Shown: piece by piece, positions 1 to 64,000 of the stretch
Layout: every line of letters begins with the position of its first letter
How positions within the stretch are numbered: the stretch's first letter is position 1
From: Malacoraja senta
Taxonomy: Eukaryota
DNA: 64,000 nucleotides
Direction: 5' to 3'
Assembly: GCA_038087875.1 (NCBI GenBank)
Contig: CM075989.1
Coordinates: 23,314,001-23,378,000 of the forward strand
Notes under the pieces: generated by a model
Databases searched by the model: none
Told to the model about the DNA's origin: nothing
What the model saw: the letters and a program-made list of their open reading frames with translations, nothing else
Translations under genes and position numbers: made by a program

Positions 1-444
1 CAATGAAATTCTTGCTTGCTGCAGCACAACAGAATATGTAAATATAATACAGAACAGGAGATAAAAGTTCAGTGTGTCTATATACTATAGACCATATATA
101 AACACAATAAATAAACAGATAAAATGCAATAGGCTGTTATTTTGGAGTTTGATGGTGGTGGGTCCACCAGTTTAAATTCCATTTCGAATATTTTTTGAGG
201 ACCAGGAAACCAAGAAGCAAGAGTTACTCCAGGGAGTTACTGCAGCTCCAGGGAGTGATTCTGCGTTGTTTTTCAGCGGTCGCAGTGAGGCAGCGAACGG
301 ACAGCAATGGGGGCCAGAACTCCCACAATGCAAAGGGAGGGAGAAAGTGGCCGACGCCGACCAGTTGCCGTGGCAGTGCGCATTTGCAGGGCCGCACTTG
401 CGCACAACCACGGCCGATGATGTGCTCAGCGGCTGGCCGTGCCA

Positions 445-790
445 AGCGGAGACCCGAGACCCGAGCGGAGAGCCGAGAGCTGAGAGCTAGCGCCGAGAGC
501 TGGCGCCGAGAGCCGAGAGCTAGTGCTGAGCGGAGACCCGAGAGCTGAGAGCTAGCCCCGAGAGCTAGCGCCAAGAGCCAAGAGCTAGCGCCGAGAGCCA
601 AGAGCTAGCGCCGAGAGCTAGCGCCGAGAGCCAAGAGCTAGCGCCGAGAGCCGAGCCGAGACCCGGGCACGGATGGCGGGCGGGTGTCCCGGTTGCTTGC
701 CAAGCCTGGCAAAATGGCATGGCTTTTAGGTTACCCGGCGGGACTGTAAGTTGCCATTGGCACCCGGGCAACCGCTAATTTCGAGCCCTG
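445..790 (-). mobile_element. Probable non-autonomous hAT-like DNA element end with an internal GC-rich minisatellite (gagagctagcgcc-like units, about 445-662)
   Basis: The minus strand begins CAGGGCTCGAAATTAGCGGTTGCCC at 790, a hAT-like terminus. The partner TIR is not visible. Confidence 0.45.
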
Positions 791-1554
791 TCGAGGTATT
801 GGAAAATCTCTCAGCAAACTAATCTTCACTCACCTATACTGAAGCGTTTTCACGTGGGTGTGAATCTTGGGAAGAACTACTGCTCTTTCTCAAGTAATTA
901 TTTTGACAATTTTAGCAATCATTAATCCTTTGGAAGATTGACACATGATGAACAATCTCTCTCCATGTTCCCATCAATATGCATGGAGTTAAGCTCTCTA
1001 TTAAGTGTTTACACAACCATTAAAACTGTGATTATCAGTAAAATGGCTCATGAATTGGCAATACCACTTCAAGACTGTATTCATCTGCCTCTTTCATTGA
1101 TCTACCATCCACATCCAGCATCCGTTCAGTTTACGTAAAGATTGATCTCATGCATGCACTGAAAGGGAGGGACGGGTTGTACAAATCTTTAGACTTGCCA
1201 ATTGCTTAACTGGAGGATGAGATGAATTGTTTCACCCTATGTGTGGGGAGGAACTGCAGATGCTAGTTTAAACCGAAGATAGGCACATAATGCTGGAGCA
1301 ACTCAGCGGTTCAGGAAGCATGTTTGGAGAGAAGGAATGGGTGACGTTACGGGTCGGATCCCTTCTTCAGACTAGTTTGAAGAAGGGTCTCGACCCGAAA
1401 CATCATCCATTCCTTCTCTCCAGAGATGCTGCCTGTCCCGTTGAGTTACTCCAGCATTTTTTTTCTCACTACTTCCCATGTTCAGAGGTTTGACTGCGTA
1501 GATAAAACAATTGAATCGAATTGTCAGTCTACAGGCTTTACTTTACCAAGACCT

Positions 1555-1822
1555 GACAGATACAGCGTGGAAACAGGCACATCGGCCCGCCGTGTCCGTG
1601 CCGACCAGCCATCACAACGTACACCACACACTAGGGACAATTTACAATTTTTACTGAACTAAATTAACCTAAAACCTGCACGTCTTTGGAGTGTGGGAGG
1701 AAACCGGAGCACCCGGAGAAAACCCACGCAGGTCACGGGGAGAATGTAGAAACTCGTGGTCAGGATTGAACCCGGGTCTCTAGCGCTGTGAGGCAGCAAC
1801 TCTACCGCTGCGCCACCGTGCC
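1555..1822 (-). mobile_element. V-SINE (HE1-like)
   Basis: Reverse complement of the 8400 family, with a small internal deletion. Confidence 0.85.
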
Positions 1823-4800
1823 GACACTGTGCCTTGGTGTTTACACTGTGGGCACTTGATAAATGGTTATTTAATCTTGAATGTACATCCCATCATTTTG
1901 AGATCTGGTGCAGGAAACAACTAATAACTTAAAATGTTACTGAGCTAGTTCAGCCTGAGCTATGTTGAAACAGGAGTGATCCATGACCCATATCTATATT
2001 TGAGTGGCATAATATCCATTCATTATATCGCTGTCAATTTTGTTTATTCATTCACAGGATGTAGACATCATAATTACTGACCATCCCTATCTTCCCTGTA
2101 ACATTGTCTTCTTCAGCTGCTGTGTGTAACTTGGCACAACTAAACGCATGAGGGAATTTAAGAAGCAAATCACAATTTGGTTTAGTTTAGAGATATAGCG
2201 TGGGAACAGGCCCTTCATGCTGACCAACAATCATAGAAACATAAAAACATAGAAAATAGGTGCAGGAGGAGGCCATTCGACCCTTCGAGCCAGCACCGCC
2301 ATTCATTGTGATCATGGCTGATCGTCCCCCATCTATAACCCGTGATAGAAACATAGAAAATAGCAATCACTCGTTCACTAATTATATCCTCCACAATTTA
2401 TAGAAGGAACAAAGGAGGTGGAAAGGCGTGGTGGGACCTCCGTGAGGGAGGGAGGAGGGGGGAGGGGGGAACTGGCGCGGGGGGCGAGGGGACGACAACT
2501 TGTAACTATGGCGGCACCCTTTACATGCCCTCGGTACGCAAGCAAAGAATTTCACTGTGACTTGTCACCTGTGACAATAAAGTATTCAATTCAATTCATG
2601 ATCGAACTAGGTACCTGAAACTATAGGATTCAATGTTCATATCCCACTGGGTTGCAAGCTATCCAAGCGGAATATCAGGCGCTGTTCCTCCTGTTTGCAT
2701 GTGGCCTCATTCAGGCAATGGACGAGGCCCAGGAATGAGAAGAGGGGTTGGCAACCGGAAGATCCAGCAGGCCTTGGCAGACCGAGCGCAAGTGTTCAGC
2801 AAAATGCTCACTGAGTATATGCTTGATATCGCCGATGTAAAGGAGGCCTCATCGGAAACAGTACAAACAATAGATTGGTTTCTTAAACCTCCTTGCAAAA
2901 TCAATGGCCCTTGAAAGGCTGCAATTTTAATAATATATATACTTTGCACAAAATCTAGCCTCCATTCCCTGAGCAGCCCTGTTGTAAGGCAGTCTGTCGA
3001 AGCATTGCATACACAAAAGCTGACACCAGGCTCCTGGAAATAATTGAGTTACAATTTTACTGGAAAAGCTAATAAACCAAGGTACCATTAAACCTACTAA
3101 ATGAATTTCCTCCTGGGGAATAATTATTAAGTGGGTACTCCATTTCAGTTATTGGGTAATTAAATGTGGCGTTATTCTGTAAATTAATCCTTACAGAGCG
3201 ACTCATTTTACGTCGTCATGCAGGTACGCTTAGTCAGGCTTCCTGCTGTGATTCACGGCTCCAGTCTGAAGAAGGGTCTCGACCCGAAACATCACCCATT
3301 CCTTCTCTCCAGAGATGCTGCCTGTCCCGCTGAGTTACTCCAGCGTTTTGTGTCTATCTTCGAGTTACTCCCTTTGTTCATCTCTCCCAACCCCCCCCTC
3401 CACCTGTTTCCATCTGCCCAGAATCTCTCATCGTCTGCTTCCACCTACCAGCTACTAGTATCTAGAAACATAGAAAATAGGTGCAGGAGTAGGCCATTCG
3501 GTCCTTCGAGCCATTCAATATGATCATGGCTGATCATCTAAAATCAGTACCCCGTTCCTGCTTTCTCCCCACATCCCTTGATTCTGTTAGCCCCAACAGC
3601 TAAATTAACTCTCTCTTGAAAACTATCCCCCAACCCTACCACTACATGCTGCTAGAAACACACATCACCTCTGTTCCCTCTCAACCCTGAATATTGACCA
3701 TTACTATTATACAAGGGCAAGAGTTCCAGGTATGATTATGATTTTTGGGAACACTATCATAATATAATGGTCCAGAGATGCTGCCTGTCCCACTGAGCCA
3801 CTCTAGCTTTTTGAGTCTATCTATAATGCTAATCAATGTATGCATAACCATGGAGAACGCCAGAGGAACTTTGCACAGTTCTTGTGTATGCATTTTTTAA
3901 TTCTGAATTTTGATTAATAAAAATAAATGTTACTTTTTGTTGATTGACCAAACCGATCATGAACCGGTCTGTGGAATTCTCTGCCTCAGAGGGCGGTGGA
4001 GGCCAGATGCTTTCAAGAGAGAGCTAGATAGGGCTCTTAAAAATAGCAGAGTCAGGGGATATAGGGAGAAGGCAGGAACGGGGTACTGATTGGGGATGAT
4101 CAGCCATGATCACATTGAATGGCGGTGCTGGCTCGAAGGGCCAAATGGCCTACTCCTGCACCTATTGTCTATTGTCTATATGATAGACACAAAATGCTGG
4201 AGCAACTCAGCGGGACAGGCAGCATCTCTGGAGAGAAGGAATGGGTGATGTTTTGGATCGAGACCCTTCTTCAGACTGAGACCTTCTTTCTACAACATTA
4301 TCATGACGTGCACATGGATAGTGTTATCGGAATCAAATAATGAGACCTCTGCCTTCCAGCGATTTGAAGCTCAATACAACTGTGAGCTTTGCAGCTTGTG
4401 CTTTTCTGTCATCCCAGCTGTGTGTAACTGGCATTGCAGCAGGTCCTGTAATTAGATGTTAAGCCTCGGAGCTCAAAACTCGGCACAGCAGAAGTCTGCA
4501 ACTCACCAACTCACCTGGGGCTGTGGGCCATGGATGACTATTGAAGCTTTTACAACCCAGATTGACAGATTGTTGCTGGAAAAAACACAAAGGGACAAAG
4601 AACAAAGACAAGAGAAACAGGAGCTGGTGATGAGGTTAACTGTGATCTGAATGAAACATAGGGCAGACCTGAGGATCATCTCCTGTTCCCGATACTCCTG
4701 CATTAGACTGCTGGCAGGTTGTGTCAATATTCAGGAGATGCTTCAGCGCTCCTAGTTATACACACACTCCCCGACGTACGCAACAGCCGACTTGCGTAAA

Positions 4801-6505
4801 CCCGCACTTACGCAAACGATTCTGTGCTCAGTCCCTCGTGCAGCCAAGGCAGTTTGTAAATCCCACAACACTGTACGATCACTCAGCTTTACACCGGAAA
4901 CAAGCCGGCAATGGCGGCCCTGCTTACCCAGAAGGCCGCGGGGCCCAGAAGGTGCCCTGGACGCAGCTTCAGGCGGTTTCCTCTGAGACGGTTAATGCTT
5001 CCATTGACGGACATAAAGTGCTGCAGCAACTCAGCGGCCCAGGCAGCATCTCTGGAGAGAAGGAATGGGTGACATTTCAGGTCGAGACCCTTCTTCAGAT
5101 TCAGTCTGAAGAAGGGCCTCGACCCGAAACGTCACCCATTCCTTCACTCCACAGATGCTGCCTGTCCCGCTGAGTTACTCCAGCTTTTTAAGTCTATCTT
5201 TGGTTTAAACCAGCATCTGCAGTTCCTTTCCGACACATAAGTCTTGTGTAAGTCAGGGGGTGCCTGTCCAATGAATGATGAGGCCTACTCCAGTGAGTTG
5301 ACAGCCATATCTACTTAAGACTTTTTTAAACAAAACTCATGGTTTCGGAGAGAAGGAACACATTCTATTTTTGCTACATTGCCTAAGGTTTATATAGATG
5401 CTGTCAAAAGCATAAAATATGCTCCCAGTTTGAATTCACAAACTGCACTGTTGGCTTTTTCCATTGTTCAATAAACTTGTAAAGATTACATTTTCTGGAA
5501 TGGAATAATGGGCGAGTTTTAAAAGCTGTTACAATCAACCAGAGGTTGAGGACATGGAAGAACTAACCACACATTCCATCGTCAAGTCTCGCTTCATGTA
5601 CAAAAACATCAATTCTGCAGCGCTGGAGCTGCCATTTAGGTAGAGTGGGGGTGGTAATTGGACATTTATTGCTGACACTAATCTTACACGGCACCACCTG
5701 CTCCCGTTCAAAGCAACATCCGTCTGACATGGCACTCAGTGAGTGGGAATGTGCAGAAAGGAACTGCAGGTGCTGGTTGTATATCGAAGATAGACACAAA
5801 ACGCTGGAGTAACTCAGCGGGACAGGCATCATCTCTGGAGAGAAGGAATGGGTGACGTTTCGGGTCGAGACCCTTCTTCAGACCCAGTGAGTCAGTCAGT
5901 TTAGTTTATTGTCAGGTGTACCTCGAGGTACAGTGAAAAGCTTTTGTTGCGTGCTACCCAGTCAGCAGAAAGACAGTAAATGATCACAATTGAGCCATTC
6001 ACAGTGTACAGTGTATTTACAGTGTATTACAGTACATTTACATCACCTATTCATAAATAGACACAGAGTGCTGGAGTAACTCAGTGGGTCAGGCAGCATC
6101 TCTGGAGAAAAAGGATGGGTGACGTTCCCTTTCTACTCATCGTCTATCCATGCTCTCCAGAGATGCTGCCTGACCCACTGAGTTAGGCAGCAGAAGGGTC
6201 TCGGCCCGAAACGTTGCCTATTTCCTTCGCTCCATAGATGCTGCTGCACCCGCTGAGTTTCTCCAGCACTTTTGTCTACCTTCGATTTTCCAGCATCTGC
6301 AGTTCCTTCTTAAACAACCTGCTGCCTGACCCGCTGAGTTACTCCAGCACTCTTGTCTCTGCACAATCTGTGTTAACTTGGTTTGAGCAGAATAACTTTG
6401 AAAAATTGAATACTTTATTGTCGCATGTGACAGGACACAGTGAGATTCTTTGCTTGTGTACCCAATGTATACAAATAGCATCTGCCTACGGCGCTGACAA
6501 AGTAA

Positions 6506-6929
6506 AGAGCCTGTCCCACGGGCATGCGACTCAATGCGGCAAGCGCGACCTAACCGCAAGCGGGGGCCGCGCGGAGGTCGAGTGATCCCCGTACAGGGCC
6601 GGTCCCACCAGCATGCGGCTGCATGCGGCAAGCGCTACCAAATCGGAAGCGGGGGCCGCGCGGAGGTCAAGTGCCGTCAAGACGGTGCGTACGGCGGCGA
6701 GGCGGTGCGCACGGCCTCGATGCAGCAGGCCGTTGCCGCATGGAATTTTTGAACAGTGTCAGTTTTTCGGAGCCCCGCGCGATGTCGGGACCAACTCCGC
6801 ACAACTCCATGCGGCTCCCGCGATCGAAGTGGGACTGGCCCCGCGACTTCGGCGCGGCCCCCGCACGGCACCCGCTTGCAGTTAGGTCGCGCTTGCCGCA
6901 TGGAGTCGCATGCCCGTGGGACAGGCCCT
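6506..6929. mobile_element. PIF/Harbinger-type MITE
   Basis: Long terminal inverted repeats AGAGCCTGTCCCACGGGCATGCGACTC... and ...GAGTCGCATGCCCGTGGGACAGGCCCT, flanked by TAA on both sides (6503-6505, 6930-6932). It is nested in an older repeat. Confidence 0.85.
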
Positions 6930-8399
6930 TAACAAAGCACGCCGGCTTCTCCTTTGTTCTCCTCCCCATTACCCCCCCACACCCCGCGGGTCCACCATTG
7001 TCCATTGTTCTCCCCCCCCCTCCCACGGTGGTCCCCCACGCTCTCATCGACCACCGGCCGCGGTTCTACCTGCGAGGCTCGGGTAAAACAAATAAGTGAA
7101 CAATGAAGGTGATCTGGTAGTTTAAACTGCACTCTGCAGGCTGTTATCAGGTCTTACTTTCCTAATTGCAGCCCCATTACAGATAACGTTGCTCCGCAGC
7201 GCTTGTTTTCACCGTCTGCATGGCAGGCTGGCCTAACATTGAAGTGCAGTCACTCGAAGAGTGGAATGCAGAGGTGGAGTGGTGTGCAATAGTGGGGTGA
7301 CCTTGTGTGAACACAGCAAGTAAACAAAACTCCCTGGTTACTCATTAGCGACTGCATTTTGGGAAACTGCAACATAGTGGGGCCGCAAAGTCCAAATATT
7401 CTGTGAGGAAACGGTTGAGTTCAAGAGATATCATAAGCCACAAAAACCAGCAGATGAGTAGTGCAGGAAGGAACTGCAGACGCTGGTTTAAACCAAAGGT
7501 AGCTGGAGTAACTCAGCGGGACAGGCAGCATCTGTGGAGAGAAGGAATGGGTGACGTTTCGGGTCGAGATTCTTCTTCAGATTGGTAGATGAGCAGATGA
7601 GTAGGTTGAGAACTGGCTGGATTAAAATGCCGTCCTCGACCCGAAACGTCACCCATTCCTTCTCTCGACAGATGCTGCCTGTCCCAGAGTTACTCCTCTG
7701 TATCTATCTGGCCTGCTAACACGGAAAGACACAAAGTTGGCTGGAGCAACTCAAGCAGTGTCGCTGGAGAACATGGACAGGTGACATTTTGGCACAGGGC
7801 CTCTCGAATGTCACCTATCCAAGTTGAAGGGTCCTGACCCAAAACGTCACCAATCCACATTCTCCAAGGATGCTGCCTGACCCGCTGTATATTCCTGAGG
7901 GTGTCTTGCGCATCAATGCCAGAGAGCAGATTAAACAATTGGCAGATGCAGGAAGCATCAGAAAGGGCAAGCTCTTGCTCCCATTTTAGCTCTACACCCA
8001 CCTTGCACCAAGTCCGGTTTACGGCAGGACTGTGCAGTTAAAAACAGATCCATTAATTTCAGAGGGCAGTCTGGTAAGTGTTGAAACAGTGAACAACATC
8101 TCTGTAACTTTCAACATCAGTCTTCTGCATTTACCAAGTTGCCTATCAGATTAAAATCATGTTAAAATTGAGCACTTTGTCTATTCCCTCAGGCAGTAGT
8201 TGTACTCCCATGTGCAGAAGTATCTCAGATGTATCGAGTTATGCTGGGACTGGCGTGCCCTGGGTGCAGGGGTGTTTTAAGTCATCTTTACGTTCCACGG
8301 CAGAGTTTCTCTTTCTGGTGTCAGCTATGGGTGACAAACTCCGTTAAACCGGAGTTCAGGTCACTCTCTAGATAACCGAGAACAAAATTCTAGACTAAG

Positions 8400-8700
8400 A
8401 GCGGCACGGTGGCACAGCGGTAGAGTTGCTGCCTCACAGCGCCAGAGACCCAGGTTCGATCCTGACTACGGGTGCTGTCTGTACGCAGTTTGTAAGTTCT
8501 CCCAGTGACCGCGTGGGTTTTCTCCGGGAGCTCCGGTTTCCTATGAGAATCCAAAGATGTACAGGTTTGTAAGTTAATTGGCTTTGGTAAGATTGTAATT
8601 TGTCCCTGGTGTGTGTAAGGATAATGCTAGTTTACAGAGATCGCTGGTCGGCATGGACTTGGTGGGCCGAAGGGCCTGGTTTCTCGCTGTATTTCTAAAG
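8400..8700 (+). mobile_element. tRNA-derived V-SINE (HE1-like), full length
   Basis: Pol III A box TGGCACAGCGG (8410) and B box GGTTCGATCC (8453), central domain 'gtgggttttctccggg..ctccggtttcc', and CR1-like tail 'gggccgaagggcctg...gctgtat'. Confidence 0.88.
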
Positions 8701-9317
8701 TCTCAGAGGTAATTGGCTCCTTGTTTCTACGTGCTCTTAGTGAAGCCTCCTTTCCTAGTGACTATTCTCCAGCAAAACTCCCAGACACAAGATGCAGGAG
8801 AAATAACTTGACAGAGAGATAATAACAAAACAAAGAGAAAATCTTGAAGCAAATTGAATTTGCATGGGTGGATCAGTTACCATGACACCCACGCACCAAA
8901 GGTTCCTCCCAACTTTCACATTAGGTTATATATTTCCTGGTTGGAACCTGCATGAACGGAAGCATTGGAAAAAGCTTCAATAGACAATACAATAGACAAT
9001 AGGTGCAGGAGTAGGTCATTCGGCCCTTCGAGCCAGCACCGCCATTCAATGTGCCATCCCCAATCAGTACCCCGTTCCTGCCTTCTCCCCATATCCCCTG
9101 ACTCCGCTATTTTTAAGAGCCCTATCTAGCTCTCTCTTGAAAGCATCCAGAGAACGTGCCTCCACCGCCCTCTGAGGCAGAGAATTCCAGACTCACCACT
9201 CTCTGTGAAAAAAAGTGTTTCCTCATCTCCGTTCTAAATGGCTTACTCCTTATTCTTAAACTATGGCCCCTGGTTCTCAATATAACAATTATATAAATGG
9301 TCCTCAAAACATTCATT

Positions 9318-9603
9318 AGTTTAGAGATACAGCACGGAAACAGGCCCTTTGGCCCACCGAGTCTGCACCGACCAGCGATCCCCGCACATTAACACTATCC
9401 TGCACATACTAGGGACAATTTTACATTTATACCAAGCCAATGCACCTACAAACTGTATGTATGGGAGGAAACCAAAGTTCTTGGAGAAAACCCATGCAGG
9501 TCATGGGTGGAATGTACAAACTCGGTACAGACAGCACCCGTGGTCAGGATCCAACCTGGGTCTCTGGCGTTGTGAGGCAGCAACTCTACCGCTGCGCCAC
9601 CGG
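9318..9603 (-). mobile_element. V-SINE (HE1-like)
   Basis: Head, central domain and (ctaaa) tail on the minus strand. Confidence 0.85.
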
Positions 9604-11061
9604 GCCGCACACTGTTTGACTTGAGTCTCACACAGAGTGCTGGAGGAGTTCAGCAGAGGGACACGATTCTAGTTTAAAATCCATTAAAAGAGGCATTATA
9701 TCAGTATTATACTTCACTAAGTGCTGACTTGCTCAGACATCCCAAAATATATCATATAAGTGACTTTTGAGCGCACTTAGATATTTTCAACAAAATAATG
9801 TTGCATTGGGTAAGTAGCCCTGGAGTTTTTCTTTTTCAAATGAAAACTCCAGCAGAACGTTATGCTAGATGCATTAGTGAGTTACTTTTGAGTATCGCTT
9901 GCAGAAATGCCCCATTATAAAGCAGAATAGGATTGGAAAAAGTCATCGAACAGGTGATTCCTCGGAGCAATACGGCAACAAAGAAATCTCCAATCTAATT
10001 TCATTTAACCTTAATGGAATGAATCCCAGATTTCATCCTCTAAAGCGCTCCACCATCCAGCTTCCTTCTCTAATTGCGATGGTTCAAAGGTTCTTCATTA
10101 TCATGTGTAGAGACGCACAGTGAGATAACTTTTTTGCAGACAGTTCAGTAAAGTATCGCCATACCCAAGCACAATCCCCGATTAGTGTAAAGAGCGTAGA
10201 AATAGTCCACTGAGATGCATGTAAGAGCCGCCAGGTTTTGGGGCCATTCCCAAAATCTAGTGTGGTCCGCGCGCTTGGTCTGCTGGAGCGGTGCCCGATT
10301 CAGGCGAGACCCAGGCCCATCACCCTCTATCCTCCTCTCCAGTTCTCGCTGGAGGGGGGGGTGGGGGGGGGACACTTTCCTTCTGTGCTGCACAGCTTCT
10401 CGTAGCTATCATCATTCTCCTCAACTAAACTAGAAACCTGCAGGTCTTTGGAGTGTGGGAACACCTGGAGAAAACCCACGCAGGTGACGGGGAGAACGTG
10501 CAAACTCCGTGCAGACAGCACCCGGGGCGAGGATCGAACCCGGGTCTCTGGCGCTGTGAGGCAGCGACTCTACCCGCTGCGCCACCGTACCACTCCATCC
10601 AGCTGCCATTCCTTGTTAAGCAATCTGCCTCAGATTAACAAGACAGCAATAATTACCCTGCCAGATTATGGCTATCCCACGCTGAGCCTTTATGCTCACT
10701 GTGAGAGTTTGATTTCCGGCAGGCTGGAGGGGTTTTCCAACATTGGGAAATCTGGTTGCCAGTATTAGACACGGATGCCCTCCAGTTGAATGGGATTAAT
10801 GGGGGTTTTCACAACATATTGACACAGTTATATTACTGGTGCGGAGGCTGGTTATTATATTTCACTGCTCAACTGCTCCATATTTCCTGTTAGCATCCTC
10901 CTCATCATTCTGGCTGCGTCTGGAGGATGTAAATTCCTTCCGGAAATTGAAAATCTTCATAAGACATCTTTCAAAGTAATCTCATATTAAAAATCTTCAA
11001 ACTCTATCAACATTTTTATTTGTTATTGCATATATCGCAGAACTTTCACCATGTTCAGTCT

Positions 11062-11550
11062 GCACGCACGCACATACACACACGTATACCCACAAACACA
11101 TGTATACACACATACATGTAGGCACTCACTCAGTGTACACTCACGCGTGTACACACTCATGCATGTACATACACATGTGTATATATATATATGTATACAC
11201 ACACACACAAGTACACACACAAACACAGGTACACACACAAGTGCACACGCACACACACAGGTACACACACACACAAGTGCGCACACACACAAGTAAACAC
11301 ACACACAAGTACACACACACATGCACAAGTACACATACACGTACACAAGTACACACACACATGCACAAGTACACATACACGTACACACACGTACATACAC
11401 ACACACATGCAAGCACACACACACGTACACACACACATGCACAAGTACACACACACACAAGTACACATACACGTACACACACACACACAAGTACACACAT
11501 ACGTACATACACAAACATGTAAACACACACATGCAAGCACACACACATAT
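11062..11550. repeat. Compound (CA)n / acacaagtac microsatellite-minisatellite
   Basis: Directly visible; the source of spurious HT/CV ORFs. Confidence 0.95.
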
Positions 11551-12180
11551 ATCGATTCCCATCGCCATTACAGATTATTGGCACAATTGTTCAACCAGGC
11601 GCAACTGGGAGAATTAAACAAGAGCAGCTGTGTCGGATCTGCCTAATTCCTTAATGCTTTCATCCCCTTATCCTGCTCGCTGCACCCATCCACTCCTGCA
11701 CCCATCCCCAGCACCTACTCCTGCACCCATACATCTCCAGCACCCATCCATCTCCAGCACCCATCTCCTGCATGACAAAACAAGATCATTAGCCTGACTC
11801 CAGCTTTCAACCAACAAGGGATTGTCGGAGCTAAGAATGGTGAAGAATGCACTTTCTGCTGGTTATGGCTTGGCCCAGAATTGACTGAAATTGTATAGAA
11901 ACTACAAATGAAAAGGTGAAGCTGCATTTAAGAAGCAAAAATAGAAGACCTTGGAATGTGAGGGTGCTTCTGTGGTTGGCAGCTACATGTTTGAAAGTAC
12001 ACAGATTAAACTAAACATAGAGCCAGCAGGAATGTATCAACCAGCCGTTTACTGAGGCTGAAGAACATATCACTTGCAAAAACATTTGCCTGGAACCCTC
12101 TTCACCCAGTGTGCATTTGCTGTTGCCTCTACACTGTTACATTAACCGGCACTTGCATAGAACTTCTAACATGCAAGTTT

Positions 12181-12445
12181 ACTTCCCAGCTGTTATCGGG
12201 CAACTGAATCATCCTTCCACAACCAGAGATCAGTGCTGAACTACTATCTACCTCTTCGATGTCACCTCAGACTATCCTTGATCGGACTTTGCTGGCGTTA
12301 CCTTGCACTAAACGTTATTCCCTTATCATGTATCTGTACACTGTAAATGGATCGATTGTAAACATGTATTGTCTTTCTGCTGGCTGGATAGCACGCAACA
12401 CACAAGCTTTTCGCTGTACCTCGGTACACGTGACAATGAACTAAA
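12181..12445 (+). mobile_element. Rex1/Babar-like LINE 3' end, second family; copies at about 22190-22350, 23322-23603, 35530-35750(-), 42560-42905 and 54425-54560(-); ORF remnant at about 27430-27560
   Basis: 'ttcccagctgttatcgggcaactgaat' (FPAVIGQLN) followed by the conserved UTR 'ttgcactaaacgttattccc...cttttcgctgtacctcggtacacgtgacaat'. The 27.4 kb piece encodes LSGCITVW and SSIQDR. Confidence 0.6.
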
Positions 12446-13665
12446 GTGGGGAAGGAATGGGTGACGTTTCAGGTCAAGACCCTTCTTCAGACGTTAACAT
12501 CAGGCAGCGAACCCTTGCAGTCTCTTCCACATCTCAACAACATCTTTGTCATTCATTAGGTTTATATCATCTTTTAGTTTAAGTCAGTTCTATGCAAACT
12601 CATGCAGGAGTGCATCCGACTTTCATAGAAACATAGAAAATAGGTGCAGGAGTAGGCTATTCGGCCCTTCGAGCCTGCACCGCCATTCAATGTGATCATG
12701 GCTGATCATCCAACTCAGTATCCCGTACCTGCCTTCTCTCCATACCCCCTGATCCCTTTAGCCACAAGGGCCACATCTAACTCCCTCTTAAATATAGCCA
12801 ATGAACTGGCCTCAACTACCTTCTGTGGCAGAAGGTAGTTGAGGCCAATTCAATTTCAATTATTTGTGCATTAACTTTCCTCATTAGTTTAGTTTAGTTT
12901 AGTCCAGTTTAGTTTCTCTTCAGACAAACATGGTGAATAACCCTGAGAGTTTTCAGTACATAGTGATAAAAATGCCTGCCAGTAAATTGGTTATAGACAG
13001 TGTCGCTGCAGTAGAATTGCTGCCTTACGAGCCTGTCCCACTTACTCGATTTTTTCGATGACTTGCCAGCACCCGTCATAGTCGCAGCAGGTCGCTGAAA
13101 ATGTTTGATCGGGTTTCACCTTGCACTAAACGTTATTCCCTTATCATAAACTTTATTTTCATGTTTCATGTATTTTGTGTTTCTATGACTGTTGGCAGAT
13201 AAATTTCCCTCCTGGGATAAACAAAGTTCTATCTTATCGTATACTGAACTGAACTGAAACAACTCAAACTCGGATGCGCTCCTGCATGGGGTTGCATTGT
13301 ACTGAGAAACTAAAAGATGATATAAACCTAATGAATGACAAAGATGCTCTTGAGAAGTGGAAGAGACTGCAAGGGTTACAGATACAGCTCACTGCCATGA
13401 TTGCATGCTGCCATGATGTCTCTACAGCCAGGTGATTATCTATCCTTTCCAGAGGACATTGGCAATCAGCCGTCCTGAGATGCTGCATCAATGCCTACAC
13501 TAACTAGTAAGATAGAAGATAGACACAAAATGTCTCGACCCGAAACGCCACCCAATCCTTCTCTCCAGAGACGCTGCCTGTCCCGCTGAGTTACTCCAGC
13601 ATTTTGTGTCTACCTTCAATTTAAGCCAGCATCTGCAGTTCCTTCCCACACACTAGTCAGAGTGA

Positions 13666-13985
13666 TAGCCCTGTCCCACGGTACGAGTTCATTCCAAGAG
13701 CTCTCCCGGTTTAAAAAAAAATCAAACTCATGGTAAGCACGGAGAATGAACGTAGCGGGTACGTCGGAGCTCGGGGACTTCTCTTAGCGCTAATGGCAGG
13801 TACTCGGGAAGACTCGCTAACGGCAGGTAAGCACGGGAAGACTCGTGAAGATTTTTCAACATGATGAAAAATGTCCATGAGAGCCCCGAGTACCGACGAG
13901 TGGCCATTACCGTAAATCTCCAAGTTCGAATCAGGGCAAACTCGGGAGAACTCTTGGAATGAACTCGTACCGCAGGACAGGGGTT
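13666..13985. mobile_element. PIF/Harbinger-type MITE; related partial termini at about 13030-13110 and 19395-19603
   Basis: Inverted termini of about 40 bp: ccctgtcccacggtacgagttcattccaagag and ctcttggaatgaactcgtaccgcaggacaggg. Confidence 0.75.
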
Positions 13986-14274
13986 TAAGTTGGCTTCTCT
14001 CCATCAACTCTTGCTCCCATTACTTACAGTCATATATTTACTGGTTCAAAGTCTCAAAAACAGGGTTGGGCCACCTTGCACTGAGACGAGGGGGAATCTA
14101 TTCACTCAAAGGGTGAAGGAACTTTGGAATTCTCTATCCTAGAAGGACCAGATGCTGGTTGCGTTTAAAACGATGTGGATAGATTTCTGGGGTTTTGAGG
14201 GATCAACAAACATACGGATGGACATTGAACGTAGAACAGCACGGGAACGGGACCGTGTTCCATGGTCCATGATG

Positions 14275-14580
14275 CCACGGGTGGTAGAGTTGCTGCCTTT
14301 ACAGCGCCAGAGACACGGGTTCGATCCTGACTACGGGTGCGGTCTGTATTGAGTCTGTATGTGACGGTGTGGGTTTTCTCCGGGTGCTCCGGTTTCCTCC
14401 CACACTCCAAAGACGTACAGGTTTGTAGGCTAATTGGTTTCAGTAAAGATTGTAAATTATCCCTAGTGTGTAGGATAGTGCTAGTGTACCGGATGATCGC
14501 TTACAGGGTGTATGGGGCCGGCATGGATTCGGTGGGCCAAAGGGCCTGTTTCCACACTGTATCTTTAGACTAACCTAAAC
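14275..14580 (+). mobile_element. V-SINE (HE1-like)
   Basis: B box gggttcgatcc, central domain and tail. Confidence 0.85.
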
Positions 14581-15892
14581 CAATGCACATGATACATCTC
14601 CCTGCATTCTCTGCACATCCAGATGCCAATGCAAAAGTTTGTTAAACACCACTATCGTGTCTGCCTCCATCACCACCCCCCTGGCAGCACGCTCAAGGTA
14701 CCCACAACCCTCTGTATGAAAAAACCTGCCCCGCACATCTCCTTTAAACTTTGCCAAAGAATTCATTTTCAAAGCCAGCCTGCAAATTACCCGTGAATGA
14801 GGTTAAAAAAAAAAAAACTACAGGTGCTGGAAAGCTAAAATTAAATTAAAAAAAATACTACTAAATATTCAGCAGGTAGACAAAAATGCTGGAGAAACTC
14901 AGCGGGTGAGGCAGCATCTATGGAGCGAAGGAATAGGTGGCGTTTCGGGTCGAGACCCTTCTTCAGACTTCAGTCTCGACCCGAAACGTCACCTATTCCT
15001 TCACTCCATAGATGCTGCCTCACCCGCTGAGTTTCTCCAGCATTTCTGTCTACCTTCGATTTTTCCAGCATCTGCAGTTCTTTCTTAAACTAAACATTCA
15101 GCAAGTCAGGTGTCACCCGTGAAATGTTTCAGGTCAAAGATGTTTTGTTTTCTCTTTTCCTTCTTAGTTCTGATAAAATGGATACATGGATAGGTCAGGT
15201 TTGGAGGGATATGGGCCAAATGCTGGCAGGTGCGACTAGTGTGGCTGGGACACGTTGGCCGGCGTGGGCAAGTTGGACCAAAGGGCCTGTTTCCACACTC
15301 TATGACTCGATGAAAACATCACTGACGTAAACTCTGTTTTCTCTTTCCACAAATGCTGCCCGACCTGCTGATTGCTTCCAGCATTTTTGCTGCTTGCTGC
15401 AAATTACAAGAGGAATTGGTTGGTGTTTTGTTAAGTTGACATCCATCCATGTCCCTCGACTAAAAGCCACAGCGACGGCACTGCTTTTAGTGGCGCCCAG
15501 CGACCGCCTGACAACCTTCCAAAATAACACGGGAGCACTGGCAATGTGAGGTTTTAATGCATAAAGTAACAATCTCGTGCTGGTCGATTGTACAGAGTGC
15601 CCCAGGCTGCTTCAAGGTACAGTTTGTTTACTGACAATAAATTGCAATGGATGTTGCCGCCCTCGAGAAATGAAACATTAATATCAGCTTGAACAAATAA
15701 CGCTTGTATATTCAAGGGCAATCGCTCTCCTCTGCACACATTAATGGTTCCTCATGTTATGGTCAAAATAACATACGTGGGGAATGACACAAGAGTCGAG
15801 ATAGCAAAGCCGAGACTGGACTATACCCCACGGCCAGACAGCAAATTGCACATTCTGTGTCTCTCCAATGTCCCTCTAAAACAATACAAGTC

Positions 15893-16195
15893 GGGGTGAC
15901 ACGGTGGCGCAGCGTTAGAGTTGCTGCCTCACAGCACCAGAGACCCAGGTTCGATCCTGACTACAGGTGCTGTCTGAACGGAGTTGGTACGTTCCCCTTG
16001 TGACAGCGTGGGTTTTATCCTGGTGCTCCGGTTTCCTCCCACAATCCAAAGACATACAGGTTTTATAGGCTTCGGTAAAATTGTAAATTGTCCCCAGTGT
16101 GTAAGAGAATGTTAGTTTAAGGGGTGATCGCAGGTCGCCTTGAACTCAGCGAGCTGAAGGACCTGTTTCCGCACTGTATCTGTAAAGTCTAAAGT
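15893..16195 (+). mobile_element. V-SINE (HE1-like)
   Basis: A and B boxes, central domain and tail. Confidence 0.85.
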
Positions 16196-17288
16196 CCAAC
16201 TCCAACCAAAGGCACAAGAGGCTCAGGGGTCTGCAGCACGGTAACGTCACACTGAGGTGACTGGAGGCTTTATGGAATTTTAAAAAATGTAAATGGCACC
16301 ACAAATGGCATGTGTACAAAATCATGAGAGGAATAGATCGGGAAAGCACACAGCGTCTCTTGCCCAGAGTAGGGGAATCAAGAACAAGAGGACATAGGAT
16401 TATGGTGAAATGGGGGAAAGATTTAATAGGAATCTGAGAGCTAACTTTATTACACAAGGGAAGTGGGTGTATGGAACGAGCTGCCGGAGGAAGTAGTTGA
16501 GGCAGGGACTAACGCAATGTTTAAGAAACATTTAGACAGGTCCATGGATAGGACAGGTTTAGAGGGATATGGGCCAAATGCAGGCAAGTGGGGCTAGTGT
16601 AGATAGGGCATGTTGGCCGGTGTGGGCAAGTTGGGCCGAAGGGCCTGTTTCCATGACTCGGTAGTTTTTCCAGAAAAGCATGAGACCGTTTGGCCCTATT
16701 TAATGTTGGCATCTTTTGCTGTGATCTCCATGTCAGGAACCTAATTACAAAACAGCTGTCAGATACAGCAGCCTTAATGATAGGGTGTGTATTTATAACT
16801 TTGAATGGATGTCCTGCCAGAAGTTTAAAATTAGACACTCATCGATTTTGAACAGCCTAATAGTACCAGTTTCTCTCCTCTGTACAACTGTCACAGACGT
16901 AAATGAAAGCAAAGACTTGCCTTAAAATAGCAAAGACTACAGCTTCAGGATGTTCATAAATTCATACGTGATAGGAGCAGAATTAGGCCATTTAGCCCAT
17001 CAAGTCTACTCTGCCATTCAATCATGGCTGATGTATCTTTCCCTTTCAACCCCATTCCCCTGCCTTCTCCCCATAACCCCCGACACCCGTACTACTCAAG
17101 AATCCATCCAACTGTATCTCAAAGCACAATAAATTAATACAATAGACAATAGGTGCAGGAGTAGGCCATTCGGCCCTTCAAGCCAGCACCACCATTCAAT
17201 ATGATCATGGCTGATCATCCAAAATCAGTACCCCGTTCCTGCTTTTTCCCCATATCCCTTGATTCCGTTAGCCCCAAGAGCTTTATCT

Positions 17289-18748
17289 TTTTTAAAATAT
17301 TTTAATTTTATTAGAAGTACAATTGTATACAATCATATTTTCATAATACATTTTATGTACAGCTTCTTATTTTTTTATTATAATAAAGAAGAAAAGAAAA
17401 AGAAATTAGATAATGAAGTATAGAAAAACGTGAGATATATAGTGTGTGGAGAAGAAAAATAGAGAGTGAAAAAGGAAAGTTAAAGAGTAGAAAATAGGAA
17501 AAAGAGAATAAAAGAAAAAAAGGAAGAAAAAGAAAAAAGAAGTAAGGAGATCTTATTTATAATCTTGACCATCCCTCGCTTAGTCACAAGTTGCACCATA
17601 TGATTCCAAAAAGACGACAAATGGAGACCAACTCGTTGTGAATTGGTCAAATTTATCTATTAGGAGGAATCGCATTTCCTCAAGATGTGCAGTGTCCAAC
17701 ATACTTGCAATCCACATTTTGAACGTTGGTATTGGTGTATTTTTCCAAAAGTATTAATTTTTTTGCTATTATTAAACCATAATTAAAAAATAATTTTTGA
17801 GATGGATTCAATTTATTCCCATCTTCCATTACCCCAAATATAATCAATTCATTATTAGGTTCCATTTTTATCTTAAATAATTTTGTGAATATTTCGAAAA
17901 TATCACTCCAAAATCTATAACGTTTTATACAGGAAACAAAAGAGTGTGTTATAGTTGCATCTTGGATTAAACATTTATCACAAGTGGGGGATATATTTGG
18001 GTAACATTTATTTAATCTTGTTTTTGAGTAATACAATCTATGTAAAATTTTAAATTGAATTAGATTGTCTTGCATTAATCGAACATTTGTGAATATATGT
18101 CAAATACTTTTCCCATGTAACCTTCGTAATTTTTATCATTAATTCCCGTTCCCACTCTTCTCTAATTACCTCAGTCGCAGGTAAATCTATATTTAAAATA
18201 CTATTATATAAATATGATATTAATTTTTGTGTATCAGCTTTAATATTCATTACTTCTTCCAATAAATCAGGAATTATTTTTTGATATCCCTGTATGTATG
18301 TCTTCAAGAAATTGCAAATCTGAAAATATTTAAAATAATGATTGTTTTTCAGTTTAAATTTTAATTGTAATTGTTGAAATGATAGTAAATCTCCCATTTC
18401 ATACAAGTCCCCGATCCTTTTAATTCCTAAACTTTCCCATTGAATATATATTTTGTCCATCATAGATGGTTTAAATAAAGGATTATTCGCTATCGGTGTT
18501 AAAAATGATAGGTTTCTTAATTTTAAGGATAATTTTATTTGTTTCCATATTCTTATTGTATCTTGTATAATTGGGTTCTTCTTATATATTGTATTGTTCA
18601 TTTTTTTCGGGGAGAAGAGGATCGTTCCTATATTATAAGGATAACAATCCTCTTTCTCCATTTTTATCCATTCTGTCTGTTGGGTTGAACTATCCAACCA
18701 GTAAATTATATTCTTAATATGTATTGCCCAATAGTAATACAGAAAATT
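17289..18748 (-). mobile_element. 5'-truncated L1-clade LINE, 3' part of ORF2 plus 3' UTR
   Basis: ORFs 18050-18751 and 17680-18075 (NFLYYYWAIHIKN, QFKILHRLYYSK, CDKC...HSFVSC) are clearly homologous to the 51616-52977 protein. The minus strand ends 'cttctaataaaa' plus an A-rich tail, like the 53 kb copy. Confidence 0.9.
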
Positions 18749-19878
18749 CAATCATGGCTGATCTATCTTTCCCTTTCAACCCCATTCCCCTGCCTTCTCC
18801 CCATAACCCCCGACACCCGTACTACTCAAGAATCCATCCAACTGTATCTCAAAGCACAATAAATTAATACAATAGACAATAGGTGCAGGAGTAGGCCATT
18901 CGGCCCTTCAAGCCAGCACCACCATTCAATATGATCATGGCTGATCATCCAAAATCAGTACCCCGTTCCTGCTTTTTCCCTATATCCCTTGATTCTGTTA
19001 GCCCCAAGAGCTTTATCTAACTCTCTCTTGAAAACATCCAGTGAATTGGCCTCCACTGCCTTCTGTGGCAGAGAAGTCACAACTCTCTGGGTGAAAAAGT
19101 TTTTCCTCATCTCAGTCCTAAATAGCTGACCCGTTATTCTTAAACTGTGACTGGGTTCTGGACTCACCCAACATGGTGAATAATTTTCCTGCATCTAGCC
19201 TGTCCAATCCCTTAAGAATTTTATATGTTTCTATGAGACCCATCTCATTCTTCTAAATTCCAGTGAATACAAGCCCAGTCAACCCATTCTTTGACCAGAT
19301 AATCTGTGAAGGGGCGATCGCTGGTCGGCATGGACTATGTGGGCCAAAGGGCCTGTTTCCATGCTGTATCTCGACACTAAACACGGTGCTATTTTTTTAC
19401 TCGTGGACATTTTTCATCAGGCCGAAAAAACGTCCCGACTTACCCAATGCCCCGAGTACCTACGGCTGGCATAACGAGCCGCCATGATATATCTACAAAC
19501 TCCTACGGCCTCCTACCGACTCGTTACAGACATTCTCCGAGTTTGAATCAAGGGGAAAACTCTGGAGAATTCGTGAATAACTCGTGAAAGTGGGACCGGC
19601 CCTTAACACTATCCTACACACACACACACACGAGGGACAATTTACAATTTTATCAAAGCCAATCAACCTACAAACCTGTACGTCTTTGGAATGTGGGAGG
19701 AAACCACAGCACCCGGGGAAAACCCATGTGGTCACAAGGAGAACGTACAAACTCTGCACAGACAGCACCCGTAGTCAGGATCGAACCCGGGTCTCTGACA
19801 CCATGAGGCAGCAACTCTACCGATGTGACATTGTGGTAATCCGCACTATTCCTCAGTGCCTGAAGAAGGGTCCCGACC

Positions 19879-20073
19879 TGAAACGTCACCTATCCATGTT
19901 CTCCACAGATGCTGCCTGACCCGCTGAGTTACTCCAGCACTCAGTGAAATGTCACCTATCCATGTTCTCCAGAGATGCTGCCTGACCCGCTGAGTTACTC
20001 CAGCACTCAGTGAAATGTCACCTATCCATGTTCTCCAGAGATGCTGCCTGACCCGCTGAGTTACTCCAGCACT
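19879..20073 (+). repeat. Three tandem 66-bp units within a Penelope-derived repeat
   Basis: The unit tgaaa(c/t)gtcacctatccatgttctcc...ccagcactcag starts at 19879, 19945 and 20011. Confidence 0.9.
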
Positions 20074-21372
20074 CTGTGTCTTTTCTTTTAAACACAACCA
20101 CAAAAGTCTCCTGTTGCATTCTTAGTCCTTATCGGAGGTCTCCAGGTGTGACACGTACACAACTCGTTCAGCTAAATTCTATGAAACATGTTGATTTCTG
20201 TTCAGAGCAATAAACTGTGCCAAAGTTGAATATCTATTTATCTAAAACTCACTGCTCTGCCTCTGCTCTGCGTTCATTATGTTCTATCTGTTCTGGGCCA
20301 AATCTCTGTACAGACTTGCTCGGAGAAACACTTGGTGTTTGATGCACCTTCACTCAATCACCTCACCTCTTATCACCCTACACCGAGTCTGCCGACAATT
20401 AGTCACCGAGCTTTGCACGCAGGCTTGGTGGTGAAATCACTGCCCCCCCACCCCACCCCACCCCACCCCCTCCATCTCGTCAGCCCCAGGTCACAGCGAA
20501 TTTCCTATTAAACATCAGCTGGAATGCAGCATCCAAAACAGAGGGGGAGACAGATTAAAAAATATCCTCCAAAAGCAGAATAAGTTAGTTTGATTTTTTT
20601 TTTAACGACAGTATAGAATCTTCCTTCACCTCTGACGCAATGGTACAATATTTTTTAAAATAGTTTAGTTTGGAGATACAGCCCGGAAACAGGCCCTTCG
20701 GCCCAACGAGTCTGCGCCGTCCAGCGATCACCATGCACTAGCACTATCCTACACACACCAGGGGCAATTTTCAATTTTACCGAAGTCAAATTAACCTGCA
20801 AACCTGCACGTCTTTGAAGTGTGGGAGGAAACCGGAGTTCCCTGAGAAAACCCACACGGGTCACGGGGAGAACGTACAAACTCCGTAAAGGCAGCACCCA
20901 TGGTCAGGATCGAACATGGGTCTCTACTGCTGAGCCACCGTGCCTTCCCCACTATTAGCAATAATGAGCGTAACAACAAGCGATAATAAATATCATCCAA
21001 TAGTCAATTCAATTGATAACACGACTGAAAATTACCATGGGTACTAAAGAGTGTAAAGACATTTTGGCCTCAGCAGATGCTGCGTAATCTGTTGTGTATT
21101 TACCACAGGCACAAAGTACTGGAGTAACTCAGCGGGACAGGCAGCATCTCTGGAGAGAAGGAATGGGTGACGTTTCTGGGTCGAGAGCCTACTCCAGACT
21201 GAACAAGGTCTTAACCAGAAACGTCACCCATTCCTTCTCTCCAGAGATGCTGTCTGTCCTGCCTGAGTTACTCCAGCCACTTTGTGTCTATCTTCAGTTT
21301 AAACCAGCATCTGCAGTTCCTTCCTACATACTCGACACATCACCTTTGACAGAAGCAAGTGGGCACACTTAC

Positions 21373-21490
21373 TGTGAGTGAAGACAATTCTCGGGATCTG
21401 CTCTTGCTCCGTGCTGGTGAGCTGGTGACGTGCCGCTGTGTACAGAGTGGCAGCAGTCAGTAGCAGGAAGCTCAGGCAACCCAGGTTCAT
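21373..21490 (-). CDS. First coding exon (signal peptide plus start of Sema domain) of a probable class-4 semaphorin, SEMA4A/SEMA4B-like; partial gene
   Basis: The minus strand reads GCCACC-ATG (ATG 21490-21488), 39 codons MNLGCLSFLLLTAATLYTAARHQLTSTEQEQIPRIVFTH, one extra nt, then the donor GTAAGT at 21372 (phase 1). The hydrophobic N-terminus followed by IPRIVFTH resembles, from recall, SEMA4D IPRITWEH and SEMA4B PRISLPL, which also precede a phase-1 intron. There are in-frame stops upstream and no upstream ATG in the exon. The paralogue cannot be resolved from 39 aa. Confidence 0.7.
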
Positions 21491-21686
21491 GGTGGCTACA
21501 CAAGGCAGCAGCTGCCCCCAGGATGGTCCTGTCTGAAGTGGATATATGATCGGCAGTAAGGCACGGCAGCACGTTCCAGGACCACGTAGAAACACCAGTG
21601 GCCAGCAAGGCTATCGTCACCTTCCCCGACCAGTCCCCGCAGCTCAGGTGAAACTCAAGCAGGCTTGCTACTTCTCCGAGCTGAAC
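21491..21686 (-). other. 5' UTR portion of the same exon
   Basis: Acceptor 'ctgtttctgttgcag|GTTCAG' with AG at 21688-21687, then 196 nt of non-repetitive sequence lacking ATG before the Kozak ATG. This implies an upstream non-coding exon that I could not locate. Confidence 0.6.
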
Positions 21687-24193
21687 CTGCAACAGAAACA
21701 GCAAGCACGGAGAGGTTAGAAAACAGCTCGGTTACAGGAGCAACGTGATCATGTGTTGAAAAACAAAGACTGCTTGAACATTTCTTAACCTGCTCACAAG
21801 TTGGCTGGGTGTCTGATAGCAGCCACATGTTACAGTGTGCACTCTCCTCTATCAAAACCATTGCCACCTCACCGAACCCTACAGCAGGCTCCCTGCCCGC
21901 ACAACCAACACCGCTCCCTGCCTGCTGCAGCAGAACTCCCTCAGACCAGGTTAATCTTGCATTGACTACCTCCCCTGGAGTAACTCAGCGGGTCAGGCAG
22001 CATCTGTGGAGAACATGGATAGGTGACGTTTCACAGAGTGCTGGAGTAACTCAGCGGGTCAGGCAGCATCTCTGGAGAACATGGATGATGGGTGACGATT
22101 TGGGTTGGGATTCTTCTTCAGATGTTCAGTCAATCCTGTTTGAGTTTTAAAGTTAACCTGAGCATTGAAAACTTCACAAGACCAACAGAACATTATCTTG
22201 CACGAAACATTATTCTCTTTATCATGTATCTGTACACTGTAGAAGGCTCAATTGTAATCAGGTATAGCCTTTCGCTGACTGGTTAGCACGCAATAAAAGC
22301 TTTTCACCGTACCACAGTAAACTGGAACAATAAACTAAACTAAACTAAAGAAGACAGACACAAAAAGCTGGAGTAACTCAGCGGGGCAGGCAGCATCTCC
22401 AGCTTTTTGTGTCTATCTTCACTTTAAACCAGCATCTGCCAGTGCCTTCCTAAACTAAAGAGCGTGGGCAGTGTTAGGTTTAACTAGAGTTGCCGTTTAT
22501 TTCTTATGAGGTGAAGTGATTCAGTTCAATGCGGTTTCCACAGAAGCTTTGTTTAGTAAAGACACATACGGGCATAAAAATGGAAAACAATTGTTCTGAA
22601 AACAGGCAAGGTTCAAAAGAGAAATTTAAAGTTGAGGTAGATTTGACCAAATATAGAATTTTTGAATTACCTTGAAATTAATCAAAGTTTAGTTAAAGGC
22701 TCATCCCTAATCCTCTCCCTCCTCCAGAAACACACTCTTTAAAAGTTGTCTCCTTCATCTGTAACATTTAGTTGGATTACACTCAAGTGAAATAATCTGA
22801 AACATATTTCAATTTCAAAACCAATTTAGAGAATTCCTCATTTTTCTGGATTCATTCCAATAAAGTTACTTTAAGTGTAGGAAGGAACTGCAGATGCTGG
22901 TTTACACCAAAGAGAGATACAAAATGCTGGAGTGACATAGCGGGTCAGGCAGCATCTCTGGAGGAAAGGAATAGGTAACGTTTCGGGTCAAGACCCTTCT
23001 TCAGTTGCGTCCTACTCCCTCTCCTGACATCAGTCTGAAGAAGTGTCTCGCCCCGAAACGTCGCTAATTCCTTCTCTCCAGAGATGCTGCCCGGCCCGCT
23101 GAGTTACTCCAGCATTTTGTGCCTATCTATCTAAAGTTACTTTATGTTTGACAATTTTATTAAAACAGAATACACGAGAAATGATCATGAAAAAGCCTAG
23201 ACACAATGTACTGAAGTAACTCAGCGGGTCAGGCAGCATCTCTGGAGAACACGAATAGGTGGTGTTTCGGGTCGGGACCCTTTTTCAGACACTTGTACAT
23301 AAGACAAATAATGTCAGTTCAGTGGTAGGATGATTCAGTTGCCTGATAACAGCTGGGAAGAATCATCCTACCACAACCAGAGAGCAGTGCTGAACTACTA
23401 TCTACCTCTTTGGTGACCCTCGGACTACCCTTGATCGGGCTTTACTGGCTTTCCTTGCACTAAACATTATTCCCATATCATGTATCTATCTATACACTGT
23501 AAATGGATTGATTGTAATCATGTATTGTCTTTCCGCTGACTAATTAGCATGCCACAAAAAGCTTTTCACTGTACCTCGCTACACATGACAATAAACTAAA
23601 CTGAAGAGACCTTTCCTCCCCTGTCCATTGTGTGGGGATTTGCAGCAGTGCAACAATAAGCTGGCGGTAGATACAAAATGGTGGCGTACCTCAGCGGGAC
23701 AGACACCATCTCTGGAGAGAAGGAATGGGTGACGTTTCGGGTCGAGACCTTTCTTCAGACTTCTTCATTGTTTCCTACATCTCTCTCTCTCTCTCTCTCT
23801 TGCTCTCTCTATATTGTTTACAGCGCAATATGTTTGCAATAGATCTCTGCAACTTGACTGCAGTTTGAACTGATGTTCTTATCTGTGTTACCATCAGTTC
23901 ATACATATTGCCTTTCATGATAAATAATTGTTGACAGTCACGGGCCTGGAAACCAGAGCTTGTGCGGATAGTGAGTCGCAAAAGCCTCACAAAAAATATA
24001 GTATATCGCTCAACACCACACAGTGGCTTCGGTCAGAGGAAGATAAGTCGCTGACCTTAACAACAAGATGTAGCAGTTTGGATTAACTCGGGGACACTCT
24101 GGAAAAACACAATAATTATACTGCTGAGGATAAAGCTGAGCTAACAATGTTAGGAGTAAGTCAAATGCATGTTGAAGTAGTCAATATATATCA

Positions 24194-24477
24194 GGACGGC
24201 ACGGTGGTGCAGCGGTAGAGTTGCTGCCTCACCACACCAGAGACCCAGGTTCGATCCTGACTACGGGTGCTGTCTGTACAGAGTTTGCACGTTCTCCCTG
24301 TGACCACGTGGGTTTTCTCCGGGTGCTCCAGTTTCTTCCCACACTCCAAAGACGTGCAGGTTTGTAGGTTAATTGGCTCCAGTAAAATTGCAAATTGTCC
24401 TAGTGTGTGGGATAGTTTTAGTGTACGGGGATTGCTGGTCGACACGGAGATCCGGGCCTGTATCTCTGCAGTCTAAA
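24194..24477 (+). mobile_element. V-SINE (HE1-like)
   Basis: A and B boxes, central domain and tail. Confidence 0.85.
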
Positions 24478-24996
24478 GTATTTATGTTGGTCAGGGTTTG
24501 GATTGGACCTTTATTATTACTGTAAAAATAAATATTTAGATTTACATTTCCACTACAATTAGTGAATTGTGAAATACATTGGTATTGTGCAGTTGTCACC
24601 TGGGTTCTTTCCTGGGTCCCATCCCCATATTCACCTTGCTCATGAATTACCTCCAATCTGCAATCATTAATCCATTTCCCGGTACTGAGTGAAAGCATCC
24701 AATAAAAGTTGCCATCAGTTACTCAAGCGAGCGATCCATCTCCGCGCTGTAATATCCTGTCCATCATTCAAACAATAATAAACCTTTCGCAACAACCATA
24801 CGTCGCTTTATAAAATAAAGAGCAAGAATAATGAAACGACAATGAGCCTGGATGGATATGAACTCACTAGATCAACAATCACCCCATTCGCCAGTCACCA
24901 GCACCATTACGAATTCTGTCAGCAATGTCTATAACATTAGCAAAACTCAGATATTCGATTCCTGGATAGATTCAATAGGAGTGTGTCCCATGATCA

Positions 24997-25114
24997 TTAT
25001 ATATACACACACACACATAATATATACGTATAATATGTATATATATATGTATGTGTATATATATATATACATATGTATATATATATATATATGTATGTAT
25101 GTGTATGTGTATAT

Positions 25115-25206
<92 letters not shown>

Positions 25207-25271
25207 GATAGATAGATAGATAGATAGATATATAGATAGATATATAGATAGATATATATATATATATATAG

Positions 25272-25304
<33 letters not shown>

Positions 25305-25420
25305 TATATATATATACATACACACAGTATATATCACGGACACACTCCCATGTGTGTGTGTGTACATATACACCACATATACATTATATATATACACATA
25401 CACACACACATATCTACATA
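24997..25420. repeat. (TA)n/(GATA)n/(CA)n compound microsatellite; further CT/CA tract at 25540-25640
   Basis: Directly visible. Confidence 0.95.
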
Positions 25421-26205
25421 GACACAAACTGCTGGAGTAGCTCAGCAGGACAGGCAGCAACCCTGGAGAGAAGGAATGGTGGCGTTTCGGGTCGAGAAAC
25501 CCATTCCTTCTCTCCAGAGATGCTGCCTGTCCTGCTGAGTGTGTGTGTCTCTCTGTCTCTCTCTCTCTCTACATACACACACACACACGCACACACATAC
25601 ATACACGCGTACACACACACATGTACACACACACACACACGCCTACTTTACCTGATCAGTTGGTGCTTGTGTGGCAAAAACCAGGAAAGACAAACTCCGA
25701 GACTATTAATACACAATGTTCCTTTCCAAGTGATTGGTAGCTACAAGAAATGACTCAGTGCAGCTCCTCAGGATAGTGAATAAACATGACCAACCACGGG
25801 CAACACTAATCCTGAAAGTTGCAGAGACCTTTGACAATAAGCCAAGGTGCGGTCCCGCCAACCCACAGAGATCTGATAGGAAAAGACTTGCTTTAATCAC
25901 GGTAGACAAAAAGCTGGAGCGAAGGAATGGGTGACGTTTCGGGTCGAGACCGAAGTCCATAGATGCTGCCTCACCCTGCCTCTCCAACTTTTTGTCTACC
26001 TTTGGTTTTTCCAGCACCCGCAGTTCTTTCTTAAACAAAATGCTTTAATCATAGTTCAGAGAGGTAGATTCGCCCAGTTTTATTGTTCTGTAAAGTGCAG
26101 GGTAATTCATTGAATAGGTCAGGAAATATCCGTCACAGATTCATGGGATTTCTGCCAAAAACAGAACGAGCCAAAATACTACCATTTGATTGTAGAAAGG
26201 ATCAT

Positions 26206-26507
26206 AGCGGCACGATGGCGCAGCGGTAGAATTGCTGCCTCACAGCACCAGAGACCCAACTTCGATCCTGACCATGGGTGCTGTCTATACAAAGTTGGTG
26301 CCTTCTCCCTGTGACCATGTGGGTTTTCTCCAGGTGCTCCGCTTTCCCTCCCCACATCCCAAAGACGTGCAGGTTTGTAGGTTAAGTGGCTTCTACAAAT
26401 TGTCCCGGGTGTGTAGGATAGTGTACGGGTGTGATCGATGGTCGGCGTGGACTCGAGGGCCTGGTTTCCATGTTGCATCGCTAAACTAAACTGCTAAACT
26501 AAACTAA
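26206..26507 (+). mobile_element. V-SINE (HE1-like); another copy at about 26890-27187
   Basis: A and B boxes, central domain and (ctaaa)n tail. Confidence 0.85.
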
Positions 26508-29500
26508 ATGATCACAGAGGGTGGCGGGGGCCTGGGTCACATTGCCAGGGGTGGTGGTGGAGGCAGATGATAGTGTTCAAGAGGTTTTTAGATAGCCACT
26601 TGGAAGTGCAGGAATGAGAGGGAAATGGATTATATGCTGGCAGATGAGATCAACTTAACTTGGCATTATTTTCCACACTAATGGTGCGAGTCGACTCTTC
26701 TGTGTTTTATCTCCTGTGCTTGATTCTGTGTCTTTTTCTGCTATACATGAAACAGATCCAATATGACAGGTAGCAGCTGACAAGCACTAGACCCGCTACA
26801 GGTTGAAAACACTCGTGCAGACACTGTGAGAGACAGACAGAGTGTAAGTTTGAGTTGACTCTCTCACCCTATATCAGCACAGTGCAGTACGGTGGCGCTG
26901 CGATAGAGTCGCTGCCCTTACAGCGCCAGAGACTCATGGTCGATCCTAGCTACAGGTGCTGTCTGTACGGAGTTTGTCCGTTCTCCCCGTGTGGGTTTTC
27001 TCCGGGCGCTCCGGTTTCCTCCCACACTACAAAGGCGTATAGGTTTGTAGGTTCATTGGCTTCGGTAAAAACTAAATTATAAATGGTCCCTAGTGTGTAG
27101 GATAGAGCTAGTGTGTGGGGTGATCGCTGGCCGTGGGCCGAGGAACCTGTTACCACGTTGTATCTCTAAAGTCTAAAATCTAAAGTAAACAGCAGAGCCG
27201 ACTGAAAACACACTGATCCGTCAACAGAACGGACAAGTTACTGAATTTCAGACGCAAGCCTGCACAAGAACATATCGTGATCAAGTACACACACGCACAA
27301 TGTCACAACCTCAGAGATTCAGATCTCGTTTTGCTTCTTTTACTCTCTACTCCACTCCCCGCCGCTCCAGTCATCAGTCCCGTCCAATTACATGGATGGT
27401 CACATCCATACATGTGCAGCCACACACGGAAACCATAGAACGTCCACACACGCGGCGCACGAGGCAGTTTTATCGGGTTGCATCACAGTGTGGTCTTGGG
27501 TACAGCTCCATCCAGGACCGCATGAAATCGCATCATTGTGGACGCAGCCCAGACCATCGTCTCCAAGATCACCCCCCTTAACCCGAGACCTCTACGACCT
27601 AAAGGAATGTGTGGTGGGAACGGTGAAGAATAGTCTTCATTAATGAACCATCAACCAGTCATGGCAGCTGCAATGGTTTCATTACGTGAAGACCTAGCTG
27701 CCTTTGTTCAATTCTAACTACTTTTTAATTCTACTTCCCATTGCATCGGACTTCAATGTTATATCTTGCACTAAACGTTGTTCCCTATATCCTGTATCCG
27801 TTGCACTGTGGACGGCTTGATTGTAAGCACGTACAGTCTTTTCGTTTGTGACCATGTATAGTCTTTTAGTTGATTGGCTAACACGCGACAACAAGTTTTT
27901 CACTGTACCTCGTATGCGTGACTAAGCCTGGCAAGTGATAGGTGGATACAGGTGAGGGGGAGGAGGGGCATTTAATAATACGATAAACTAAAATAAACTT
28001 ACCAACTAATTTTCTGATCTTTTTCAGATAGACACAAAATGCCAGAGTAACTCAGCGGGACATGCAGCATCTCTGGAGAGAAGGAATGGGTGACGTTTTG
28101 GGTCGAGATGCTGCCTGTCCCGCTGAGTTACTGATAGTAGTTACTGAGTTATTGATAGTGGAGTGGCTAACTGTCATAGACTTTGCTCAGTAGCTGTGCT
28201 TGTGCATATCAGGTATCGAAAATGATAGCCTGACATCTGACTCACAACAGAAAAAAAACCTCTCTATCATAAACATCACATGCTTTGGGTTTCTTACCAG
28301 GCACGAAACTGCAGTGAGTAATAGGTTGGTTTTCTACAGGTGCTGTCGTAGTCAGTCAAAAACATAAGATGTCTGAGTTTACTTAAAATCACATTTGCCG
28401 AGGTCACTGGTGCCTGGAAAGGGGCGGTAATTCTCTGATAGGAACGTCCCAAGGCAGGTTGCTTTCTGAAACATGATAACACTACTTGGCAAACCCAATC
28501 TAAATTTGCAAACGCAACCTGACCCATCAGGTGTGGCAGCCACGCTTTGAACGATTTTGCATGCCGGAATGCTACATCGTAAACAGCCAGACATTTAGTG
28601 TAATTACAAATGAACAAAGACTGAAGACAAACACTGCAACACCCTCTCTCACTGCTCCCCCTCAGTGATTCCTCCTGCTCCCCGTCACTGCCACCACCGC
28701 GTTTTAACCCAGACTCTCTACCACAGACCCCCACCCCAACAAGTTCCTGGTCCACCAAGACCTGGAGCTCGTCTTCCATTGCCTCTGCCGCCTTGACCTG
28801 AAATGTCACCTATCCATGTTCTCCAGAGATGTTGTCTGACCTGCTGAGTTACTCCAGCACTTTGTGTCCTTTCATGCATTGATCGGCATCTGCAGTTCCT
28901 CGTTTATGCCGATGTTCCTGATTTGGGCAGCTTACTGCCCAACGGTATGAACGTTGAATTCTCTAATATTAGGTAACTAACCTACAAACAACCTCCCTGC
29001 AGTTTCTTCCTACATCTGCAATTTCTTCCTACAACTATCCAACACACACTAGGTTGATTTGTGTGATGGTCTGGGCTGCGTAAACAGTTCTCCGATGAAT
29101 TTGATGCTCCACAAAAACCGGTCGGTCCACTTGAAAGCTTCACCTTACTTTGTCATAAAAGAGATGTGGAAAAGCGATCATGTTTTGGACGATCAAACTG
29201 TGATGATCTTTCTCTCACAGCGATAATCAACCTATTTTATAGCATTTATTCCCACTGAGTCACAGGAACGTGATGGCTTCGGCTTTGGGAAGTGATACAT
29301 TCGAGAAGAAGTCAAGGTCATGTTAATATGATTCACGGCGATGCCATCAGGGTACAAGACTTCAACTGTGATAAGAGGTTTGAGGAGATGTGGTGTTTTA
29401 ACCCAGACTAGAAGCTCAAGAAGGGAACTAAGAAACCTGTTCAGAATTCCAGGTGATTTTTTATAGTTTAGTTTAGAGATACAGCGCGGAAACAGGCCCT

Positions 29501-30479
29501 TCGGCCCACTGAATCTGCGCTGACCAACGATCCCCGCGCACTAATACTATACTACCTGTCCCGCTGAGTTACGCCAGCATTCTGTGTCTATCTTGTTTAA
29601 ACCAGCATCTACAGTTTCTTCCTACAACTATCCCACACACACTAGGTAAAATTTTACATTCATACCAAGCCAATTAACTTACAAACCTGCACGTCTTTGG
29701 AGTGTGGGAGGAAACCGGGGCTCCCAGAGAAAACCCACGCCGGTTACGGGAAAGAACATACAAACTCCGTACAAACTTGTACATTCCCCCCCGTAACCTG
29801 CGTGGGTTTAGTCCGGGATTTCCGGTTTCCTTCCACACTCCAAAGAGGTACAGGTTTGTAGGTTCATCGTCACTAAATACACAACTTTTTTCGACACAAT
29901 ACGACAACAGAAATCTTTGTGACCTTATCTTCTTTGGATTCCGGTGCTTGTCAAAGCTCAGCAGTCTAACTCTCCACTATGTTCACAGTTCCACATAATC
30001 AGGCAGGCAACACGTATTAGAGTAAGATGCAGTGCTGACAAGCCGATAATCACACTGTCAAAGAGAACAGAAAATGAAAACCTTCTGCTGACTTTTGCGT
30101 AGATGAAAAATGTATGTGGAAATTGAGAACATTTATAGCTGTGAAACTGGTCCCAAATTTCCAATCACTGAAGCATGGAATCAGTTTCATAGAAGATAGA
30201 ATATAGAACAGCATAGCGCAAGAACAGGCCTTTCGGCCCACAACATCTGTGCCGAACATGATGCCAACCCAACTCTTATCTGCCTGCACATGGTCCATAT
30301 CCCTCCATTCCCTGCCTGTTCATATCAATTTCAATCTGGAAGGATTAACCATCAATTCTAAAGAAAAATAACTCTTCAAACAATGATGCCACACTAACAA
30401 TGCATTCCCTTTTGAGCTTATATTACATTGGCCACTCCGTCGTATATCTCTCCTTCAGAATTCACAACTTCTTATGCAG

Positions 30480-30818
30480 GAAAAATGTTCCCGATGCTGG
30501 GGGAGTTCCAGAACCAGGGGGTCACAGTTTAAGAATAAGGGGTCGGCCATTTAGGACTGAGATGAGGAAAAACTGTTTCACCCATTGAGTTGTGAATCTG
30601 TGGAATTCTCTGCCACAGAAGGCAGTGGAGGTCGATTCACTGGATGTATTCAAGAGAGAGTTAGATATAGCTCAGGGCTAACGGAATCAAGGGATAAGGG
30701 GAGAAAGCAGGAACGGAGGTATTGATTTTGGATGATCAGCCATGATCATATTGAATGGCGGTGCTGGCTTGAAGGGCCGAATGGTCTACTTCTGCACCTA
30801 TTTTCTATGATTCTATGT
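30480..30818 (+). mobile_element. CR1 3' end, representative copy; similar fragments at about 3965-4180(+), 8980-9278(-), 12625-12830(-), 16312-16655(+), 18860-19295(-), 38305-38835(-), 44390-44550(+), 49269-49590(-), 56965-57141(-) and 63030-64000
   Basis: Encodes GHSLRIRGRPFRTEMRKN and VVNLWNSLPQKAVE, followed by the 3' UTR 'gatcagccatgatcatattgaatggcggtgctgg...gcacctattttctatg' that is shared with the RT-bearing copy at 45192-46750. Confidence 0.85.
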
Positions 30819-33712
30819 TTATGGAGTTATGAACCCAGGGGAACATAAAAGGAGATCCCAACTTTTTCTCATGTCAGTCTCTCTGCATGAATTTTTTGCC
30901 CCAGGTTACTTGCATTGATTGAAGATTGGTTCCATACAGCTTTACAATTCGAAGGTGCTTTCATCTCACTTTCTCTATTCCTCCATACTTTGTGTGTTTG
31001 CTTTTTTCGTTTGGTTACAGGTAACTGCACTTCATCAATTCCTGGATCACCTCTGCCAGCCTCATGGGAACCCTGACCATGGTGGGGAATGGCAATCAGG
31101 AATATTAAACTCCTTGTACCATCTCATAAGGTCATAAGGACTAGGAGTAGAATTAGGCCATTCGGCCCATCAAGTTTACTCCGCCATTCAATCAATGCTG
31201 ATCTATCTCTCCCTCCTAACCCCATTCTCCTGCCTTCTCCCCATGACCCCCGACACCCGTACTAATCTCGATGCATCGAACAGTGCAACACTGGAACAGG
31301 CCCTTTAGCCCAACTCTTGTCGATTAGAGTTTGATGCGCAAGAAGGAACTGCAGGTGCTGGTTTAAACCGAAGATAGACACAAAAAGCTGGAGTAACGCA
31401 GCGGGACAGGCAGCAACTCTGGAGAGAAGGAAAGTTGCTTCAGTGAGCTGGAGTTGAAGAAACCCAATGTCTGTGGGTTCCTGCCACACACCGTGAACTT
31501 TGCTAGATTATATCTCAGGGAGAGGAACAAGCCACCCTTGCCTTTAGATGAGGCCTCTGTCGTTGAGGTGGGGTCGGATAGGGAAAGAAGAGTATCGACC
31601 CGAAACGTCACCCATTCCTTCTCTTCAGAGATGCTGCCTGTCCGCCGAGTTACTCCAGCATTTTGAGTCTATCTTCTGCTTTTAGATGACACAGGTCCCA
31701 TTAAGTAATTGACTTAATTCCCTTAGGCAAATGAAGGATGCACAAGTTGTTATTTTACTGGTATTGGCCAGATCCCAAGTCTTTTTTGAAAAGCTGCTTG
31801 ACATGTGCACAATTTGTTTTGTTAACAGGAAGTGAATGCGCTGCTATTTTTGCTGAGTGGAAGAGTAATATTGGAATTTAGAAATCTCATTAAAAAACAT
31901 GACAACCAGGCATTCTTGCAAGAGTCCTGATTCTTATTAGCCCTGAGCCCTGATAACGTAGTCTACAGATTAGAAAGTAGCAAAAGAAATATTGCTACTT
32001 ACGAGCTCGGGAGCGAGTTTAGGAAGGAACTGCAGAAACTGGTTTGCACCGAAGATAGACACAAAGTGCTGGAGCAACTCAGTGGGTCAGTCAGCATCTC
32101 TGGAGAAAATGGATAGGTAACGTTTCGGGTCGAGACCCTTTATCTGACTGAGATATTTTAAAAAGGAGGTAGGTAGGTATAGCAACGCAAAATGCAACAA
32201 GGCAAATGGTAGATGGAGCCGGATAAAGCATCAGCTCAAACGCTCATCATTTATTGGAGCAGAATTAGACCATTTAGTCCATCACATCTACTCCGCCATT
32301 CAATCACGGCTGATCTATCTCTCCCTCTCATCACCATTCTCCTACCTTCGTCCGATAACCCCTGACACCCATACTAATCAAGAATCTGTCAATCTCCATT
32401 GACTTGGTCTCCACAGCCGTCTGTGGCAATGAATTCCACAGATTCACCATCCTCTGACTAAATCAGCCATGGTTATACTGGATGGCTTACAATCTCATCT
32501 ATAATTTCTAAATATCCTGCTATCGTATTCTTTTCAATAGACTAAAGTATTTCTCCACTATAGACACGAGGTAGATCTTTGTTTAAACCCTCTCTCGTTG
32601 TGAACTGCGGCATTACATTATCCACTCTGCAGGGACTGTTCCCCCATCTATAGAATTTTGTAAGATGATTACTAATGCATCCACTGTTGCCATGGTTACC
32701 TCTATTAGAACTCTGGGGATTGATCAGTTTTTGGTCCTATTGACTTCTCCAGAGCTGTTTTTCTCACAAATAACAATTTCCTTTTATTCCTCATTTTCAC
32801 CACACCGGTATTTCCAGGATGTGAATCGTTTCCTCGTCTATAATGTCTGAACCAAAGTCTTTGATAGATCTGGTATTCCTTTATTCTCCCATTACAAATT
32901 CTCCTGTTTCTAACAGTAAGCCACCTTGGTTTACAGCACAGATACAGCATGGAAACGGGCCCTTTGGCTCACCGAGTCCAGTCCGAACATACCTCCATAT
33001 ATCTTCACATTGTCTTTCTCTTCTCACATACCTGGAGTTACTACAACCCACTTTTATTTATAGACTTTACTTTAGGCTTAAGAGATAGTGTGGAAAGGCC
33101 CTTAGGCCCACCGAGTCCACACCGACCAGCGATCATCACCATACCCTAACAGTATCCTACACACTAGGAACAATTTACAGAAGCCAATTAACCTACAAAC
33201 CTGCACATCTTGCATGATACTCAATCTAGCTTTCCTTTGCATGGGAGGAAACCGGAGGAAACCAACGTGGTCACGGGGAAAACGTACAAACTCCGTTCAG
33301 GCAGCACCCGTAGTCAGGATTGAACCGGGGTCTCTGCCGCTGTGAGGAACCAACTCTACTGCTGCGCCACCGTGCAGCCCTGAAGTAATGGCAAGTATAT
33401 TATACCCATTTATATCTACTGTCATTATTAGCTGAAAGTAAGGCTGAAAGAAACTTCAGTGTTGATTATTATGGAGAAACAATTATGAAAATAAATTAAA
33501 TGCTGAACCAAGTAGGCAAACCCAATAATTCAAATAATCAATCACAAACTGCTTTTAGCAAATACATATTGGCGTTTCTTGATTAATTAAACCTTTACAC
33601 ATGTACAACACACCAACAGAAAGTAAATCAAGGGAGATTCTGCACAAACTATTTATTAATATAGTTCTGAAATACATCCCATATTAAATTAGCTTTAGGG
33701 CTGTTCAGATGT

Positions 33713-34020
33713 TTAGTTCAGTTTAGAGATAGAGCAGAAACAGGCCCTTCAGCCCACCGAGTCTACGCTGACCTTTGTTCACTCTGTACACTAGCACTAT
33801 CCTTTACACTACTAACAATTTACAATTTTACCAAAGCCAATTAACCTACAAACCTGTACATCTTCAGAGTGCGGGAGGAAACCAGAGCGCCCGGAGAAAA
33901 CCCACGAGGTCACAGGGAGAAGGTGCAAACTCCGTACAGACATCACCCTTGGTCAGGATCGAACCCAGGTCTCTGGTGCTGTGAGGCAGCAACTCCACCG
34001 CTGCGTCACCGGGCCACCCC
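33713..34020 (-). mobile_element. V-SINE (HE1-like); further full or partial copies at about 10430-10590, 19603-19830, 20661-20945, 29464-29775, 33070-33380, 48630-48811, 58778-58978 (-) and 41740-41890, 53660-53865, 61723-62010 (+)
   Basis: Same head, central domain and tail consensus as 8400-8700. Confidence 0.85.
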
Positions 34021-34344
34021 TTGAATGGGCTTCTGTGCTTAATTCAGATATAGTTTGTTATTCCTTTTGGCATCGCTGACAGTGACAACAACTCCGGCCC
34101 ATCTTGTGATAGCAAGGAAAAGCATGAAGAAACTCAGCTTAAGAATAGTTCAGCAAGAAAGGCACGACTGAAAAGCAAGAGTCCTTTGCTGGCCGACAGT
34201 AACGGGGGTAACACAGAGTATTGAGGATATCAAATCATGTGGAGACAGGAAGCAGTATAAATCAGCTTATCAGTTCAACAAAGATTAAAGAACAGTAAAG
34301 AAATAAGCAATCAGGAATCTCTGGAGTCAGGCTGGTCAGAGAAC

Positions 34345-34503
34345 TAGGATGGGGGAGGGATGGAGAGAGAGGATAACCCATGGGGTACTTGAAGTTGGAG
34401 GTCGATATTCATACCGCTGGGGTGTAACCTGCCCAAGTGAAATGTGAGGTCCTGCTCCTCCAATTTGCATTGGGCCTCATCTGACAGTGGAGGAGGCCCA
34501 GGG
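34345..34503 (-). mobile_element. Penelope-like GIY-YIG C-terminal fragment; similar at about 2625-2740(-), 28920-28978(+) and 55880-56247(+)
   Basis: ORF 34344-34586 contains CKLEEQDLTFHLGRLHPSGMNIDL. Confidence 0.7.
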
Positions 34504-34889
34504 CAGTAATCGTGTGTAGGCTTTGCACTGACTGGATAGCACCCAACAAAACAAAGCTTTTCACTGTACCTTGGTACATGTGGCATTAATAAGCTAAACT
34601 ATTCTCCACCCACTACATGCTTTTCAGCATTAACCGACTTTTATTGGGGACATACTTGTAGTATCTGTTTCTTTGCTGCCTTAAATAGATGTTGATTGTG
34701 AATCGACAATGTTAGTGGTTTAACAAGGTGTTGTTATTTTCACACCACGTCTTGGATCCGTTGAATGATGCTCTGCTGACAATATTTACGATTAAAAATA
34801 TCCTGAAAGTTAACCCAGCCCAAAACATTGGCGTACACCCCAAAGTGCATTCATCACCACCGTGAGTTTCTTCCTTGTACCAGCCTGTA

Positions 34890-35145
34890 CATCCAGGTTC
34901 AGGAACAGCTACTTCCCCACAGCCATCAGGCTATTAAACATGACATCAAACAAGCTCTGAACAATAACAGTCTATTATAGCACTTTATCTGTTTATTTAT
35001 TGTGTATATGTATGGTCTATAGTCTATAGACACACTGAACTTTTACCTGCCGTTCTGTATTATGTTTACATATTCTGTCGTGCTGCAGCAAGTAAGAATT
35101 TAATTGTCCTATCTGGGACACATGACAATAAAACTCTTGACTTGT
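34890..35145 (+). mobile_element. Rex1/Babar-like LINE 3' end; same family reversed at 1-140
   Basis: Encodes SRFRNSYFPTAIRLLN, followed by a UTR ending 'catgacaataaaactcttgacttg'. Confidence 0.65.
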
Positions 35146-37957
35146 TGACATTTGAGCAAACTATAAAGATTAAAGCAACAGTTTGGGGAGCAAAGAATTT
35201 GAATCTGTGGGTTTTAAGAGTTTATTTAATCGTCAAAGGAATGCCTCAATGTTGCTGGAAAATAGTTTTGTATATCTTGTCAGAACTCACACACAGTGGA
35301 TTGACACAGCAGTCTACGCAGGTCTTGAGTCTGAGGAAGGGTTCCGACCCAAAACGTCACCCATTTCTTTTCTCCACAAAGGCTGCCTGACCCACTGAGT
35401 TACTCCAGCACTTTGTGTCCACCTTCAGTTTTTAGCCAGTTTCAGTTAGATTTATGGTAGACAAAAATGCTGGAGAAACTCAGCGGGTGAGGCAGCATCT
35501 ATGGAGCGAAGGAATAAGTGACGTTTATTTTATAGTCACTTGTACCGAGGTACAGTGAAAAGCTTTTGTTGCGTGCCAACCATTCAGTGGAAAGAAAATA
35601 CATGATTACAATCGAACCATTCACAGTGTATAGATACATGATAAGAGAATAATGTTTAGTGCAAGGTAAATACAGTTCGATATAAGATAGTACAAGGGTC
35701 ACCAGTGAGGTGGATAGTAGTTCAGGACCACTCTCTAGTTGTGGCAGGATGCAGTATCTGTAGTTCCTTCTTACACTTGCACAAACTGATTAATACTGAA
35801 TCTCTGTCACACAATACCAGGCAAATGTTTTTTTCACTATTTTGGCACGGTGTTGTTACAGAATCTGAAACTCATACTAATCTTCTGCTTGCTTAGCGGC
35901 TGAGTGAGATTCAGGCATCTTGATTTCACAATCCACTGTTATCTGCTTTCAATAAAGCACAGAATGCTGGAGTAACTATCTCTGGAGAACATGGATAGGC
36001 GATGGATCCTGACCCGAAATATTGTCTCTCCAAGTTCTCCAGAGATGCTGCCTGGCCCGCTGAGTTACTCCAACACTTTGTGTTTTAATCAAAATCCTAA
36101 CATCTATTCCAGAGTCATTGAGTCATACGGACCAAGCCCTTCGGCCAAGCTTGCCCATGCTGACCAAGATGTCCCATCTACACTAGTCCCATCTGCCTGC
36201 GCCTGGCCCATATCCCGCTAAACTCTTCAAGTTCATTTATCTGCATTAGTCAAGCACAAAGGTGTAGCCTCTTTGGCAGCTGTTTCACACTTGTATCACT
36301 TAAACAATTAGCATCCTCTCTTTCTTGGTAATATCCATCTGTTCTCCTAATGTGTTACGTTGTAGAAAAGCCTCCTGGTATCTTTGAATGTGACACTATA
36401 GGGGTGTGGATGTACTGCAATGTCGTTGGTCAGCATGGACTCGGTGGGCCGAAGGGCCTGTTAACCCTAACCCTAATGAAACCAAACTAAACCAATATAA
36501 ACCAAACCTAAAAAATGAGAAGACACAGTTTCATGATTAAAACTAGCCTTTTTACTGCTAATCCGTTGCAGTTCTATGAAGCGGTTTGGACCAGAGCCCG
36601 GAGATGGATTGAAACTAATCCAGCATGTCAGTAAACCCAGAGAAAGAAAATACTTTCCCCACAAACACTGAGTGTTGTCCAGCCATGTAAACCAGTTGCT
36701 ATTCAACAGTGATGACTGAGAGAGACATTGGACAGGCTCATTGAGTGCACGCTAGTGTGTACCAGGAAGCTCTGTGCTTGTGCCAGGCTGGTTGGCCTTC
36801 AGGGAGATCACTGCTGGGGTCATTTTAAGATCGGGACTAATTTAAAGGGCCATGTTGACTGTCCCAATGAGCCTGCTCCCTGGAGCCTGGGTGTAACTTC
36901 GGCACAAGGATCAAAGGATAGACTGAAATAGGAGTCTCTGGCACTAGATCAAGGAACGTTCAATCAGGTGCTCACTATTCTCAAAGCTCCTGAAAAGATG
37001 CGTAGCATAAAGTTGGTTACCATTGTTGCAAAATCAGTTCCAAGGTGTCTAAACTCAGGGTGTGCTTTGGAAATAGCACGGAGGTAGTTGGGGATAAGGT
37101 TCATTAGCGAGATACGTTACTGGGAAAATGAGTAAGCGAGAGGTTCCGGCGTCAATTACACCATGGAAGGCGCTGGTAACTAATGGACTGACTATAGACA
37201 CAAAATGCTGGAGTAACTCAGCGGGACAGGCAGCATCTCTGCAGAACATGGATAGATGACGTTTCAGGTCGGGGCCCATCTTCAGACAAAACCAGCGTTT
37301 TGTGTCATTAGTAAACCAGCATCTGCAGTTTCTTGTTTCTACACTATGACTGAAGTACTCTATCTACGTTAGCTTGGTCCCAAAGCATTGACGGACTGAA
37401 GGACCCCCCCACCCGACAGATCTTATGAGGAAAGTGGTCTCAGTTAACCTTTGAAACCCTCTCCCCCTCACTCCGCACAGACAGCACCCGTAGTCAGGAT
37501 TGAACCCGGGTCTCTTGCGCTGTGAGGCAGCAGCTCTACCCGCTGCGCCACTGTGCAAGAATGACCACCAGATGGGGATTGTCCAATCAGGCGTGGACAA
37601 TAAACGCTGGCGCAGTGAGTTGTGATCCTTAAAAACAAAATAAATAAATAAGACAGCGCAATTTAACGAGCTATCTACAAATAAAACGACACTACAACTT
37701 GGTGAAGAGCTGAGGTACTGCAGTAACTCAGCTTTGATACCACCAGAGTGTGTGCATTGAATCCATTTCAAGCTGGATATTTCTGTCATTCACATGAATG
37801 ATGCAGGGAATGTGATCTCATGAAAGAAGCAACTCCTTTCAAATCATGTGGATGATTAAAACTTCTTTTCACTTCTGTCACAATAGAAAGGCATTGCAGT
37901 TCCACACACTCCACTGACAATCTCGGAGTCATACAGTTGCTTCAATGTGGAATCTAA

Positions 37958-38257
37958 TGGGTCTGTCCTACTTGGTGATTTTTTAGGCAACTGCCGGCGA
38001 CTGTCGTGGTCCTTAGCAGGCCGCCGAAAAACCGGCGACAACCTACGTCATCCTGGCGACAACCTACGTCAGCACCTACGTCAGGAGAAGTCAAGCTACA
38101 CTCATTGGTGTCAAACCCACTGTCGCCGATTCATAGCGGCGACGCTACAACATTTTGCGCGACTGAGGAGACGACTCCCCGCGACCACCGGCGAACATGT
38201 GGCGACAAACTAGTCGCATATAGTTGGCTAAAAAATCGCCCAAGTGAGACAGGCCCA
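37958..38257. mobile_element. PIF/Harbinger-type MITE, same family as 59777-60175
   Basis: TIRs tgggtctgtcctacttgg and caagtgagacaggccca, flanks TAA and TTA, internal 'caacctacgtcatcc' repeats shared with the 59.9 kb copy. Confidence 0.75.
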
Positions 38258-39171
38258 TTACTCCTCCTTGGGCTTCTGAAAATTACAGAAACAAACCCCA
38301 ATCGGTCATAAGGTCTTAGGAATACGAGTAGAATTAGGCCATTCGACCCATCTAGTCTACCCAGCCATTCAATCATGGCTTATCTATCTCTTCCTCCTAA
38401 CCCCATTCTCCTGCCTTCTCCCCATACCTGTACTAATCAAGAATCTATCTATCTCTGTCTAAAAAATATCCACTGACTTGGCCTCCACAGCGCAGAGGAA
38501 GAACAAAGTGGGAAGAGACAGAGACTTTAAGACTTTTGCCTCCATCACAGTGAGGAGGTGCCTGGTGAACTCACTGTGGTGGATGTTAATTTGTGTTTAT
38601 TGTGTGTTTTGGTATTTATTATTATATGTATGACTGCAGGCAATGAAATTTCGTTCAGACCGAAAGGTCTGAATGACAAATAAAGGAATCTCTAATCTCT
38701 CTAATCTCTAATCTCCACAGATTCACCACCCTCTGACTAAATAAATTCCTCCTCATCTCCTTTCTAAAAGAACGTCCTTTAATTCTGAGGCTGCGACCTC
38801 TAGTCCTAGACTCTCCCACTGGTGGAAACATCCTCTCTGGTCAACAAACCCAAACAAACCAAAGATGGGTCTCGACCCGAAACATCACCCATTCCTTCTA
38901 TCCAGAGATGCTGCCTGTCCCACTGAGTTACTCCAGCATTTTGTGTCTATTTCCAATCAGCCAACATCCTCTCCCTCCCCCCATCCCCCCACACACCAGA
39001 CCCCCAAAAGTAAGCTGCAAAGTGAAAGCCCCTGCTTGTGTGTCCGACTTCATCACACACACACAACCAAACCGCATTTAAACTGAGAGGTGCGGTGGAA
39101 ACTCGAAGATTAAAGTAGAGGTATTGCCTCTTGAATCTGAGCAAGTTCATCCACAGACTCCAAACTGTGGG

Positions 39172-39530
39172 GCTAAACGCAAATTGGAGGAACAACATCT
39201 CATATTTCGCTTGGGCCACTTGGTACGTGGCTATGTGGTATGAAGATTGATTTCTCTCACTTCAGGAAGCCTCGGCATTCCCTCTCTCTCTATCCCTCGG
39301 CATTCCCTCTCTCTCTATCCCTCCCCCACCCAAGTCGCACCAGCTTCTCGTTTTCACCCAACAAACAGCTAACAGTGGCCTGTTTCCTTTATCATCGTTA
39401 CTTTTTTACATATCTTTCATTCATTGTTCTTTATCTCTCGACACCAACGTCTATATCTCTAATTTCCCTTATCCCTAACCAGTCTGAAGAAGGGTCTCGA
39501 CCCGAAACATCACCCAATCCTTCTCTCCAC
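39172..39530 (+). mobile_element. Penelope-like element 3' fragment: end of GIY-YIG endonuclease, pyrimidine-rich UTR and hammerhead-like motif
   Basis: Translates AKRKLEEQHLIFRLGHL...GMKIDFSHF, which resembles the E-x-x-W/H-I-x-x-L-x(3)-P-x-G-L/M-N C-terminus of PLE GIY-YIG domains. It runs contiguously into 'agtctgaagaagggtctcgacccgaaac' at 39481. Confidence 0.75.
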
Positions 39531-42500
39531 AGGGTGTGGTGGAGACACCCCTCAAAATAAGGGTAGGGATTCCACGCCAGTGGGTCACATGAGTGGCAAG
39601 GGTGTGGGGTAAAATTATGATTTGGGGATGGAGTTTTGTAAGGATCATGTATTGTATATATTTATTTCTCGAATAAAGTATATTTTGGAAAAAAAAAAAA
39701 AACTTCCTTCTCTCCAGCGGTGCTGCCTGTCCCGCTGAGTTACTCCAGCGTTTTTGTGTCACAACAATAACCGCATTATTTACACAGCAGGCAACAAACT
39801 CAAATCAAAGTTCTTAATATCTTTGCATGCCATTTATAAAGCTCGCCCTCAATAGTTGGGGTCCAGAGTTACACACAGCTGTCTAACCCTAGTGTGGAAC
39901 GAGTGTACATGTTTGGCGTAGGGAGGAACTACAGATGCTGGTTTACACTGAAGATAGACACAAAATGACCCTTCCTCTACTGATCTACAGAATTCAAAGC
40001 TAAACACAATGCAGCGATGAATACAGACAGGGCTTTAGAAAAAACACTCTTTGTGATGAACAGACCTCCTAAGGCAGTACACACCACAACATAATTAACA
40101 TCCAGCATTTCCGTAAGCTTTGACTTAATGGGACGCAGTTAAAATCTGTGCTCTTTGCTTCTGTCAAATTCCAGAGCAATACAAAGAGACAAGGTCAGTC
40201 TAACTTAGTAACGGTAACTTACCAATTTAGCAGTGAATCTGCAAGAATGAATCATCTGTCCTCACACATCGGCTGAGTAGCAACAATGTTAGCAGCAACA
40301 CACTGCACAACACAACCTACAAGTCCCAAATAAATCTCCATTATACAAACTGATTCACAATCAGATGGGCACAGCTTCAAACTCTTGCTGAAGTGTTTTC
40401 GCTGGTGACGGACGATTCCTAAACAGTACAACGTGAGTAGGAAGGAACTGCAGATGCTGGTTTAAATCTAAGGTAGACACAAAATGCTGGAGTAACTCAG
40501 CGGGACAGGCAGCATCTCTGGAGAGAAGGAATGGGTGACGTTTCGGGTCGAGACCCTTCTTCAGACTTCATGTACAACGTGAGAGCAAGTAAAACAAACA
40601 GACTGCATTTGTGCCTCTAATGATCCATTAGTTGATGCATATACAATTGTTGTGTCAACATTTACAAGACTCCACAGATGATACAGTCTATTTCTGTCCA
40701 AGCAGAGGAAGTCTTGGCTGTTTCTTCCATGAGTGAACGTACCATTTAGTGAAAGGGCTGGAAAAGGTTCTAGATCTCGTTATAAATTAAAGGCCACATA
40801 TGAACAGGCTTTGTACTGTTCCTACGGACCTGGTGGGTAGGGGTTGGTGTGTTTAAAGGGAATTACTTCTCAAAATCACGGTTATCGCCATTCAATCTTA
40901 GCACAAGGCGGAACAATCAAGCCTATGAACAGATTCAGACATAAATCAAAGCTTCACCTGAATACTTACATAATTTATGAGTCTTTCTTGAGAAACGGCG
41001 GGATAAATGTCACAGGAGAGGAGCCGAGGGCTACAATCACTGCAGTTTCTTCTCAGCTGCTTTTGAAACAACACCACGCTTCTCCCCACCCGTCAGCCAA
41101 CTAACGCACCACAAGTGAAAACCGACCAGCAAACACCAGCATTTCATGGGCTGGGTCTGAAGGAATGTTTACTACATACATAGGGTTGAAGTGTTTGTTT
41201 AATCTTTCCAACAGCAGCCAAAGAACACACCCAGTGCTTTTAACTTTAATTGGAGCAGCAAACTGAGAGGAATAAACTGGAAAGTAATTCTCTTTACAGC
41301 CCCCCCTTTCATCCCGACCAATAAAACCATTAACTCGGCATGGATATGGCAGCGCTGGCGTGCCTGTGTAGAGACCTGAACTATTGAAGGCAGACATAAA
41401 ATGCATGAGTAACACAGTGGGACAGGCAGCATCTCTGGTCTGGAGAGAAGGAATGGGTCGAGACCTTTCTTCAGACTGAGAATCAGTGGGAAATGAAATG
41501 AGAGATATAGGCAGTGATGTAGAGAGATATAGAACAAATGAATGAGAGATATGCAAAAAAGTAATGATGATAAAGGAAAATAAAGGAACTATTGATCTGG
41601 AGATCTTCCTTTCTCCCCCCCCCCCCCCCCCCCTCAGCATCTCAGGAGAGAAGGAATGGGTGATGTTTCGGGTTGAGGCCCTTCTTCAGACCTCAACTCA
41701 TGCAGTTTAGTTTAGTCTTCGTTCATTGTCACGTGTCCCGCACTCCAAAGACGTACAGGTTTGTGGGTTAGTTGGCTTGGTGTATGTGTAAATTGTCCCT
41801 AGTGTGTGTGGGATAGTGTTAGTGCGCGGGGATCGCTGGACGGTGCGGACTCGATGGGCCGAAGGGCCTGTTTCCGCGCTGTATCTTTAAACATGCCGTG
41901 TGATCTAATCTCAAGGCGGCTCCAGACACCAACAGCAATGCGAACAACTCTTAATTGCTCTGTGAAATGGTCTCGCAAGTCCCTCAGTTCATGGGATAGC
42001 CACAGCAACGCAAACAACTTGTGATAGAATAAAGAGCATCCTCAAACTGGATGTAACACTGAGCAGTTATATTAGTGTTCATAGTTTGGCCGAGCTGATC
42101 AGTGATGAGGACTGTTTTAAAAGAAGAACAGCAGAATGTGGTCTGAAGAGAGAATAGCAGAGTTTAAATCCTCCTATGGAGAAATGAATAGCAGAGTTTT
42201 AATCCTCTTATGGGTGACGTTTCGGGTTGAGACCCTTCTTAAGACCCGAAACGTCACCCATTCCTTTTCTCCTGAGATGCTGCCTGTCACGCTGAGTTAC
42301 TCCAGCTTTATGCGTCTATCTTCGGTTTAAACCAGCATCTGCAGTTCCTTCCTCCACATTAATCCCTCCTGTGCTTTGGGCTCATGCACCAGTTAGAATG
42401 ATTACATTTAATAATGATTAATAACCCAGATCAGGACAAAGATCACAAAGATAGACACAAAGTGCTGGAGTAACTCAGCAGGACAGGCAGCATCTCTGGA

Positions 42501-42929
42501 GAAAAGGAATATGTGACATTTCGGGTCGGAACCCTTCTTCAGAAGGCTTCTTCTTAACAACCATCTTCCCAACAATCAGAGAGCAGTCCTGAACTACTAT
42601 CTACCTAATTGGAGACCCTCAAACTATCTTTGATCGGACTTCACTGGCTTTATCTTTCACTAAACGTTATGCATGTTATTCCCCTTATCCTGTATCTGTG
42701 GACGACTCGATTGCAATTGTGTATTGTCTTTCCGCTGAAGATAGACACAAAAAGCCGGATTAACTCTATGGGACAGGCAGCATCACCGAAGAGAAGGATT
42801 GGGTGACGTTTCAGGTCGAGACCCTTCTTTAGCCCGCTGACTGGTTAGCATGCAACAAAAAAGCTTTTCACTGTTCCTCGGTGCACGTGACAATAAACTA
42901 GACTCAATCTCAAGAGAAGTCCAATTAGC

Positions 42930-43230
42930 CTGGCCTTTTCTGGGGGTTGCAGAAGATAACAATGGTAGGGAATGGAATGGCTGTGGAGGAACTTTAAGAC
43001 AAAGATCAGAAGTTTAATATCAAGACGCAGATTAACTCTGTGGTTCAGCAAGCTCTGGGTGATGGGTGAATGGGGCCTGCTGCTAGTTTGGACATTGGGC
43101 AGTGGAGTTTTGTACGGTCTCAAGTTCATGGTGGCTACACCATGTTCCAGCCGCTAGTCAATTGTCCAAACCCCGATGGGACAAAGCCATAGATGAAGAT
43201 TTGAGGAACAGATGAGCTCAAGTGGAATGG
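42930..43230 (-). mobile_element. Old L2-like LINE ORF2 C-terminal remnant
   Basis: ORF 42845-43129 (HSPIT...RLDIKLLIFVLKFLH...PY...LLQP) resembles the L2 'HITP..LHWLP..RIxFKxLxLxFKxLHGLAPxYL' motif. Confidence 0.55.
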
Positions 43231-45191
43231 AGGAGTAGGCAAAACGTAGAAACAAGGAGCAAAAGTTGGTTAGTACACATAAGGACACAAAGTGCTGGAT
43301 CAACTCAATGGTTGGCAGCATCTCTGGAGAACATGGATAGGTGTCGTTTCGGGTTGAGACCCTTCTTTAGACTGATTGTACGGAGGGGTAGGGGGGGTGG
43401 GGGGGGGGGAAGATTGTGGAAGAGATTTTCCAGCTTTCCTTCATTTTTCCTCCCCCCCCCCAAACCCTCCACATCAGTCTGAAGAACCTGAAACGTCACT
43501 GATCCATGTTCTCCATGGAAGCTGCCTGACAAGGAGGCAATTTTCGAGGTGGGGCAGCAATGTTGCCAAGTGTTAATCAGGGATATAATACTGCTACTGT
43601 AATATGTCTAGTTTCACTGTAGGCAGTTTCCAGTCTGAAGAAGGGTCTCGACCCGAAACGACACCCATCCCTTCTCTCCAGAGATGCTGCCTCGCCCGCT
43701 GAGTTACTCCAGCATTTTGTGTCTACCTTCGATTTAAACCAGCATCTGCAGTTCTTTCTTACACAGTTTCCAGGGAAGTTGCAATCAGTGACTAGGTGTG
43801 TTGTGGGAACTACGGCCAAGTCATATCGAGTCGAGTCGAGCTTAATGACATTTGCACGAGTGTGGTGAGATACAAGTGTAATCAAAATCTTGCTCGCAGA
43901 CTCAGACAACACACAACATGTAAATTATACATAAATATATGTGTATAAATTATACATGAATGCTCACATGAATATACATGTGTGTCGTGCCATGCCAAAG
44001 GCTTGCTGACAATCTCAGGTACATCAATACTTGAATTTCTACTATGGTGAGTCAGCAGGTTATAGATGAATTCTGAGTATCACAGGTGTATTGACGACAC
44101 ACGTGGATGGGTCAGCTTTGGGATGAGGCATTAAACTTCTTCAGGGAAGTGTCATTTTTACATTTTGATGAACAGGTTTCTAACCTGAGATAAGTGATAT
44201 GAAACCTGACACGTTGGGATTGGTGTATTAATCTCATGTGGACCCAGACACAGTGAAACACTTTTGTTTCTGTGCTAGGAGGTAAAGCATGAGTACATAC
44301 AAGAACAATGGAGGACCCGGCCTGGGGGGACCGCCGTGAGGGGGGGGGGGGGGATAGGGATGGAGGGGGGGTGTAGCACTAACTGAGAGTCAGATTTAGC
44401 TATTCAGACTAACGGAATCAAGTGATATGGGGAGAAAGCAGGGACGGGGTATTGATTTTGGATGATCAGCCATGATCATATTGAATGGCGGTCGGTGCTG
44501 GCTCGAAGGGTCGAATGGCCTACTCCTGCACCTATTTTCTACATTTCTATGGTGCGGGGGTACTTTGTAACTTTGTAAGCACCCTCTATGTGGTGACTGT
44601 TCGCATACCTTGGGTATGCAAGCAAAGAATTTGATTGTGACTTGTCACATGTGAAGAAGGGTCTCGACCCAAAATGTCACCCATTCCTTCTCTCCAGATA
44701 TTCTGCCTGTCCTGCTGAGCTACTCCAGCTTTTTGTGTCTATCTAGGGTGTAAACCAGCATCTGCCATTCCTTCCTACACAAGGATGTGTATACAGATGC
44801 TGAAGTACTGGAGTAACTCAGCGGGTCAGGCAGCATCTCTTGGGAACATGAACAGGTGGCGTTTCAGGTCGAGACCCTCATTTAAACTGAAAAGTCTGAA
44901 GAAAGGTCTGTAGATGGGTCGAGACCTGAAACGTCACCTATCCACGTTCTCCACATATGCTGCCTGACCTAGTAAGTTACTCCAGGACTTTGTGTCCATT
45001 TGGGATGATCCTCAATGAGCGACTGAGTGAGTTAAACCCACCACAATATCTGGAGGAGACCAGTGGGATGGATCTAGTCTTTGACAGAATCATCGGTTCG
45101 GGTAATAGCCCAGGAGAGAGGGAAGGGAGGTCACTAGGCAACTGCAGTAAATGTGGCCACCATTAAGAGTTCTCCTTCAAGTCATTGCAAA

Positions 45192-46750
45192 AACATAGAT
45201 ACATAGATACATAGAAAATAGGTGCAGGAGTAGACCATTCGGCCCTTCGAGCCTGCACCGCCATTCAATATGATCATGGCTGATCATCCAACTCAGTATC
45301 CCGTACCTGCCTTCTCTCCATACCCCCTGATCCCTTTAGCCACAAGGGCCACATCTAACTCCCTCTTAAATATAGCCAATGAACTGGCCTCAACTACCCT
45401 CTGTGGCAGAGAGTTCCAGAGATTCACCACTCTCTGTGTGAAAACGTTTTTTCCCATCTCGGTCTTAAAGGATTTCCCCCTTATCCTTAAGCTGTGACCC
45501 CTTGTCCTGGACTTCCCCAACATCGGGAACAATCTTCCTGCATCTAGCCTGTCCAACCCCATAAGAATTTTGTACGTTTCTATAAGATCCCCTCTCAATC
45601 TCCTAAATTCTAGCGAGTATAGCCAAGTCTATCCAGTCTTTCTTCATATGAAAGTCCTGACATCCCAGGAATCAGTCTGGTGAACCTTCTCTGCACTCCC
45701 TCTATGGCTATAATGTCCTTCCTCAGATTTGGAGACCAAAACTGTACGCAATACTCCAGGTGTGGTCTCACCAAGACCCTGTACAACTGCAGTAGAACCT
45801 CCCTGCTCCTATACTCAAATCCTTTTGCTATGAAAGCTAACATACCATTCGCTTTCTTCACTGCCTGCTGCACCTGCATGCCTACTTTCAATGACTGGTG
45901 TACCATGAGACACCCAGGTCTCGCTGCATCTCCCCTTTTCCTAATCGGCCACCATTTAGATAATAGTCTGCTTTCCTGTTTTCGCCACCAAAGTGGATAA
46001 CCTCACATTTATCCACATTATACTGCATCTGCCAAACATTTGCCCACTCACCCAGCCTATCCAAGTCACCTTGCAGTCTCCTAGAATCCTCCTCACAGCT
46101 AACACTGCCCCCCAGCTTAGTGTCATCCGCAAACTTGGAGATGTTGCCTTCAATTCCCTCATCCAGCTCATTAATATAAATTGTAAATAGCTCGGGTCCC
46201 AGCACTGAGCCTTGCGGTACCCCACTAGTCACTGCCTGCCATTGTGAAAAGGACCCATTTACTCCTACTCTTTGCTTCCTGTTTGTCAGCCAGTTCTCTA
46301 TCCACATCAATACTGAACCCCCAATACCGTGTGCTTTAAGTTTGTATACTAATCTCTTATGTGGGACCTTGTCGAAAGCCTTCTGAAAGTCCAGATACAA
46401 CACATCCACTGGTTCTCCCTATCCACTCTACTAGTTACATCCACAAAGAATTCTATAAGATTCGTCAGACATGATTTACCTTTCGTAAATCCATGCTGAC
46501 TTTGTCCAATGATTTCACCACTTTCCAAATGTGCTGCTATCCCATCTTTAATAACTGACTCTAGCAGTTTCCCCGCTACCGATGTTAGACTAACTGGTCT
46601 GTAATTCCCCGTTTTCTCTCTCCCTCCCTTCTTAAAAAGTGGGGTTACGTTTGCTACCCTCCAATCCTCAGGAACTACTCCAGAATCTAAAGAGTTTTGA
46701 AAAATTATCACTAATGCATCCTCTATTTCTGGAGCTACTTCCTTAAGTAC
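45192..46750 (-). mobile_element. 5'-truncated CR1-clade LINE (HER1-like), frameshifted RT domain to 3' tail
   Basis: ORFs contain PEDWRVANVTPLFKKG, NYRPVSLTS, YLDFQKAFDKVPH, GVPQGSVLGP, KFADDTKLGG, VRPHLEYCVQFWSP and RGDLIETYKI. The 3' end is a short 8-bp tandem tail near 45192-45215. Confidence 0.95.
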
Positions 46751-47782
46751 ATGTTAGAATTTAATCTGCACCCATACATCCCAGATATGTGGTAGAAATT
46801 GTTTGAAGTGGAGGGTGGTCCTGGATGGGGATATTTTAATTGTTGTAAAGTGGGACAGATTGGTTAGGAATGTGGAATAAACAGGCATTATAATGTGAGT
46901 GCTATCACAGATCTGAAGTGGAATGTGGGAACGACTCCAGTGGATGTTTTGGTTGGCGGGGGGACATTTGCATATTTGCCTCTGCCTAACCAATAATTTC
47001 CGGCATTCTTTTGTTTTAAAGCATGAAGCTTAAAAGTCGCAAAGTGCGTATCTTGTACTTTCAGCTGCGCTGCTCCTTGGCTAACCCTCGAGAGGGAGCC
47101 ATGTCCTGAACTGGTTTCATGTGTGAATAGGTTTTAACATCTTCTCACCAAAGGGTAGTGTTAGTGTGTGGGGATCGCTGGTCGGTGTGGACTCGGTGGG
47201 CCGAAGGGCCGTTTCCACGCTGTATCTCTAAAACGAAATTAAAAAACGACTTTACAGTTTTTTCTAAGAGTTCTGGTCTCAGAATGTGCTACACAAACCT
47301 GGTTTAGGTTTCAGTTTTAGATATGCAGCGTAAAAACAGGCCCTTCAGCCCACTGAGTTCATGCCAACTATCGATCAACCATACACTAGTTCTATGTCCT
47401 ACACACACACGGGGCAAGTTACAGGAGCCAATTAACCTACAAACCTGCTTGCCTTCAGGTGCATATATGGTCACAATCTTTGAATAATGGACTCGGATAG
47501 ATTCACTCTGACCCAGCCTGAGATTCATGTACATAAGCAAGTTTCCGTCTGTGTATATGGACCTGCTCTCAGTCTGATGTTACATACAGACACAAGGAAC
47601 TGCAGATGCTGGTTTACACAAAAAGACACAAAATTGTTGGAGTAACGCAGGCAGCTTCTCTGGAGGACACGGATATGTCGGGACCCTTCTTCAGACTGAT
47701 TGTGTGTGGGGGTGGGGGGGGGGGGGTTGAGAGAGGGAAAGAAAGGTGGGAGAGAGAAGAGGCTGGACAAAGCATGCAATAT

Positions 47783-47998
47783 GTGTAGGAAGGAACTGCA
47801 GATGCTGGTTTAAACAGAAGAGAGAGACAAAACGCAGGAGTAACTCAGCGGGACAGGCAGCATCTCTGGAGAGAAGGAATGGGTGACGTTTCGGGTCGAG
47901 ACCCTTCTTCAGACTGGTCAGGGATAAGGGAAATGAGAGATATAGCCGATGATGTAGAGTGATAAAGAACAATGAATGGAAGATATGCGAAAAAGCAG
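47783..47998 (-). mobile_element. Penelope-derived terminal repeat (pseudo-LTR) with intact minimal hammerhead-like core at 47885-47912; dozens of related copies across the window
   Basis: The minus strand reads CTGAAGA-A-GGGTCTCGACCC-GAAA-CG-TC. Its upstream UTR matches the 39400-39480 region of the GIY-YIG-linked copy. Confidence 0.72.
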
Positions 47999-48811
47999 AG
48001 ATCTGGAGATAAGAATATGAACATTTCTTCGGCACCCGCATGTTTTTCCCCAAAATGTTATCAGTTTTAGAATTCCTTTCAGCAGACAAGCTTCTTTATC
48101 CATTACTTGCACTACTGAGTTAACTGAAGTGCTTTGTATTTTCAACACAATCAGCTAAATTAATCAGCCACGATGTGGTCTAACCTGGGGCTACATGTTG
48201 AATGTGAGGCAAGGAAGAAGGGTCTCGACCCCGAAACGTCACCCATTCCTTCTCTCCAGAGATGCTGCCTGTCCCGCTGAGTTACTCCAGCTTTTTGTGG
48301 CTACATTTTGTATCCTCTGCTACAGACTAGGTAGCAGAGAGAAAATTAGCCCGGTTGATTCAAGAGAATGGCTTTGTTCCATCGAATAAGCATCAATAGG
48401 TTTAACACCGGAAAATAGTCCAAACTATATTAAATACCATTTTTTGTAAAGATGTTTGTTTATGTACATTGTGATTATATATTCCTAACGTCATCATATA
48501 CAAACTTATGAGAGGTACAGGGTGACATGTTTGGCCACAGCAGAGCTGTAAACAACTCGAGAAAATAGATCGGTGTAGGGTCAGGGCTAGGAGATGTGGA
48601 GTAAACTTGGAGGCTTGAAGAAAGCACTTTTTAGTTGAGTTTCGAGATACAGCACAGAAACAGGCCTTTCGCCCACCGGGTCCGCGCCGATCGGCGATCC
48701 CCGCACATTAACACTACCCTAGTCCCACTGGGACAATTTTTACATTTACACCAAGCCAATAAACCTGCAAACCTACACGTCTTTGGAGTGTGGGAGGAAA
48801 CCGAAGATCTC

Positions 48812-49011
48812 NNNNNNNNNNNNNNNNNNNNNNNNNNNNNNNNNNNNNNNNNNNNNNNNNNNNNNNNNNNNNNNNNNNNNNNNNNNNNNNNNNNNNNNNN
48901 NNNNNNNNNNNNNNNNNNNNNNNNNNNNNNNNNNNNNNNNNNNNNNNNNNNNNNNNNNNNNNNNNNNNNNNNNNNNNNNNNNNNNNNNNNNNNNNNNNNN
49001 NNNNNNNNNNN
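48812..49011. other. Assembly gap (200 N)
   Basis: A run of N truncates a SINE on the left and a PLE-derived repeat on the right. The true distance is unknown. Confidence 0.99.
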
Positions 49012-50269
49012 GGCAATGTTTCGGGCCGAAACGTTGCCTATTTCCTTCGCTCCATAGATGCTGCTGCTGCACCCGCTGAGTTTCTCCAGCACTTCTGTCT
49101 ACCTTCGATTTTCCAGCACCTGCAGTTCCTTCTTAAACACAGTGATAGAGTTGCTGCCTTACAGCGCCAGAGACCTGGGTTCCATTCTTGACTATGGGTG
49201 CTGTCTGTACGGAGTTTGTACGCTCTCTCCGTGACCTGCAAGGATTTTTTCTCCGGGATCTCCAGTTTCATAGAAACATAGAAAATAGGTGCAGGAGTAG
49301 GCCATTCGGCACTTCCAGCCAGCACCATCATTCGATATGATCATGGCTGATCATCCAAAATCAGTACCCCGTTCCTGCTTTCTTATCATATCCCTTGATT
49401 CCGTTTGCCCTAAGAGCTAAATCTAACTCTCTCTTGAAAACATCCAGTGAATTGGCCTCCACTGCCTTCTGTGGCAGAGAATTCCACAGATTCACAACTT
49501 TCTGTGTGAAAAAGTTTCTCCTCATCTCAGTCCTAAATGGCCTAACCCTTATTCTTGAACTGTGACCCATGGTTCTGGCTCTCCCAACATTTGTACGTTC
49601 TCCCCGTGACCACGTGGGTTTTCTCCGGGTGCTCCGGTTTCCTCACACATTCCAAAGACGTGCAGGTTTGTAAGTTAAGTTTGTAAGTAAATTGCCCCTG
49701 GGTGTGTAGGGCATAGAACTAGTGTCCGAGTTATCAATGGTCGGCACAGACTCGGTGGGCTGAAGGGCCTGTTTCCACACTGTATTTCTAAACTAAGCTA
49801 AGGATGGAAAGCTAAATGACTTTACCAGTGCAGTGTCTATTCGGTAAACTAACATTTTATACGGATCATTCAATATTCTCCCTCTTGTTTTCTTTGGGTC
49901 TGCTTTAGGAGAAAAGGGATACTCTGACAGGACTTGATACACATATTCCTTCCTTTCTTCAACATATCATCCACAATGTTCTAAAGATAACACTGTTACA
50001 GAGAATTGACATGAACGTCATACATTCCACACATTCGATACCTCGAGATTTATTAATCTGAAGTTAATACCTTCTGAGCCTTGGATAGCATTACATTGAA
50101 GCTAAATAAACAGCGCATTGGGAAATGGAGCTGGAGTAGGCCACGCAGTCTTCGAGAGGATCATGGCTGAATTTCTACCTCAGCTCTATTTTCGTTCGCC
50201 GTCCTTATACCGCTGGGACAGGGAGAATGTGAGGTGTACAAGATCATGAGAGGAATAGATTGGGTAAAT

Positions 50270-53200
50270 TGAGATATACTCAGACCAAGTTATAAAACTA
50301 TGTCAAGATACAAAACAATTAAACTTTGAATTTGGTGATAAACCACAAAAACTATTAGCGCGTCAACTTCGTAAACTGGACGGGGAAAAAACAATTTACA
50401 AAATTAGATCAGACAAGGGAGAAACATTAACACTGCCTAAAGATATTAATGATAGATTTTTACAATACTATCAAAAACTGTACTCATCTAAAACGACAGA
50501 ACAATCAGCAGGAATGGAAACATTTCTACAGATTTAGATCAGAAAGAGAGAGAATCACTAGATGCAGAAATTATGGTAAAAGACATCGAAGAGTCAATTA
50601 GATCTTTAAAAAATGGAAAGGCCGCAGGTCCTGATGGTCTAAGCTCTGAATTTTATTTAAAAAATTACGATCTGATTTCTCCACGCCTACAGACACTCTA
50701 CAAATACGCTTACACTCAACAGAAACTCCCAGAAACTCTAAATGAATCTACAATCATACTTATACCAAAAACGGATAAGGATCCTGAAGACCCAGGTTCA
50801 TATAGAGCAATAGCTCTCTTAAATACTGATCAGAAAATATTAACCAAAATCCTATCTCATAGATTGAGCTTAGTGATTAACAAATTAATACACCCGACCA
50901 AACAGGTTTTATTCCAAAACGTTACTTATTTTATAATTTGAGAAGACTATTCAATATTATATATACAAATAGAATTCCTAATGCAGATCTAGCAATTATT
51001 TCGTTAGATGCTGAAAAAGCATTTGACCAGGTAGAATGGTCATATTTATTTTCGGTAATGGAAAAATTTCAACTGGGAGAGAAGTACTGTACATGGGTTA
51101 AATTGTTATACTCTAATCCAACAGCTAGAATATTAACAAACCAAATGTTATCAGCTAAATTTAATCTTTGTAGAGGTTGTAGACAAGGGTGCTCACTATC
51201 CCCACTATTATTTGCTCTTGCAATTGAACCATTAGCAGAAAGCGTTAGAACCCATCTAGGAATACACGGGTACAACACTAGAGATACAAGGAATAAAATT
51301 TCCTTATATGCAGATGATGTACTAATATATATTACAAAGTTAGAAACTAGTATTCCAAATCTATTAAATCTAATAACTCAATTTGGTCAGTTCTCAGGAT
51401 ATAGAATTAACTGGAATAAAAGTGAAATTATGCCAATAACAAAATTCAATTTAAATACATTACAACAATCCCCTTTTAAAATAATTAAAGATAAACTTAA
51501 ATATTTAGGAATCTACGTAACTAAGACATATACCTCTTTATTTAAACTAAATTTTCCATCCTTACTTAATTAATTACACAAGAATATTCAGTACTGGAAA
51601 ACACTTCCCATTTCAATGCTTGGTAGAATTAATGCTATAAAAATGACCTTCTTACCGCAACTACTGTACCTATTTCAATTAATTCCGATATATATCCCCA
51701 AAAACCTTTTCAAAAAAGTTGATTCCATTGTTACAAGCTTTATTTGGGATTATAAGAATCATAGAATAAGTAAAAAACATTTATGTAAGTCAAAGAGCAA
51801 CGGAGATTTGGCCTTGCCAAATTTCTTATTTTATTTTTGGGCAGTCCATATTAAAAACATGAATTTCTGGCTGGAAGAAATGGATCAACATCCAGATTGG
51901 TTAAGGATGGAAAAGGAAGACTGTTTACCTTTTGAAATTGGTTCGATTATATTTGCTCCCACAAAACTGCATAAAAAAACCTATAAGGAAAACCCTATAA
52001 TACATAGTGGAATACGAATTTGGAAACAATTAAAAAAAGCTTTAAAACTGAACAATATACCACTATGTCTTCCCATTGTAAATAATCCTTTATTCAAGCC
52101 ATCCATACTGGATAAAGGTTTCATACAATGGAAAAATTATGGAATTAAAAAGATTGGACATCTTTATAGGAAAGGCATTTTTCTGTCATTTCAAGAGTTA
52201 CAACAGAATCATGGACTACACTCAAATAATTTTTTCAGATATCTACAAATTAGAGATTATGTTAAATCTAATACACAAGTTTATAGGACTAGGGAACCAG
52301 AAATTCTTGATGAATGTTTGAATAAGCATCCTAACACTGAAAAATTAATAGCTTATATTTATAACACCCTCTTAGACAACGAGGTACCACCGATGGAACT
52401 ATATAGACACACATGGGAAAATGAGTTAGGTCATCCTATAACGAAAGACATTTGGGACGAAAGTTTACAACATATACATCAATGCTCGTTAAATGCCAGA
52501 CATGCTTTAATACAATTTAAAGTCTTACACAGATTACATTACTCCAAAATAAAACTAAATAGAATCTTCCCACATATTTCTCCTATCTGTGATAAATGCC
52601 TGCATCTAGAGGCCAATTTAACACATACTTTTGCAAATTGTACAAAAATTAAAAATTTCTGGACTGATATTTTTGAAATAATTTCTGAAGTTGTTAATAC
52701 TAAATTGGATCCAGACTCAAAATTAATAATACTTGGGATATCAGCACAAAGTTTAACACTCACAACAAGCATAGGAAACTTCCTTGACTACAGTATAATA
52801 ACTGGGAAAAAATTAATATTAAAATTTTGGAAAGGCCCTATAACCCCCACAATTAAAATGTGGATTGTGGAAATGTCAGAGACCCTACATCTAAAAAGAA
52901 TTAGACTTGTCTTAATGGACAAACAAGAACCTTTTGTTAAAATATGGGCTCCATTCATTAACTATTTGAAGGGATAGATTGGCCCAGCACGAAAACCCAA
53001 CTGAAGCTTGAACTCAGGATTAGATGTAAAATTATATTTCATAACCTACGAACTTATCTCCAATGACGTATTATAAGTAGTTCATTCCACCTCTTTTTTT
53101 TTTTGATATTTGTAATTCTTTTTTCTTTCTATCTCTCTTTTTCTATCTATATTAAAAAAAAACACTAGAAGCAGAATTAATTGACAATTGACAATTTAAA

Positions 53201-53286
53201 TAATGTATGATTGATGTATATGAAAAGTTTTTTTTCTATTATAATATACTATACTTTATAATATGTTTGCTTCTAATAAAAATATT
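50270..53286 (+). mobile_element. 5'-truncated L1-clade LINE: ORF2 remnant (reverse transcriptase and C-terminal Cys-rich domain) plus 3' UTR
   Basis: Motifs GKAAGPDG, YRAIALLNTDQKIL, SLDAEKAFDQVEW, GCRQGCSLSPLLF, SLYADD, KYLGI and CDKC...HTFANC are spread across ORFs 50573-50941, 50938-51573 and 51616-52977. There is a frameshift near 50895, an in-frame TAA at 51571, and AATAAA near 53275. Confidence 0.92.
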
Positions 53287-53650
53287 GTTCCTGATTTCTC
53301 CCCATATCCCTTGATTCCGTTAGCACTAAGAATTAGATCTGACTCTTAGGACTCGCCCAACATCAGGAACAATTTTCCTGCATCTAGCCCTTAAGATTGT
53401 TACATGTTTCTATAAGATTCCCCCTCATCCTTCCAAATTCCAGTGAATACAAGCCCAGTCAATCCATTCTTTCACCATATGTCAGTCCGGCAATCCCAGG
53501 AATTGACCTGTTGAACCAACGCTGCATTCCCTCAATAGCAAGAATGTCCTTCCTCAAATTAGGAGACCAAAACTGCACACAATACTCCAGCTGCGGTCTT
53601 CCCAGGGCCCTGTACAGCTGCAGTAGGACCTCCTTGCTCCTATGCTCTTA
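53287..53650 (-). mobile_element. Degraded CR1 fragment
   Basis: Matches the 45.3-45.8 kb CR1 sequence (e.g. ggagaccaaaactgcacacaatactccag). Confidence 0.8.
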
Positions 53651-56600
53651 TACTCACGTTCGTACGTTTTCCACGTGGGTTTTCTCCGAGATCTTTGGTT
53701 TCCTCCCACACTCCAAAACATACAGGTTTGTAAGTTAATCGTCTTGGTACAGATGTAAAAAATTGTCCCTGGTGTGTGTAGGATAGTGTTAGTGTGTGGG
53801 GATCGCTGGTCGGCGTGGACTCAGAGGGCCGAAGGGCCTGTTTCCATGCTGTATCTATAAACTAAAACACACCACAAGGGAAGGAAGTGGATGTATTTGT
53901 AGGATGCAATGCGGTAAATGGAGATTAGACTCGTGTATCACGCAGCCCAGGGAATCCTACACGCAGGCTTTGTACCAATACATAAAGCATTTGACAACTA
54001 ACAACTAAAACCGTTTCTGGCCTGCGGCTGTTTATTTCAAGAATTATTGAAAGTTTTGCAGTCGATTACGCTTTCACTTTTCTGAAGACTAATCCATAGA
54101 ATTATTCAGCAGACGTACATAAGTAAATAGATCCACAAAATCTTATATTTTCCCAATATCACTGCCAAAGTGTCATCTTGCATTTACTGTAGAGAAACTA
54201 AACTCTTGGTACTGCCAGTTCAATTTTAATTTTACAGTCATTGATTAGTATGGATTTTACCACCAATGAATCTCATTCCATTCAACAGCAAGAGGCAAAT
54301 AGCAGGTGGAGCCCATGCTGACAGCGGGAATAGTTTGAGTTTTTTGTTTTAGAGATACAGTGTGGAAATAGGCCCTTCAGCCCACCGAATCCAGACTGAC
54401 CATCGATCACTCTCACACTAGCTCGGTTTAGTTTATTGTCACGTGTTCCGAGGTACAGTGAAAAGCTTTTGTTGCGTGCTAACCGGTCAGCGGAAAGACA
54501 ATACATGATTACAATCGAGCCGTCTCCAGTGTATAGATACATGGCAAGGGAATAACATTTAATCAATCAGATTTTATCAATATTTATCATATTTAGTACC
54601 AGTTAAAGATTTTATCAGATTTAGTACAAGTGAAAGCCAGGAAAGTCCAATGAAAGATAGTCCGAGGATCACCAATGAGGAGAGAGAACTACAAACTACT
54701 GAATGACTATGTTATCCCAGTTTCACATCCTACACACTAGGGTCAATTTACAGAAACCAATTAACCTACAAACCTGCACGTCATCGGGATGTGGAATGAA
54801 ACCAGAGCACCGGGAGGAAACCCATGGGTGCGGTCACAGGGAGAACGTGAAAACCCCAGACAGGCAGCACCCAAGATCAGGATCCATCCTGGGTATCTGG
54901 CGCTCTAAGGTCACAACTCTACCACCATGCTGCATAGATGCTGCACAAGCCACGAAAAGCTCTGATGAATGCACAGTAAACCAGGAACAAGCAAAAAAAA
55001 AAAAAACTCAGCGGATCAGACGATATCCGAGAAGATTGAAGGCTGTAACGAACTTCCGCACTACAGAAAACTCAAAAGGTCATCAGGATTATGCAGAAAG
55101 GTGGCGCTCAGCCCAGCCGCAGCTTTACTAATGAGTGGAGAATTCCATCAATTTAATCTGCCCTCCAGTTCCTCAGTGGGTGGGTCTGTGACTGAGTCCC
55201 ATCATTTACTGGGAAAGGATGAATCCAAACTCTTTTGAAATCTCATGGTTGTGCCAGCTTACCCTTACCATCTCCCGGTTGTTACGTTGCAGAACGAACA
55301 AATCCGAACCCTAAAGTAGTCTCTGTTAAGATTTGGGAGGTTCTTCTGTGAGGTAGGTTCAGTTTGGTCCATCCAGGCTAAACAGTGAAGGTTAAGGACA
55401 CGAGTTTCATTGTAAGATGATCATAATTTAATTATAGCCAAGAATATTGCAACTGGGAAGTTTGAAATCTTGTGCTGCAGCATCAAAGGGTTGGGCAGAG
55501 AAAATGTGGAGGAAGGAACTGTAGATGCTGGTTTACACTGAAGGCGGACACCGCTCCCCCCACATTCAGTCTGAAGAAGGGTCCCGACCTGAAACATCAT
55601 CTACCTATTTCCTCCAGAGATACTGCATGACTTGCTGGGTTACTCCAGCACTTTGTGTCTATCTTTGGTATAAAGCAGCATCTGCAGTTGCTTTTCATCA
55701 CATCTTATTATTATATTAATTGTATTCACGTTAGTTATTTTCTTTGACTGGATATCATGCAAGCAGAAGCTGTTCACTATACATCAGTGCATGTGACAAT
55801 TCTACACTAAACAAGAATTAGAAAACAATTTGCCTTCAAGTGCTACTTTTGCCTGCCTTACTGGAAGACCGATGGGCATCGATATCAATATTGATTTCCC
55901 CAACTTCAAGTAACCCTTGCATTCCCTCTCTCTCTGTCCCCCCCCCCCCCCACCCTAACCCTCTTGCTAATTTCAACATTTGTATATCTTCGTTATCACC
56001 TCATCACTAGCCAACAATGGACCATTGTGGGCTCCACCTTTTCCGAGACATTGTTGCAGGCTCTGCTTTGTTCTGCACCTTCCCATATCTCTAGTTTCCC
56101 CTCTCCATGTCTCTCAGTCTGATGAAGGGTCTCGACCCGAAACATCACCTGTTCCTTTTCTCCAGAGATGCTGCCTGACCCGCTGAGTTACTCCAGCATT
56201 TTGTGACTATCTTAGGTGTCGAGCAGCATCTGCAGTTCCTTCCTACACGTTAGGCCATGTAAAGGCTATTTTGCTGCTCTGGTATTCAGCTGGAATGTGG
56301 GTGACCCAAGAGTGTTTGTCACTGCCTTTTAATCCCAAGACTCAATAAAAATCTCTCAACAGCTTTGAAATCTTCAATTATTCCCCTGTGTATGTGCCCA
56401 TATGTACCCTTGATCTGAACTTCACAAAATATGATTTGCAGTTGAATTCCTACAAACTAACAGAGCGTCCAATGGCCTCTGTGCCTTCTAACCTCTGACA
56501 AATATTTCCATCAATCCTCTGTAATCCCATTTAAGAATCTAAACCTTGTGGAACGGATTACCCAACTGGGATTGATGCCAGAAGATTCTGATCTCCATCG

Positions 56601-57699
56601 TTTGGGTCGTGGATGGTTGATAGTCTGTATTAGGGTGAGGACTATGAGAAGGTCAGGAATTGGAACATGAAAAAAAATAGGAAACCCTCGAATCCAGGCA
56701 GCATTTTGGCAAATCTCCTCTGCACCCTCTCCAAAGCCTCCTCATCCACTCCTGTAATGGGGTGACCAGAACAGCAAGCAACACTCCAAATGTGTAGGAA
56801 GGAATTACACCGAAGATAGACAGAAAATGCTGGAGTAACAGCGGTCAAACAGCATCTCTAGGTAAATGGAATAGGTGACGTTTCGGGTCGGAACCCTTCT
56901 TCAGACCCTTTGAGAAAATGGTGCCTGACCTGCTAGTTACTCTAGCACTTTGTAGCACTCAGCGATAGGAGTAGAATTAGGCCATTCGGCCCATCAAGTC
57001 TACTCCGCCCTTCAATCATGGCTGATCTATCTCTCCCTCCTAACCCCATTCTCCTGCCTTCTCCCCATAACCCCTAACACACGTACTAACCAAGAATCTA
57101 TCTATAACAATATCCATTGACGTCCTCCACAGCCGTCTGTGTCTAAGGATTCAACCTTAAACAATGTTAAGCCTTTAGTGTTCAATACATCACATGGTAG
57201 CAGGGTAGCTGTCTCTGAAACTGGTCTTACAGCAATTCCACCAATTGATATGAACTGTTATTTTTTACTGCGTAATAATGTGGCAACTAAACTACATTCA
57301 AATCAATGAAGATTATTTCAATCAATTCCCTGTAATCTCATTAACGCATCTAAATGTGGCCATAACCCGCCTAGAACAATCTAATTTGTTCAGATAATTC
57401 AGGCAGATGAGAAGTTGCTGCGTTACAACGACCAACACCTGATATAATCACATCACACTTTGGACAATCGGTAATGAATATAATAAACGCTGGAAGCAGC
57501 GAGAAGATAAAGTATCCTGTCAGTAGCATAATGAGCAAAGGTGCATCCTTTCAAAGTTTAAAATATTTTACAGTCACTAAGTAAATATATCAGCTTAACC
57601 CATTGTGCCATTTTTCAGCTGCCATCTTATACATGACATTGTGCTCCATAGTGCCTTTGTCTGATAAAGAAATGACTTCCAGCTTAAAATGCCATTGGT

Positions 57700-57742
57700 G
57701 ATGTGAGTGAGTGTGTGTGAGTGTGAGTGTGAGTGTGAGTGT

Positions 57743-57803
<61 letters not shown>

Positions 57804-57805
57804 TA
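57700..57805. repeat. (GTGTGA)n/(GT)n/(GA)n microsatellite
   Basis: Directly visible. Confidence 0.95.
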
Positions 57806-59028
57806 TGTGTGCTGGAGTAACTTAGTGGGACAGGTAGCATCACTGAAGGGGAATGGGTGACGTTTTGGGTCAAGACCCTTCTTCAGACTGTCGGGGAGAG
57901 GGAGACATAGATATATGAAAAGGTAAGGTGTGAAAATGACAGATCAAAGGAGACGCTGCTCAAGGAAGTATAGAATGGTTCATTGATGGCTGAGGGGAAG
58001 GTGACAAGTTGTGCAACACCCTCTCTCACTGCTCCCCCTCTGTGATTCCTGCTCCCCAGCTCTGCCACCACGTTTTAACCCAGACTCGCTACCACAGACA
58101 TTTTATCTGTTTGCTTGGTTGTTCCCTTCTGCTAGCTAACAATGATCTATTCTACATTCTCCTTGATCTCCATCCCCCTTGTCTCGTTTTCACATCTGAC
58201 GTTTCCTTTTCCTTCTATCTCCTTCTCCCCTGATTAGTCTGAAGGGTCTCGACCCAAAACATCACCCGTGCCTTCTCTCCTGGGATGCTGCCTGCCCCGC
58301 TGAGTTACTCCAGCGTTTTGAGTGTCTATCTTCGATTTAAACCAGCACCTGTAGTTCCTTCCTACATCAGATTACAGGTCGCTGTGCAGGAAAGGCCCCT
58401 CATAGAGAACAGAGCACCAAGCCGGCACGCCTCACCGACTCCGGTCAAAAAATCAATGAAAGACTCAACAATTAGGATTCCCTTCAGTAACAGAAACACC
58501 TTGTTCTATTGCCTCAAATAACACACCCTGGACTGGATGTCAATCAATGCCCCATTTAACTCCAAGAAGGAAAAAAAATCCATACTTTCATTTCGCACAT
58601 AATCTACAAAAATCTTAAATACACCATAATATGTTGGAGGGAATAGTTAGATTCAAACAGGAGAGGGAGAGGGAGAGGGAGAGGGAGAGGGAGAGAGAGT
58701 GAATATTTGTATAAATAAAATTATTTGTTTCTACTGCATAATGAGAGCATGTTGTGTCTCTGTGTATTTCAGTGTGTGTTTAGTTTAGAGATTCAGTGCC
58801 AAAACAGGCCCTTCGGCCACCGAGTCGGCACCGACCAGCGATCCCCGTACACTAACACGATGCTACACACACTAGGAACAATTTAGATATATACTAACCT
58901 ACAAACCTGCACGTCTTTGGAGTGTGGGAGGAAACCAAAGATCTCGGAGAAAACCTACGCGGGTCACAGGGAGAACGTGATATGCATGAATGTGTGTGCA
59001 TTTGTGTAAAGCACATAAATTGCTGCAG

Positions 59029-59038
59029 GTGTGTGTGT

Positions 59039-59095
<57 letters not shown>

Positions 59096-59399
59096 TGTGT
59101 GTGTGTGTCTGTGTGTGTGTGTGTCTGTGTGTGTGTGTCTGTGTGTGTGTGTCTGTGTGTGTGTGTCTGTGTGTGTGTGTCTGTGTGTGTGTGTCTGTGT
59201 GTCTGTGTGTGTCTGTGTCTGTGTCTGTGCCTGTGTGTCTGTGTGTGTGTGTCTGTGTGTGTGTGTCTGTGTGTGTGTGTCTGTGTGTGTGTGTCTGTGT
59301 GTGTGTGTCTGTGTGTGTGTGTCTGTGTGTGTGTCTGTGCCTGTGTCTGTGTGTGTGTGTGTCTGTGTGTGTGTCTGTGTGTGTGTCTGTGTGTGTGTC

Positions 59400-59450
<51 letters not shown>
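59029..59450. repeat. (GT)n with periodic CT interruptions
   Basis: Directly visible. Confidence 0.95.
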
Positions 59451-59456
<6 letters not shown>

Positions 59457-59776
59457 AATGATTGTGTGTGTGAATGAGAGTGTATGTCTAACATAAATGG
59501 CTTCTGTAATCAGTGAGGAGTGGTAACGAGTGGTGGGGCGGGGGCAGGGGTTTAACCATGTCAGACAATGCAAGGCAATTGTGGTGTCCATCAACACTAT
59601 ATTAAGCCTTTAGAATTCAATAAAAAACACAATGGCGGTGCCAGGAAAGGCTGGAATTAGCTCTCCCCAAAGACAGGATACATTGAAAGGCCTGAAAGCA
59701 GCAGGAATATCCCCCCCCCCCCCCCCCTCCACTGTTAAAGCAAGAATGTTGCTGTAACTGTAACTAACTACAGTTA

Positions 59777-60175
59777 TGGGCCTGTCCCACTTGGCGATTT
59801 TTAGGCGACTGTCATAGTTGCAGCAGGTCCCCGAAAAACCAGCGACTGGACCCCCCTTCGACATAAAATTAAAAATAGAATCATACTTTAACAAAAAAAA
59901 CACGAAGTCAGCACCGGCAACAACCTACGTCATCCCAGCGACAACCTACGACAGCACATATGTCAGAAGTCAAGCTACGCTCATTGGCGCCAAACCAACA
60001 GTCACAGAAAAGTTTTAAACATTTCAAAATCCAGCGGCGACCAGAAAAACGCTACGATTCTCTGGGCGACTGAGGAGACGACTCTCGACCATGCAGGCGA
60101 CACCCCGGCAACCATGTGGAGATAGGCTGTTTTTTAGGCGACTACATGCGACTAGGCTAAGTGGGACAGGGGGCA
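59777..60175. mobile_element. PIF/Harbinger-type MITE
   Basis: TGGGCCTGTCCCACTT...AAGTGGGACAGGGGGCA, with TTA on both sides. Confidence 0.8.
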
Positions 60176-60837
60176 TTACAGTCTGAAGAAGGGTCTCAAC
60201 CCGAAACGTCACCCATTCCTTCTCTCCAGAGATGCTGCCTGTCCCGCTGAGTTACTCCAGCACTTTGTGTCTACCAGCATCTGCAGTTCCTTCCTACATA
60301 GTCAAAGCAATGTCCTCTGTCTCTCCAAAGCCGAACAAGCACAGATCTCGTGAACAATTGCCTTTGTGATGCTTTTGCTAAGTGAAAATGAACCTAATTT
60401 GAAAACAAAGGTGATAGTTGTCATTTGTCAGATGCTTGTAAATAGGCTGGCAATTAGCAGGCTAATTATCCACTTGTCTTCCCAATGCATATTGCAAGTG
60501 CAAATTAAAGTGCTGGGTGTGAGAATGTGCTCACTGTTGTTATGGAGGGAATGCGGCAGTAAGTTTGTCTGCAGCAACATCCCATAACTATTCATTTAAC
60601 AAATGACCAAATAATCTGTGTTATTGATGTCATCCGATCCAGATATCAGGGGATCATCACCTCAAGTCTTGACGTAATCCCATCGGATCTTTTACATCCA
60701 AATTAAATTTATAAACACTGAACTCAAATTCTCAAATGAATAATCTTTATTGTCTTGGACCAATATTAATCCAGAAAACTAAATTTTCCAAAGGTAGATA
60801 CAAAATGCTGGAGTAACTCTGCAGATCAGGCAACTTG

Positions 60838-61062
60838 TGCGGGAAGGAACTGCAGATGCTGGTTTAAACCGAAGATAGACACAAAAGCTGGAGTAACTCA
60901 GCGGGACAGGCAGCATCTCTGGAGAGAAGGAATGGGTGATGTTTCAGGTTGAGACCTTTCTTCAGACTAAGTCAGAAGAAGGGCCCCGACCCGAAACGTC
61001 ACCCATTCCTTCTCTCCAGAGATGCTGCCTGCCCCGCTGAGTTACTCCAGCTTTTTGTGTCT
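60838..61062. repeat. Inverted (palindromic) dimer of the Penelope-derived repeat; also at about 1240-1460, 5010-5237, 14876-15090 and 22876-23128
   Basis: '...gagaaggaatgggtgatgtttc...cttcagact' is followed immediately by its reverse complement 'agtcagaagaaggg...gaaacgtcacccattccttctc...'; arms are about 90-100 bp. Confidence 0.85.
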
Positions 61063-62219
61063 AGATCAGGCAACATTTTTATTTTAGCACTTTGAGTCTA
61101 GCTTTGGTGTAAACCAGCACCTGCAGTTCCTTTTTATTACAACAAATCTGCCGTCTAGTCACATAATTGCTATAATTTTTCTCCTTTAACAGGTGAACCC
61201 TCAGATGTATAAACAAAATTCCTGGCCCAAACAGAAACGTAGACAGCACCTTCAAACTGAGCGGCAATGCTGACTGTGGTGAATGTACACAGCCCGAAAC
61301 AACACTACAATACTTTACGTCATCAACTTGCAATTCACTTATTTTGGATTAATACAACTACCTTCATCCATTGTTCTCAGAATGTCGTTTGTTTTCTCTT
61401 TCCTACGGCGTATTAATGTTTTGTAAAATATCCTTCTTCCGTTGTGTGTGACGACGGGTGAACAAAGTTCATAACTGGTCAGATAAGCACGGGGTGTGTT
61501 TGGTTGAAGGTCACCACCAGCATATGTTGATGGGAAATCATTCACGTAGAAACAAACGTAGAACTCACCAACGTATCATAAACATATTGTGAGAACCAAC
61601 AGCAGCAATGTGTGAGCGACAGTAATCCTAATACCTCACTCTGTCCCTTTTCCTCAAATTAAACACAATCCTCAAATATTTGCACATAAACTGGGCTACT
61701 GCCTGTGTTAAAATGTAACTCCAGCACGGTGGCACAGGGTTTAAATTGGTGCCTCACAGTGCCAGCGACCTGGGTTCGATCCTGACTGCAGGTGCCGTTT
61801 GTATGGAGTTTGTACCTTCTCCCTGTGACCGTGTGGGTTTTCTCCGGGTGTTCCGGTTTCCTCCCGCACTCCAAAGACGTGCAGGTGTGTAGGTTACTTG
61901 ACGTCTGTAAATTGTCCAAGGTTCAGGATGAAACTAGTGTACGGATGTTCGCTGGTCGGCACGGATTCGGTTCGCCGAATGGCCTGTCTCAACACTTTAT
62001 CTGTAAACTATCTATTATCTATTATGTAATTTTCACCTACAGATTAGTTCAGTTTATTATTGTCACGTGTATCGAGGTACAATTGAAAGCTTTTTTGTTG
62101 CCAGTGATTCAGTCAGCAAAAAGACAATACATGATTACAATCAAGTGACTTGGCCTTTTCTACAACTTACGAGTCCCTAAGCATCCAGTTACATTGTACA
62201 CACACTGAAATCATGTCTC

Positions 62220-62580
62220 TTACATCCCTGAAGGTGGAGTCGCAGGTAGATAAGGTGGTCAAAAAGGCTTTTGGCATATTGGCCTTCATCAGCCAGAACA
62301 TTGAGTGTAGAAGTTGGGAGGTCATGTTGCAGCTGTATAAGACGTTGGTGAGGCCACATTTAGAGTATTGTGTTCAGTTCTGGGCACCGTGTTATAGGAA
62401 AGATGCTGTCAAACTGGAAAGGGTGCAGAGAAGATTTACGATGATGTTGCCAGGACTAGAGGGTGTGAGCTACAGGCCGAGGTCGAGTAGGCTGGGACTC
62501 CATTCCTTGGAGCGCAGGAGGATGACAGGTGATCTTATAAAGGTGTATAAAATCATGAGAGGAATAGATCGGGTAGACGG
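62220..62580 (+). mobile_element. CR1 LINE ORF2 C-terminal fragment
   Basis: VKKAFGILAFI, LYKTLVRPHLEYCVQFWAP and ERRRMTGDLIKVYKIMRG in ORF 62150-62650. Confidence 0.9.
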
Positions 62581-64000
62581 CTCTCTGCATCGTAAGGATG
62601 CTGAGGGATTACATTTTTACAGAGTCATCTGTTGGGCAATGGCTTGGTAGTGTGTCAGTTATAACACTTTCAAGCTCCAAGAATGTGCAATGAATAAATC
62701 TAAATAAATCCCCGTGGCTGTGGAAAGAAAAAGCAACATCAAACTGTCATTTTGACATTTAATAAAGAGCCACACAATTATTGTGGTTGCAAGGGGGAAT
62801 TCTTTCATTGCAACAGAATAGATGGGAATTAATTGTCCACGAGACAAAAATATTAGAATGCCAATAATGCCTTATCAGAGAGAGAAAAGCAATGGTAGCT
62901 CCAGGTCTTGGAGTCACTTGTGCTCTTCAGTCTTCAATGTGTCTTGGATAAACTGTGTATTATCTCATTGTGACACAGTAGCAAAGTTGTTGCCTCATAT
63001 CGCCAGAGACCCAGGTTTGATCCAAAATAGTGAAAGGCTTGGATAGAGTGGATGTGGAGAGTGGACCAGAGGTCCCAGCCTCAGAATTAAAGGACGTTCT
63101 TTTAGGAAGGAGGTGAGGAGAAATTTCTTCAGTCACTCCCACTCACTCCTTTCCTTCAATTTTTTCAGGGTGGTGAATCTGTGGAATTATTTGCCACAGA
63201 AGGCTTTAGAGGCCATCAGTGGATATTTTTTAGGTAGAGATAGATTCTTGATTTGTACAGGTGTCGGAGGTTGCCACATTATTACGCAGTAAAAAATAAT
63301 AGTTCATATCAATTGATGGAATTGCTGTAAGACGAGTTTCAGAGACAGCTACCCTGCTACCATGTGATGTATTGAACACTAAAGGCTTAACATTGTTTAA
63401 TGTTGAATCCTTAGACACAGACGGCTGTGGAGGACGTCAATGGATATTGTTATAGATAGATTCTTGGTTAGTACGTGTGTTAGGGGTTATGGGGAGAAGG
63501 CAGGAGAATGGGGTAGGAGGGAGAGATAGATCAGGCATGATTGAATGGCAGAGTAGACTTGATGGGCCGAATGGCCTAATTCCACTCCTATTCCTTATGA
63601 TCTTATGATCTCAGGAGCCGTCTGTGTTCTTTCCATCAAATGCAGAGTCTCGTCATAAGTTCATAAGTGATAGGAGCAGAATTAGGCCATTCGGCCCATC
63701 AAGTCTACTCCACCATTCAATCATGGCTGATCTATCTCATCTCCTAACCCATTCTCCTGCCTTCTCCCCATAAACCCCTGACACCCAAGAGTACTCTTGC
63801 CCAAAGTTGGGGGAAATCAAGAACCAGAGGACATAGATTTAAGCTGAGAGGGGAAAGAATTAATAGGAAGCCTTAGGGAAACCTTTTCACACAAAGGGTG
63901 GTGGGGGCGTGGAACGAGCTGCCGGAGGAGGTAGAGGCATTATCGCAATGTTTAAGAAACATTTAGACATTTATTATCCAGGCACATGGATAGGACAGGT

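Follow-up and report, generated by a model that had tools for sequence, protein, structure and literature searches.

The window analysed here, a 64,000-nucleotide stretch of the Malacoraja senta genome (contig CM075989.1, positions 23,314,001 to 23,378,000), carries at 47885..47912 on the minus strand a minimal type-I hammerhead motif, one of five found fully intact among the 37 copies scored in the window. A sequence-only reading had placed a ribozyme-like core here, and the 28-nt motif was confirmed on the minus strand from 47912 to 47885, where the 5' box of the catalytic core, an extra A, a 4-bp stem II with a 4-nt loop, the 3' core box, an ACGU palindrome and C17 follow one another. Counting from C3 of the hammerhead core as +1 (position 47912 for the focal copy), cleavage is predicted between +28 and +29, namely between 47885 and 47884. 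The 5' edge of the motif is a YCAGT box (47913..47917, minus strand), which provides the 5' strand of a 2-bp stem I, forms the start zone of most short copies, and is the likely transcription start. Upstream of it, 47918..47997 (minus strand) is a piece of the 3' UTR of a Penelope-like element (PLE), 47864-47995 matching 39532-39401 at 90%, and the focal copy hence belongs to the minority of copies reaching upstream of the motif. Downstream, 47781..47884 (minus strand) constitutes the remainder of the terminal repeat (pLTR) with a long tail, which ends near +132, the tails of other copies ending near +95. Two further copies lie close by, namely a decayed same-strand neighbour without the 3' core box (47593..47703, minus strand), which cannot act as a dimer partner, and a short-tail copy oriented away from the focal copy (48214..48312, plus strand).

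The repeat bearing this motif was, as had been claimed from the letters alone, the most abundant one in the window, with a self-blast depth of up to 65 compared with about 22 for the second family, and a profile search detected 67 copies (34 minus, 33 plus). The core pattern matched 24 times against 5.6 expected, a number reached in 0 of 100 shuffles. All the other cores listed in the sequence-only reading were also present. The identical minus-strand cores at 5881 and 40564 sit in intact solo stubs at 5746..5883 and 40434..40567 (both minus strand), which are bounded by target-site duplications of 8 and 12 bp, respectively. Among the plus-strand cores, that at 60183 is fully intact, that at 5106 has a C-A mismatch within stem II, and those at 39484 and 56119 (CUGAUGA) have lost the ACGU palindrome. 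Head-to-head pairs occupy, with both arms, 1238..1473 (one long and one short tail, the arms being joined at the AGT start), 5009..5243 and 60836..61062. At 39167..39532 (plus strand) lies a 5'-truncated PLE end consisting of a GIY-YIG C-terminus, a 3' UTR and the motif, in accordance with the earlier observation of a GIY-YIG C-terminus at 39172 upstream of the motif. The window also contains short arrays of 66-nt tandem units, which span +21..+86 of the repeat and lack the 5' core box (19860-20093 and 21977-22122), and fragments of LINE-type reverse transcriptase elements (50881-51570 and 17356-18205).

The minimal type-I hammerhead anatomy proposed for the repeat was borne out, and it matches features described for the minimal PLE hammerheads (PMC4209133). 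To compare subfamilies, the 493 of 1,135 hits that span 0..+86 were clustered on 12 positions outside the motif, which gave six clusters of at least 8 members. The catalytic core, the extra base after A9, the G10.1-C11.1 pair and the palindromic 15.2-16.2 positions were found in the focal copy and in all six subfamily majorities. Helix I, which typically comprises 4-5 bp in minimal hammerheads, was 2 bp in every subfamily, as the sequence-only reading had stated for stem I. No Rfam hammerhead family matched in the window at E values up to 1.

The segment 39167-39532 matches loci whose upstream sequence encodes a GIY-YIG domain, a zinc-finger linker and a reverse transcriptase (RT). In 30 loci picked by the RT-linker region, the motif was located downstream of the endonuclease in 19, and one of these 30 loci retains a 438-aa open frame with RT and GIY-YIG. 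In another 30 loci picked by the N-terminal part of the ORF, the motif with its tail directly precedes the ORF in four, and in two more it precedes the ORF but is separated from it by an insertion. The core lies 176-190 nt past the ORF stop and 162-166 nt ahead of the ORF ATG (four copies measured in each case). Since the motif thus follows the GIY-YIG stop and also precedes the ORF start, the repeat represents the pLTR of the element. The same terminal repeat on both sides of the ORF, and RT followed by a C-terminal GIY-YIG domain in one ORF, are the arrangement of endonuclease-bearing (EN+) PLEs. Pfam detected RVT_1 (E 1e-5) and GIY-YIG (E 8e-4), both with scores below the curated cut-offs, and a protein atlas gave 0.97 hits to HTH_animal/RVT_1/GIY-YIG clusters. 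These RT- and GIY-YIG-bearing loci with the motif corroborate the PLE origin that had been suggested for the repeat. In the in-frame copies, the linker between RT and endonuclease reads C-X4-C-X2-C, and the Neptune clade is defined by a CX2-5CxxC linker at this site (PMC8557442), which points to a Neptune-type element, a placement derived from the linker motif and not from a tree.

No intact full-length element was found, every copy seen being old and broken, and at 20 loci of divergent PLE families in this genome the sequence ends short of their own 3' ends. A metagenome scan yielded two relatives among 169 candidates, one with the full motif and the other with the core but a non-standard 3' side. 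The distant metagenome PLE L151, whose endonuclease is 50% identical, has the same core, extra A and palindrome, but its 5-bp stem II differs and its stem I is longer and is formed in the predicted fold. Its minimal hammerhead (L151:705-750) lies about 100 nt past the endonuclease stop of this PLE in the metagenome contig. Separately, another repeat family (L063, L065, L067, L071, L079, L086 and L088) carries a piece of the N-terminal region of the PLE ORF, fused to unrelated upstream sequence and a simple repeat. The literature listings contained no description of this PLE family for skate, shark or Chondrichthyes; Repbase and Dfam lay outside their scope, and bioRxiv supplements may contain it. 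The minimal PLE hammerhead has been known since 2014; in the present case a reduced version of it sits in the pLTR of a Neptune-type PLE.

The high copy number claimed for the family was verified in 36 evenly chosen 10-kb stretches, which held 99 copies (43 in 20 stretches from large contigs and 56 in 16 from smaller ones); scaled to 1.94 Gb, this corresponds to roughly 4-5 x 10^5 copies in the genome. The window itself is three to five times denser in copies than these stretches. Copy ends were mapped in two sets, the first covering 1.06 Mb (the 64-kb window together with 100 further stretches, many of them picked from its vicinity), in which 655 hits reach +60, and the second covering 647 kb with 369 hits, whose selection enriched it for long copies. 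The 5' ends fell at -12..+3 in 286 of the 655 and 146 of the 369 hits, and upstream of -20 in 63 and 74. Only 10/655 and 9/369 lay at +26..+32, and thus there was no peak of copy starts at the predicted cut site in either set. A further start peak at +21 (60 hits in the 1.06-Mb sample) is in the window owed to the 66-nt tandem units. The 3' ends were bimodal, near +95 and +132, so that the two tail ends are about 35-40 nt apart. Most copies are therefore stubs of 100-135 nt, which outnumber longer copies about four to one (286 vs 63), and the same copy edges recurred in contigs of eight other sequencing runs from several organisms.

Target-site duplications of 9-16 bp were identified at 35 of 170 solo copies, compared with 0-3 after shuffling, indicating that solo copies are separate insertions with target DNA at their 5' side. 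Splicing of host exons into the acceptor-like box was rejected as a source of the 5' flanks, which proved to be target DNA in four clear empty-site cases (11 of 141 units were colinear). A head-to-head partner accompanies 137 of the 368 motif-bearing copies, and a same-strand neighbour within 400 nt only 31. One long and one short tail were combined in 72 of 96 head-to-head pairs (48 expected, p 5e-7), and in 72 of the 96 both arms belong to one subfamily, the divergence between the arms (0.13) being smaller than that between shuffled arms (0.20). An inverted pLTR with a one-sided tail of 30-40 bp is reported for insertions of EN+ Neptune PLEs (PMC8557442, PMC3846280), and the pairs show the same inverted pLTR with a one-sided 30-40-nt tail. 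Of 39 asymmetric pairs, 18 have the longer tail on the arm that is shortened at its 5' end. Fold-back copying, the alternative to two-sided priming, would not give this pattern, although later deletions at the hairpin centre could. Many junctions showed 1-4 nt of microhomology. In many copies the first 6-7 bases of the motif are directly repeated at the copy start, a pattern that slippage at the end of an RNA might produce. Two stub pairs share unrelated 5' flanks (window 22122 with L156:6608, and L120:6853 with L125:9766), which suggests composite units or duplications. In one inverted pair (L241:1385-1875, also L243 and L244), both arms join a donor-like site before the ATG to the acceptor-like motif start, and L248, of a second subfamily, has the same joint once, for which a spliced or circular template or microhomology could account.

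The core was identical in the majorities of all six subfamilies, which varied inside the motif only at two loop positions and at 11.4 (U-A to U-G), 17 (C to U) and 1.1 (U-A to U-G). All of these changes are tolerated ones, which suggests that the motif was under selection in the active parent lineages, although the changes number only five and two-sided ones are absent. Retention of the core across subfamilies (6/6) and in the distant PLE with a different stem II thus agreed with the sequence-only reading, whereas its two further expectations failed: compensatory covariation in stem II was not seen within this genome, where only a one-sided U-A to U-G change occurred, and core substitutions were not depleted among copies (4.4% in the core, 4.3% in the flanks). 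At non-CpG positions of the largest subfamily, 84 of 1,900 core positions and 369 of 8,515 flank positions were changed (p 0.85), and G12 was lost in 46 of 211 copies. The motif in inserted copies is a passenger decaying neutrally; core, stem II, palindrome and stem I were all intact in 79 of 493 copies, and in 5 of 37 in the window. The hammerhead fold was predicted at -3.9 to -4.5 kcal/mol and a competing hairpin at -9.9 to -14.1 kcal/mol; the latter was thus favoured by about 8 kcal/mol (e.g. -12.1 vs -3.9), with a predicted stem I probability below 0.002, and its stability was like that of shuffled sequences (z -0.11). Considering the 2-bp stem I and this preference for the competing hairpin, monomer cleavage of host RNA is unlikely, and cleavage by the motif is predicted to be weak. 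Published minimal motifs showed no monomer cleavage and low dimer cleavage (PMC4209133), and the anole PLE motif is described as cleaving only with the element's protein (PMC11167929); by analogy, the present motif probably cuts only with a partner RNA or the protein of its element.

Taken as a whole, we consider it fairly probable that the repeat is the pLTR and tail of a Neptune-type PLE, and that the short copies stem from internally started reverse transcription on uncleaved RNA up to a likely capped 5' end before the motif. Reverse transcription would start internally at two sites in the tail and proceed on uncleaved RNA to the RNA 5' end just before the hammerhead motif, the YCAGT box being where transcription would begin. 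A 100-135-nt stub would result when priming takes place in the 5' repeat and a longer 5'-truncated copy when it takes place in the 3' repeat, while priming from both sides of a break would give the head-to-head pairs. The fixed 5' edge would most simply be the end of an RNA, and copies begin at about -2 with the whole core, whereas a cut template would give copies beginning at +29, which argues for uncut templates. The start box, which resembles an initiator, is kept across subfamilies with differing upstream UTRs. For the anole PLE protein, reverse transcription is reported to have two internal start sites, by which the tail is defined, and to extend both target strands with uncleaved RNA as the main substrate (PMC11167929), and the two 3' ends found here (+95 and +132) fit these two start sites. 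The more specific proposal, which we hold with evenly divided confidence, is that the several hundred thousand stubs arose as strong-stop copies made up to the capped 5' end of the PLE RNA. They would hence map, in vivo and on a large scale, its transcription start (at the first base of stem I), the two RT starts and two-sided priming, and would show that the ribozyme spares the template of retrotransposition.

An extra G is a frequent result of cap copying, as has been read for L1 and SVA (PMC3287187), and we therefore counted G before the copy start, after dropping 87 of 170 solo copies in the first set and 54 of 96 in the second because of shared, element-like, pyrimidine-rich or decayed flanks. 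G was found in 18 of 33 informative cases of the first set, against 10-11 expected, and in 5 of 14 of the second, against 4.3-4.7 expected, so that the excess of the first set was not replicated; pooled, the counts amounted to 23/47 against 14-16 expected (p 0.006-0.02). The same positions in long copies had G in 3 of 215. In four of four other sequencing runs (1,217-1,859 contigs each), the consensus had G before A(-2) and before G(-1), as the plurality letter only, while the background of this genome favours A and T. An additional G preceding the start, which a capped RNA end would be expected to produce, is accordingly suggestive but not settled. Microhomology blurs the start into a zone of about 6 nt; the box also reads as a splice acceptor, and the stub 5' edge coincides with the base of the predicted hairpin.

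These last properties leave room for readings in which the PLE origin is the same and the edge has another cause. The sharp 5' edge might come from structure, by release of RT or the cDNA at the base of a 0..+48 hairpin or by microhomology joining at the near-palindromic box, with the RNA starting further upstream. Every subfamily is indeed predicted to fold as a long hairpin based at the start zone, and microhomology of 1-4 nt marks many junctions; however, the hairpin is no stabler than shuffles (z -0.11), its register shifts between subfamilies, and an extra G is not predicted, so that we regard this explanation as unlikely. An origin of the edge in splicing appears scarcely credible. Here 0..+162 would be an exon, with an acceptor at 0 and a donor at the ORF start, and splicing or back-splicing would drop the ORF and supply the templates. 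The predicted junction occurs in both arms of one insertion and also in a second subfamily (L248), and the intron of D. virilis Penelope is described as ending at helix I (PMC4209133). Nevertheless, only two clear loci exist genome-wide, at two mismatches the junction gave 10 matches against 11 for the control, the joints among the first 100 of 390 matches listed fell at three other offsets, the donor being absent from them, and the 5' flanks in the four empty-site cases are target DNA.

The sequence-only reading had regarded the short unit as a non-autonomous family, which would be transcribed from inserted stubs and mobilised in trans. The fourfold excess of stubs (286 vs 63) and the two stub pairs with common unrelated 5' flanks could be so explained, PLE cis sequences are reportedly able to mobilise in trans (PMC3846280), and retrozymes have been proposed as pLTR-derived (bioRxiv 10.64898/2026.07.22.740005). 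Against this, stubs and ORF-linked copies of the main subfamily do not differ, endonuclease-linked copies exist in the second subfamily as well, any upstream flank is shared in only 19 of 181 solos (mostly 3' UTRs of other subfamilies), and the stubs end before the ORF start, which, judging from the anole protein, would be needed for binding. A separate family is thus unsupported, the copies looking like stubs of ORF-bearing elements in two subfamilies with ORF-linked copies, and we deem it quite improbable. Very improbable, in turn, is that the copies act as dimeric ribozymes cutting host pre-mRNAs such as a semaphorin transcript, even though 79 of 493 copies retain core, stem II, palindrome and stem I and the anole PLE motif cleaves with protein help (PMC11167929). 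The predicted hammerhead fold (-3.9 vs -12.1 kcal/mol, stem I probability <0.002), neutral decay with G12 lost in 46/211 and the absence of strand bias speak against it, as does the scarcity of same-strand neighbours within 400 nt (31/368), 137 copies having instead an antisense partner able to pair. The placement of the copies in a putative semaphorin gene stood in part: a semaphorin-4-like exon (L125:4907-5155; best solved-structure match semaphorin-4D, E 2e-15) is encoded on the minus strand some 5 kb to the left of the window, whereas neither its upstream exons nor, inside the 64-kb window, any Sema exon could be located. The suggested bearing on its pre-mRNA fell away, and an effect of the focal copy has no support, given the lack of strand bias (34 minus, 33 plus), the neutral decay, and the absence of an intact same-strand partner nearby, the neighbour at 47593-47703 being broken.

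Should the motif cut, its intact copies in introns, which number in the tens of thousands, would be of consequence to host transcripts, but the evidence points against cutting. The copies are fossils, and the value of the family is mechanistic, concerning how PLEs insert and what their hammerhead does, both of which are described as still debated (PMC8557442, PMC11167929). As a natural record of insertion ends the family is very large, and it yields the testable prediction of capped RNA from the motif edge and an uncut template. If true, the strong-stop reading would also account for the scattering of minimal hammerheads across animal genomes as single motifs. In the literature searched, 'Penelope-like', 'pLTR' and 'strong-stop' were not found treated together; the additions made here are the lack of a cut-site peak, the tail-asymmetry statistic and the extra-G test.

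Compared with known systems, the motif resembles the minimal hammerheads of metazoan PLE pLTRs described in PMC4209133, being of type I with the catalytic core, an extra base between 9 and 10.1, G10.1-C11.1 and palindromic 15.2-16.2 but no helix III, and occurring mostly as single dispersed motifs from truncated PLEs with some opposite-strand pairs. Helix I of those motifs is typically 4-5 bp and 2 bp in D. virilis, as in the present family, and helix II is 4 bp here and 7-8 bp in Schistosoma; the estimated 4-5 x 10^5 copies compare with about 4,000-9,000 motifs in coelacanth and Xenopus obtained by a stricter search, and cartilaginous fish are not among the taxa named in the available portion of that paper (PMC4209133). 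The non-LTR retrozymes likewise carry a type I hammerhead, placed in a short ORF-less unit related to pLTRs, as described in bioRxiv 10.64898/2026.07.22.740005, but form tandem arrays with the motif in consecutive units, whereas the copies here are solo or inverted, same-strand neighbours amounting to 31/368 and the 66-nt units of the window lacking the 5' core box, so that tandem units each with a complete hammerhead were not observed. The insertions correspond to those reported for EN+ Neptune PLEs (PMC8557442, PMC3846280) in several respects: they are truncated at the 5' end, form partial tandems and head-to-head inverted copies, carry the tail on one arm, show variable target-site duplications and microhomology, and have a zinc-finger linker ahead of GIY-YIG. 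They differ in their most frequent product, which here is nothing more than a 100-135-nt stub whose 5' edge is fixed at the motif. With the green anole Poseidon element PAc, as described in PMC11167929, the family would share two internal RT starts that set the tail, extension of both target strands and uncleaved RNA as substrate; the two differ in the position of the ORF, which in PAc begins within stem II and includes the tail, whereas here the ATG is located about 165 nt after the core, beyond the tail.
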